From NCBI RefSeq assembly GCF_000010625.1, contig NC_010296.1, positions 4,950,001 through 4,982,000 on the forward strand: a stretch of 32,000 nucleotides of DNA. Reading direction: 5' to 3'. Below are positions 1 through 32,000 of this stretch, piece after piece. Position 1 is the first letter of the stretch; every line of letters starts with the position of its first letter. Source of the stretch: Microcystis aeruginosa NIES-843 (GTDB taxonomy: Bacteria > Cyanobacteriota > Cyanobacteriia > Cyanobacteriales > Microcystaceae). The translations under genes and the position numbers were made by a program. The notes under the pieces were generated by a model, which was not told where the DNA came from, made no database searches, and saw only the letters and a list, made by a program, of their open reading frames with translations.

Positions 1-609
1 ATCAAAATAGTCTTTGATTCTGTCGGTGGATAAATCTCCGATAATCTCCTGAAAAGGTTCCCCCAATCCCAGATAAATTTCTCGTAATTCTCCCGACTCG
101 ATCACAACTCGATGGACAGGAAAAGCATCGATTAACTCATTACTAAACACACAACCCACAAGGGAATTATCGGCTAAATCCGGCCAACTTTGCCAAGATA
201 CCGGGGAATATCCCGCTAAAGTTGCCTGTTGTCTTTCCCTGAGTTTCTGAGATTGTTCGATAATTATATAACTGAGATTTTGATAAAAATCAGCATAGCT
301 ATCACTTAAATAATCAAGGATATCCTTCGCTAAAATCCCCGAACCTGCTCCCACTTCCACTAAAGTAAATCCAGGGGAATTGCCCAAAAATTCCGCCATC
401 TCGACAAATTGCTCTGCCAACAATTGGCCAAAATCTGCCCCTAGGGACGAGGAAGTAAAAAAATCTCCTTTTGAGCCAATTTCTACTTTTCCAGAGGTGT
501 AATAGCCATAATCGGGGTGATAGAGAGCTAAATCCATCCAGCGCTCGAAGCTAATTCGACCCGCTACTGATTGTTTAATTTCCTCTAGGATGATTGCTTC
601 TAAATTCAT
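1..609 (-). CDS. SAM-dependent methyltransferase, DUF185/MidA-like (N-terminal part; ORF runs off the left edge of the window)
   Basis: Absent from the ORF track because it is open at the window edge. Reverse translation from the ATG (complement of 607-609) gives MNLEAIILEEIKQSVAGRISFERWMDLALYHPDYGYYTSGKVEIGSKGDFFTSSSLGADFGQLLAEQF...FTLVEVGAGSGILAKDILDYL. This contains a class-I SAM-binding motif (VEVGAGSG) and a MidA/NDUFAF7-like N-terminus. Confidence 0.7.
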   Translation of the reverse strand, partial: MNLEAIILEEIKQSVAGRISFERWMDLALYHPDYGYYTSGKVEIGSKGDFFTSSSLGADFGQLLAEQFVEMAEFLGNSPGFTLVEVGAGSGILAKDILDYLSDSYADFYQNLSYIIIEQSQKLRERQQATLAGYSPVSWQSWPDLADNSLVGCVFSNELIDAFPVHRVVIESGELREIYLGLGEPFQEIIGDLSTDRIKDYFD

Positions 610-617
610 CTTGATCA

Positions 618-714
618 GGGAATTATGAATTATGAATTATGAATTATGAAATGGGAAGTGGGAATTAGGAATTATGAAATGGGAAGTGGGAATTAGGAAT
701 TAGGAATTAGGAAG
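618..714. repeat. AT-rich microsatellite block (GAATTAT / GGAATTA / GAAATGGGAAGTGG units)
   Basis: Direct reading: gggaattatgaattatgaattatgaattatgaaatgggaagtgggaattaggaattatgaaatgggaagtgggaattaggaattaggaattaggaa. Confidence 0.9.
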
Positions 715-1030
715 GGTGCATCTAACATTTGCAGAAATACCGACAATCAGCAATTATGGCTCTTCGTTACTTGTTATGGTTCGATAGGGGGGCATAAATC
801 GACTAAATCCTTATCTGGCAAGAGACTTAATTGATTAGTTCGCTCTAGATAAAAAACAATTGACAAAAAACGCTAAATGCCTTTCTATATAAGGGTTCCA
901 TCCCTTATAACCCCCGTCCATTGCATAACACAAACCGAAGAGCCGCAATTATCAGTGACTCTTAAATTATTACAGACGTATCAGCAGCTGCGTGTAAGCA
1001 TCCCACCGAAAAACTAATGCGCGGGGGTTT

Positions 1031-1079
1031 GGGGGCGGCGCCACGCCCCCAACGGGGGGTTTGGGGGGTAGAACCCCCC
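1031..1079. repeat. Pair of G/C-run hairpins (GGGGGCG-n6-CGCCCCC and GGGGGG-n5-CCCCCC)
   Basis: Hairpin 1 is gggggcg gcgcca cgccccc at 1031-1050. Hairpin 2 is gggggg tagaa cccccc at 1063-1079. The G6/C6 hairpin style matches the 37-bp repeat at 22.2 kb. Confidence 0.5.
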
Positions 1080-1190
1080 AAAGGCTTGGATTGAGTGATA
1101 AAATCGAAAGTAACGTCCAATTTTAGCCGAGAGTTTCCCCGTAAAAATCCCAACTTGGTAGATTTACAAAAATTAACTTAAAACTTACAT

Positions 1191-1224
1191 CTGATAACTG
1201 ATAACTGATAACTGATCACTGATT
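1191..1224 (+). repeat. (ATAACTG)n heptamer microsatellite abutting the lipA stop
   Basis: ctgataactgataactgataactgatcactgatt read directly from the sequence. Confidence 0.9.
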
Positions 1225-2108
1225 TACTCTCCCGCATGATAGGAACTGCGGACTAGGGGGCCAGATCTAACCTGAGAAAACCCCATTTTTTGGGCAATTT
1301 CTCCCAACTCGCTAAATTCTGCGGGAGTCCAATATTTCTGTACGAGCAAATGTTCCAGAGAAGGACGCATATATTGACCAATAGTAACTCGATCGCAGTT
1401 GATCGCGCGTAAATCTGCCAAAGTCTCGATAATTTCCTCTTTTGTCTCACCGTGACCGACCATTAAGCCGGATTTCGTCGGAATTGACCGATCGATTTCC
1501 TTAACATAACGCAAAACCGCCAAAGAGCGATCGTATTTAGCCCCGCGTCTAACCGGTCCTTGCAAACGGCGCACCGTCTCGATATTGTGATTGTAACAGG
1601 CAGGTTTTGCCCCTACCACCGTCGCCACCCGTTCCTGTTGACTTCCCTTACCTCCAGCAAAATCCGGGGTTAACACCTCAATTAAAGTGTGGGGATTGAG
1701 TTCGCGAATGGCTGTCATCGTCCGCACGAACCAACTGGCTCCGCCGTCTTCCATATCATCTCTGGCTACAGAAGTCAAGACAACGTAACTTAAATTTAAC
1801 AATTGCACCGCTTCTGCCACTTTTTGCGGTTCCTCCACATCGAGAGGCATGGGTGCGTGACCCTTATCCACTTGACAAAAAGCACAGGACCGGGTACAGG
1901 TGGGACCCATCAACAAAAAAGTCGCCGTACCTTGGGCATAACATTCGCCGCGATTGGGACAGCGACCCTCCTCGCAGATAGTATGAATGTTCCTTTGTTT
2001 GATAATGCGCTGAACCGTGGAAATTTCGCTAGATTTGCCGAGCGAACGCCGTAACCAAGGGGGTAAAGAGGTAATTTCCTCGCGCCACTGTGGGGAAATA
2101 TTGGACAT
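1224..2108 (-). CDS. lipA: Lipoyl synthase (radical SAM)
   Basis: 294-aa ORF. It has the radical-SAM CxxxCxxC motif ([10 protein letters not shown]) plus the upstream LipA-specific cysteine cluster ([12 protein letters not shown]), and shows LipA-like sequence along its whole length. Confidence 0.95.
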
Positions 2109-2136
2109 GAGAAGTTAAGTAGGGTGTTGGGGATTT

Positions 2137-2206
2137 CAGTTATCAGTAATCAGTTATCAGTTATCAGTGAGGGGTTGGGGTTGGGGAGAGGGGAGAAGGG
2201 AGAGAG
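2137..2206. repeat. (CAGTTAT)n heptamer array followed by a G-rich module (GGGGTTGGGGTTGGGGAGAGGGGAGAAGGGAGAGAG)
   Basis: Direct reading. The heptamer is in the opposite orientation to the array at 1191-1224, so lipA is flanked by inverted arrays. Confidence 0.9.
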
Positions 2207-2313
2207 ACGACCGACTCCCCAAAACGAAAACTTCCTATCTCACCATTAAGATAACTGCTATAAGCTGAGAAAGCGGGTAAAGATCATTGTTAATCAAAAA
2301 GGGAACTTGGGCA

Positions 2314-4053
2314 ATGGGACGACGGCAACGGGGAAAAATTTTCAATCTGGTCATTCAAGGATTGGCGGGTTGCCTCTTGGTTAGTATATTTGTTCTTAAT
2401 TCCCTGCCATCCCTAGGCCAAAATTTTCTAGTTCCATTTGCATCTCCCACGGGGACAAGGATTTTTGTAGCCGGGGATATAGAATATGCTTCCGTGAATC
2501 TAGATGGATTTGCCTTATTTCAGATTGCCTCCCAAGATTTTACCGCTTCTGAGTCCCGGGAACTCTCCCCGGTAGAAAGACGGGCTAGGAGCATTGAAAG
2601 AGGTTTAAATAATATTATCAATCGGGGTTTCGATCCGACAACCCTGCAAGTAAGTACGGCGACTCTCAATAATTTAACCGTGATTGTGGCCAAGGATAAC
2701 CAGAATTTACCGCAACAGGTAATTCTGACAGTGACAGAAGTTGATGCCCTGATCGATTCTTCTTCTGTTGCCGATTTAGCGGACAGATGGGTTAAAATCA
2801 TCCAAACAGCTTTGATCCAAGCTTGGCAAGAACGTCAGCCCGCCCCTCGTCGGCAACAGGTAATGACTGCCACTATAATTATTTTGGGGCTAATTTTCTT
2901 AAGCTGGGTATCAATTTGGTGGCAGAAACGTTTAAGAAATCGCTTCAATCTCCTCAAAAAACAGGCTAAAAGTCAATCCGATCGAAATTTACCTATAAAT
3001 TCCCCCCCCAGAAAAGATCGCTCCCAAGAACCGATTTTAGCCTCTCTAGAAGATTCCTCTAATTTCCGTCAACAGGCCGATATTCAGCGACAACTAACGC
3101 TAAATATTCTCTGGAAAAGACTGGCTCTTATTGGACTGATACTGCTTTGGTTTGCCGGAATAGCGGCGATTTTGTATGTATTTCCCGAAACTAGGCTAGA
3201 AGGACGCGGAATAATCCGTATTCCTTTACAGATTTTTATCATCTGGTTGCTGCTGACATCAGTGAGCAATATGGTTAATCTCTACGTTAATTCCAGACTA
3301 CGGGAGTGGGTAGAGGAAGGAGCGGTTTTTTCGGAAAATTTGGAAAGGAGGATTCTGCGCGCTCCAACTTTATTAGAAGTTTGGCGAGAAATTATCACAT
3401 TTATCGCTATTTTTCTAGGAATTTTGATTTTTTTAGCTTGGATGGGTCTTTCTTTCGCCTTTTTACTCACGGGAGCCGGTTTAGTGGGAGCATTGCTCAC
3501 CTTTGCCTTTCAGGATCTTTTAAAAGATTGGATGAACGGTTTTCTGATTGTCTTTGAAGATCAGTACACTGTCGGTGATATAATCCAGTTTCAGGAGTTT
3601 ATCGGTTTGGTGGAAAATATGAGTTTGCGAGCGACTCAATTGCGGGCCGACGATGGACGTTTAATCACTATTGCCCATAACCAAATTATTATCGCACACA
3701 ACCTCAGTAAAGATTGGGCGCGGGTCGATTTTACCATCGAAGTCGCCTATCAGACCGAGCCAGATGTGGCAATCGCTTTAATGGCAGCCATCGCTGAAAA
3801 TATGGCTGCAGATTCACAATGGCAAGAAGATATCATCAATCCCGTGGAGGTTGCTGGTGTTAGTCGGGTTTCTCACACGGGGATGGAAATTATGCTCAGA
3901 ATTGTCGTCAAAAGATTACGACAATGGGATATAGAAAGAGAGTATCGTCGTCGTCTCAAGATTGCTTTTGAGGAGAAGGGAATTCACATCGGTATCCCCC
4001 AACAAAGTGTCCTCGTAGCAAAAGATAGAGAGGAATTCAAGGGACAGTTTTAA
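2314..4053 (+). CDS. Mechanosensitive ion channel family protein (MscS-like, large multi-TM form)
   Basis: The track ORF is 2287-4053 with a TTG start, and the first ATG is at 2314. The protein has several hydrophobic helices, then an MscS-type core (LLTGAGLVGALLTFAFQDLLKDWMNGFLIVFEDQYTVGDII...GLVENMSLRATQLR..DGRLITIAHNQI). Confidence 0.85.
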   Translation: MGRRQRGKIFNLVIQGLAGCLLVSIFVLNSLPSLGQNFLVPFASPTGTRIFVAGDIEYASVNLDGFALFQIASQDFTASESRELSPVERRARSIERGLNNIINRGFDPTTLQVSTATLNNLTVIVAKDNQNLPQQVILTVTEVDALIDSSSVADLADRWVKIIQTALIQAWQERQPAPRRQQVMTATIIILGLIFLSWVSIWWQKRLRNRFNLLKKQAKSQSDRNLPINSPPRKDRSQEPILASLEDSSNFRQQADIQRQLTLNILWKRLALIGLILLWFAGIAAILYVFPETRLEGRGIIRIPLQIFIIWLLLTSVSNMVNLYVNSRLREWVEEGAVFSENLERRILRAPTLLEVWREIITFIAIFLGILIFLAWMGLSFAFLLTGAGLVGALLTFAFQDLLKDWMNGFLIVFEDQYTVGDIIQFQEFIGLVENMSLRATQLRADDGRLITIAHNQIIIAHNLSKDWARVDFTIEVAYQTEPDVAIALMAAIAENMAADSQWQEDIINPVEVAGVSRVSHTGMEIMLRIVVKRLRQWDIEREYRRRLKIAFEEKGIHIGIPQQSVLVAKDREEFKGQF

Positions 4054-4095
4054 AGGGGAGTGATACTAAATCCTGTTTAAAAGGTATAGGAGAGT

Positions 4096-4135
4096 GGGGT
4101 GTAGGGTGTAGGGTGTGGGGAGAAGGGAGAAACAA
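4096..4135. repeat. (GGGGTGT)n heptamer array plus GGGGAGAAGGGAGA module
   Basis: ggggtgtagggtgtagggtgtggggagaagggagaaac read directly. Confidence 0.9.
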
Positions 4136-4176
4136 TTCATAACTTGAGAGTTAATCACACTATTAAAAACGGATTT

Positions 4177-4204
4177 GTTATCAGTTATCAGTTATCAGTT
4201 ATCA
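4177..4204. repeat. (GTTATCA)n heptamer array
   Basis: gttatcagttatcagttatcagttatca read directly. Confidence 0.9.
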
Positions 4205-4219
4205 CTCCGCATCCTGTAG

Positions 4220-4306
4220 GGGCGAAGCATTCGGATAGAAAATCTACGGTTTCACCGATAGGTTATTGCCCGAATGCTTCGCCCGTACTTTTTGCCGCAA
4301 ACCCTA
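4220..4306. repeat. Long hairpin (15-bp perfect arms) fused to a MITE right-end motif
   Basis: The arms are gggcgaagcattcgg (4220-4234) and ccgaatgcttcgccc (4270-4284), with a 35-nt loop. The hairpin is followed by ctttttgccgcaaacccta, which matches the right terminus of the element at 10129-10346. Confidence 0.6.
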
Positions 4307-4403
4307 AGTAGAAAATTGCCGTCTTTTCACTGATTACTGATCACTGATTACTGTTTGGTAGGCTTAAACTAGGTTAGGATAGCTAACCTAACCTAGAAAA
4401 TTT

Positions 4404-4727
4404 TTAGGAAGCTAAGGCTACCTCGACTATTTGTTGTAGTTCCCCATTTTGATAGAGTTCGATCATAATGTCGGAACCACCAATAAACTGACCGTTGATA
4501 TAGACTTGGGGAATAGTCGGCCAATTGGAATACTCCTTAACTCCTTGTCTTAACTCCTGATCTTGGAGAATATCGACAGTTTCGTAGGAAACCCCCAGAA
4601 TATTGAGAATTTGTATGACGTTATTCGAGAAACCACACTGAGGCATTAATTTATTGCCCTTCATGAACACAAGAACTTTGTTATTCTGGACTAATTGATC
4701 GATTCTGGCCTTAGTTTCGGGTGTCAT
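4404..4727 (-). CDS. grxD: Monothiol (Grx4-type) glutaredoxin
   Basis: CGFS active site ([10 protein letters not shown]) and the conserved [19 protein letters not shown] motif. I prefer the internal start [13 protein letters not shown] (complement of 4725-4727) to the track start at 4763. Confidence 0.9.
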
Positions 4728-4814
4728 AGGTCTAGTAGCTAGAATTTGAGCAAGAATAGCCAATCCTGAGACGTGGCATATCCTATTAGTTTAGCACAAG
4801 CCGTTGGGATAGCT

Positions 4815-6779
4815 TTAAAAAGGAAGGTCTTCGTCCTCCTCCAAACTATCTAAAATTTCGTTAACATCAGGTCTCCCGCGCACGATAGTCATATTTTCCA
4901 GAGACTTATTAACTTTAGTTTCTGCGGCCGAATTTTCCGGCAGTGAATAACCCATATTGACCACTTCACCATCAAAAGATTTCGCTAACTTTTGAGCGGC
5001 CGCCAAAATTTCACTAACATCGACATCTTGATCTAATGTCTCTAAAGATGAATCAAAATTTAAGATTTTTTGGGGCAGTTCTGTGCTAGGAGTTTTTGGG
5101 GTTCCCGATGCAGTGATCTTTGCTTCTTTTTTATCGATAATTGCTTCTTTGACCGGGGGAATATCCACCACGGTCATAACTTTATTTTCGGGAGTTATTG
5201 GTGGGGTTGGTGCGGTTTCCGGTGGTGGTTGTATCCTGGCTGCCGGGGATGGGGAAACTTCCGCAGCCATGGCAGCAGTGGCGGAACCTACCTGTAAATG
5301 AACTTTAATCCGGCGCCGAAAAACTGCCTCGAAAGCTGACTCAATATTAGTCAATCGTAGCCGGGCCATTTTTAATAATTGTTCCGAAGATATACTTAAA
5401 TAAGCGCTCGATTCTTCCATATTAAAAAGACTGCCGTGCTGACGCAAGAGAGTGCGAGTAGTGGGGGGTTCCATTACTTCTAAAACCCGCTGCCAAATTT
5501 GTTCATGATTGTCATCACTGGCAACAGTTTTAACCTCAGTTTTCGGCACTGCGACGCTAGTTGTCGGGGTGATAACCGCCGGTTTGATCGGTTGATTCAC
5601 CGGTGCCGGCGCTGTGATCACTTCAGTGGGCCTCTCGACGCTGGTTTGGGGACGGGAAGGCACTGCCGTGGCAACTAGAGGAATCACCTGTGCTTGTGGT
5701 AAAAGTCCCAATAGAGTGACTTCTAACCAGAGACGGGGTTGAGTGGTGTTTTTTAGTTGCGTTTCGCTGTCTTTAAGCAGTTGTTGACCGCGGAGAATTT
5801 CCTCTAAAGACCAAGTACGCGCTTCCGTACACAATTCCTGCCAAGTGGGAGCAGTGACAGCGACCATTTCTGGACGATTAGGGGCGGTTTTGGCTAAAAG
5901 TAGGTTTAAATAGAACCCTGCTAGATTTTGCAAGACGATTAAAGGTTCCTTACCGCGATTCATCAGATGGCGACATTGTTCGATAACTTGATCGGGAATA
6001 TTGCCATGAATGACTTTAAGTAGGGTTAAGAGGTCTCTTTCGGGGACTGCACCGACCAAATCCCAGACTCGCTCGGCCGTAATCGTTCCTGCGAGTAAAC
6101 TTAATTGATCGAGGAGACTTTCCGCATCCCGTAAACCACCGTTAGCGATCTGAGCCACCAAGGTTAATGCTTCTAGGTTAATATCGATCGCTTCTATTTG
6201 GGCGATTTTTTGCAGGTGTGCCACCATCGCATCGAGAGCAATACGGCGATAATCAAAGCGTTGACAACGGGAGATGATGGTAGGCAAGACACGCTGAGGA
6301 TCGGTGGTAGCAAGCACAAAAATCACTCGATCCGGCGGTTCTTCCAGAGTTTTCAGCAAAGCATTAAAGGCCGCCGTACTGAGCATATGGCATTCATCGA
6401 TGACATAGACTTTATAACGACATTGGACGGGGGCAAATTGCGATCGCTCGATAATTTCCCGAATGTTATCCACACCGGTATTACTAGCGGCATCAATTTC
6501 GATCACGTCTAAAGCGGAACCATTGGCGATCGCTTGACAGACGGAACACTTACCGCAGGGAATCGGTGTCGGATGGTCACTAGACAGACAGTTGAGGGAT
6601 TTGGCTAAAATTCGCGCCGAGGAGGTTTTCCCCGTGCCTCTGGGTCCAGTAAATAGGTATGCAGGGGCGATTCGCTCACTGATTAAGGCATTACTCAAGG
6701 TCGTGGCGATCGCTGATTGTCCCACCAAATCGGCAAAGGTTTGGGGACGATACTTATGATGTAGAGGTTCGTAGGTCAT
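4815..6779 (-). CDS. dnaX: DNA polymerase III subunit gamma/tau
   Basis: The N-terminus reads HKYRPQTFADLVGQ. It has a Walker A motif (GPRGTGKTS), a zinc module (CGKCSVCQAI), a DEAH-like motif (VIDECHML) and an SRC motif (IISRCQRF). Confidence 0.95.
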   Translation of the reverse strand: MTYEPLHHKYRPQTFADLVGQSAIATTLSNALISERIAPAYLFTGPRGTGKTSSARILAKSLNCLSSDHPTPIPCGKCSVCQAIANGSALDVIEIDAASNTGVDNIREIIERSQFAPVQCRYKVYVIDECHMLSTAAFNALLKTLEEPPDRVIFVLATTDPQRVLPTIISRCQRFDYRRIALDAMVAHLQKIAQIEAIDINLEALTLVAQIANGGLRDAESLLDQLSLLAGTITAERVWDLVGAVPERDLLTLLKVIHGNIPDQVIEQCRHLMNRGKEPLIVLQNLAGFYLNLLLAKTAPNRPEMVAVTAPTWQELCTEARTWSLEEILRGQQLLKDSETQLKNTTQPRLWLEVTLLGLLPQAQVIPLVATAVPSRPQTSVERPTEVITAPAPVNQPIKPAVITPTTSVAVPKTEVKTVASDDNHEQIWQRVLEVMEPPTTRTLLRQHGSLFNMEESSAYLSISSEQLLKMARLRLTNIESAFEAVFRRRIKVHLQVGSATAAMAAEVSPSPAARIQPPPETAPTPPITPENKVMTVVDIPPVKEAIIDKKEAKITASGTPKTPSTELPQKILNFDSSLETLDQDVDVSEILAAAQKLAKSFDGEVVNMGYSLPENSAAETKVNKSLENMTIVRGRPDVNEILDSLEEDEDLPF

Positions 6780-6929
6780 GACTGGCTGAAAACTTTTTCC
6801 CCACCCTAGAGACTACTATTATCCTATCCCGATTCTTTTTCAACACGAGAACAAGTGTATGCCTTTTTAAGCTGTTAAGTATTGAAATTGCTTGTTGAGA
6901 TCAGGCAACAGGCAAGAGGCAACATAAAA

Positions 6930-6960
6930 CCCCACACCCCACACCCCACACCCCACACCC
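6930..6960. repeat. (CCCCACA)n array; 3' exon flank of the group II intron when read on the minus strand
   Basis: ccccacaccccacaccccacaccccacaccc read directly. Confidence 0.9.
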
Positions 6961-7745
6961 GTTACAGTAGAGCAGGAAGTCGCCTTCCCACCCCCTGCTT
7001 CAAAACCGGACTTACGACTTTCGCCGTATCCGGCTCCTGAGTAACTAGGCTACTGTCATTAGTAGAATAATAATGGGAATTATTATTTCCTTGTCTATTC
7101 AACCCTCTTGGCTGTATCCCCACCAGACAAGATTGTTGGTTTTAGGGCGTATATGACCGTTGATTGTTGCTTAGACTTCCTAGTTACCCGTCCTTTGTCA
7201 GCATATCTTTGATATTACTCAAAGCCTTGGCTTTTAAGGACATCCTCTCCCTCTATTGACTTGCGGATGGTTTCCTACTGCCCCGAACGGGCAGAGTCAA
7301 TCAGGGTTACTTCGTTCCCTATAACCATTGGTTGAACCCTTAGGATGATACTGTCCACAACAGAGTAACGGGAATGCCTTACTGATAGTGGTATGAGCTA
7401 TCAGCCCCAACTCTGTTAACTTTTGTTTCGAGCCTGTCAGCCTTTTGGCTCGTGGGTGTTGACGATGGTTAATTCGTATCTTCGCCCCAGGGCTATCCAT
7501 AGGTTCTGGCTCAACGGGTTTCTGATTTAGGCTATCAGATACCGCTTTTTTTTCCTCGCTCACTACCTCAGATGTACCAAGTCTAAAGCAGCAGGAAATG
7601 CCGTCACTCTAGGCATCTAGAGGACAGGACTAAGGTTATTACTAACCCGCACCTGTAGGGTTATAAAGTTATCAAGGTACTACATTTACCAAGCGGCTAA
7701 TCCTCTAAACGTCTTACTGTCTAGTTTCTAGCCAACGAATCGCAC
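6961..7745 (-). mobile_element. ORF-less group II intron (self-splicing ribozyme / retroelement lacking an intron-encoded protein)
   Basis: Read on the minus strand. The 5' end is GTGCGATTCG (complement of 7736-7745). Domain V (complement of 7003-7036) is GAGCCGGATACGGC-GAAA-GTCGTAAGTCCGGTTT, giving a 14-bp helix, a GNRA loop, a 2-nt AG bulge and the AGC triad. Domain VI (complement of 6964-6998) is GCAGGGGGTGGGAAG-GCGA-CTTCCTGCTCT[A]CTGT, with a single bulged A 7 nt from the 3' end (...CTGTAAC). The total length of 785 nt leaves no room for an RT ORF. Confidence 0.85.
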
Positions 7746-7780
7746 CACACCCCACACCCTACACCCCACACCCCACACCC
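7746..7780. repeat. (CCCCACA)n array; 5' exon flank of the group II intron when read on the minus strand
   Basis: cacaccccacaccctacaccccacaccccacaccc. On the minus strand this is five exact GGGTGTG-type units that end at the intron 5' splice site. Confidence 0.9.
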
Positions 7781-7861
7781 ATCAGCAAATTTTATCTAGA
7801 CAGGTTTAATGCGCGATTTGCATCACGAAAATGGCAATTTAGCTAAGGCTTGTAATAAATT

Positions 7862-7906
7862 GTATTAATAACTACAATTTGGCCGAGAAAATCTGCCGAC
7901 TATCTT
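7862..7906 (+). promoter_or_regulatory. Candidate NtcA-activated promoter of narB (GTA-N8-TAC box plus a TAN3T -10 element)
   Basis: GTAttaataacTAC lies at 7862-7875. A tatctt element lies at 7901-7906, 25 nt downstream. The site is about 75 nt upstream of the narB ATG. Confidence 0.45.
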
Positions 7907-7948
7907 AAGTATGCCTAAAGACAGCGCCACTAATCAGACCAACTGCTT

Positions 7949-10141
7949 ATGACTGAATCTACAAAAACCCAATGTCCTTACTGTGGAGTAGGTTGTGGTT
8001 TGACAGTCACCTCCCCCGCGTCGGCCGGACAAGCATGGAAAGTCTTCGGGGACAAGTCCCACCCCTCCAGTCAAGGTATGGTCTGTGTTAAAGGGGCCAC
8101 CGTAGCGGAATCGATCGATAAAAATCGCCTCAAAACCCCGATGATCCGCGATTCTCTCCAAGATCAATTTCGTCTTTGTACTTGGGAAGAGGCCCTCGAT
8201 CGCATCGTTAACCAGATGCAAACTCTAATCGCTCAGGGGGAAAAGGAAAGTATCTGTCTATACGGTTCGGGACAATTTCACACCGAAGATTACTACATCG
8301 CCCAAAAACTGGTCAAGGGCTGTCTGGGAGTCAATAACTTTGATGCTAATTCCCGTCTCTGTATGTCTTCGGCCGTGGCCGCTTATCTGGACAGTTTCGG
8401 GTCTGACGGTCCCCCCTGCTGTTACGATGACTTGGAATTAACCGATTGTGCCTTTTTGGTGGGGACAAATACGGCCGAATGTCACCCCATCATCTTTAAC
8501 CGTCTGCACAAGTATCTCAAAGGCAACCAACAAGCGAAATTAATCGTCGTTGATCCCCGCAGCACCAAGACTGCCGAGGCCGCTAATCTCCACCTAGCCA
8601 TTAACCCCGGGACTGATATTGACCTATTTAACGGGATTGCTCACCTGTTACTGGGTTGGGGTGCGATCGATACCCATTTTATCGATAAATGCACCCGGGA
8701 TTTCGGCAAATACGCCGAAATTATCCGCCATTATCCCCCCGAAATAGTCGCCCCTAAATGCGGTATCCCCATTGAGGATTTAGAACAGGCTGCCCGCTAC
8801 TGGGCCGAATCGAAAAGAGTGCTTTCCCTCTGGTCGATGGGTATCAATCAATCCAGCGAAGGCACGGCCAAAGCCCGCACTTTAATCAATTTACACCTAA
8901 TGACGGCTAATATCGGTAAACCGGGGGCTGGTCCTTTTTCCCTAACGGGACAACCCAACGCCATGGGAGGAAGGGAAGCCGGCGGCCTCTGCCATCTTCT
9001 GCCCGGTTATCGTTCCGTCAAAAATCCCCAACACCGGGCCGAAGTGGAACAAGCTTGGGGTTTACCCGCCGGTCGGATTTCTCCCGTCCCCGGTCGCGAT
9101 GCTTGGAGTATGATTACCGGTTTGGAGACGGGAGATGTCAAACTTCTCTGGATTGCCGCCACTAATCCGGCTGTTAGTATGCCTGATCTAGAACGCACCA
9201 AGGCCGCCCTGTTAAAATCACCTTTTACTGTCTATCAGGATGCCTACTATCCCACAGAAACCAGCGCCTACGCCCATTTATTACTGCCAGCGGCCCAATG
9301 GGGTGAAAAAACGGGAACAATGACCAATTCTGAGCGCGTGGTGACGTTAAATAAAGCTTTTCGCTCTCCCGTCGGTCAAGCTCAGGCCGATTGGCAAATT
9401 TTCGCGGAAGTTGGTCGCCGTTTGGGTTTTCAGGCACAATTTAATTTTAAGGATTCCGCCGAGGTACATTCCGAGTTTATCCGGTTGACATATAAACGTC
9501 CTTGTGATATGACGGCGATTAATTATGATCGCCTGGCCGAGACTCCCCGACCGTGGCCCGATTCCATCGATGAAATTTCCGCTTCTAAAACCGCTAATTC
9601 CGGGGAATTACTAGGTAATTTAGTTAAAGATGAAAATAAAAGCGAAAAAACAGCCGCAAAACGCCTTTATACCGATGGTAAATTTAATACTGCCGATGGT
9701 CGTGCTGTTTTCGCCGCCTACCACAGTAAAGGTTTAGCGGAACCCCCGGACGATGATTATCCCCTAGTTTTGACCGTGGGGCGTTTGTACGGTCACTGGC
9801 ACACCCAAACCCGCACCGGCCGCATCGAGAAAATTATCAAAATGCACCCCGCACCTTTTCTGGAAATTCATCCCCAAGATGCGGCAAAATTGGACATAGA
9901 AGCTGGGGAATGGGTGGAGGTGCGTTCTCGTCGCGGTTTTGCCCGTTTTCCCGCTTTAATTACCAAAGCAATTGCTCCTAATTGTGTCTTTGTGCCGATG
10001 CACTGGGGGGCTTTATGGGCAGAAAATGCTGAGGCTAATAGTCTCACCCATCCGGCCGCTTGTCCGATTTCCCTGCAACCGGAATTAAAAGCTTGTGCCG
10101 TCAAATTAATCCCGATCAAGTCTTTAGTTAGGGTTAGCTGA
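7949..10141 (+). CDS. narB: Assimilatory ferredoxin-nitrate reductase (molybdopterin oxidoreductase)
   Basis: The N-terminal 4Fe-4S motif is [13 protein letters not shown]..C ([12 protein letters not shown]...GMVCVKG). The protein shows MopB-family sequence throughout and has a C-terminal molybdopterin dinucleotide-binding domain. At 730 aa its size is typical of cyanobacterial NarB. Confidence 0.9.
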
Positions 10142-10346
10142 ATAAATCTTAAAACCTTGTTGGGTAAGACTTTTAGACCTTTTGTCAATCAAAAAGTACC
10201 GGATATGGGAGTGATCGGGGGAAAATTCAGGTACTTTTTCTCTGAAAATTAGGTAATTGGCCACCTCAAAACTGGTAAAACCCCACACCCCACACCCCAC
10301 ACCCCACACCCTGCCACCACCGAAAAACTTTTTGCCGCAAACCCTA
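10129..10346. mobile_element. MITE-like non-autonomous element, copy A (~218 bp)
   Basis: Terminal inverted repeats are TAGGGTTAGCTGAA...TTGCCGCAAACCCTA. An internal (CCCCACA)4 block is present. The element aligns end to end with 24197-24413. It carries no ORF. Its first 13 nt overlap the narB 3' end, including the stop codon. Confidence 0.7.
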
Positions 10347-10446
10347 CTTATACCAATTGGCCACAATCTGATAGGTAGTTTTTGTTGAGAAAATTGCTAT
10401 TACAACGACAGAAGCCCGAATTATCAGGCATTTAACCACACTATTC

Positions 10447-11343
10447 TCATTCCGAGATTTCGATCGAACTAACCGATCTTTGCCAACGTTTTTTCCAGTG
10501 GCTAGTCGGTTCTAAGTCACAGAGAGCCTGTTCGCTGCGACGACGTTGTATAATCACTTCGGCCGGGTCGGTTAAAGTCGCGTCTCGATAGGGAATAGCG
10601 GCCTTAGTTTGCAGATGTTCCCTTTCCTGTACCGATAGAGATGGGGGTAAGGACAAAAAACTGGCTATTGTCCCTGGCGATCGCCGCCCGACGCTATCGG
10701 TGGCCCCAATCTGCAATCCTGCTAATTGTAAAGCCCTTCGCACCGAGGCAGCACAGGAATAGGTGACTAAATAACCCGTCGGACTCAGGCATTTCGCCAC
10801 TAAAGCTAAAAACTCCACCGTCCACAGTTGCGGACATTTACCCGGGGAAAAGGGGTCGAGAAAAATTGCCTCCGCTTGAAAACCCGCGTCAATCACCTTG
10901 GTTATCGTCTGTCGCGCATCCCCGATTAACAGTTTAGCCGTGAGATTAGGCAGGTCTAGCCGGTGATTATGGGCAAAATCATTTAAATATTCGGGAATTG
11001 GTTGACTCCAACTATTTAAGAGATTTTCTCTAATAGCCGCTAGGGGAACCACTCGATCGCTTTCTAAAGCTAATAATTCTACCCGACAATCCCCCCTAAC
11101 TTGCCAAATGGCCGCTAAGGCTGCGGCGCTATTATACCCTAAGCCGTAACAAATGTCAAGAATTTTCAGATTATTGCTCTGGTCTGCTTTGGCTGTCAGA
11201 CGACTAGAGAGGATAAATTTTTTCTCGGCTTCTTCCCTTGCCCCAGAGGTAGAATGATAACATTCGCCGAATTCGGTCGAAAAAAAGGTATAAGAACCAT
11301 CCTCAGTGACTTTTTGCGGGTAGGCTTCGGGGGAGACAAGCAT
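10447..11343 (-). CDS. mnmD: tRNA (mnm5s2U34)-methyltransferase MnmD/MnmC-methyltransferase-domain-like protein
   Basis: The protein has a SAM motif (ILDICYGLGYN) and the signature FLDPFSPGKCPQLWTVEF (compare the MnmC N-domain FLDGFAPAKNPDMW). I prefer the start at MLVSPE (complement of 11341-11343). The track start at 11400 would overlap the upstream gene by 98 nt. Confidence 0.65.
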   Translation of the reverse strand: MLVSPEAYPQKVTEDGSYTFFSTEFGECYHSTSGAREEAEKKFILSSRLTAKADQSNNLKILDICYGLGYNSAAALAAIWQVRGDCRVELLALESDRVVPLAAIRENLLNSWSQPIPEYLNDFAHNHRLDLPNLTAKLLIGDARQTITKVIDAGFQAEAIFLDPFSPGKCPQLWTVEFLALVAKCLSPTGYLVTYSCAASVRRALQLAGLQIGATDSVGRRSPGTIASFLSLPPSLSVQEREHLQTKAAIPYRDATLTDPAEVIIQRRRSEQALCDLEPTSHWKKRWQRSVSSIEISE

Positions 11344-12097
11344 GGTGATGGAGAATGTCTTTGAGATGAATATCGGTTTCCAGCAGGCAAGCGTGACCAC
11401 TATGGGGCAGAATCGTTAATTTTGCCGCGGGTAACTGCTGAATTAGGCGTTTAGCCTCCGCTACCGATGGTAACAGTCGATCTCCTTGACTGGCTATCAC
11501 TAACACCCCCAATTGCAGACATTTTAACTCGCTGGCACTAACCTGAAACCGTTGTAACTGGGATAAACGCCAGCTAATCGTCTTCGGTGGGACGTATTGC
11601 ATGGCTTTGAGGAGAGAGCGGCGATCTTCCCGGGATATGCGACCGAGAGCGGCCAGAAAGGGTAAAATAGTTAGTGCCGAGCTGCCTTGGATGAAATCGG
11701 GCATCATCTGGGTGATACCGATTCCCAAGCTTAAAAGAGGTCTTTGATTAAAAGAAGAAGCAGGGTTAATTAAAATCAGTTTTTTAATTAATTTTGGTGA
11801 TTTTGTCGCTATTTTCAAGGCTAAACAGCCGCCAAAAGACTCACCGCAGAGATAGACTTTTCTCGATTGTCGCTTTAATTCCTGTTCCAATAAAGCGATC
11901 ACGAGGGTGCTTAATTCCTCCCAATCACCGAGATATTGCGGGGAAATCACCAAACAACGTAGATCGAAGTAAGGGGCAAGGTTTTTAATCTGACGATGGT
12001 ATAGTTGGCCGCTGCCATCCATTCCGGGTAAAAATACAAACAGGGGATAATCGGGACGGGGATGACGGGGAATAATCCAACTGACAGGTTGTTCCAT
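11303..12097 (-). CDS. Alpha/beta-fold hydrolase
   Basis: Nucleophile elbow GESFGG, an N-terminal FLPGMDGSG oxyanion region, and a C-terminal SGHACLLE histidine region. The 3' end overlaps the mnmD-like start by 41 nt. Confidence 0.8.
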   Translation of the reverse strand: MEQPVSWIIPRHPRPDYPLFVFLPGMDGSGQLYHRQIKNLAPYFDLRCLVISPQYLGDWEELSTLVIALLEQELKRQSRKVYLCGESFGGCLALKIATKSPKLIKKLILINPASSFNQRPLLSLGIGITQMMPDFIQGSSALTILPFLAALGRISREDRRSLLKAMQYVPPKTISWRLSQLQRFQVSASELKCLQLGVLVIASQGDRLLPSVAEAKRLIQQLPAAKLTILPHSGHACLLETDIHLKDILHHHACLPRSLPAKSH

Positions 12098-12237
12098 GGT
12101 GCGAGAAGCGCGGTCGATGTTAAAAAAGTTTTTTCTGGTTATCTATTTTAAGGATAATTAATATTAGAGAGATTTGCCAATTTTAATAGTACGATTAACT
12201 CCCAACTTATGGATTGTTTCTCCCTGCTCCCCAACCC

Positions 12238-12270
12238 CTGATAACTGATAACTGATAACTGATTAACTGA
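12238..12270 (+). repeat. (ATAACTG)n heptamer array preceded by a C-rich module
   Basis: ctgataactgataactgataactgattaactga. It is preceded by ctccctgctccccaacccc, the complement of the G-rich module. Confidence 0.9.
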
Positions 12271-12279
12271 GCCAAATTT

Positions 12280-12879
12280 TTAGGCCGCCGCTAAATTAGC
12301 AGCCACGAAATCCCAATTAACCAACTTAGTTAAAAAGTCGCTGATGTAATCGGGACGACGATTTTGGTAGTCGAGATAATAAGCGTGTTCCCACACATCC
12401 ATAGTTAAGAGGGGAACCTGTCCGGCGGTTAAAGGATTGTCAGCGTTGCCGGTTTTGGTAACTTTGAGAGTACCGTTATCGAGAACCAACCAAGCCCAAC
12501 CGCTACCGAATTGAGTAGCGCCCGCAGTTTTGAAAGCTTCGACAAATTTCTCGAAACTGCCGAAATCTGCCTGAATTTTATCGGCTAAAGCACCGGTAGG
12601 TGCACCGCCACCACCCGGTTTCATGCAGTCCCAATAAAAACTATGATTCCATGCTTGGGCGGCATTGTTGAAAACCCCAGCTTTAGAAGCATCACCGGCA
12701 ACCTTAACGATAACTTCTTCTAAAGAGAGAGCATCGAGTTCCGTATCTTTGACCAAACCGTTATAGTTATTGACATAAGCGGCGTGGTGCTTGTCGTGGT
12801 GGAATTCTAGGGTACTTTTGGTGATGCAAGGCTCTAAGGCAGTGTAATCGTAGGGTAAAGGGGGAAGTGTGTAAGCCAT
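12280..12879 (-). CDS. sodB: Iron superoxide dismutase
   Basis: LPPLPYDYTALEP N-terminus, HHDKHH, the Fe-type AAQAWNHSFYW motif, and the DVWEHAYYLDYQNRRPDY signature. Confidence 0.95.
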   Translation of the reverse strand: MAYTLPPLPYDYTALEPCITKSTLEFHHDKHHAAYVNNYNGLVKDTELDALSLEEVIVKVAGDASKAGVFNNAAQAWNHSFYWDCMKPGGGGAPTGALADKIQADFGSFEKFVEAFKTAGATQFGSGWAWLVLDNGTLKVTKTGNADNPLTAGQVPLLTMDVWEHAYYLDYQNRRPDYISDFLTKLVNWDFVAANLAAA

Positions 12880-13323
12880 GTGTTCTCTGTATCCTCTCTT
12901 GAGAGCTTGTTTAAGGTAGTGTTGTTAACCTTTTGTCAGTATTCAGCTTAACCAAGACGAATACCTTTGCAATAAAACTTTACACCCTCAATCATAGCAC
13001 CGAAGGAGACTTGATCAGTGATCACTGATCGATCAGCTTTTTTCTCCCATCTCCCTTCTCCCCCATCACCTCAACTCCCATCGACCATCTCCTAAATCCT
13101 GAGAAGATCACCAAACAATGTTAGAATAATTCCCGTACTGTAGGCGCTTGCAGATTCTTGTGGGCGTGGCAGGGCAGGCGAAAAACGATTCCGTTCGGAA
13201 TTAGACCAAAAAAGCTCCACTGGAAACAGCAGTAGATTTTATCTCACTGGGTTGACCGGTTGGCACTTCGTCAAATTACGGATCAATACAAAATTATCAT
13301 TTACAGATCTTTCTTGGTAACTT

Positions 13324-13518
13324 ATGGCACAGCGTACACGCTTAGGTGAAATCCTTCGTCCCCTCAACTCGGAATATGGTAAAGTTTCTCCCGGTTGGGG
13401 AACTACCTTGCTGATGGGAGTTTTTATGGCTCTGTTTTTAGTCTTTTTGCTGATTATTTTACAGATCTACAACTCCTCCCTAATTTTAGAAGGATTTAAT
13501 GTAGATTGGGGTCAGTAA
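13324..13518 (+). CDS. psbH: Photosystem II reaction centre protein H
   Basis: The 64-aa product [52 protein letters not shown] matches the PsbH pattern along its full length. Confidence 0.95.
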
Positions 13519-13578
13519 GCAGATTCCAACAATCTCGTCGCCATTTTTGGCGGCAGAATTATCCCTCGGACTTTGGCA

Positions 13579-13608
13579 GGTGGGTTATTGCCCACCGCGA
13601 GTTTTTTA
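13579..13608 (+). terminator. Possible terminator hairpin after psbH
   Basis: The hairpin is ggtggg-ttattg-cccacc, followed by gcgag and a T6 run. The T run is 5 nt from the stem, so the structure is not canonical. Confidence 0.3.
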
Positions 13609-13622
13609 TTAGGAGCAAAAAA

Positions 13623-13871
13623 ATGAATATTTTTGGGATTGGATTACCGGAAATGGGGTTAATTCTCTTGATTGCCCTGCTAGTTTTCGGACCGAAAAAA
13701 TTACCAGAAATCGGTCGCAGTTTAGGCAAAACGATTCGAGGATTTCAAGAAGCATCCAAGGAATTTGAAAGTGAATTTAAGCGAGAGGCCGAGCAGATTG
13801 AAGACTCGGTAAAAATCAAAGCTGAATTAGAGGAAAGTCAATCTCCTAGCGATCAAACTCGTTCCAGTTAA
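13623..13871 (+). CDS. tatA: Twin-arginine translocase subunit TatA/E
   Basis: MNIFGIGLPEMGLILLIALLVFGPKKLPEIGRSLGKTIRGFQEA forms the TatA TM-hinge-amphipathic helix. AGGAG lies 8 nt upstream of this ATG. The track start at 13506 adds 39 non-homologous residues. Confidence 0.9.
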   Translation: MNIFGIGLPEMGLILLIALLVFGPKKLPEIGRSLGKTIRGFQEASKEFESEFKREAEQIEDSVKIKAELEESQSPSDQTRSS

Positions 13872-14018
13872 GAACCGTGTAGAGATAAAATGAAAGAAGA
13901 TTGAGCGATAAATTTATAACCGATACTGGGGAAGATGTAAAATCGGGAATGACCAGAGCCGGATTAAATTGGCAGTTTTACCATAGACCTCTTGTAAAAA
14001 TCAAAAATTGTTGTTAGG

Positions 14019-14062
14019 GTCAGGAGTCAGGAGCCGGTCGTCAGGAGACAGGAGACAGGAGA
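14019..14062. repeat. (GTCAGGA/GACAGGA)n heptamer array
   Basis: gtcaggagtcaggagccggtcgtcaggagacaggagacaggag read directly. Confidence 0.85.
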
Positions 14063-14080
14063 TTATTTTATTTATTCTTC

Positions 14081-14186
14081 CCACTTCCCCACACCCCACA
14101 CCCCACTTCCCCACACCCCACACCCTACACCCCACACCCCACACCCCACACCCTACCCCCACGAAAAACTTTTTCAGCAGACCCTA
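14081..14186. repeat. Expanded (CCCCACA)n array plus MITE right terminus (half element)
   Basis: About 11 CCCCACA-type units with CTTCCCC and CCCTACA variants. They are followed by gaaaaactttttcagcagacccta, which matches the right ends at 10346 and 24413. Confidence 0.8.
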
Positions 14187-14287
14187 AGTAGGCAGAATAT
14201 ACCATCAGTTTGAGAATTCCCAGAAGGCAACAAAAAAATGACTATTTCCTTGCTATAAGTATTGTAGATGTCAAGAGTGGTAAATGA

Positions 14288-16567
14288 ATGTCTATAGTGG
14301 TATCCCCCGAACAAGTCCATCAAATCGTCAACAACCTCCATCACGATCCCTTTGAGGTTTTGGGGGCCCATCCCCTAGAAGAAGAAGGAAAAGTCAATAA
14401 ATGGGTTGTTAGAGCCTATTTACCGAAAACCACGGCCGCTTGGGTTATTTTACCGTCCCAAAGACAAGAATATCCCATGACGACCGCTTATCACCCCCAT
14501 TTTTTCGAGTGCGTTATCGATATCAGTGAACTGAACAATTATCAATTACGCATCCACGAGGGGGAACAGGAACGGGTAATCTATGATTCCTATGCCTTCC
14601 GTTCTGCCAAACTGAGCGATTTTGATTTACACCTGTTTGGGGAGGGCAACCATCATCGCATTTATGAAAAATTAGGGGCGCATTTAGCCGAAATCGAGGG
14701 TATTAAAGGGGTTTATTTCGCAGTTTGGGCCCCTAATGCCCGCAACGTCTCGATTATTGGTGATTTCAATAACTGGGATGGTCGTGATCACCAAATGCGG
14801 AAACGTAATAATATGGTCTGGGAATTGTTTATCCCAGAAATCGGTGTTGGCACTAAATATAAATACGAGATCAAAAATTGGGAAGGTCATATTTACGAAA
14901 AATCTGATCCCTACGGTTTTGCCCAAGAAGTACGCCCGAAAACCGCCTCGATCGTGGCTAATTTAGATAGCTATACTTGGGATGATAGCGATTGGATGGA
15001 AAAACGCCGCCATAGCGATCCTTTAACTCAACCGGTTTCCGTTTACGAATTACACCTCGGTTCTTGGCTGCACGCTTCTAGTGCCGAACCCCCCCGTTTA
15101 CTTTCTGGGGAAGGGGAAGCGGTTCCCGTGTCGGAATGGAACACTGGGGCGCGCTTTTTGAGTTACTACGAGTTAGCCCAAAAACTAATTCCCTACGTTA
15201 AAGAATTAGGTTACACCCATATCGAATTATTACCGATCGCCGAGCATCCTTTTGATGGTTCTTGGGGTTATCAAGTGACGGGTTATTTTGCCCCCACCAG
15301 TCGCTACGGCAATCCTGAAGATTTCATGTATTTTGTCGATCAATGTCACCAAAATGGCCTTGGTGTGCTAGTGGATTGGGTCCCCGGTCACTTCCCCAAA
15401 GATGGCCACGGGTTAGCTTTCTTTGATGGTACTCATCTTTACGAACACGGCGACCCGCGCAAAGGGGAACACAAGGAATGGGGAACCTTAATTTTTAACT
15501 ACGGTCGCAACGAAGTCAGAAATTTCCTCGTCGCTAATGCTCTTTTTTGGTTCGATAAGTACCATATTGACGGCATTCGCGTGGACGCGGTGGCTTCTAT
15601 GCTCTATCTCGATTATTGTCGTAAAGATGGGGAATGGGTGGCTAACGAGTACGGTGGCCGGGAAAATTTAGAGGCAGCGGAATTCCTGCGTCAAGTTAAT
15701 CATGTAATTTTTAGCTATTTCCCCGGAATTCTCTCTATTGCCGAAGAATCCACCGCTTGGCCGATGGTGTCCTGGCCCACCTATATGGGCGGTTTAGGCT
15801 TTAATTTGAAGTGGAATATGGGCTGGATGCACGATATGCTCGATTATTTCGGCATGGATCCCTGGTTCCGTCAATTCCATCAAAATAATGTCACTTTTAG
15901 TATGTGGTATAACCACAGCGAGAATTATATGCTGGCTTTGTCCCACGATGAAGTGGTTCACGGCAAAAGTAATATGATTGGCAAAATGCCGGGGGATGAG
16001 TGGCAAAAATTCGCCAATGTCCGGGCATTATTTAGTTATATGTTTACCCACCCCGGCAAGAAAACCATGTTTATGAGCATGGAATTTGGCCAGTGGAGTG
16101 AGTGGAATGTTTGGGGTGATTTGGAGTGGGGTCTTTTGCAGTACGAACCCCATCAACAGCTAAAACGCTTTTTCTCAGATTTGAACGCCACCTATAAGAG
16201 TGAACCTGCTTTATATACCCAGGATTTTGGTCAGGATGGCTTTGAGTGGATCGACTGTAGTGATAATAGTCATAGTGTCGTTTCTTTCCTGCGCTGGAGC
16301 AAAAATTGGCAGGAGTTTCTGGTGGTGGTCTGTAATTTTACTCCCCAACCCCACAGCCATTATCGCGTTGGTGTACCCCATCCCGGTTTTTATCAGGAAA
16401 TCTTTAACAGCGATGCGGGTAAATATGGCGGTAGTAATATGGGCAACCTCGGCGGTAAATGGTCGGAGGAATGGTCCTATCATAGCCGTCCCTACTCGAT
16501 TGATCTCTGTTTACCACCTTTAGGGGTTTTAGTTCTCAAAATCAGTCCTAATGCTTCTGGGGAATAG
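14288..16567 (+). CDS. glgB: 1,4-alpha-glucan branching enzyme
   Basis: 759 aa. The N-terminus reads [14 protein letters not shown]13 catalytic regions are present ([42 protein letters not shown]). Confidence 0.95.
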
Positions 16568-16579
16568 GTAGGGTTTTTT

Positions 16580-16640
16580 CAGTGATCAGTAAACAGTAAT
16601 CAGTGAACTGAAAACTAACATCTGATAACTGATAACTGAG
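16580..16640. repeat. Degenerate CAGTGAT/CAGTAAT units followed by an (ATAACTG) array
   Basis: cagtgatcagtaaacagtaatcagtgaactg...ctgataactgataactgag read directly. Confidence 0.8.
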
Positions 16641-16662
16641 CTGCCATTACTGAGTAACGCAC

Positions 16663-16695
16663 AGAAAACGGGTTTCTCCGAGAAACCCGTTTTCT
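16663..16695. terminator. Perfect 16-bp-arm palindrome; candidate bidirectional terminator between convergent glgB and the fasciclin gene
   Basis: agaaaacgggtttctc c gagaaacccgttttct. Each arm carries a T/A run at its outer end, so either strand reads as a stem followed by UUUUCU. Confidence 0.6.
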
Positions 16696-16902
16696 ACTCA
16701 TGTAATAGGCAAAAGGATCAATAGATAATCAGTCTTTAATAACAGAATTTAGTCTGAACAGGTACAGACAAGAAAGTGCAGAAAGTGGGCATTTTCCTCC
16801 GTCGATCATCGAACCCATAAACAAGCAAAAGTGTCTGTATATTTAGTCACTAAATAAGATAGATTTGCTCTGGATGCGGCCCGGGGAAAAGCCGGTCAAA
16901 AA

Positions 16903-17304
16903 CTAACCCATCAGGATCACCGTGTCGATGACGTGGATCACGCCATTATCTGCCTCGATATTACCCGCGACCACCGTGGCATTTTTCACCTCAAAACCTT
17001 CGCTACAATCGACGGGAATCGGTGAACCCTCTAGAGAAGTCACTACAGCCAATTTTGCCAAATCTTCCTGCATATATTTGCCCGCAACGACGTGATAGGT
17101 GAGAATTCGGGTTAATTGGGGGATATTCTGCACTAGGGTTGTAATCGTCCCGGGGGGCAATTTGGCAAAAGCTTCATCGGTGGGGGCAAAAACCGTGAAC
17201 GGGCCAGGACTTTTTAGGGCATCCACAAGATTAGCGGCTTGTACCGCCGTCACTAGAGTTTTAAAATTATCGGCACTGACCGCAATATCGACAATATCTG
17301 CCAT
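16903..17304 (-). CDS. Fasciclin (FAS1) domain protein
   Basis: [15 protein letters not shown] (H1 box), the YHVV motif and [11 protein letters not shown] (H2 box). The product is 133 aa. Confidence 0.85.
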
Positions 17305-17387
17305 AAACTTGACTCGATCCTGAAAAAAATCATCTATTTCAGATTTTAAACTTAATCTTGTCCCAAAGATCGTTCTAGGGAAGTAAT

Positions 17388-17510
17388 GTGGGGTGTGGGG
17401 TGTAGGGTGTGGGGTGTAGGGTGTAGGGTGTGGGGAGTTTTCTCAGTGAACTGATAACTGATAACTGATAACTGATAACTGATAACTGATAACTGATAAC
17501 TGATAACTGA
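17388..17510. repeat. Composite microsatellite: (GGGGTGT)~7 then GGGGAG linker then (ATAACTG)~9
   Basis: gtggggtgtggggtgtagggtgtggggtgtagggtgtagggtgtggggag...ctgataactg, with the ATAACTG unit repeated about nine times. Confidence 0.95.
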
Positions 17511-18024
17511 CTTCTAACCCCATGTTGGACAAAGATAAGCAAAAATTATTTATTGACTCCAAAAACTTGAGAATATTTAAATTAACATTCCGCAATATTT
17601 ACAAATTCTTAAGAATTAATTGAGAAAGATTTTTATTTAACAACGATGTTATCATGGTTACAGCGATTTTGCTGAATTTCATGATGGGTTATTCTGTGCT
17701 TTTTTGGGTAGCAATGGTTGAAACCCTTGCCACACCTACAGGGTGATCCTAATTAAGACGGGTAAATCAGTCAATTTCACGGGCAACGATGATCTTTTTT
17801 TTGTGTAGTTTTATTGCAAAGAAAAAGTTTTTTTGACAAAAAGCACAAAGTATGATATGTCTGCCAAGGTATTTCTGGCTGCGAGTAATTATTGCAGAGT
17901 TAGGTCAAAATCAGGGGATTTGCTGTTTCCAAGTCAAGAAATACAGAAAAGCAGCAATTCGATCGAGAAACCGATAAAAACAGCCTAGACTAGAAAAAGA
18001 ATCCTCTATCCTGACAGCTATCCT

Positions 18025-18981
18025 GTGGAGATTACTTTTTTAGGAACCAGTTCTGGGGTTCCCACTCGTTCCCGTAATGTCTCTAGTATCGCCCTTCGTT
18101 TGCCGCAACGGGCGGAAATATGGCTGTTTGACTGTGGAGAAGGAACTCAACACCAGTTACTGCGTAGCGACCTGAAAAGTTCCCAAATCCGACGCATTTT
18201 TATCACCCATATGCACGGGGATCATATCTTTGGTTTAATGGGATTGTTAGCCAGTATCGGATTAGCCGGTTCTGCTCAGGATATTGACATCTACGGACCC
18301 CCCGGACTAGGGGACTATCTGCGTGCTTGTGCTAAGTATTCCTATACTAATTTAGCCAATCGGGTGCGTGTCCATGCCATTTCCCCTGGCATACTCTACG
18401 AAGATGAAGAATTTACCGTCTCCTGTCAGCTATTAAAACATCGTATTCCCGCCCACGGTTATCGCATCGCCGAAAAAGACCGTCCTGGACGTTTTGATGT
18501 GGAAAAAGCCAACGCTTTAGGTATTCCCCCCGGACCAATTTACGGCAAGCTGAAAAAAGGGGAAACTGTCACCCTTCCCGATGGCAGCAAAATTCGCGGT
18601 CAGTCCCTCTGCGGAGAAACGGAAATCGGCCGTAAAATTGCCTATTGTACCGATACTATTTTCTGTGAAGGTTCGATCGAATTGGCACAGAATGCAGATG
18701 TGCTAATTCATGAGGCGACTTTTGCACACCAAGATGCCGGGTTAGCCTTTGAAAGTGTTCACTCCACTTCGACGATGGCAGCCCAAGTGGCCTTGGCAGC
18801 CCAGGTAAAATTGTTATTAATGACCCATTTTAGTCCCCGTTATCTACCGGGTAATTCTCTGGATATTTCCAATCTGTTAGAGGAAGCGCGGGCGATTTTT
18901 CCTAACACTAAATTAGCCTACGATTTCCTCACCTACGAAGTCCCCCGCAACCGTCAAGAAATGGCCTTAGGAGTTAAATAA
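18025..18981 (+). CDS. rnz: Ribonuclease Z (tRNA 3' endonuclease, metallo-beta-lactamase fold)
   Basis: GTG start. The N-terminus is MEITFLGTSSGVPT. The HxHxDH motif (THMHGDHIFG) and a C-terminal HFSPRY motif are present. The product is 318 aa. Confidence 0.9.
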   Translation: MEITFLGTSSGVPTRSRNVSSIALRLPQRAEIWLFDCGEGTQHQLLRSDLKSSQIRRIFITHMHGDHIFGLMGLLASIGLAGSAQDIDIYGPPGLGDYLRACAKYSYTNLANRVRVHAISPGILYEDEEFTVSCQLLKHRIPAHGYRIAEKDRPGRFDVEKANALGIPPGPIYGKLKKGETVTLPDGSKIRGQSLCGETEIGRKIAYCTDTIFCEGSIELAQNADVLIHEATFAHQDAGLAFESVHSTSTMAAQVALAAQVKLLLMTHFSPRYLPGNSLDISNLLEEARAIFPNTKLAYDFLTYEVPRNRQEMALGVK

Positions 18982-18983
18982 TT

Positions 18984-21900
18984 ATGCCAGCAGCAGTAGA
19001 AGAAAAAAGCATGGTTCCCACGGTTTTAGTGGGTATTGGTGGCACGGGTAACGAAATTTTATCGCGATTGCGTCGCTTAATCGAGGAAAGTTATGGCAGT
19101 TTGAGCAATTTTCCGATTGTCAGTTTTTTGGTGGTTGACACGGATAAGGATTATAAAATCAGTAATCCTGAAGCTGCCGGCAGTGCTTTTAAAGATAACG
19201 AGAAACACTGGTCCCGGGTGAGTGGAAAACAGGTACAGGAGATGGTATCTGACATGGATAGATATCCCTGGATTAATAGTTGGTTTCCCCCGGAATTAGA
19301 GAGAAATATTACTTCCCTGGAAGCGGGAGCGGGACAAATTCGCGCCTGTGGCCGTTTTGCTTTATTTTGTAATTATCATGAGATCCAAAGGAAATTTCTG
19401 GACGCGGTGAGACGGGTAAAAGGACAAGAAAACTTTATGCTTGATCGCTATGGAATTAAAGTTAATAATACTGCTATTAATGTCTTTACTACGGGGTCTT
19501 TAAACGGTGGTACGGGTAGCGGAATGTTAATCGATATAGGCTACTGTATCCGTAATTGGTTGCGAGGGGAAAGTAGTCCTTTGAGTACGGCAATTGTTCC
19601 CACTCCTGAAGCATTTGCGGGGATTAGTGTCGGCGATCGAGTTTTGGCTAATGGTTACGCTGCCTTGATGGAATTAAATTACTTTTCTGACTACAGAACC
19701 GAATATCATCAACAGTTTAGCAGCGGTTTAGTCGATGAAGTTGTTAGTAAATTACCCCCCTTTGATTTTACCTATTTAGTGGGGACAAAAAACGGCGAAG
19801 GTGATTTTAAACTCGGTCAAATTCGGGAAATGATCGCCCAAAATATCTTCCTAGATATGACCTCTGATTTTGCACCCCATAAGCGTTCCATTAGAGATAA
19901 TATTAAGGGTTCTTGGGCGCAAGCTGACCCTGGGGGTCGCGGTTATCCTAAGCAATTTATGAGTTTTGGGCTATCAACTATTGAAATTCCTATTGCCCAA
20001 ATTCGGGCCTCTTTATCGGAACGTTTAGCCAAAGATTTAATTAATTGGTGGCTGAATGATTCCGTGATTTTACCCGCTCAAATGTTGGACTTAGTAAGAG
20101 GTGATATCCTCAAAAGAATGCGCTTGAGCGAAGTGGAATTAATTATGGATTTATGTGCCGACAAGGATCGCTCTTTAATTGCCATAATCTCCCAATGGAC
20201 TAACGAAACTCGTCAGGAAATCAATCAAGATAATTGGCTATCCTGTACCAAACAGGGTGTTAATATTTTAGGTAATGAACAGGGAAAAATCCTGCAATTT
20301 ATTAATGATTATTTAACGCCAAGAGTCGAGGAATTTAAACGCAATCATTTACTAGAATTAAGTCCCGATGAACGGCTGCACGGCGATTACCTGAAAAAGA
20401 TTTATAGTAACCGGGATGAAATTATTCAACGGGGTAAAAAGTCCCTAGAAATGGAGTTTTATAATATCCTTGAAGATCGAAACCGTGGAGTAAAATTTGC
20501 CGAGAGTTTTATTGTTTCAGTACGACAAATCTTCACCGACATAGCAGAAAAATTCCGTCGCGATCAAGAACAGGTTTGGAGTCAAAACGAAAGTAAACGT
20601 CAACGAGAATATGATACAGCCTTAGCAGAAATTAATGATCTGAAAGATAAAATTCATATCTCGAAAAAAGATAAGATGGAAGAATATTGTGAACAAGCTT
20701 TAACGGGATTGGAAGGTCATTTAATGGCCAATATTCAACGAAAAACCAGAGGTGCAGGAGTAGAGGTTATTAATCGTTTACTGGAACATCTCAATCAATT
20801 AGAAAGCCGTTTTAATCGCTTTCGTCAGAAATTAATTCAAAGTCGCAATCTATTTAATCTCCAAGCTAATCAACAGATCGATAGTGCCGATGCTTTGTTG
20901 ATTAATGGGATTAAATTATTTGACAGACAAGAATTAAATGGTCTTTATCAAGACTTTATCGAACAATTTGCCTCCGGGATTGTCGGCAGCAAAAATGCCT
21001 ACGATACAGGTATGGATAACCTTTGTTTACCCCTCTCAGAAGAGATTTTAAAGCAATCTAGCCCCCTCTGGAAAGAAACGCGCCGCGCCGATGAAAATAT
21101 GCGTTTATTTGACATCACCGAGATTGCCGATATTCGTCAAGGAGATTTTCAACAAGTTATCCTAAATCAAGCTAATCAACTCCTACAAAATGCTCCCGCT
21201 AGTAGTCAAATTCAGCAGGAATTAGCAGCTTGTGATCGCTTGTTAAAAATTTATAACAACGATGCCGAGATTATCAATAATCTTCGCATTGCCTACCAAA
21301 AATCGCGACCCCTAATTATGCTTAATCCTGCGGTTTTGCGGGGAAAAGATGCTGGTTTTACGCCCCAATTAAATCAAAATGTTGCCCTGATTGGAGGAAG
21401 AAATACCAGTAACCCAGCAGCCCAAAAAATTATTCCGAAACTGCGGGAATTTATTGCAAACGAAGACGATATTAAACCCTTGGGAGACGTGGAAAAACAT
21501 CGTCTTGTCTTCGTGCAGGAAATTGGCGGTTTTTCCCTACGCTGTCTCGAGGGAATGAGAGAGTTGCGGCAATCCTATCAAGACTGGAAAGGAGAATTTA
21601 TTCTCGCTAAACGCGCTCAACAAATGGGTGAAAATCGCGATTTACCCATCCCCGTGCATATCCAAAAGGAACCTCCTTTCTGGGATGTTTTTCCCGAAGA
21701 TCCGAGTATTTATCAATTGGTGGTGACTGCCCGGGCTTTAAAAGTGCTTTTTCCAGAAGTCAATCGAGTCACTAATGAGAAAACAATTCGCTATGAAATT
21801 AAAACCGCAACGGGATTAAAAAAAGTCGATATCGCCACCAGTTGGGAAGATGCGGTACAGGTGTTAGAAGTAAAAGCTTGTCGCGAAGATAAGGAAAAAA

Positions 21901-22220
21901 TTCAAAGTCAGGTGACAGCTAAGTTACAGGCTGCAGCCACCCCCGAGAAAAAACAAGCTTTGTATCGGACTTTCATTGAATATTTACAACAACGTTCCGA
22001 GGAGTTGACAGGAGGAAAAGATAGTACAGAATATAAACGGGAAGATGCAATTATTTTGCAGTTAATCGATAACTATAAGTTGGATAGCGGTGGAGAAATT
22101 CCTCTTTCTTCGGTGACGGAAGTGGTTAACCCAGCTTTAATTATCTGCGGTAATTGTGGACACAAAAACCCGCCCTCGTCTAATTTTTGTTCTAAGTGTG
22201 GGGCAAAATTAGTTAAGTAG
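18984..22220 (+). CDS. Large tubulin/FtsZ-superfamily (tubulin-like) GTPase-domain protein with a helical middle region and C-terminal zinc ribbon
   Basis: VLVGIGGTGN (aa 14-23, T1 loop), GAGQIRACG (aa 115-123, compare tubulin T3 GAGNNWAKG) and GSLNGGTGSG (aa 171-180, compare the tubulin signature GGGTGSG). The C-terminal zinc ribbon is C1055-x2-C-x10-C-x2-C1072. GGAG lies about 11 nt upstream of the ATG, which sits 2 nt after the rnz stop. Confidence 0.8.
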   Translation: MPAAVEEKSMVPTVLVGIGGTGNEILSRLRRLIEESYGSLSNFPIVSFLVVDTDKDYKISNPEAAGSAFKDNEKHWSRVSGKQVQEMVSDMDRYPWINSWFPPELERNITSLEAGAGQIRACGRFALFCNYHEIQRKFLDAVRRVKGQENFMLDRYGIKVNNTAINVFTTGSLNGGTGSGMLIDIGYCIRNWLRGESSPLSTAIVPTPEAFAGISVGDRVLANGYAALMELNYFSDYRTEYHQQFSSGLVDEVVSKLPPFDFTYLVGTKNGEGDFKLGQIREMIAQNIFLDMTSDFAPHKRSIRDNIKGSWAQADPGGRGYPKQFMSFGLSTIEIPIAQIRASLSERLAKDLINWWLNDSVILPAQMLDLVRGDILKRMRLSEVELIMDLCADKDRSLIAIISQWTNETRQEINQDNWLSCTKQGVNILGNEQGKILQFINDYLTPRVEEFKRNHLLELSPDERLHGDYLKKIYSNRDEIIQRGKKSLEMEFYNILEDRNRGVKFAESFIVSVRQIFTDIAEKFRRDQEQVWSQNESKRQREYDTALAEINDLKDKIHISKKDKMEEYCEQALTGLEGHLMANIQRKTRGAGVEVINRLLEHLNQLESRFNRFRQKLIQSRNLFNLQANQQIDSADALLINGIKLFDRQELNGLYQDFIEQFASGIVGSKNAYDTGMDNLCLPLSEEILKQSSPLWKETRRADENMRLFDITEIADIRQGDFQQVILNQANQLLQNAPASSQIQQELAACDRLLKIYNNDAEIINNLRIAYQKSRPLIMLNPAVLRGKDAGFTPQLNQNVALIGGRNTSNPAAQKIIPKLREFIANEDDIKPLGDVEKHRLVFVQEIGGFSLRCLEGMRELRQSYQDWKGEFILAKRAQQMGENRDLPIPVHIQKEPPFWDVFPEDPSIYQLVVTARALKVLFPEVNRVTNEKTIRYEIKTATGLKKVDIATSWEDAVQVLEVKACREDKEKIQSQVTAKLQAAATPEKKQALYRTFIEYLQQRSEELTGGKDSTEYKREDAIILQLIDNYKLDSGGEIPLSSVTEVVNPALIICGNCGHKNPPSSNFCSKCGAKLVK

Positions 22221-22239
22221 AAATATAGATTTTGGGTTT

Positions 22240-22454
22240 GATCCCCCCTGCCCCCCTTGATAAGGGAGGTGCCGATAGGCGGGGGGATCTACCTTGATAA
22301 GGGGGGTGCCGATAGGCGGGGGGATCTACCTTGATAAGGGGGGTGCCGATAGGCGGGGGGATCCGCCTTGATAAGGGGGGTGCCGATAGGCGGGGGGATC
22401 CGCCTTGATAAGGGGGGTGCCGATAGGCGGGGGGATCCGCCTTGATAAGGGGGG
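22240..22454 (+). repeat. 37-bp spacerless tandem repeat, ~5.8 copies (GGGGGGATCYRCCTTGATAAGGGGGGTGCCGATAGGC)
   Basis: Full units lie at 22281-22317, 22318-22354, 22355-22391 and 22392-22428, with partial units at both ends. The first two full units carry TA and the last two carry CG at the variable dinucleotide. Each unit contains a CCTT-GATA-AGG hairpin core flanked by G6 runs. Confidence 0.95.
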
Positions 22455-22660
22455 AATCTGACAATTTTTAACACCTACCTAATTTAACAGATAATTTGGG
22501 GGTGTTAGCTGGACTAACATCCCCCACAATGAAAATTTTCGGGAAAAATTGCCTAATAGCGAAAAAACTGGATTATAATAAGGTCTTTACTCAAGATTTT
22601 TGCTAACCGCTAACTGCCATAAAACCCAATCAAGACCCCTGTTTATCGAGAGAAAAACCA

Positions 22661-23587
22661 ATGGTAGCCACTTTAAAAGGACGAGATGTTTTAAGAATAA
22701 CCGACATGAGTAGCGAAGAAATCAGCGCCCTACTCAATCTATCGGCACAGCTTAAAGCTGGCACTCTTAACCCTAGCTGCAAAAAAGTCTTAGGATTGCT
22801 ATTTTATAAAGCTTCCACCAGGACCAGGGTTTCCTTTACCGTCGCCATGTACCAGTTAGGGGGACAGGTGATCGATCTTAATCCCAGTGTAACCCAAGTG
22901 GGGCGCGGGGAGCCCTTAGCCGATACAGCCCGGGTACTCGATCGCTATCTCGATATTCTCGCGGTTCGCACCTTTAAACAAGAGGATTTAGAAGCTTTTG
23001 CCAATTACTCGCGCATCCCGATTATCAACGCTTTAACGGATTTAGAACATCCCTGCCAGATATTAGCCGATTTACAGACTATCCAAGAGACTTTTCAGAC
23101 TTTACGGGGAATTAACCTCACCTATGTGGGGGATGGTAATAATGTCGCTAATTCTCTCCTCTTGGGGGGCGCTTTGATGGGGTTAAATGTGCGAGTTGCC
23201 TCCCCCGCAAACTATCAACCAGATGGGGAAATTGTCGCCAGCGCCAAGGCTATTGGCGAGAAAACTGGTAGTAAAATCTTAATTACCGACGATCCCGTTA
23301 CCGCAGTAAAAGACTCTCAGGTGGTCTATACTGATGTCTGGGCAAGTATGGGACAAGAAAGCCTCGCTGATGCCCGAATTCCCATTTTTCAGCCCTACCA
23401 AGTCAACGAACAGCTAATGAGTCACGCTGACAAAGACGCGATTATTCTCCATTGTTTACCTGCTCACCGGGGCGAAGAAATTACCGACGGGGCGATCGAG
23501 GGTGTACAATCAAAAGTCTGGGAACAAGCGGAAAATCGGATGCACGCCCAAAAAGCTTTAATGGTGAGTTTATTGGGATTAATCTAG
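22661..23587 (+). CDS. argF: Ornithine carbamoyltransferase
   Basis: STRTR carbamoyl-phosphate motif, HPCQ, DVWASMG, and the HCLPAHRGEE ornithine-binding motif. The product is 308 aa. Confidence 0.95.
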   Translation: MVATLKGRDVLRITDMSSEEISALLNLSAQLKAGTLNPSCKKVLGLLFYKASTRTRVSFTVAMYQLGGQVIDLNPSVTQVGRGEPLADTARVLDRYLDILAVRTFKQEDLEAFANYSRIPIINALTDLEHPCQILADLQTIQETFQTLRGINLTYVGDGNNVANSLLLGGALMGLNVRVASPANYQPDGEIVASAKAIGEKTGSKILITDDPVTAVKDSQVVYTDVWASMGQESLADARIPIFQPYQVNEQLMSHADKDAIILHCLPAHRGEEITDGAIEGVQSKVWEQAENRMHAQKALMVSLLGLI

Positions 23588-23719
23588 CTGTAGATGCTCA
23601 GTTACCTAAAATAATTATTAAACCCGATCATCAATCATCCTAAGACCTGTCCGACACCAGAAGTTAACGCTAGGATTGATGGTAAGAGCAATAATCAGGG
23701 CAGCCTCCACACAAACTAT

Positions 23720-24145
23720 ATGTCAGACACCTCCGCAGTTAAAAAATATCTCGCCCATTGGTTTCAATTGGGAAAAAAAGTTATTTGTCCCAAAAACCAA
23801 GCTATGCTATTTCCGCTGCCAATTTTCAATGCTGATCGCTATTCGTCGGAGTTTGAAGATTGTTGGCAAAAAATGCTTGATCCTCAAAGTGGCGATTGTT
23901 ACCTAGAAGGTACTCAACAAACTATCCAAGACTTACTTTCCCCTCAATGGGAATTTCACCCCTGCGCTCGTTGTACTATACCCGTACCAATTGAAGTGCT
24001 GGGCCAATCGGGTTTATCCTGTCCCTGCCATGATTTGAGTAATTGGCCCAATTTAGAATTACCCTTACCCCATTTACCTGTCAATAGTCGAGAAAATCTC
24101 GATCGCATCCGGCAAAGATTGCTAAAAAATTCTCACCCACATTAA
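23720..24145 (+). CDS. Hypothetical protein, Cys-rich (possible CxxC...CxCH metal site)
   Basis: 141-aa ORF with coding-like composition. It has C82-x2-C85 and C101-x-C103-H104. I recognise no family. Confidence 0.55.
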   Translation: MSDTSAVKKYLAHWFQLGKKVICPKNQAMLFPLPIFNADRYSSEFEDCWQKMLDPQSGDCYLEGTQQTIQDLLSPQWEFHPCARCTIPVPIEVLGQSGLSCPCHDLSNWPNLELPLPHLPVNSRENLDRIRQRLLKNSHPH

Positions 24146-24196
24146 CCGGACAAAAAGAGACGTTAGGGGTAACGTCTCGAAAAAAGGGTTGAGATT

Positions 24197-24413
24197 TAGG
24201 GTCTGCTGAATAAATCTAAAAACCTTGTTGGATAAGACTTTTAGACTTTTTTTTCCTCAAAAAGTGCCAGCCGTTGCGGGGATCGGGGGGAAAATTCAGG
24301 TACTTTTTCCCTGAAAATTAGGTAATTGACTACCTCAAAATCGGTAAAACCCCACACCCCACACCCCACACCCCACACCCTGCCCCCAGGAAAAGCTTTT
24401 TCAGCAAACCCTA
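24197..24413. mobile_element. MITE-like non-autonomous element, copy B (~217 bp)
   Basis: TIRs are TAGGGTCTGCTGAA...TTCAGCAAACCCTA. It has the same internal order as copy A (aaaaccttgttgg.taagacttttagac ... gaaaattcaggtacttttt.cctgaaaattaggtaatt ... (CCCCACA)4). It fills the gap between orf141 and the malQ stop. Confidence 0.75.
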
Positions 24414-24414
24414 T

Positions 24415-25917
24415 TTAACGATTTCTGCCAAAAAGATTGACTAAATCTCGCAATCTCTCGCTATATTCTCCGGTTAAAGCTTCCTGACGATAGCGCCATG
24501 ACCAATTCCCTTCTGCGACACTGGGGGTATTCATACGCGCATCCGATCCTAAACCTAACACATCCTGTAACGGTACGATCGCCTGATTAGCCACGGAACT
24601 ATAGGCCAGTCGAATCAGATCCCAAGCCACTCCCTGACCACTGGGAGCGCCAAGATATTGATAAAGTCGCGCTTTTTCGTAGTCATTGGCGTTATCTTGA
24701 AACCAGCCCACAGTAGTATTATTATCGTGAGTGCCGGTATAAATCACACAGTTGCGTTCGACGTTGAAAGGAAGATAGGGATTACCCGCATCACCCCCAA
24801 AAGCAAAGTGGAGAATCTTCATCCCGGGGAAGGCAAAGTGATCGCGAAAATCTAAGACTGCTTGGTCAATATCGCCCAAATCTTCGGCAATAATCGGCAA
24901 TTTACCTAAACGAGCGCCAATAGTATTAAAGAGATCATAACCCGGGGCCTTCAGCCAACGACCATTAATAGCGTTTTCCTGGCCAAAAGCCACCGCCCAA
25001 TAGGCTTCTAATCCGCGAAAATGATCGATACGGATAATATCGACTAGGGAAAGAACCGCTTTTAAACGGCGTACCCACCAGTCAAAGCCCGTATTTTTGA
25101 GATAATCCCAGTTATAAAGAGGATTTCCCCATAATTGCCCCGTTTCTGAGAAATAATCCGGGGGAACCCCCGCCACTTCCAAGGGATTACCGGTTTGGGG
25201 ATCTAGTCGGAAAACCTGCGGATTTGCCCAAACATCAGCACTATTATGGGAGACATAAATGGGTATATCACCGATAATCTCGATACCGAGGGAGTTAGCA
25301 TAGCGTTTTAAGGCTAACCACTGCTCAAAAAACTCAAATTGCAGGAATTTGTGCAGAAAAATCTCCTCTTGTAACTCCTGTTTCGGTGTTTCCAACGCTC
25401 CCCAATGACGTTCGCGAATTTCTGTCGGCCATTCCATCCATGTTTTACCCGGGTAAGCGTGGGATAAAGCCATAAATAGGGCGTAATCCTCTAACCAATC
25501 AGCATTGCCAGCACAAAAGCCGGCAAACTGTTTGTAAAGAATTGTGTCAGAACCCTTGACAAAATTGCTCGCCGCCTTTCTAAGTAGGGGAATTTTCCAA
25601 GCGATCAATTTATCAAAATCCACTTGATCGAGGGGAAAATCGGGAATATCCTCTAAATCTGCGTCACTAAGCAGGTTTTTTTCCCGAAGAAGATCGAGAC
25701 TGATCAGGAGATGATTGCCAGCAATGGCACTAAAACTCATGTAGGGAGAGTTACCGTACCCTGTGGGGCCTAAAGGGAGAATTTGCCAGAGTTTTTGACC
25801 ACTTTGAGCCAAAAAATCGATAAATTGATAGGCTTCCCTACCTAGTTCTCCAATCCCGTAACGGCCAGGATGACTGGTGGGATGAAGCAAAATACCGCTA
25901 GAACGGCTAAAAGCCAT
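24415..25917 (-). CDS. malQ: 4-alpha-glucanotransferase (amylomaltase, GH77)
   Basis: The N-terminus reads RSSGILLHPTS.PG.YGIG, followed by SPYMSFSAIAGN, IIRIDHFRG and IIAEDLG catalytic regions. The product is 500 aa. Confidence 0.95.
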   Translation of the reverse strand: MAFSRSSGILLHPTSHPGRYGIGELGREAYQFIDFLAQSGQKLWQILPLGPTGYGNSPYMSFSAIAGNHLLISLDLLREKNLLSDADLEDIPDFPLDQVDFDKLIAWKIPLLRKAASNFVKGSDTILYKQFAGFCAGNADWLEDYALFMALSHAYPGKTWMEWPTEIRERHWGALETPKQELQEEIFLHKFLQFEFFEQWLALKRYANSLGIEIIGDIPIYVSHNSADVWANPQVFRLDPQTGNPLEVAGVPPDYFSETGQLWGNPLYNWDYLKNTGFDWWVRRLKAVLSLVDIIRIDHFRGLEAYWAVAFGQENAINGRWLKAPGYDLFNTIGARLGKLPIIAEDLGDIDQAVLDFRDHFAFPGMKILHFAFGGDAGNPYLPFNVERNCVIYTGTHDNNTTVGWFQDNANDYEKARLYQYLGAPSGQGVAWDLIRLAYSSVANQAIVPLQDVLGLGSDARMNTPSVAEGNWSWRYRQEALTGEYSERLRDLVNLFGRNR

Positions 25918-26279
25918 GAAAAAACCCCCTTATCAGTGATTCGGTTAGCAGTTATTAAGTGTTTAAAGCTGAATGCTCACTGCTATCTCCAAGCTAACCC
26001 GATCTCGATCGATAACGGCAATACTTAACAACTTTATTAGACCTATGGGACAAAATGAGGCATTACAGCCGTACATTAACAGATCGTCTTTCCAGTGAAA
26101 AGGATTCCTTCGGATCACGTTCCACGTTACCCCGGAGGAAAAACCGATCGCTTGTCAGTTATTGTGCCAATGATAGGGGCGCATCGTGGTCAGTGAGTTG
26201 ATCGAACTGCGTGCGCCCAAAATGTAATATAGATATTTCGACCAAATTGAGATGCAGCCGCCGAAAATTCAAGAGCGAT

Positions 26280-27404
26280 TCACTTACTGTCGGTAAGTCC
26301 TATTTCCTGTAACCTCCTCTTCAACCCAGACCGGTTACTGTACTGTTCGTAAATCTGGTTCAGGCGCTCTTGGAAAACGGGCAACCCGTTTTGATATTCG
26401 GCTAAATCTCTTAATTTGACCAACAATTTAACAGCCTCATCGTAGGATTTAGACTGGGCTTTCTGAATTAGGGACTCGACTTGCTGCCAAACTTGCGCTT
26501 CCCGTTTAGCTAAAGTTTGTAGTTCCTCAATTCGCTTGGCTTCCGCTTCTTGTTGTCGCCGTTTTTCTGCCTTTTTTTCTTCCTCAGAAGCAGCCTCAAG
26601 AAGTTCTTGAACCGTGCGTCGAGCCTGGTTAGAGGGGGGAGAAGTAGGGATTAATTGAGACAGCTTTTGTTTGAATTTAGCAGATAAATTATGTTCTCCT
26701 TTAGCCAGTCTTAATAGGAAATCTTGGCGTTCAGAAGCCGATAATTGGCTAATAGCTTGTTGCCAAGTTTGCTTAGAGATAGTTGTTAGTTTACCACTGG
26801 ATGCACAAGCAACATTTAATAAGTGTTCGTCCAATTCAAAGATTTCTGTAAAAGCCTTTTGAGATGCAGAAAGTTGATTTAGTCCGGGGGGTAGAGGAGG
26901 TTCTAGTTGGGTCTTATCGATGTCTATATATCCCTCCGATAAGTCAATAGCTTTCAGCCAGGCTAAATATAATCCTCGATAGTCTTGCTGGAGAATTTCT
27001 TGGCGTAATCCTATCAATTCCGATAGAATCCCTTCTCCTTCTATCCAGTCATTAAAACCCTCTTCTTGACTAAATTCCCAATCTAAAATTGCCCAATCTC
27101 CCGCAAAAGATAAGCTGATATAATCATCAATACAGTAAAGTTCAATTGCTTCTCGGTTGATCAGGGATGTGGGAAAACGAAACATTAATTGCTGTGTTCC
27201 CCAGTTGGCGATGTAGTACATGATATCGAAATACCGAGCCAGCACCTGTTTGGGATCCCCCCGAAAATTGCCGTAACTATAGGTGAAACTGGCAGTCGTT
27301 GCCGTCGGTTTGACGCGGCTCGATAGCTCGCCTATGGCAGCCCTTTCCTCTTGGGTGAGGGGGCGATCGATAGCTTGGAATTCGTAATATTGGTATTCGC
27401 TCAT
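26280..27404 (-). CDS. Conserved-looking hypothetical protein with a globular N-domain (MSEYQYYEFQAIDRPL...) and a C-terminal charged coiled-coil region
   Basis: The track start (27413) is a TTG. The ATG at complement of 27402-27404 gives MSEYQYYEF. The C-terminal third is E/K/Q/R-rich (EEEKKAEKRRQQEAEAKRIEELQTLAKREAQVWQQVESLIQKAQ). Confidence 0.7.
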   Translation of the reverse strand: MSEYQYYEFQAIDRPLTQEERAAIGELSSRVKPTATTASFTYSYGNFRGDPKQVLARYFDIMYYIANWGTQQLMFRFPTSLINREAIELYCIDDYISLSFAGDWAILDWEFSQEEGFNDWIEGEGILSELIGLRQEILQQDYRGLYLAWLKAIDLSEGYIDIDKTQLEPPLPPGLNQLSASQKAFTEIFELDEHLLNVACASSGKLTTISKQTWQQAISQLSASERQDFLLRLAKGEHNLSAKFKQKLSQLIPTSPPSNQARRTVQELLEAASEEEKKAEKRRQQEAEAKRIEELQTLAKREAQVWQQVESLIQKAQSKSYDEAVKLLVKLRDLAEYQNGLPVFQERLNQIYEQYSNRSGLKRRLQEIGLTDSK

Positions 27405-27470
27405 GGTGTGCAACCTATCTCAAGGTTTATGATCGATATGCTGATAATTGATAATTGTACGGGGATAGTT

Positions 27471-27503
27471 AGGGTTTGCTGAATAAATCTAAAAACCTTG
27501 TTG
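27471..27503. repeat. Left-end fragment of the MITE-like element
   Basis: agggtttgctgaataaatctaaaaaccttgttg matches the left 33 nt of copies A and B and then diverges. Confidence 0.6.
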
Positions 27504-27630
27504 ACCCACTTTCCGCATTTCTTAACATTCAATTGATGATTTTTACTAATATATTGCTTAAAACCCATTGCCAGTAAAGATTATAGCTACAATGATAAGT
27601 AGGTAAGGTAGGCGTTAAAAATTATCAGAT

Positions 27631-27730
27631 GCCCCCCTTATTAAGGGGGGATTAAGGGGGGATCCCCCCGCCTATCGGCACCCCCCTTATCAAGGGGGGC
27701 AGGGGGGATCGAACCTAAAATCCATTTTTA
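27631..27730 (-). repeat. Inverted partner of the 37-bp repeat locus (about 2 units plus flank)
   Basis: 27661-27710 is the reverse complement of 22240-22289 with 1 mismatch. Similarity continues, with scattered mismatches, for about 20 nt more into the flank. An upstream variant unit reads gccccccttattaaggggggattaagggggg. Confidence 0.85.
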
Positions 27731-28461
27731 ATTTAATTATAACCAGCTACTTAGATTTTTATCAAGGTGAAGAATTGTAATTTTTTTTCTCAGAAAAAAT
27801 CAATTATTGAAACTGTTCTCAATAGTAGTTTCTACAATGAAGGTTTCTCGTCAAAACATCTTGGGGAATGTAAAAATATATAAAAGTATATGAAGATGTG
27901 CGGAATGTCGGCCTATAACTAAAGATAAATTCGACAGGACGGGCGATCTCGGATGTATTAGGAATGGCAAGAATGGGCAAATCGCCCGATCTTTACCGAT
28001 AAGGAAAAAGTTCGGGTGATCGATCGGTAATTTCCCCGCATCGGTCTTTGCAAGAAATCTAATCTATTCCTTTGGATAGTGGCACGGTCAAAATCGATAA
28101 GATGACAATTTCTTTTGTTAAGCACTTTAGCGATCGCTGGATATTTGTACGATTCATTGTCGGCTAATCGTTAAATTTTGTGAAAAAAACCTCATTGGTT
28201 GAGATTATCGGAGATAGAATCAGAATAGTTGAATAAGGGGGAAATAATTAGAGCCTTTTGGCATGGTTTCTCGATAGAAAATTCTGTAGATAAAAAAGCA
28301 CTGGGTCTGCTTTTCCCGACTATTACCGGAAGATCGGTTTGGCGGGTACGGCGGTGGCGTGTTTTTGAATTTAAAGTGTGATCGCTGTTCTTAGGGAGCA
28401 GTATGCTGTGGGGATGATGACGGCGAAGATTGTTCAGCTGAATCTGGAGGCATTTTAAGCA

Positions 28462-28737
28462 ATGACAGACAATAATAAAAGAGATTGGTTCAAAATATTC
28501 GATGTTTCCGCAAATGTTTTGGGTACTATTGGTACTATAGCAATTGCAGCAATTGGTTTTTGGTTTACTTACTCTTATAACCAAAGCCAACAGGAGCTTG
28601 ACCGAAACAAAGCTCTAACATCGTTAATAACATTTCTTGATGAGACAGAAACAGCAGAACCACAAAGAAAAACAGCTTACAACATTCTAATAAGATTAGG
28701 ATATGAAAAAGATTTTAGGAACTTAGCAGTTGAGTAG
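28462..28737 (+). CDS. Small membrane-anchored protein; possibly the N-terminal part of an IS-interrupted gene
   Basis: The 91-aa product has one clear TM helix (VLGTIGTIAIAAIGFWFTY). Its stop codon TAG (28735-28737) coincides with the first bases of the IS terminal inverted repeat. Confidence 0.5.
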   Translation: MTDNNKRDWFKIFDVSANVLGTIGTIAIAAIGFWFTYSYNQSQQELDRNKALTSLITFLDETETAEPQRKTAYNILIRLGYEKDFRNLAVE

Positions 28738-29954
28738 AACTCTTGCAAATTAATTATATGTTATAATGATGGGTTAACTAATTTTCCCCAAAAAATTAGT
28801 TAACCAGTACATTTGTCCTGAATGAAAACTTGAAGTTTAACTTTTAACTCAAAACTCTTTAGAGCTGCTTTAATTTGGTTATCAAAACCTCTTTATTTAA
28901 GCGGCACAAACTATCTCAATTATAAAAATTGAGAATAAATTCTCCTTGACTTGATTAATCTTTAGGCAACTTTTAAGAAGCTGCTATACCTATCCCTAAC
29001 TCACAGTTATAAATAGCCGCCAACAAGTTAACTCTTAAACTATATCTTCGACGACGATTCCGATATTTACAGGATAAGATTTTAAAGATTTTGAGTTTCC
29101 TATTTATAGGTTCAATGATAATCCTTTCTTTGGCTAAAGCCTTGTTATACTCTTTTTCTAACTCTGTTAATTTTCTATTTTTCGATTTCTTTTTCGGTGT
29201 ATAACTATTACTATGGTATGCAGCTATTCCCTGATAACCACTGTCTTCTATGCTGGTAGTTAAAGGATGAAAACGAACTCGACTTTTTTTAAATAAACTA
29301 AAATCATGACCTCTACCTTTCCCACAAAAGACACAGATAATTTCCTTTGTATTTTGATCAGCTACTAATTGGGATTTTAAAGTATGATAACCTCTTTTAC
29401 CCCCCAAAAAATCTTTCTGTTTCTTTTGGGGGCGTTCAATGGGAGTTTCCGTTACATCCATTACCGTTATGACCGGTATCTCTGCTTGATTGAGTAAAGC
29501 TTTTTTTCCTTTTAAACGGAAGTTTCCCGATTGTAAAAGCATTTTTTCCGTCTTATTTACAATCCGACATATAGTTGATTCTGATAGTTCCCAGCTTGTA
29601 CCAATGTGAAAATATGTTCTATATTCTCGCCAATATTCTAACGTTACTAAAACTTGTTCTTCTATAGATAGTTTAGGTTTCGGTCCCCTTTTAGATGGTG
29701 AATTAGAGTCGGCTTCAACACTTTTTACTGATTCTACCATCTTTCTATAGGTTTGTTTATACACACCGAAACGGCGTTTGAATTGTTCATCTGATAAGTT
29801 TTGATAATCCATAATTTTGCTAATAAACATAGCAAAATTATAGATGATTTCCTGACCTAAGATCACATTTTATTCTTTTTTCCACTTCAATCTAAGAATT
29901 GAGAAAAAAGCAAAACCTTATATTATACCATAAAAAAATTATGCAAGAGGTCTA
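28735..29954 (-). mobile_element. IS5-superfamily-like insertion sequence (~1.22 kb)
   Basis: The imperfect terminal inverted repeats are TAGAACTCTTGCAAATTAATTATATGTTATAAT (left) and the complement of ATTATACCATAAAAAAATTATGCAAGAGGTCTA (right). The element has a single transposase ORF. TA or TAG occurs at both junctions, so the exact ends are uncertain by 1-3 nt. Confidence 0.75.
28973..29812 (-). CDS. DDE transposase (IS5-family-like, HTH plus DDE domain)
   Basis: An N-terminal HTH region (LSIEEQVLVTLEYWREYRTYFHIGTSWELSESTICRIV) precedes the DDE core (VMDVTE..., DSGYQG, ...ERIIIEPINRKLKIFKILSCKYRNRRRRYSLRVNLLAAIYNCEL). I prefer the ATG at complement of 29810-29812 (MDYQNLSDEQ) to the track GTG start. 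Confidence 0.85.
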   Translation of the reverse strand: MDYQNLSDEQFKRRFGVYKQTYRKMVESVKSVEADSNSPSKRGPKPKLSIEEQVLVTLEYWREYRTYFHIGTSWELSESTICRIVNKTEKMLLQSGNFRLKGKKALLNQAEIPVITVMDVTETPIERPQKKQKDFLGGKRGYHTLKSQLVADQNTKEIICVFCGKGRGHDFSLFKKSRVRFHPLTTSIEDSGYQGIAAYHSNSYTPKKKSKNRKLTELEKEYNKALAKERIIIEPINRKLKIFKILSCKYRNRRRRYSLRVNLLAAIYNCELGIGIAAS

Positions 29955-29991
29955 GTATCCAAATCGTCTAGCAACCCAAAAGCTGATAGAG

Positions 29992-30603
29992 TTGGCAGCA
30001 GAGAAAAAAGAGACAAGAAAACAAAAACAAACCAAAGAATCGCCTCAAGAAAATATAATATCTCTTGAAGATATTCAAATAACTCTTGATGACTTTATTA
30101 CAAAATATTCAGAATCAATAAAAAGAAATGAGACAGAAAAACAAAAAGGATTAAGAGAATCTGTTCTTGCTATTGACGCTCACGCTCAAAAAGTTTACCC
30201 AGAATTAGCCGATAAAGCTGATGCGCTATTGAGTGAACCAGTGGTTAAACCAGAATCAGAAGAAAAGTTAGGGGATTTGTGGGTGGTTAAACCAGAATCA
30301 GAAGAAAAGTTAGGGGATTTGTGGGCTGTTATTTTCGGGAGCTATAGGTCGAAGGAAATTCCAGAAAAAGACATCAAAAAACTAGAGGCAACATTAGGGA
30401 AGGAGAGCTTAGGTATTAGAGTATATCAGCGTGACGGAAAATATAGACTTGTTTCGGTGTACAGAGATCAGGCAACAGCCAGAAATGCTCTCGATAAAGC
30501 CCAAAAGGAGAGACCAAGTTCCTATCTTAGAAATTTAGAGGATTGGTGTAACCAGAAGAAGTGTACTCCCATCCCCCCTAAACGAGACGATACTAATAAT
30601 TAA
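29992..30603 (+). CDS. Charged-linker protein with a C-terminal SPOR-like domain; probably the C-terminal part of an IS-interrupted gene
   Basis: The 203 aa contain no methionine, and the track start is a TTG. The frame stays open back to the IS junction (29956). The C-terminus WAVIFGSYRSKEIPEKDIKKLEATLGKESLGIRVYQRDGKYRLVSVYRDQATARNALDKAQ fits a SPOR beta-alpha-beta-beta-alpha-beta pattern. Confidence 0.5.
   Translation: MAAEKKETRKQKQTKESPQENIISLEDIQITLDDFITKYSESIKRNETEKQKGLRESVLAIDAHAQKVYPELADKADALLSEPVVKPESEEKLGDLWVVKPESEEKLGDLWAVIFGSYRSKEIPEKDIKKLEATLGKESLGIRVYQRDGKYRLVSVYRDQATARNALDKAQKERPSSYLRNLEDWCNQKKCTPIPPKRDDTNN
30241..30324 (+). repeat. Perfect 42-bp in-frame tandem duplication (VVKPESEEKLGDLW x2)
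   Basis: 30241-30282 is identical to 30283-30324 (gtggttaaaccagaatcagaagaaaagttaggggatttgtgg). Confidence 0.95.
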
Positions 30604-31252
30604 CCCCTCCCAGCGTGCATCTATACCCCGAACTTGCCCAACCTGCTCCCACTAGGACTCGCCCTCCCCAACCTGAAAGTATATTACTCTTTTCTTCTTT
30701 TCTGGGAGAGGGATTGGGGTTGAGGGCAATTAACCATCTCTGCCATTACTTTTGAAAAATGGCATTAGAGAGCGTTAGGCAGGGACAGTGACCGCCGAAA
30801 TCAGCAAAGACCGTTCAATTCCCCCAAAACAGCCTGATGTTTCTGCCGCGCTGACCTTTCCTCGGTCGATGTGCGCTGGTTGCCGATAGTCGATAGGTGG
30901 ATTTCGATAATCTCGTCAATTCTTTCGCTCGATGGCATCGAGTTCCCGACATATTTCGGCGGCCAGCCGATAATCCAGACTTCCCGTTAAAGTAGCTCCG
31001 TCATAGTGGCTGCCAGCATAGCAGCCGGGGTTATGGCCGCGGGGCAGTTTATCCCGGTTAAAAGTTTGAAAACAAGGGAAGCACAAGGTAAACTAATTAT
31101 GATAAAACATTAATATAGAGGTTCTCACACCTGTATGGCACAGTTAAACCTTTGCTGATTAAGCTTTTTAACATTGATAATGTACCTCCTGCGAACAGGA
31201 AATACTATAAATAAGCGGTAAAAATGAAATAAAATTAAGGGGAAAATTAATT

Positions 31253-31579
31253 ATGCAACTAGAAGATTATTTCTTATTTATCTCCGAAGATGATATTAGA
31301 ATCAAAGGTCATCGGCTCGGAATTGACAACGTACTCTTTTATTTCTTGGAAGGCTATACCCCAGAAGAAATAAATGCTATCTATCCCGATCTAAGTTTAG
31401 AGAAAATCTACGCAACTATTACTTATTATTTACAGAATCGGCAAAAAATTGATGCCTATTTATTGCGCCTCCAGAATTGGCGAGAGACTCGCTACCATGA
31501 AGCACTGAAAAATCCTTCGCCTCAACGAGAAAAGATGAGAAGAATTAAACAGCAAAGGCAAGATTCTGTCAAGGTATGA
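31253..31579 (+). CDS. DUF433-type small protein (putative antitoxin / HTH-like)
   Basis: IRIKGHRLGIDNVLFYFLEGYTPEEINAIYPDLSLEKIYATITYY matches the DUF433 pattern as I recall it (I.G.R...D.IL..L..G.S.EEI...YP.L.LE.I.AAL.YY). Its stop overlaps the next ATG in an ATGA junction. Confidence 0.75.
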   Translation: MQLEDYFLFISEDDIRIKGHRLGIDNVLFYFLEGYTPEEINAIYPDLSLEKIYATITYYLQNRQKIDAYLLRLQNWRETRYHEALKNPSPQREKMRRIKQQRQDSVKV

Positions 31580-31935
31580 AAATCAAGTTTTTACTCGATG
31601 AAACCTTATCCCCCCGCTTGAAAGTCGCTGTCTTAAGGTTAAATCCAGAGATAGATATTTTACGCATTGGAGAGCCGAATACACCACCGTTAGGAACTCT
31701 TGACCCTGATGTTTTACAGTATTTAGGATTATCTCAACGACTCTTGGTGACAGATAATCGTACCAGTATGACTGAACATTTAGAAGAATATTGGCAAAAA
31801 AATCAACAAATCTGGGGACTGTTTTAGATACGTCCCACAACAACAACGGGAAAACTAGCCGAAGAATTAATTATGATTTGGGAAACTACCGAAGCAGAAG
31901 AATGGATCGATATTGTCGATTGGATTCCTTTTTAA
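31576..31935 (+). pseudogene. DUF5615/PIN-like (Mut7-C-type) small protein interrupted by one in-frame TAG
   Basis: MKIKFLLDETLSPRL...LVTDNRTSM...QQIWGLF is followed by a TAG at 31825-31827. The same frame then continues IRPTTTTGKLAEELIMIWETTEAEEWIDIVDWIPF to a TAA at 31933-31935. The combined length of about 119 aa fits the family size. Confidence 0.65.
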
Positions 31936-32000
31936 TTAATGATATAATAAAATTATTACCGTCCTTTTTATGCTTGATTATTAATTTGAATGACTCGCCA

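Follow-up and report, generated by a model that had tools for sequence, protein, structure and literature searches.

An ORF-less group II intron in a heptamer array upstream of dnaX in Microcystis aeruginosa NIES-843, and its near-identical copies at other arrays

Results

A 785-nt insert splits a heptamer array upstream of dnaX

The window analysed here is a 32-kb stretch (32,000 nucleotides) of the M. aeruginosa NIES-843 genome. On its minus strand, an array of GGGTGTG-type heptamers lies upstream of dnaX, whose product is 92-98% identical to Microcystis DnaX proteins. The array is split by an insert that runs from 7745 to 6961 on this strand and that we confirm to be a complete ORF-less group II intron of 785 nt, with domains DI to DVI. 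The features of the locus are collected in Table 1. In the 5′ flank the order of the units is GGGTGTG twice, GGGTGTA, and GGGTGTG twice, ending exactly at the 5′ junction. The intron is located on the dnaX strand, and the distance of 182 nt from its 3′ end (6961) to the dnaX ATG (6779) agrees with the original prediction.

Table 1. Features of the intron, its exons and its surroundings (positions in the window)
Feature	Position	Strand	Basis
ORF-less group II intron, 785 nt	6961..7745	-	Rfam DV-DVI match, DI-DIII covariation, allele boundaries
5′ splice-site consensus GUGCG	7741..7745	-	direct reading
EBS2 ACACCC, pairs with exon -14..-9 GGGUGU	7454..7459	-	6/6 pairing, covariation with relatives' exons
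EBS1 stem-loop, stem CUGAUAG/CUAUCAG, loop CUCAUACCA	7382..7404	-	covariation with relatives' exons
DIV remnant of lost IEP frame (ATA CGC CCT AAA ACC ... TGA)	7099..7152	-	aligns to relatives' ORF start
Domain V: AGC triad, 2-nt bulge, GAAA loop	7003..7036	-	Rfam alignment
Domain VI, bulged branch-point A at 6968, 3′ end ...AAC	6961..6998	-	Rfam alignment: unpaired UA in stem
5′ exon array, 5 heptamers; IBS2 7759..7754, IBS1 7751..7746	7746..7780	-	
3′ exon array, 4.6 heptamers, +1 = G, starts exactly at 3′ junction	6929..6960	-	
Array-bearing block, ~140 nt without intron, bounded by direct repeat TAAAA	6865..7789	-	narB-like/dnaX spacer comparison
Sigma-70-like site TTGAAA-17-AATAGT, between intron and dnaX	6815..6843	-	consensus scan, 9/12 matches, weak alone
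dnaX, 654 aa, intein-less allele, downstream neighbour on the intron's strand	4815..6779	-	
Unoccupied target array, example	10280..10311	-	
Other unoccupied arrays	4097-4120 (+), 14087-14162 (-), 17387-17435 (+), 24349-24380 (-)		

The insert has the anatomy of a group II ribozyme

The hallmarks listed in the original prediction, namely a GUGCG 5′ end, a domain V and a domain VI with a bulged A, are all present at the positions given there. Domain V (minus strand, 7036..7003) is GAGCCGGAUACGGCGAAAGUCGUAAGUCCGGUUU. The tail of domain VI reads ...CUCU[A]CUGUAAC, so that the bulged A is 7 nt before the 3′ end and 6961 is the final intron base. The two ends agree with the group II consensus, GUGYG at the 5′ and AY at the 3′ terminus. 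When the window was searched with the Rfam covariance models, RF00029 (DV-DVI) matched 7038..6961 (-) over its full length with a significant score of 55.0 bits (E 2.3e-8; cut-off 40), and this was the sole Rfam match across the 32 kb. In a permissive scan RF01999 (D1-D4-2) was located at 7599..7532 with 26.7 bits, below its cut-off of 36, and the plastid D5 model also matched domain V at a sub-threshold score. The folding energy of the 785-nt RNA was -259.5 kcal/mol (z = -5.1 relative to shuffled sequences).

Folding against homologues, the other check proposed for the ribozyme, gave a similar answer. A consensus fold of DI-DIII, calculated with RNAalifold from the window intron and six relatives, contained 140 pairs, and in 71 of these a compensatory double change was seen at least once. 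Both intron ends coincide with the indel boundaries that separate filled from empty alleles (see below). Alignment with the relatives revealed no covarying DI column, in the expected region, for an EBS3 partner of the invariant +1 G, and no convincing covarying position for the γ-γ′ interaction. A MITE or another DNA transposon was considered and rejected, since the ends GUGCG...AAC are not inverted repeats and one of the insertion loci (the GST locus, below) has no target duplication.

The intron retains a remnant of a reading frame that is intact in its relatives

The longest stop-free stretch of the intron is 103 codons and no reverse transcriptase (RT) ORF is present, which bears out the claim that there is no room for such a protein. 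Domain IV (~150 nt) still aligns with the start of the intron-encoded protein (IEP) of the relatives: the sequence ATA CGC CCT AAA ACC corresponds to ATG TCT AAA ACG (MSKT...), with a decayed start codon (ATA) and a frame that is closed by a stop after 17 codons. Since it lacks an ORF and DIV can still be aligned in this way, the intron is an ORF-deletion derivative (in DIV) and not an autonomous retroelement.

When metagenomes were scanned with the 24 nt at the 5′ end of the intron, which are identical in 19 loci (family members and relatives), both close copies and distant relatives of ~2.5 kb were obtained. The latter encode proteins of 581-612 residues with RVT_N, RVT_1, GIIM and HNH domains. 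The best solved relative of one of these IEPs is the TeI4h IEP of Thermosynechococcus elongatus (PDB 6ME0_C; E 4e-113). This match would place the lineage among the chloroplast-like IIB introns (IIB1, as used in PMC2882425), a placement that follows the protein of the relatives and not an RNA classification.

The intron was also compared with ORF-containing CL-type introns from filamentous cyanobacteria (L033, L032 and L019). These share with the window intron the first 24 nt, a covarying DI-DIII fold, similar DV and DVI domains, and the positions of EBS1 and EBS2. In contrast to it, they are ~2.5 kb long and carry an RT-X-HNH protein; their exons bear no relation to heptamers, and some of these introns are twintrons located in the RT gene of another intron. 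Over DI-DIII, the mean column identity among the seven aligned sequences reaches only 64%, hence none of the aligned relatives is the direct parent.

Partial matches to the relatives were observed on plasmids of the Tolypothrix/Microchaete PCC 7601 type and of Nostoc. A distant blastn search of the plasmid collection detected no copy of the family itself, only matches of 47-96 nt to the relatives on Nostocales and Crinalium plasmids. Among viral contigs the 5′ 24-mer had no match, and one unrelated RT-encoding intron had the same DV core. Four Oscillatoriales loci (L001, L006, L009 and L012) and one from Pelosinus (L010) were discarded as family members, as they have only ~39 nt of DV in common with the window intron.

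Two guide loops read the same repeat unit

The EBS1 candidate CAUACC (7395..7390) pairs with exon positions -6 to -1, GGUGUG (five Watson-Crick pairs and one G-U). The positions proposed for EBS1 and EBS2 proved correct, as the corresponding alignment columns vary together with the exons in four relatives. Each relative has a different loop at the DI position of EBS1, and this loop complements the terminal exon bases of the same relative: CAAGCA/UGCUUG in L033, AUGGUA/UACCAU in L032, GCAGU/ACUGU in L023, and 6 of 7 positions in L019. When the EBS1 loops and exons of L033, L032 and the window were cross-tabulated, the best pairing fell on the diagonal. The EBS2 columns also match their own exons, at about -13 to -9 (GUCUA/UAGGC in L033, GCAUC/GAUGC in L019 and UGUCA/UGGCA in L023), and these three relatives keep the same spacer of 2-3 nt between IBS2 and IBS1. 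The EBS2 pairing was weaker or ambiguous in L032, L027 and L020.

Within the family, EBS2 paired at 6/6 positions with all seven distinct 5′ junctions, and EBS1 at 6/6 positions with six of them and at 5/6 with the seventh. Since the exon repeats every 7 nt, IBS2 (GGGUGU) and IBS1 (GGUGUG) are the same motif one period apart. EBS2 (-14 to -9) and EBS1 (-6 to -1) would read the same unit in successive repeats, separated by a 2-nt spacer. With the two pairings one period apart, any array of at least two GGGTGTR units followed by a G would be a homing site.

Near-identical copies are located at heptamer arrays of other loci

Copies with 98.6-100% identity were detected at 12-16 other loci. In a genome scan with DV, nine contigs of the M. 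aeruginosa MAG Ma_QC_C_20070703_M131 ended inside the intron, their final 102-117 nt being 100% identical to it, a pattern typical of repeats at which short-read assembly fails. The same scan found the DV of the family in only one GTDB Microcystis representative. Full-length metagenome copies were 99.7% (L015), 98.6% (L022) and 99.1% (L051) identical, L051 being the same locus as L015, and partial copies, two of them split by IS elements, were also present. The genes that flank the metagenome copies encode Microcystis proteins.

The original prediction had raised the point whether other copies sit in GGGTGTG arrays. All seven distinct 5′ junctions do, ending in GGGTGTR GGGTGTR. On the other side, all 12 distinct 3′ junctions start with GG, and seven of them continue as heptamers whereas five do not.

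Next to one M131 copy, on its 3′ side, lie the final 171 codons of a SAM-dependent methyltransferase gene, beginning inside the GxGxG motif. In intact orthologues of this gene the sequence is ...GCT AGG GTG TTA GAT GTA|GGA ACC..., which provides a perfect IBS2 and 4/6 positions of IBS1. With the target deduced only from these orthologues, the copy looks like an off-target genic insertion in the sense orientation, and in such an apparent insertion splicing would be required for gene function.

Targets are far more abundant than copies. The 14-mer GGGTGTGGGGTGTG, with up to one mismatch, occurs 24 times in the window, where 0 occurrences are expected. Seven arrays are present, as predicted, yet they represent six loci and not seven or more, since the two arrays that flank the intron are one split locus. 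The expectation of many potential homing sites held, with one occupied site versus 25 intact perfect registers that are unoccupied in the window. In ~101 kb from other Microcystis loci we counted 151 registers and one further copy.

Filled and empty alleles differ precisely by the intron

Two orthologous loci, dnaX and GST (glutathione S-transferase), occur as filled and empty alleles whose boundaries coincide exactly with the predicted splice sites. At the dnaX locus, M. wesenbergii FACHB-1317 (L040) has an empty allele with the same flanks and an uninterrupted array, as expected from an insertion in phase with the heptamers. This array reads GGGTGTG GGGTGTG GGGTGTA followed by GGGTGTG four times and then GGGTTTTAT; at the same spacer the window has five units, the intron, four units and then GGGTTTTAT. 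At the GST locus, the spacer between the GST and response-regulator genes measures 966 nt when filled (L015 and L051) and 181 nt when empty (L049, L050 and L054). These lengths differ by exactly 785 nt; the junctions lie at the predicted splice sites, and no target duplication is present. The empty junction is ...GGGGTGTG|GGGAGATT, and the exon junction with its unique anchors is ...GGGGTGTG|GGGAGATTAAAT. This exact indel fits retrohoming, and argues against a transposon-type insertion or the duplication of a larger segment.

The spread of the copies could also be explained if the intron were a dead passenger, copied within a larger repeat by recombination, duplication or MITE transposition and not by its own retrohoming. 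Several 3′ flanks do have a second repeat in common (GGGTTTTACCGATTTT..AGTCA.TTACCTAATTTTCAGGGAAAAAG), the array upstream of dnaX lies itself in the indel block bounded by TAAAA, and two copies are split by IS elements. In addition, no RT was found in the 32-kb window, and none of the best 120 homologues of the L032 IEP carries a Microcystis label, the labelled ones being from filamentous cyanobacteria. On the other hand, each of the seven loci has its own, unique sequence upstream of the array, and on the 3′ side of the intron the loci differ both in the number of heptamers (0 to more than 4) and in the sequence further downstream. The empty alleles at the two loci described above keep the array and the flanks and lack just the intron, and the guide loops match every site. 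We therefore consider passive copying very improbable.

A second possibility is that the family is a splicing-only relic, which once homed and is now immobile in all strains, so that the alleles would represent old insertions and losses by slippage. The heptamers on both sides of the intron at the dnaX locus are direct repeats. The empty alleles there could therefore, in principle, have arisen by precise deletion instead of being ancestral, and such repeats would ease precise deletion at any site internal to an array. The very low target occupancy, the patchy distribution among Microcystis genomes and the disruption of some copies by IS elements would fit a relic as well. The GST locus points the other way: the intron is flanked there by only GGG on both sides, which makes loss by slippage unlikely, and the indel is still exact. 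Furthermore, copies across strains and loci have kept their identity of 98.6-100% with intact catalytic motifs, and nine or more copies are present in the single MAG M131. On balance, it is unlikely that the family is such a relic, although some or all of the copies may now be inactive, given that two are broken by IS elements.

Other strains do without the intron at the dnaX locus

Contigs that encode the exact window DnaX all end within the heptamer array, ~123-175 nt upstream of dnaX, and are thus uninformative on occupancy; the empty sites were found through DnaX homologues. The spacer between the narB-like gene and dnaX is 242 nt in L039, L044 and L045, which lack the array block, and 357 nt in L040. 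In L042 and L043 the array at this locus contains other GC-rich inserts. Overall, the intron is absent from the spacer in 5-6 of six other Microcystis assemblies, and three of these lack the whole heptamer block; hence it is dispensable there. An 84-nt segment next to the dnaX ATG is conserved in all strains and contains the TTGAAA-17-AATAGT site, the only promoter-like site on the dnaX strand outside the intron itself.

It had been suggested that the intron is part of the dnaX leader. A functional role in the 5′ leader, such as splicing-dependent control of expression, would be in keeping with its orientation, its short distance from the ATG and the lack of a terminator-like site in between. 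Nevertheless, most other strains do without the intron, the weak promoter-like site lies downstream of it, in the conserved segment, and other copies adjoin unrelated genes (GST, secF, pantothenate kinase and aminotransferase). A leader function has, in our view, hardly any likelihood, and we take the insertion at this locus to be probably incidental and not a conserved part of dnaX expression.

Discussion

It is likely that the window intron is one copy of a recently mobile, multi-copy, ORF-less IIB family that retrohomes into heptamer arrays with an RT supplied in trans. The anatomy of the ribozyme, the pairings, the copies confined to arrays and the precise alleles are seen in the sequences, and we infer the reverse-splicing/RT mechanism, the trans-acting protein and splicing in vivo. 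The family would descend from an RT-encoding intron that lost its domain IV reading frame. The excised RNA would be bound by the RT/maturase of a related intron located elsewhere in the genome; seven group II RTs have been reported from M. aeruginosa NIES-843 (PMC8934634). The bound intron RNA would then reverse-splice into the G-rich strand of an array and be copied into DNA, leaving no target duplication. Since the occupancy is low and the DV is found in one GTDB representative only, the family may have arrived recently, or its activity may be weak or already lost.

The closest parallel is provided by the TeI3 families of T. elongatus (CL/IIB1; Mohr, Ghanem and Lambowitz 2010, PMC2882425). 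Both systems are cyanobacterial, both derive from an ORF-containing intron by a deletion in DIV that left an ORF remnant, and both have targets repeated in the genome and use, presumably or demonstrably, the IEPs of related introns in trans. Three features of a TeI3-type family were found here: the ORF remnant in DIV, near-identical copies at IBS-matching sites, and insertion polymorphism without duplication. The targets of the TeI3 introns are unique-type sequences on mobile elements (the start of an RT ORF, an IS200-family element) or single sites, whereas the Microcystis intron targets a 7-nt tandem repeat in which EBS1 and EBS2 read the same unit. Trans-mobilisation of ORF-less families has been shown by experiment in T. 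elongatus (PMC2882425), while the Microcystis family is known here from its sequence.

Other elements resemble the Microcystis intron in the kind of target they exploit. Class C (IIC) introns insert after terminator hairpins or in attC sites, and likewise use a generic motif with many occurrences per genome (PMC4424553). They recognize a DNA structure plus a very short IBS1/3, have no EBS2 and possess a reduced ribozyme (PMC4424553); the Microcystis intron, in contrast, is of the full IIB type and its target is recognized by about 12 base pairs. The nested introns of Methanosarcina acetivorans, with their 'perpetual homing sites' (PMC4424553), likewise have a non-essential, self-renewing target with a low cost for the host, but in that case the target is another intron, whereas the microsatellite used in Microcystis does not depend on the intron for its existence. 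REP-targeting IS elements (PMC1525189) are likewise mobile elements specialized on short intergenic repeats; they are DNA transposons with protein recognition and target duplications, as opposed to an RNA-guided intron without duplication.

The target specificities of bacterial introns listed in reviews are long homing sites, terminator motifs and attC sites, and ORF-less bacterial introns are described as rare (PMC4424553). A literature search, which is no proof of absence, retrieved no group II intron that targets heptamers or other short tandem repeats, and no ORF-less intron from Microcystis. The proposed mechanism would be ordinary base-pair homing by a IIB intron; it is the microsatellite target class that is unusual and possibly undescribed. 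Tentatively, we suggest that this could be the first described group II intron lineage that homes to a microsatellite, with an ongoing cycle of gain and loss in bloom populations and a shared trans-acting RT.

If this is the case, both guide loops evolved to read one 7-nt unit, one period apart, and each GGGTGTR array of at least two units (~1 per 5 kb in the window) would be a landing pad. The arrays would renew themselves by slippage, and the direct repeats on both sides of the intron would provide a built-in route of precise loss at the DNA level. The few families known to proliferate, chiefly those of Thermosynechococcus, are the main natural models for the multiplication of introns through a shared splicing and mobility protein. 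A microsatellite-homing family allows a prediction to be tested, namely that the intron should be widespread if target supply limited its spread. That only ~1 in 25-150 perfect sites is occupied suggests other limits, such as IEP supply, transcription, loss or selection.

The intron also has practical consequences for work on Microcystis genomes. It breaks short-read assemblies at its ends, it is left unannotated by ORF-based intron finders, and it provides presence/absence markers between bloom strains.

Insertions upstream of dnaX

The short block that holds the GGGTGTG heptamer array upstream of dnaX is organized as TTTGCTGAT, followed by the heptamers, GGGTTTTAT and, further along, CAGCTTAAAA. 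Because three strains (contigs L039, L044 and L045) lack this block, and a 5-nt direct repeat, TAAAA, lies at its borders, the sequence comparison suggests that the array was brought in by a MITE-like insertion. In two other strains the array is interrupted, in place of the intron, by GC-rich palindromic inserts containing GGGCTTCGGCCGTGAGCTCAGCCGAAC, and the insert in L043 is longer than that in L042. Such arrays look like hotspots where insertions become nested. The gene downstream encodes an intein-less DnaX allele of 654 aa; an intein (PF14890/PF07591) is present in most Microcystis DnaX clusters, whose members are 793-802 aa long.

Intron copies and relatives at other loci

On L004 (SFCA01000100.1), a contig of the M. 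aeruginosa MAG M131, the 171 codons for the C-terminal part of a class I SAM methyltransferase lie in frame behind a copy of the intron. This part begins within the GxGxG motif, and intact orthologues read AGGGTGTTAGATGTA|GG at the point matching the intron junction. It is likely that this copy was inserted in the coding gene, where splicing would be needed. Two further copies, on metagenome contigs, are broken by IS elements, near nt 140 of the intron in L016 and near nt 115 in L021 (= L029). More distant relatives were found on four metagenomic contigs of filamentous cyanobacteria (L017, L019, L024 and L026), in each case as a twintron within the RT reading frame of another group II intron, just past the YADDF motif region.

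Other features of the window

The window also holds heptamer arrays of a second family, the TAACTGA type (CTGATAA / TCAGTTA / AACTGAT), and GGGTGTG arrays often adjoin its members. Such heptamer repeats have been reported from Microcystis and Beggiatoaceae (PMC4679880). The tubulin-like protein carries its bacterial tubulin-like domain at the N-terminus and a zinc ribbon at the C-terminus, and the spacer after its gene contains the CCTTGATAAGGGGGGTGCCGATAGGCGGGGGGATCCG repeat. The ORF with the 42-nt duplication gave a weak SPOR-domain match.

Coordinates of the features (window positions unless a contig is named)
Feature	Position	Strand	Remarks
Array block	7789..6865	-	~115-140 nt, intron excluded
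dnaX allele	4815-6779	-	
GC-rich palindromic inserts	L042 2604-3000; L043 2529-3000		in dnaX-upstream array
IS-split intron copies	L016 12471-12610; L021 (= L029) 3296-4670		
TAACTGA-type arrays	1191-1223, 2136-2168, 4177-4204, 12238-12270, 17449-17510		
Tubulin-like gene	18984-22220	+	1078 aa; PF13809, E 1e-110
37-nt tandem unit CCTTGATAAGGGGGGTGCCGATAGGCGGGGGGATCCG	22255-22454		5.4 head-to-tail repeats, 98% identity
DDE_Tnp_4 transposase gene	28973-29866	-	
42-nt tandem duplication	30241-30325		exact; inside ORF 29992-30603, near DDE_Tnp_4 gene

Follow-up and report, generated by a model that had tools for sequence, protein, structure and literature searches.

Which protein is encoded immediately behind the ribonuclease Z gene of Microcystis aeruginosa NIES-843, and do the two genes form a functional unit? 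We analyzed a window of 32,000 nt (NC_010296.1:4950001-4982000), within which all positions are counted. An earlier note on this DNA had described a giant tubulin/FtsZ-superfamily protein coupled to RNase Z, and its statements at the sequence level (open reading frame, motifs, junction, composition, zinc ribbon, and array) were all borne out. The junction consists of the following features.

18025-18981, plus strand: rnz (ribonuclease Z), the upstream gene, with a GTG start codon; full-length match to NCBIfam NF000801 (E=7e-117)
18970-18973, plus strand: Shine-Dalgarno-like GGAG in the final part of the rnz coding sequence, 11-14 nt upstream of the ATG, by direct sequence reading
18984-22220, plus strand: FtsZl1-family gene, MAE_54080 orthologue, encoding a soluble protein of 1078 aa; supported by the ORF, full-length orthologues, and the supplements of PMC2875224

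Both elements of the reported junction, an ATG 2 nt past the rnz stop and a GGAG of its own, can be read in the sequence: the TAA of rnz occupies positions 18979-18981 and, after the 2-nt gap, the ATG begins at 18984. In Microcystis, rnz and the FtsZl1 gene are probably cotranscribed, and coupled translation is likely. The neighbors within the window are housekeeping genes (glgB, rnz, argF, and malQ).

Sequence comparisons identify the gene as the Microcystis orthologue (MAE_54080) of a cyanobacterial FtsZl1 clade, a divergent branch of the tubulin/FtsZ superfamily. FtsZl1 was described computationally as a family of large tubulin/FtsZ-like GTPases by Makarova and Koonin in 2010 (PMC2875224, Biol Direct 5:33), and MAE_54080 (1078 aa) appears as FtsZl1 in their supplementary tables. 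The earlier suggestion of an undescribed system does not hold, since the family, its three-part architecture, and this very gene were all published at that time (PMC2875224). In agreement with the note's statement that no experimentally characterized function is known, our literature search found no experimental characterization of the FtsZl1 family. The size of 1078 aa was confirmed but is not unusual; family members typically have about 1000-1200 aa, and of 4269 representative relatives, the top 150 mostly fall between 950 and 1200 aa. The gene is uninterrupted (3237 nt) in 13 Microcystis genomes. Its dN/dS is 0.07-0.11 for the gene as a whole and drops to 0.03 within the N-domain. Full-length identity among orthologues is 55-98% across cyanobacteria and 55-72% between cyanobacterial orders. 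We observed no transmembrane (TM) segment in the protein (maximum KD19 of 1.14).

The N-terminal third carries the superfamily assignment.

19023-20042, plus strand: tubulin/FtsZ-fold nucleotide-binding domain, aa 14-353 (PF13809 Tubulin_2, Foldseek, dN/dS 0.03)
19032-19052, plus strand: T1 loop GIGGTGN, aa 17-23; G17, G19, G20, T21, and G22 90-100% conserved (109 members)
19326-19355, plus strand: T3-type motif GAGQIRACGR, aa 115-124; G115 99%, A116 92%, R120 100%, and R124 97% conserved (109 members)
19494-19523, plus strand: T4 signature GSLNGGTGSG, aa 171-180; G175-G180 88-100% conserved (109 members)
19893-19928, plus strand: segment R304-D315 (RDNIKGSWAQAD) at the expected T7-loop position; N306 86%, R304 77%, and D315 70% conserved (109 members)

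The three tubulin/FtsZ signatures noted earlier (VLVGIGGTGN at aa 14-23, GAGQIRACG at aa 115-123, and GSLNGGTGSG at aa 171-180) were confirmed far beyond chance, with Pfam Tubulin_2 (PF13809) matching aa 14-353 over model positions 1-355 of 356 (E=1.2e-110). Signature residues are at least 85-100% conserved among 109 diverse family members, and hhalign places GSLNGGTGSG on the GGGTGTG motif of Escherichia coli FtsZ. The 19 best Foldseek matches in a row were CetZ or FtsZ (prob 1.00), and tubulins were also matched (prob 0.94-1.00), in alignments of 220-369 columns; the PF00091 match was below threshold (16 bits versus 33). The profile match and Foldseek thus agree on the proposed placement, including the Tubulin_2 type, with a model that resembles CetZ, FtsZ, and tubulin rather than a generic P-loop or Rossmann domain and with G-box residues conserved family-wide. 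Together, sequence conservation and predicted structure identify the N-domain as a nucleotide-binding domain of the tubulin fold in which the GTP-binding motifs T1-T6 are intact. The check for a T7 loop had the opposite outcome: upon inspection of R304-D315 and its conservation in 109 members, the canonical NxDxxD/E pattern was missing at the expected position. In the AlphaFold2 model, this segment has a pLDDT of <50 and aa 210-335 are of low confidence. The authors of PMC2875224 likewise could not find T6-H7 in FtsZl1, and our Pfam search detected no FtsZ_C or Tubulin_C domain. Without a canonical T7 loop and these domains, polymerization-activated GTP hydrolysis of the FtsZ/tubulin type cannot be assumed.

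Behind the N-domain, four further regions were distinguished.

20286-20891, plus strand: helical stalk of four long helices, aa 435-636 (AlphaFold2 helices; 45% K/E/Q/R/L)
20892-22088, plus strand: family-specific C-terminal alpha/beta domain, aa 637-1035 (separate AlphaFold2 model, pLDDT of 72)
22089-22139, plus strand: flexible variable linker, aa 1036-1052 (pLDDT of <50)
22140-22211, plus strand: C-terminal zinc ribbon CxxC-x10-CxxC, aa 1053-1076 (PF13240, E=1.3e-7)

The middle region, which had been called coiled-coil-like and K/E/Q/R/L-rich, is indeed helical (AlphaFold2 helices 435-455, 468-497, 502-554, and 561-636, with pLDDT of >90) and enriched in these residues (45% in aa 440-640 versus 36% in the whole protein and 28% in the N-domain). 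A coiled coil is not favored, because hydrophobic periodicity at 3.5 residues is no stronger than at 3.6, and we therefore prefer the term helical stalk. In Foldseek, the stalk resembled the MxB stalk and ClyA-type toxins only weakly (prob of ≤0.35). For the C-domain (aa 637-1035), no Foldseek PDB match exceeded a prob of 0.35 and no structural relative was recognized; it is common only to relatives of at least ~32% identity. The linker is Pro-rich in orthologues and varies in length and sequence. The zinc ribbon was upheld by a Pfam Zn_Ribbon_1 match (aa 1055-1076, E=1.3e-7), and its model overlays eL40, NZF, and RanBP2-type fingers at 0.4-1.2 Å. It is present in 87 of 117 full-length orthologues, and the other 30 carry SHOCT or GYF_2 instead behind the same Pro-rich linker. 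This interchangeability suggests an adaptor rather than a dedicated nucleic acid binder, and the nucleic acid binding proposed for the ribbon is unlikely.

Behind the gene lies one further feature that the note had drawn attention to.

22255-22454, no strand assigned: 37-bp tandem array, 5.4 copies with 98% matches (TRF)

The array is present and structured as described (fold z=-4.25). A C-rich arm, which pairs with the array, begins ~20 nt past the FtsZl1 stop codon, and the array could serve as a structured 3' end. However, another copy of the unit occurs on the minus strand at 27661-27691, and copy number at the FtsZl1 site ranges from 0 to 5 among Microcystis strains. The array is a dispersed, strain-variable Microcystis repeat outside the system of the FtsZl1 gene.

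The idea of a coupling to rnz failed outside the genus in a linkage check, with rnz codirectionally adjacent in 12 of 12 Microcystis loci versus 0 of 64 other cyanobacterial loci; in one related MAG, rnz is near the FtsZl1 gene on the opposite strand. Judged by gene order across cyanobacteria, the adjacency is a Microcystis-only accident, and rnz does not count among the conserved partners. The arrangement in most of the other cyanobacteria is a codirectional cluster with a periplasmic binding protein (PBP) gene first, a vWA gene second, and the FtsZl1 gene last. Outside Microcystis, 48 loci offered 3.5 kb or more of upstream sequence. In 36 of them, the FtsZl1 gene comes after one or both of two TM-anchored proteins, a PBP-domain protein and a vWA protein (vWA and Peripla_BP_6 in 24, vWA and PBP_like_2 in 5, PBP only in 6, and vWA only in 1), always directly upstream on the same strand; a quarter lack an adjacent PBP or vWA partner. 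The PBP partner combines a cytoplasmic Cys/His zinc-type module, a single TM helix, and a periplasmic solute-binding domain. Both nonhomologous PBP classes carry this N-terminal module (W-x-C-D-G-x-P-K...C-x-x-C-G-L-P) and TM helix, with conservation of the module at 90% or more across 116 PBP partners. In the vWA partner, TM helices lie at both ends, one N-terminal and others C-terminal, and the sequence carries a DLSGS motif (DxSxS, MIDAS type).

PMC2875224 depicts MAE_54080 as standing alone. We found that Microcystis keeps a PBP orthologue at another locus (sequence clusters of 410 and 147 members named Microcystis), where the gene adjoins an FTR1 permease gene, as at locus L010; an immediately upstream FTR1 was seen in 7 loci and likewise in Microcystis. 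No vWA gene is present at the Microcystis PBP/FTR1 locus, and among the best 120 vWA homologues listed, none bears the name Microcystis and none makes up a large cluster. The vWA gene thus appears to have been lost from Microcystis, and FtsZl1 must be able to function without the vWA protein if so. Comparison of these loci indicates that the cluster was broken up in Microcystis, leaving the FtsZl1 gene 2 nt behind rnz.

On balance, we find it moderately probable that FtsZl1 assembles in the cytoplasm in a GTP-dependent manner and that this assembly is linked to envelope sensor (PBP/vWA) proteins, a mechanism drawn from gene order, topology, and fold. FtsZl1 would bind GTP and self-associate into dimers or polymers on the cytoplasmic side of the membrane. 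There, the PBP and vWA membrane proteins may recruit or regulate it through their cytoplasmic parts (zinc module and loops), so that its assembly state would respond to a periplasmic ligand or to the state of the envelope. Since the vWA and PBP domains are predicted to be periplasmic, any such coupling must cross short cytoplasmic segments. At the C-terminus, the exchangeable module (zinc ribbon, SHOCT, or GYF) may act as a tether or oligomerization handle, and the output could be a membrane-associated scaffold, membrane remodeling, or a signal. The rnz adjacency would merely provide a promoter through read-through cotranscription, without functional meaning.

We regard it as rather unlikely that FtsZl1 is instead an autonomous GTP-polymerizing filament like FtsZ, CetZ, or TubZ, acting in cell shape, thylakoid or carboxysome positioning, or division help, with its membrane-protein neighbors not mechanistically required. 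CetZ and FtsZ are its best structural matches, no part of the protein is more constrained than its intact GTP-binding motifs, Microcystis retains the gene without adjacent partners, and all characterized superfamily members make filaments according to the authors of PMC2875224. Against this stand the missing T7 loop and FtsZ_C/Tubulin_C domains, ~700 extra residues whose stalk is closer to dynamin-type stalks than to any FtsZ accessory, and an order with two membrane-protein genes kept in 75% of loci. That the order persists even where a nonhomologous PBP has taken the place of the other points to a functional link. Furthermore, the FtsZl1 table of PMC2875224 has no Synechocystis or Synechococcus entry, making FtsZl1 unlikely as a core division or shape factor.

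A role in an NTP-dependent conflict (anti-phage or anti-invader) system, in threshold setting or effector assembly, appears improbable. Defence genes are usually patchy in distribution and evolve fast, whereas the FtsZl1 gene is inherited vertically (55-72% identity) under strong purifying selection (dN/dS of about 0.08), and its relatives are rare on phages (1 of 50,697 records) and plasmids (10 of 72,556). PADLOC gave no match for the FtsZl1, vWA, or PBP proteins, and the window neighbors are housekeeping genes. The defence-module idea of the note therefore lacks support in this clade. Its appeal comes from exchangeable terminal adaptors, typical of conflict systems, from Ser/Thr kinases or trypsin-TPR proteins downstream in some cyanobacterial loci, and from the conflict role that Kaur, Burroughs, Iyer, and Aravind proposed in 2020 for tubulin, coiled-coil, and TM-vWA genes (PMC7159879, eLife 9:e52696). 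The tubulin-containing GAP1-N2 subtype in that work was reported only in Firmicutes and Actinobacteria. The DO-GTPase core by which such systems are defined is missing here, in that a check on the GTPase half of the DO-GTPase/GAP1 pair found no conserved P-loop GTPase neighbor, the sole candidate being the PBP_like_2 protein.

It is decidedly improbable that FtsZl1, acting with the membrane-anchored binding protein and in Chroococcales also with the neighboring FTR1, regulates or energizes the uptake of a solute (amino acid, metal, or phosphate-like anion). The conserved neighbor clusters that we identified include no ABC permease or ATPase gene, the FTR1 linkage is restricted to one lineage, and a PBP with its own TM tether and cytoplasmic zinc module resembles a receptor rather than a transporter subunit, although the partner does bear a LivK-type or PstS-type solute-binding domain. 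To our knowledge, no tubulin-fold protein gates transport. A reviewer of PMC2875224 had put forward transport or signaling as an alternative.

Hardly credible is a partnership in which FtsZl1, through an RNA-binding zinc ribbon, would be a scaffold or regulator of tRNA 3' processing by RNase Z: the 2-nt gap and internal GGAG, the fixed arrangement in Microcystis, and the resemblance of the ribbon to that of ribosomal protein eL40 speak for it, but the same finger type matches protein-binding NZF and RanBP2 fingers, SHOCT or GYF_2 replaces it in many orthologues, and the phylogenetic distribution, with no adjacent same-strand rnz in the 64 loci outside Microcystis despite 55-72% protein identity, already contradicts it.

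Among known systems, FtsZ, CetZ, and tubulin share the nucleotide-binding fold of FtsZl1 (Foldseek prob 1.00, target-normalized TM-score of up to 0.49) and the motifs T1 GGTG, T2 DTD, T3 GAG, T4 GGTGSG, T5, and T6 Asn. FtsZl1 differs from them in an identity of only 11-21%, a subthreshold PF00091 match, the absence of a canonical T7 loop and of FtsZ_C/Tubulin_C, and about 700 extra residues; it accompanies division FtsZ and does not replace it (PMC2875224). By analogy, dynamin-like and Mx GTPases also place a long antiparallel helical stalk behind a nucleotide-binding head in a membrane-associated context. Their fold is TRAFAC P-loop rather than tubulin, and the stalk match to MxB, at a prob of only 0.35, is no evidence of homology. 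Like GAP1-N2 DO-GTPase systems, in which tubulin-domain proteins carry coiled coils or alpha-helical domains at the C-terminus and TM proteins have an extracellular vWA domain (PMC7159879), cyanobacterial loci set a tubulin-domain protein with a helical extension beside a multi-TM, outward-facing vWA protein. Unlike those systems, with their DO-GTPase and GAP1 pair, they have a PBP receptor and no conserved P-loop GTPase.

The closest likeness is to the FtsZl1 family itself, with its N-terminal FtsZ-like GTPase domain, long coiled-coil/helical region, mostly helical C-domain, total of about 1000-1100 aa, and T6-H7/T7 elements that are equally hard to recognize. The Microcystis copy differs in lacking an adjacent vWA, kinase, or OmpA gene and, relative to the 2010 description, in its terminal zinc ribbon. 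For the cyanobacterial clade, the steadiest neighbor besides vWA is the TM-anchored PBP protein with a cytoplasmic zinc module, an association that the authors of PMC2875224 regarded as sporadic.

The gene analyzed here encodes a 1078-aa protein of the tubulin/FtsZ-like family FtsZl1 and is orthologous to MAE_54080. It lies between the ribonuclease Z gene rnz and a repeat array as follows:

18025-18981, + strand: rnz, with an end-to-end match to NCBIfam ribonuclease Z (E=7e-117)
18984-22220, + strand: FtsZl1 ORF of 1078 codons, whose ATG is 2 nt past the rnz TAA
22255-22454: 37-bp tandem array of 5.4 copies (five tandem) at the FtsZl1 3' end, with the G/C-rich unit GATAAGGGGGGTGCCGATAGGCGGGGGGATC

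Confirming the reading of these junctions in the earlier note, the ATG following the rnz stop is preceded by a GGAG sequence 11-14 nt upstream, and the array is present 3' of the gene. The closest proteins, among sequences that did not include NIES-843 itself, were from Microcystis aeruginosa and had 97-98% identity and the same length. The gene was intact (3237 nt) in 13 Microcystis genomes, and dN/dS among Microcystis genomes was 0.07-0.11 overall, with values of 0.03 for the N-domain, 0.12 for the stalk (aa 435-636), 0.09 for the C-domain (aa 637-1035), and 0.19 for the tail. Its neighbors in the window are housekeeping genes (glgB, a fasciclin-like gene, rnz, argF, and malQ). No Rfam match was detected across 17300-22700, and promoter-like and terminator-like sites occurred at a frequency equal to chance. 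We also observed a 141-aa ORF (23720-24145, + strand) between argF and malQ that is Cys-rich with CxxC-like pairs close to its C terminus, has no Pfam match, and among 76 FtsZl1 loci was confined to those of Microcystis (8 loci, 94-99% identity). Elsewhere in the window, two minus-strand ORFs (10447-11400, 317 aa; 11303-12097, 264 aa) overlap by ~100 nt, which may reflect one mis-called start codon or a frameshifted gene.

Assignment of the protein to the tubulin/FtsZ superfamily as a Pfam Tubulin_2 type, made in the earlier note from motifs, was borne out by a match to PF13809 of 370.6 bits (cut-off 27; E=1.2e-110) that aligned aa 14-353 with model positions 1-355 of 356. PF00091 reached 16.1 bits, below its cut-off of 33. 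A full-length AlphaFold2 model, built with 39 orthologues in the alignment (mean pLDDT 74, pTM 0.46), contained a confidently modeled Rossmann-like core (aa 10-210), four long helices with pLDDT above 90 (435-455, 468-497, 502-554, and 561-636), and a C-terminal alpha/beta region of moderate confidence; confidence was low for aa 210-335. This architecture of an FtsZ-like domain at the N terminus, a long helical region, and a C-domain fits the description of FtsZl1 in PMC2875224, where the C-domain is mostly helical and the whole protein is about 1000 aa. In Foldseek searches of the PDB, hits 1-19 were all CetZ or FtsZ with a probability of 1.00, followed by tubulins at 0.94-1.00, so that the nearest structures were of the tubulin fold that had been predicted rather than of another fold. 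Alignments spanned 220-369 columns with target-normalized TM-scores of up to 0.49, and some reached 340-369 columns, with aa 210-335 being of low confidence. Searching the PDB by sequence, with the single protein or a 39-sequence profile, recovered only the zinc ribbon against eL40 (E ~0.3-0.5), and hhalign with E. coli FtsZ aligned the S4-T4-H4-S5-T5 core and nothing further, with H7/T7 outside the alignment. The tubulin/FtsZ relationship is thus barely visible to sequence-only methods.

All three glycine-rich motifs initially quoted for the nucleotide-binding loops are present. We computed residue conservation over 109 diverse relatives and found at least 85% conservation of G17, G19, G20, T21, and G22 in T1, D52 and T53 in T2, G115, A116, R120, and R124 in T3, G175-G180 in T4, P208 in T5, and helix H5. 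The T1 GIGGTGN and T4 GGTGSG sequences of FtsZl1 were 88-100% conserved in this set, and N270 at the T6 position was 76% conserved. A check for the T7 catalytic loop had been advised, and the canonical NxDxxD/E is absent from the expected position, where the pattern is RDNIKGSWAQAD, pLDDT is below 50, and only N306 (86%), R304 (77%), and D315 (70%) were conserved among the 109 relatives; these data leave room for a non-canonical T7 equivalent. The authors of the 2010 survey likewise could not identify T6-H7 in FtsZl1 (PMC2875224). We did not detect an FtsZ_C/Tubulin_C activation domain in FtsZl1 by Pfam. An exhaustive HMMER search retrieved 4,269 representative clusters at E<=1e-3. The best 150 of these relatives were mostly 950-1200 aa and had aa ~10-360 in common, often extending into the stalk, and a few of these 150, at 32-41% identity, aligned over the full length.

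Consistent with the K/E/Q/R/L-rich middle region noted from the sequence, these residues constitute 45% of aa 440-640 versus 28% of the N-domain. Within the long helices, heptad (3.5-residue) periodicity did not exceed that of ordinary amphipathic helices, and matches of the stalk to MxB and ClyA-type toxins (Foldseek probability <=0.35) represent analogy and no more. The C-terminal part modeled separately (aa 637-1078) had a pLDDT of 72 and, the zinc ribbon aside, no credible Foldseek neighbor in the PDB. Cas4 matches to aa 925-1007 (NCBIfam and PADLOC; E=0.016-0.06) fell far below cut-offs and were regarded as noise, as were weak Pfam matches to GDH_C, Exo70_N, and others. No TM segment was found in FtsZl1. 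Together, these analyses show that FtsZl1 is soluble, has a tubulin fold in which the GTP-binding loops are intact, and continues into a helical stalk and a unique C-domain.

The proposed C-terminal zinc ribbon is real, with the last 24 residues matching Pfam Zn_Ribbon_1 and the modeled ribbon (aa 1053-1076) superposing on eL40, NZF, and RanBP2-type fingers at 0.4-1.2 A. Its suggested role in binding nucleic acid was not supported by comparison across orthologues. The conserved body of these proteins stops near aa 1035 and is followed by a variable Pro-rich linker, after which 87 of 117 full-length orthologues carry a zinc ribbon and the remainder mostly SHOCT or GYF_2. Because unrelated mini-domains are swapped on a flexible tether, the pattern argues for a generic docking or oligomerization role of the terminal module and against dedicated nucleic-acid binding. 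The ribbon is an exchangeable adaptor, a point that would sharpen experimental work on the protein.

Much of this was in print before our analysis, and FtsZl1 is not the undescribed system it had been taken for. MAE_54080 (NIES-843, 1078 aa) is catalogued as FtsZl1, standing alone, in Additional files 1, 4, and 5 of PMC2875224, which also tabulates a second Microcystis paralogue, MAE_58770, with a vWA neighbor. That study described vertical inheritance of cyanobacterial FtsZl1, reported FtsZl1 operons that also encode vWA proteins, kinases, a GTPase, and OmpA-like proteins, and put forward membrane remodeling as the role (PMC2875224). A 2023 phylogeny equates the FtsZ-like group of the 2010 authors with Pfam Tubulin_2. 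Both the gene and the family, including its architecture, have been known since 2010 by computation, and a Pfam model covers the family. We found no experimental work on FtsZl1 by family name or locus tag; because most subscription journals were outside the search, this absence of papers is not proof.

We examined genomic context at 76 loci with FtsZl1 orthologues of 55-98% identity. Coupling to rnz, put forward in the earlier note, proved specific to Microcystis: rnz was directly upstream on the same strand in 12 of 12 Microcystis loci, and a co-directional adjacent rnz occurred in 0 of 64 others, with one Microcystaceae MAG carrying rnz ~1 kb upstream on the opposite strand. The argF gene was downstream of FtsZl1 also in two non-Microcystis loci (L017 and L071), so this adjacency is older than the one with rnz. 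The 2-nt spacing suggests that rnz and FtsZl1 are likely co-transcribed in Microcystis. A shared function is without comparative support, and the linkage appears incidental, making rnz a red herring for experimental work. The 37-bp array is a dispersed genomic repeat that happens to sit 3' of FtsZl1. Compared with shuffled sequence it is much more strongly folded (z=-4.25), its unit recurs as a single exact copy 5 kb away (27661-27691, minus strand), and copy number at the FtsZl1 site varies from 0 to 5 across Microcystis strains; the repeat is possibly of MITE- or REP-like origin.

Clustering of flanking ORFs revealed two co-directional genes upstream of FtsZl1 outside Microcystis. One encodes a vWA protein of ~300 aa whose vWA domain contains a DLSGS motif and lies between an N-terminal TM helix and C-terminal TM helices. 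The other encodes a periplasmic-binding (PBP) protein of ~540-600 aa with a single TM helix followed by a Peripla_BP_6 domain; in five loci, this slot is occupied by a PBP_like_2 protein (E=7e-31) of an unrelated solute-binding fold class. The arrangements were distributed as follows:

Same-strand partner genes upstream of FtsZl1, for the 48 loci whose upstream sequence extends over at least 3.5 kb
vWA and Peripla_BP_6: 24/48 loci
vWA and PBP_like_2: 5/48 loci
Peripla_BP_6 only: 6/48 loci
vWA only: 1/48 loci
Neither partner: 12/48 loci

The vWA gene was directly upstream in 30 of the 48 informative loci, and a vWA gene in the predicted operon is typical of the FtsZl1 family and not obligatory. 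The PBP association, dismissed as sporadic by the 2010 authors (PMC2875224), was in contrast the most constant one in our analysis. PBP, vWA, kinase, COP23, and trypsin-TPR were the most frequent of the conserved neighbor clusters identified. Both PBP classes share an N-terminal cytoplasmic module of ~45 residues, W-x-C-D-G-x-P-K...H...C-x-x-C-G-L-P, which was at least 90% conserved over 116 PBP partners. No Pfam family matched this Cys/His module in whole-protein searches, and it may constitute an undescribed small domain. Examples of the module (W-x-C-D-G-x-P-K...P-D-C-x-x-C-G-L-P-x-E-A) are encoded at 4416-4560 of L010 (the locus of the nearest relative), 5812-5950 of L029, and 7001-7130 of L077 (the Microcystis PBP locus). 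In Microcoleus, Tychonema, and related Oscillatoriales (L040, L044, L046, L048, L049, L051-L053, L055, and L072), the same strand encodes, 2-6 kb downstream of FtsZl1, multiple paralogues of COP23 (circadian oscillating protein) together with a Trypsin_2-TPR-pilin-like protein.

The Microcystis REARRANGEMENT concerns these two partner genes. The PBP orthologue has been kept in Microcystis (clusters of 410 and 147 members; 55% identity with the protein of L010, 99% of its length being covered), retains the zinc-type module, and is encoded next to an FTR1 permease gene, as in L010. No vWA gene is present in the window or after the PBP gene at its own locus, where a 156-aa ORF is followed by DNA-methylase genes; this ORF was considered as a vWA remnant and showed no similarity to vWA. 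The 120 best vWA matches included no Microcystis homologue, and none of the clusters at 60-66% identity among them was large or named Microcystis. The vWA gene thus appears to be missing from Microcystis. Chroococcopsis, Gloeothece, Thermosynechococcus, and Crocosphaera chwakensis also lack partners at the FtsZl1 locus and carry the PBP gene elsewhere. The constant partner of FtsZl1 is the PBP protein, which is receptor-like, carries a conserved zinc module on the cytoplasmic side, and is kept even when unlinked. This, too, would sharpen experimental work.

Other features of the PBP locus were observed. An FTR1-type iron permease gene lies directly upstream of the PBP gene in Chroococcales (L077 5417-8614; L010 3531-6038; L028, L031-L034, and L037), and in Microcystis (L077) a ferritin-like gene is also directly upstream. 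As a functional clue, the FTR1-PBP linkage is confined to 7 Chroococcales loci and Microcystis, and it could indicate a metal-related ligand or mere local synteny. DNA methyltransferase genes (DNA_methylase and N6_N4_Mtase; L077 9277-12075, minus strand) occupy the place expected for vWA and FtsZl1, and another methylase gene is located just downstream of the L010 cluster (12690-13631, minus strand); the ancestral operon may have been split through insertion of restriction-modification genes. A gene with HTH_VMAP-M9 and NB-ARC/NACHT matches at L077 1-1217, ~6 kb upstream of the PBP gene, encodes a STAND NTPase, a type also present in the conflict systems of Kaur et al.; the intervening genes are unrelated, and its proximity is probably coincidental.

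The conserved gene order joins FtsZl1 to two membrane proteins, both with large domains of predicted periplasmic location and one with the conserved cytoplasmic zinc module. Considering this arrangement, FtsZl1 may self-associate in a GTP-dependent manner on the membrane's inner face, where cytoplasmic segments of the PBP and vWA proteins may recruit or regulate it, and the output would be a scaffold, a remodeling activity, or a signal. As neither a canonical T7 loop nor an activation domain is recognizable, FtsZ-style polymerization-activated hydrolysis cannot be assumed, and a dimer or stalk-mediated assembly is equally possible. We tentatively suggest, as a possibility that we would not yet favor over its negation, that FtsZl1, the zinc-module/TM/PBP protein, and the TM-vWA protein form a trans-envelope machine in which a bound periplasmic ligand would govern how FtsZl1, a T7-less protein of the tubulin fold whose stalk is dynamin-like, assembles with GTP on the membrane's inner face. 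If true, this would be a mode of action that is not known from the tubulin/FtsZ superfamily.

An alternative raised from the outset is that FtsZl1 belongs to a conflict or defense system. For Firmicutes and Actinobacteria, Kaur et al. (PMC7159879, eLife 2020) assigned to GAP1-N2 DO-GTPase conflict systems both tubulin-domain proteins that carry coiled-coil tails and TM proteins bearing an extracellular vWA domain, and the resemblance of FtsZl1 with TM-vWA to these genes is real. We consider this role improbable, since the defining DO-GTPase is absent, with no P-loop GTPase as a conserved FtsZl1 neighbor. Scanning every flanking ORF of 64 loci for Walker-A/NKxD motifs gave chance matches only; the sole positional candidate, which resembled a P-loop GTPase and lies upstream of vWA in L029, L035, and L038, proved to be the PBP_like_2 protein (E=7e-31). 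In PADLOC-DB 2.0, FtsZl1 yielded sub-threshold Cas4 noise (E=0.016), and the vWA and PBP proteins had no match. The housekeeping surroundings in the window and the vertical inheritance and slow evolution of the orthologue further argue against defense, as does the rarity of FtsZl1 relatives on phage records (1 of 50,697) and plasmids (10 of 72,556, mostly large non-mobilizable replicons). Full-length plasmid-borne orthologues of 58-60% identity were observed at NC_010631.1 140574-143888 and NZ_CP060823.1 8573-11677; the hosts of the large plasmids are Nostoc punctiforme and Cylindrospermopsis curvispora, and the otherwise chromosomal gene occasionally resides on secondary replicons.

As a discovery, the find itself matters little, and its value lies in a sharper definition of partners and in the function of a large branch of the tubulin superfamily. 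At least 4,269 clusters at 50% identity make up this branch, which shows strong conservation throughout the cyanobacteria and extends to the bloom-former Microcystis. Whereas the systems of Kaur et al. are defined by a DO-GTPase, cyanobacterial FtsZl1 loci are without a conserved P-loop GTPase neighbor. Relative to canonical FtsZ and tubulin, FtsZl1 neither passes the PF00091 cut-off nor carries a canonical T7 loop, yet it has the same nucleotide-domain fold.
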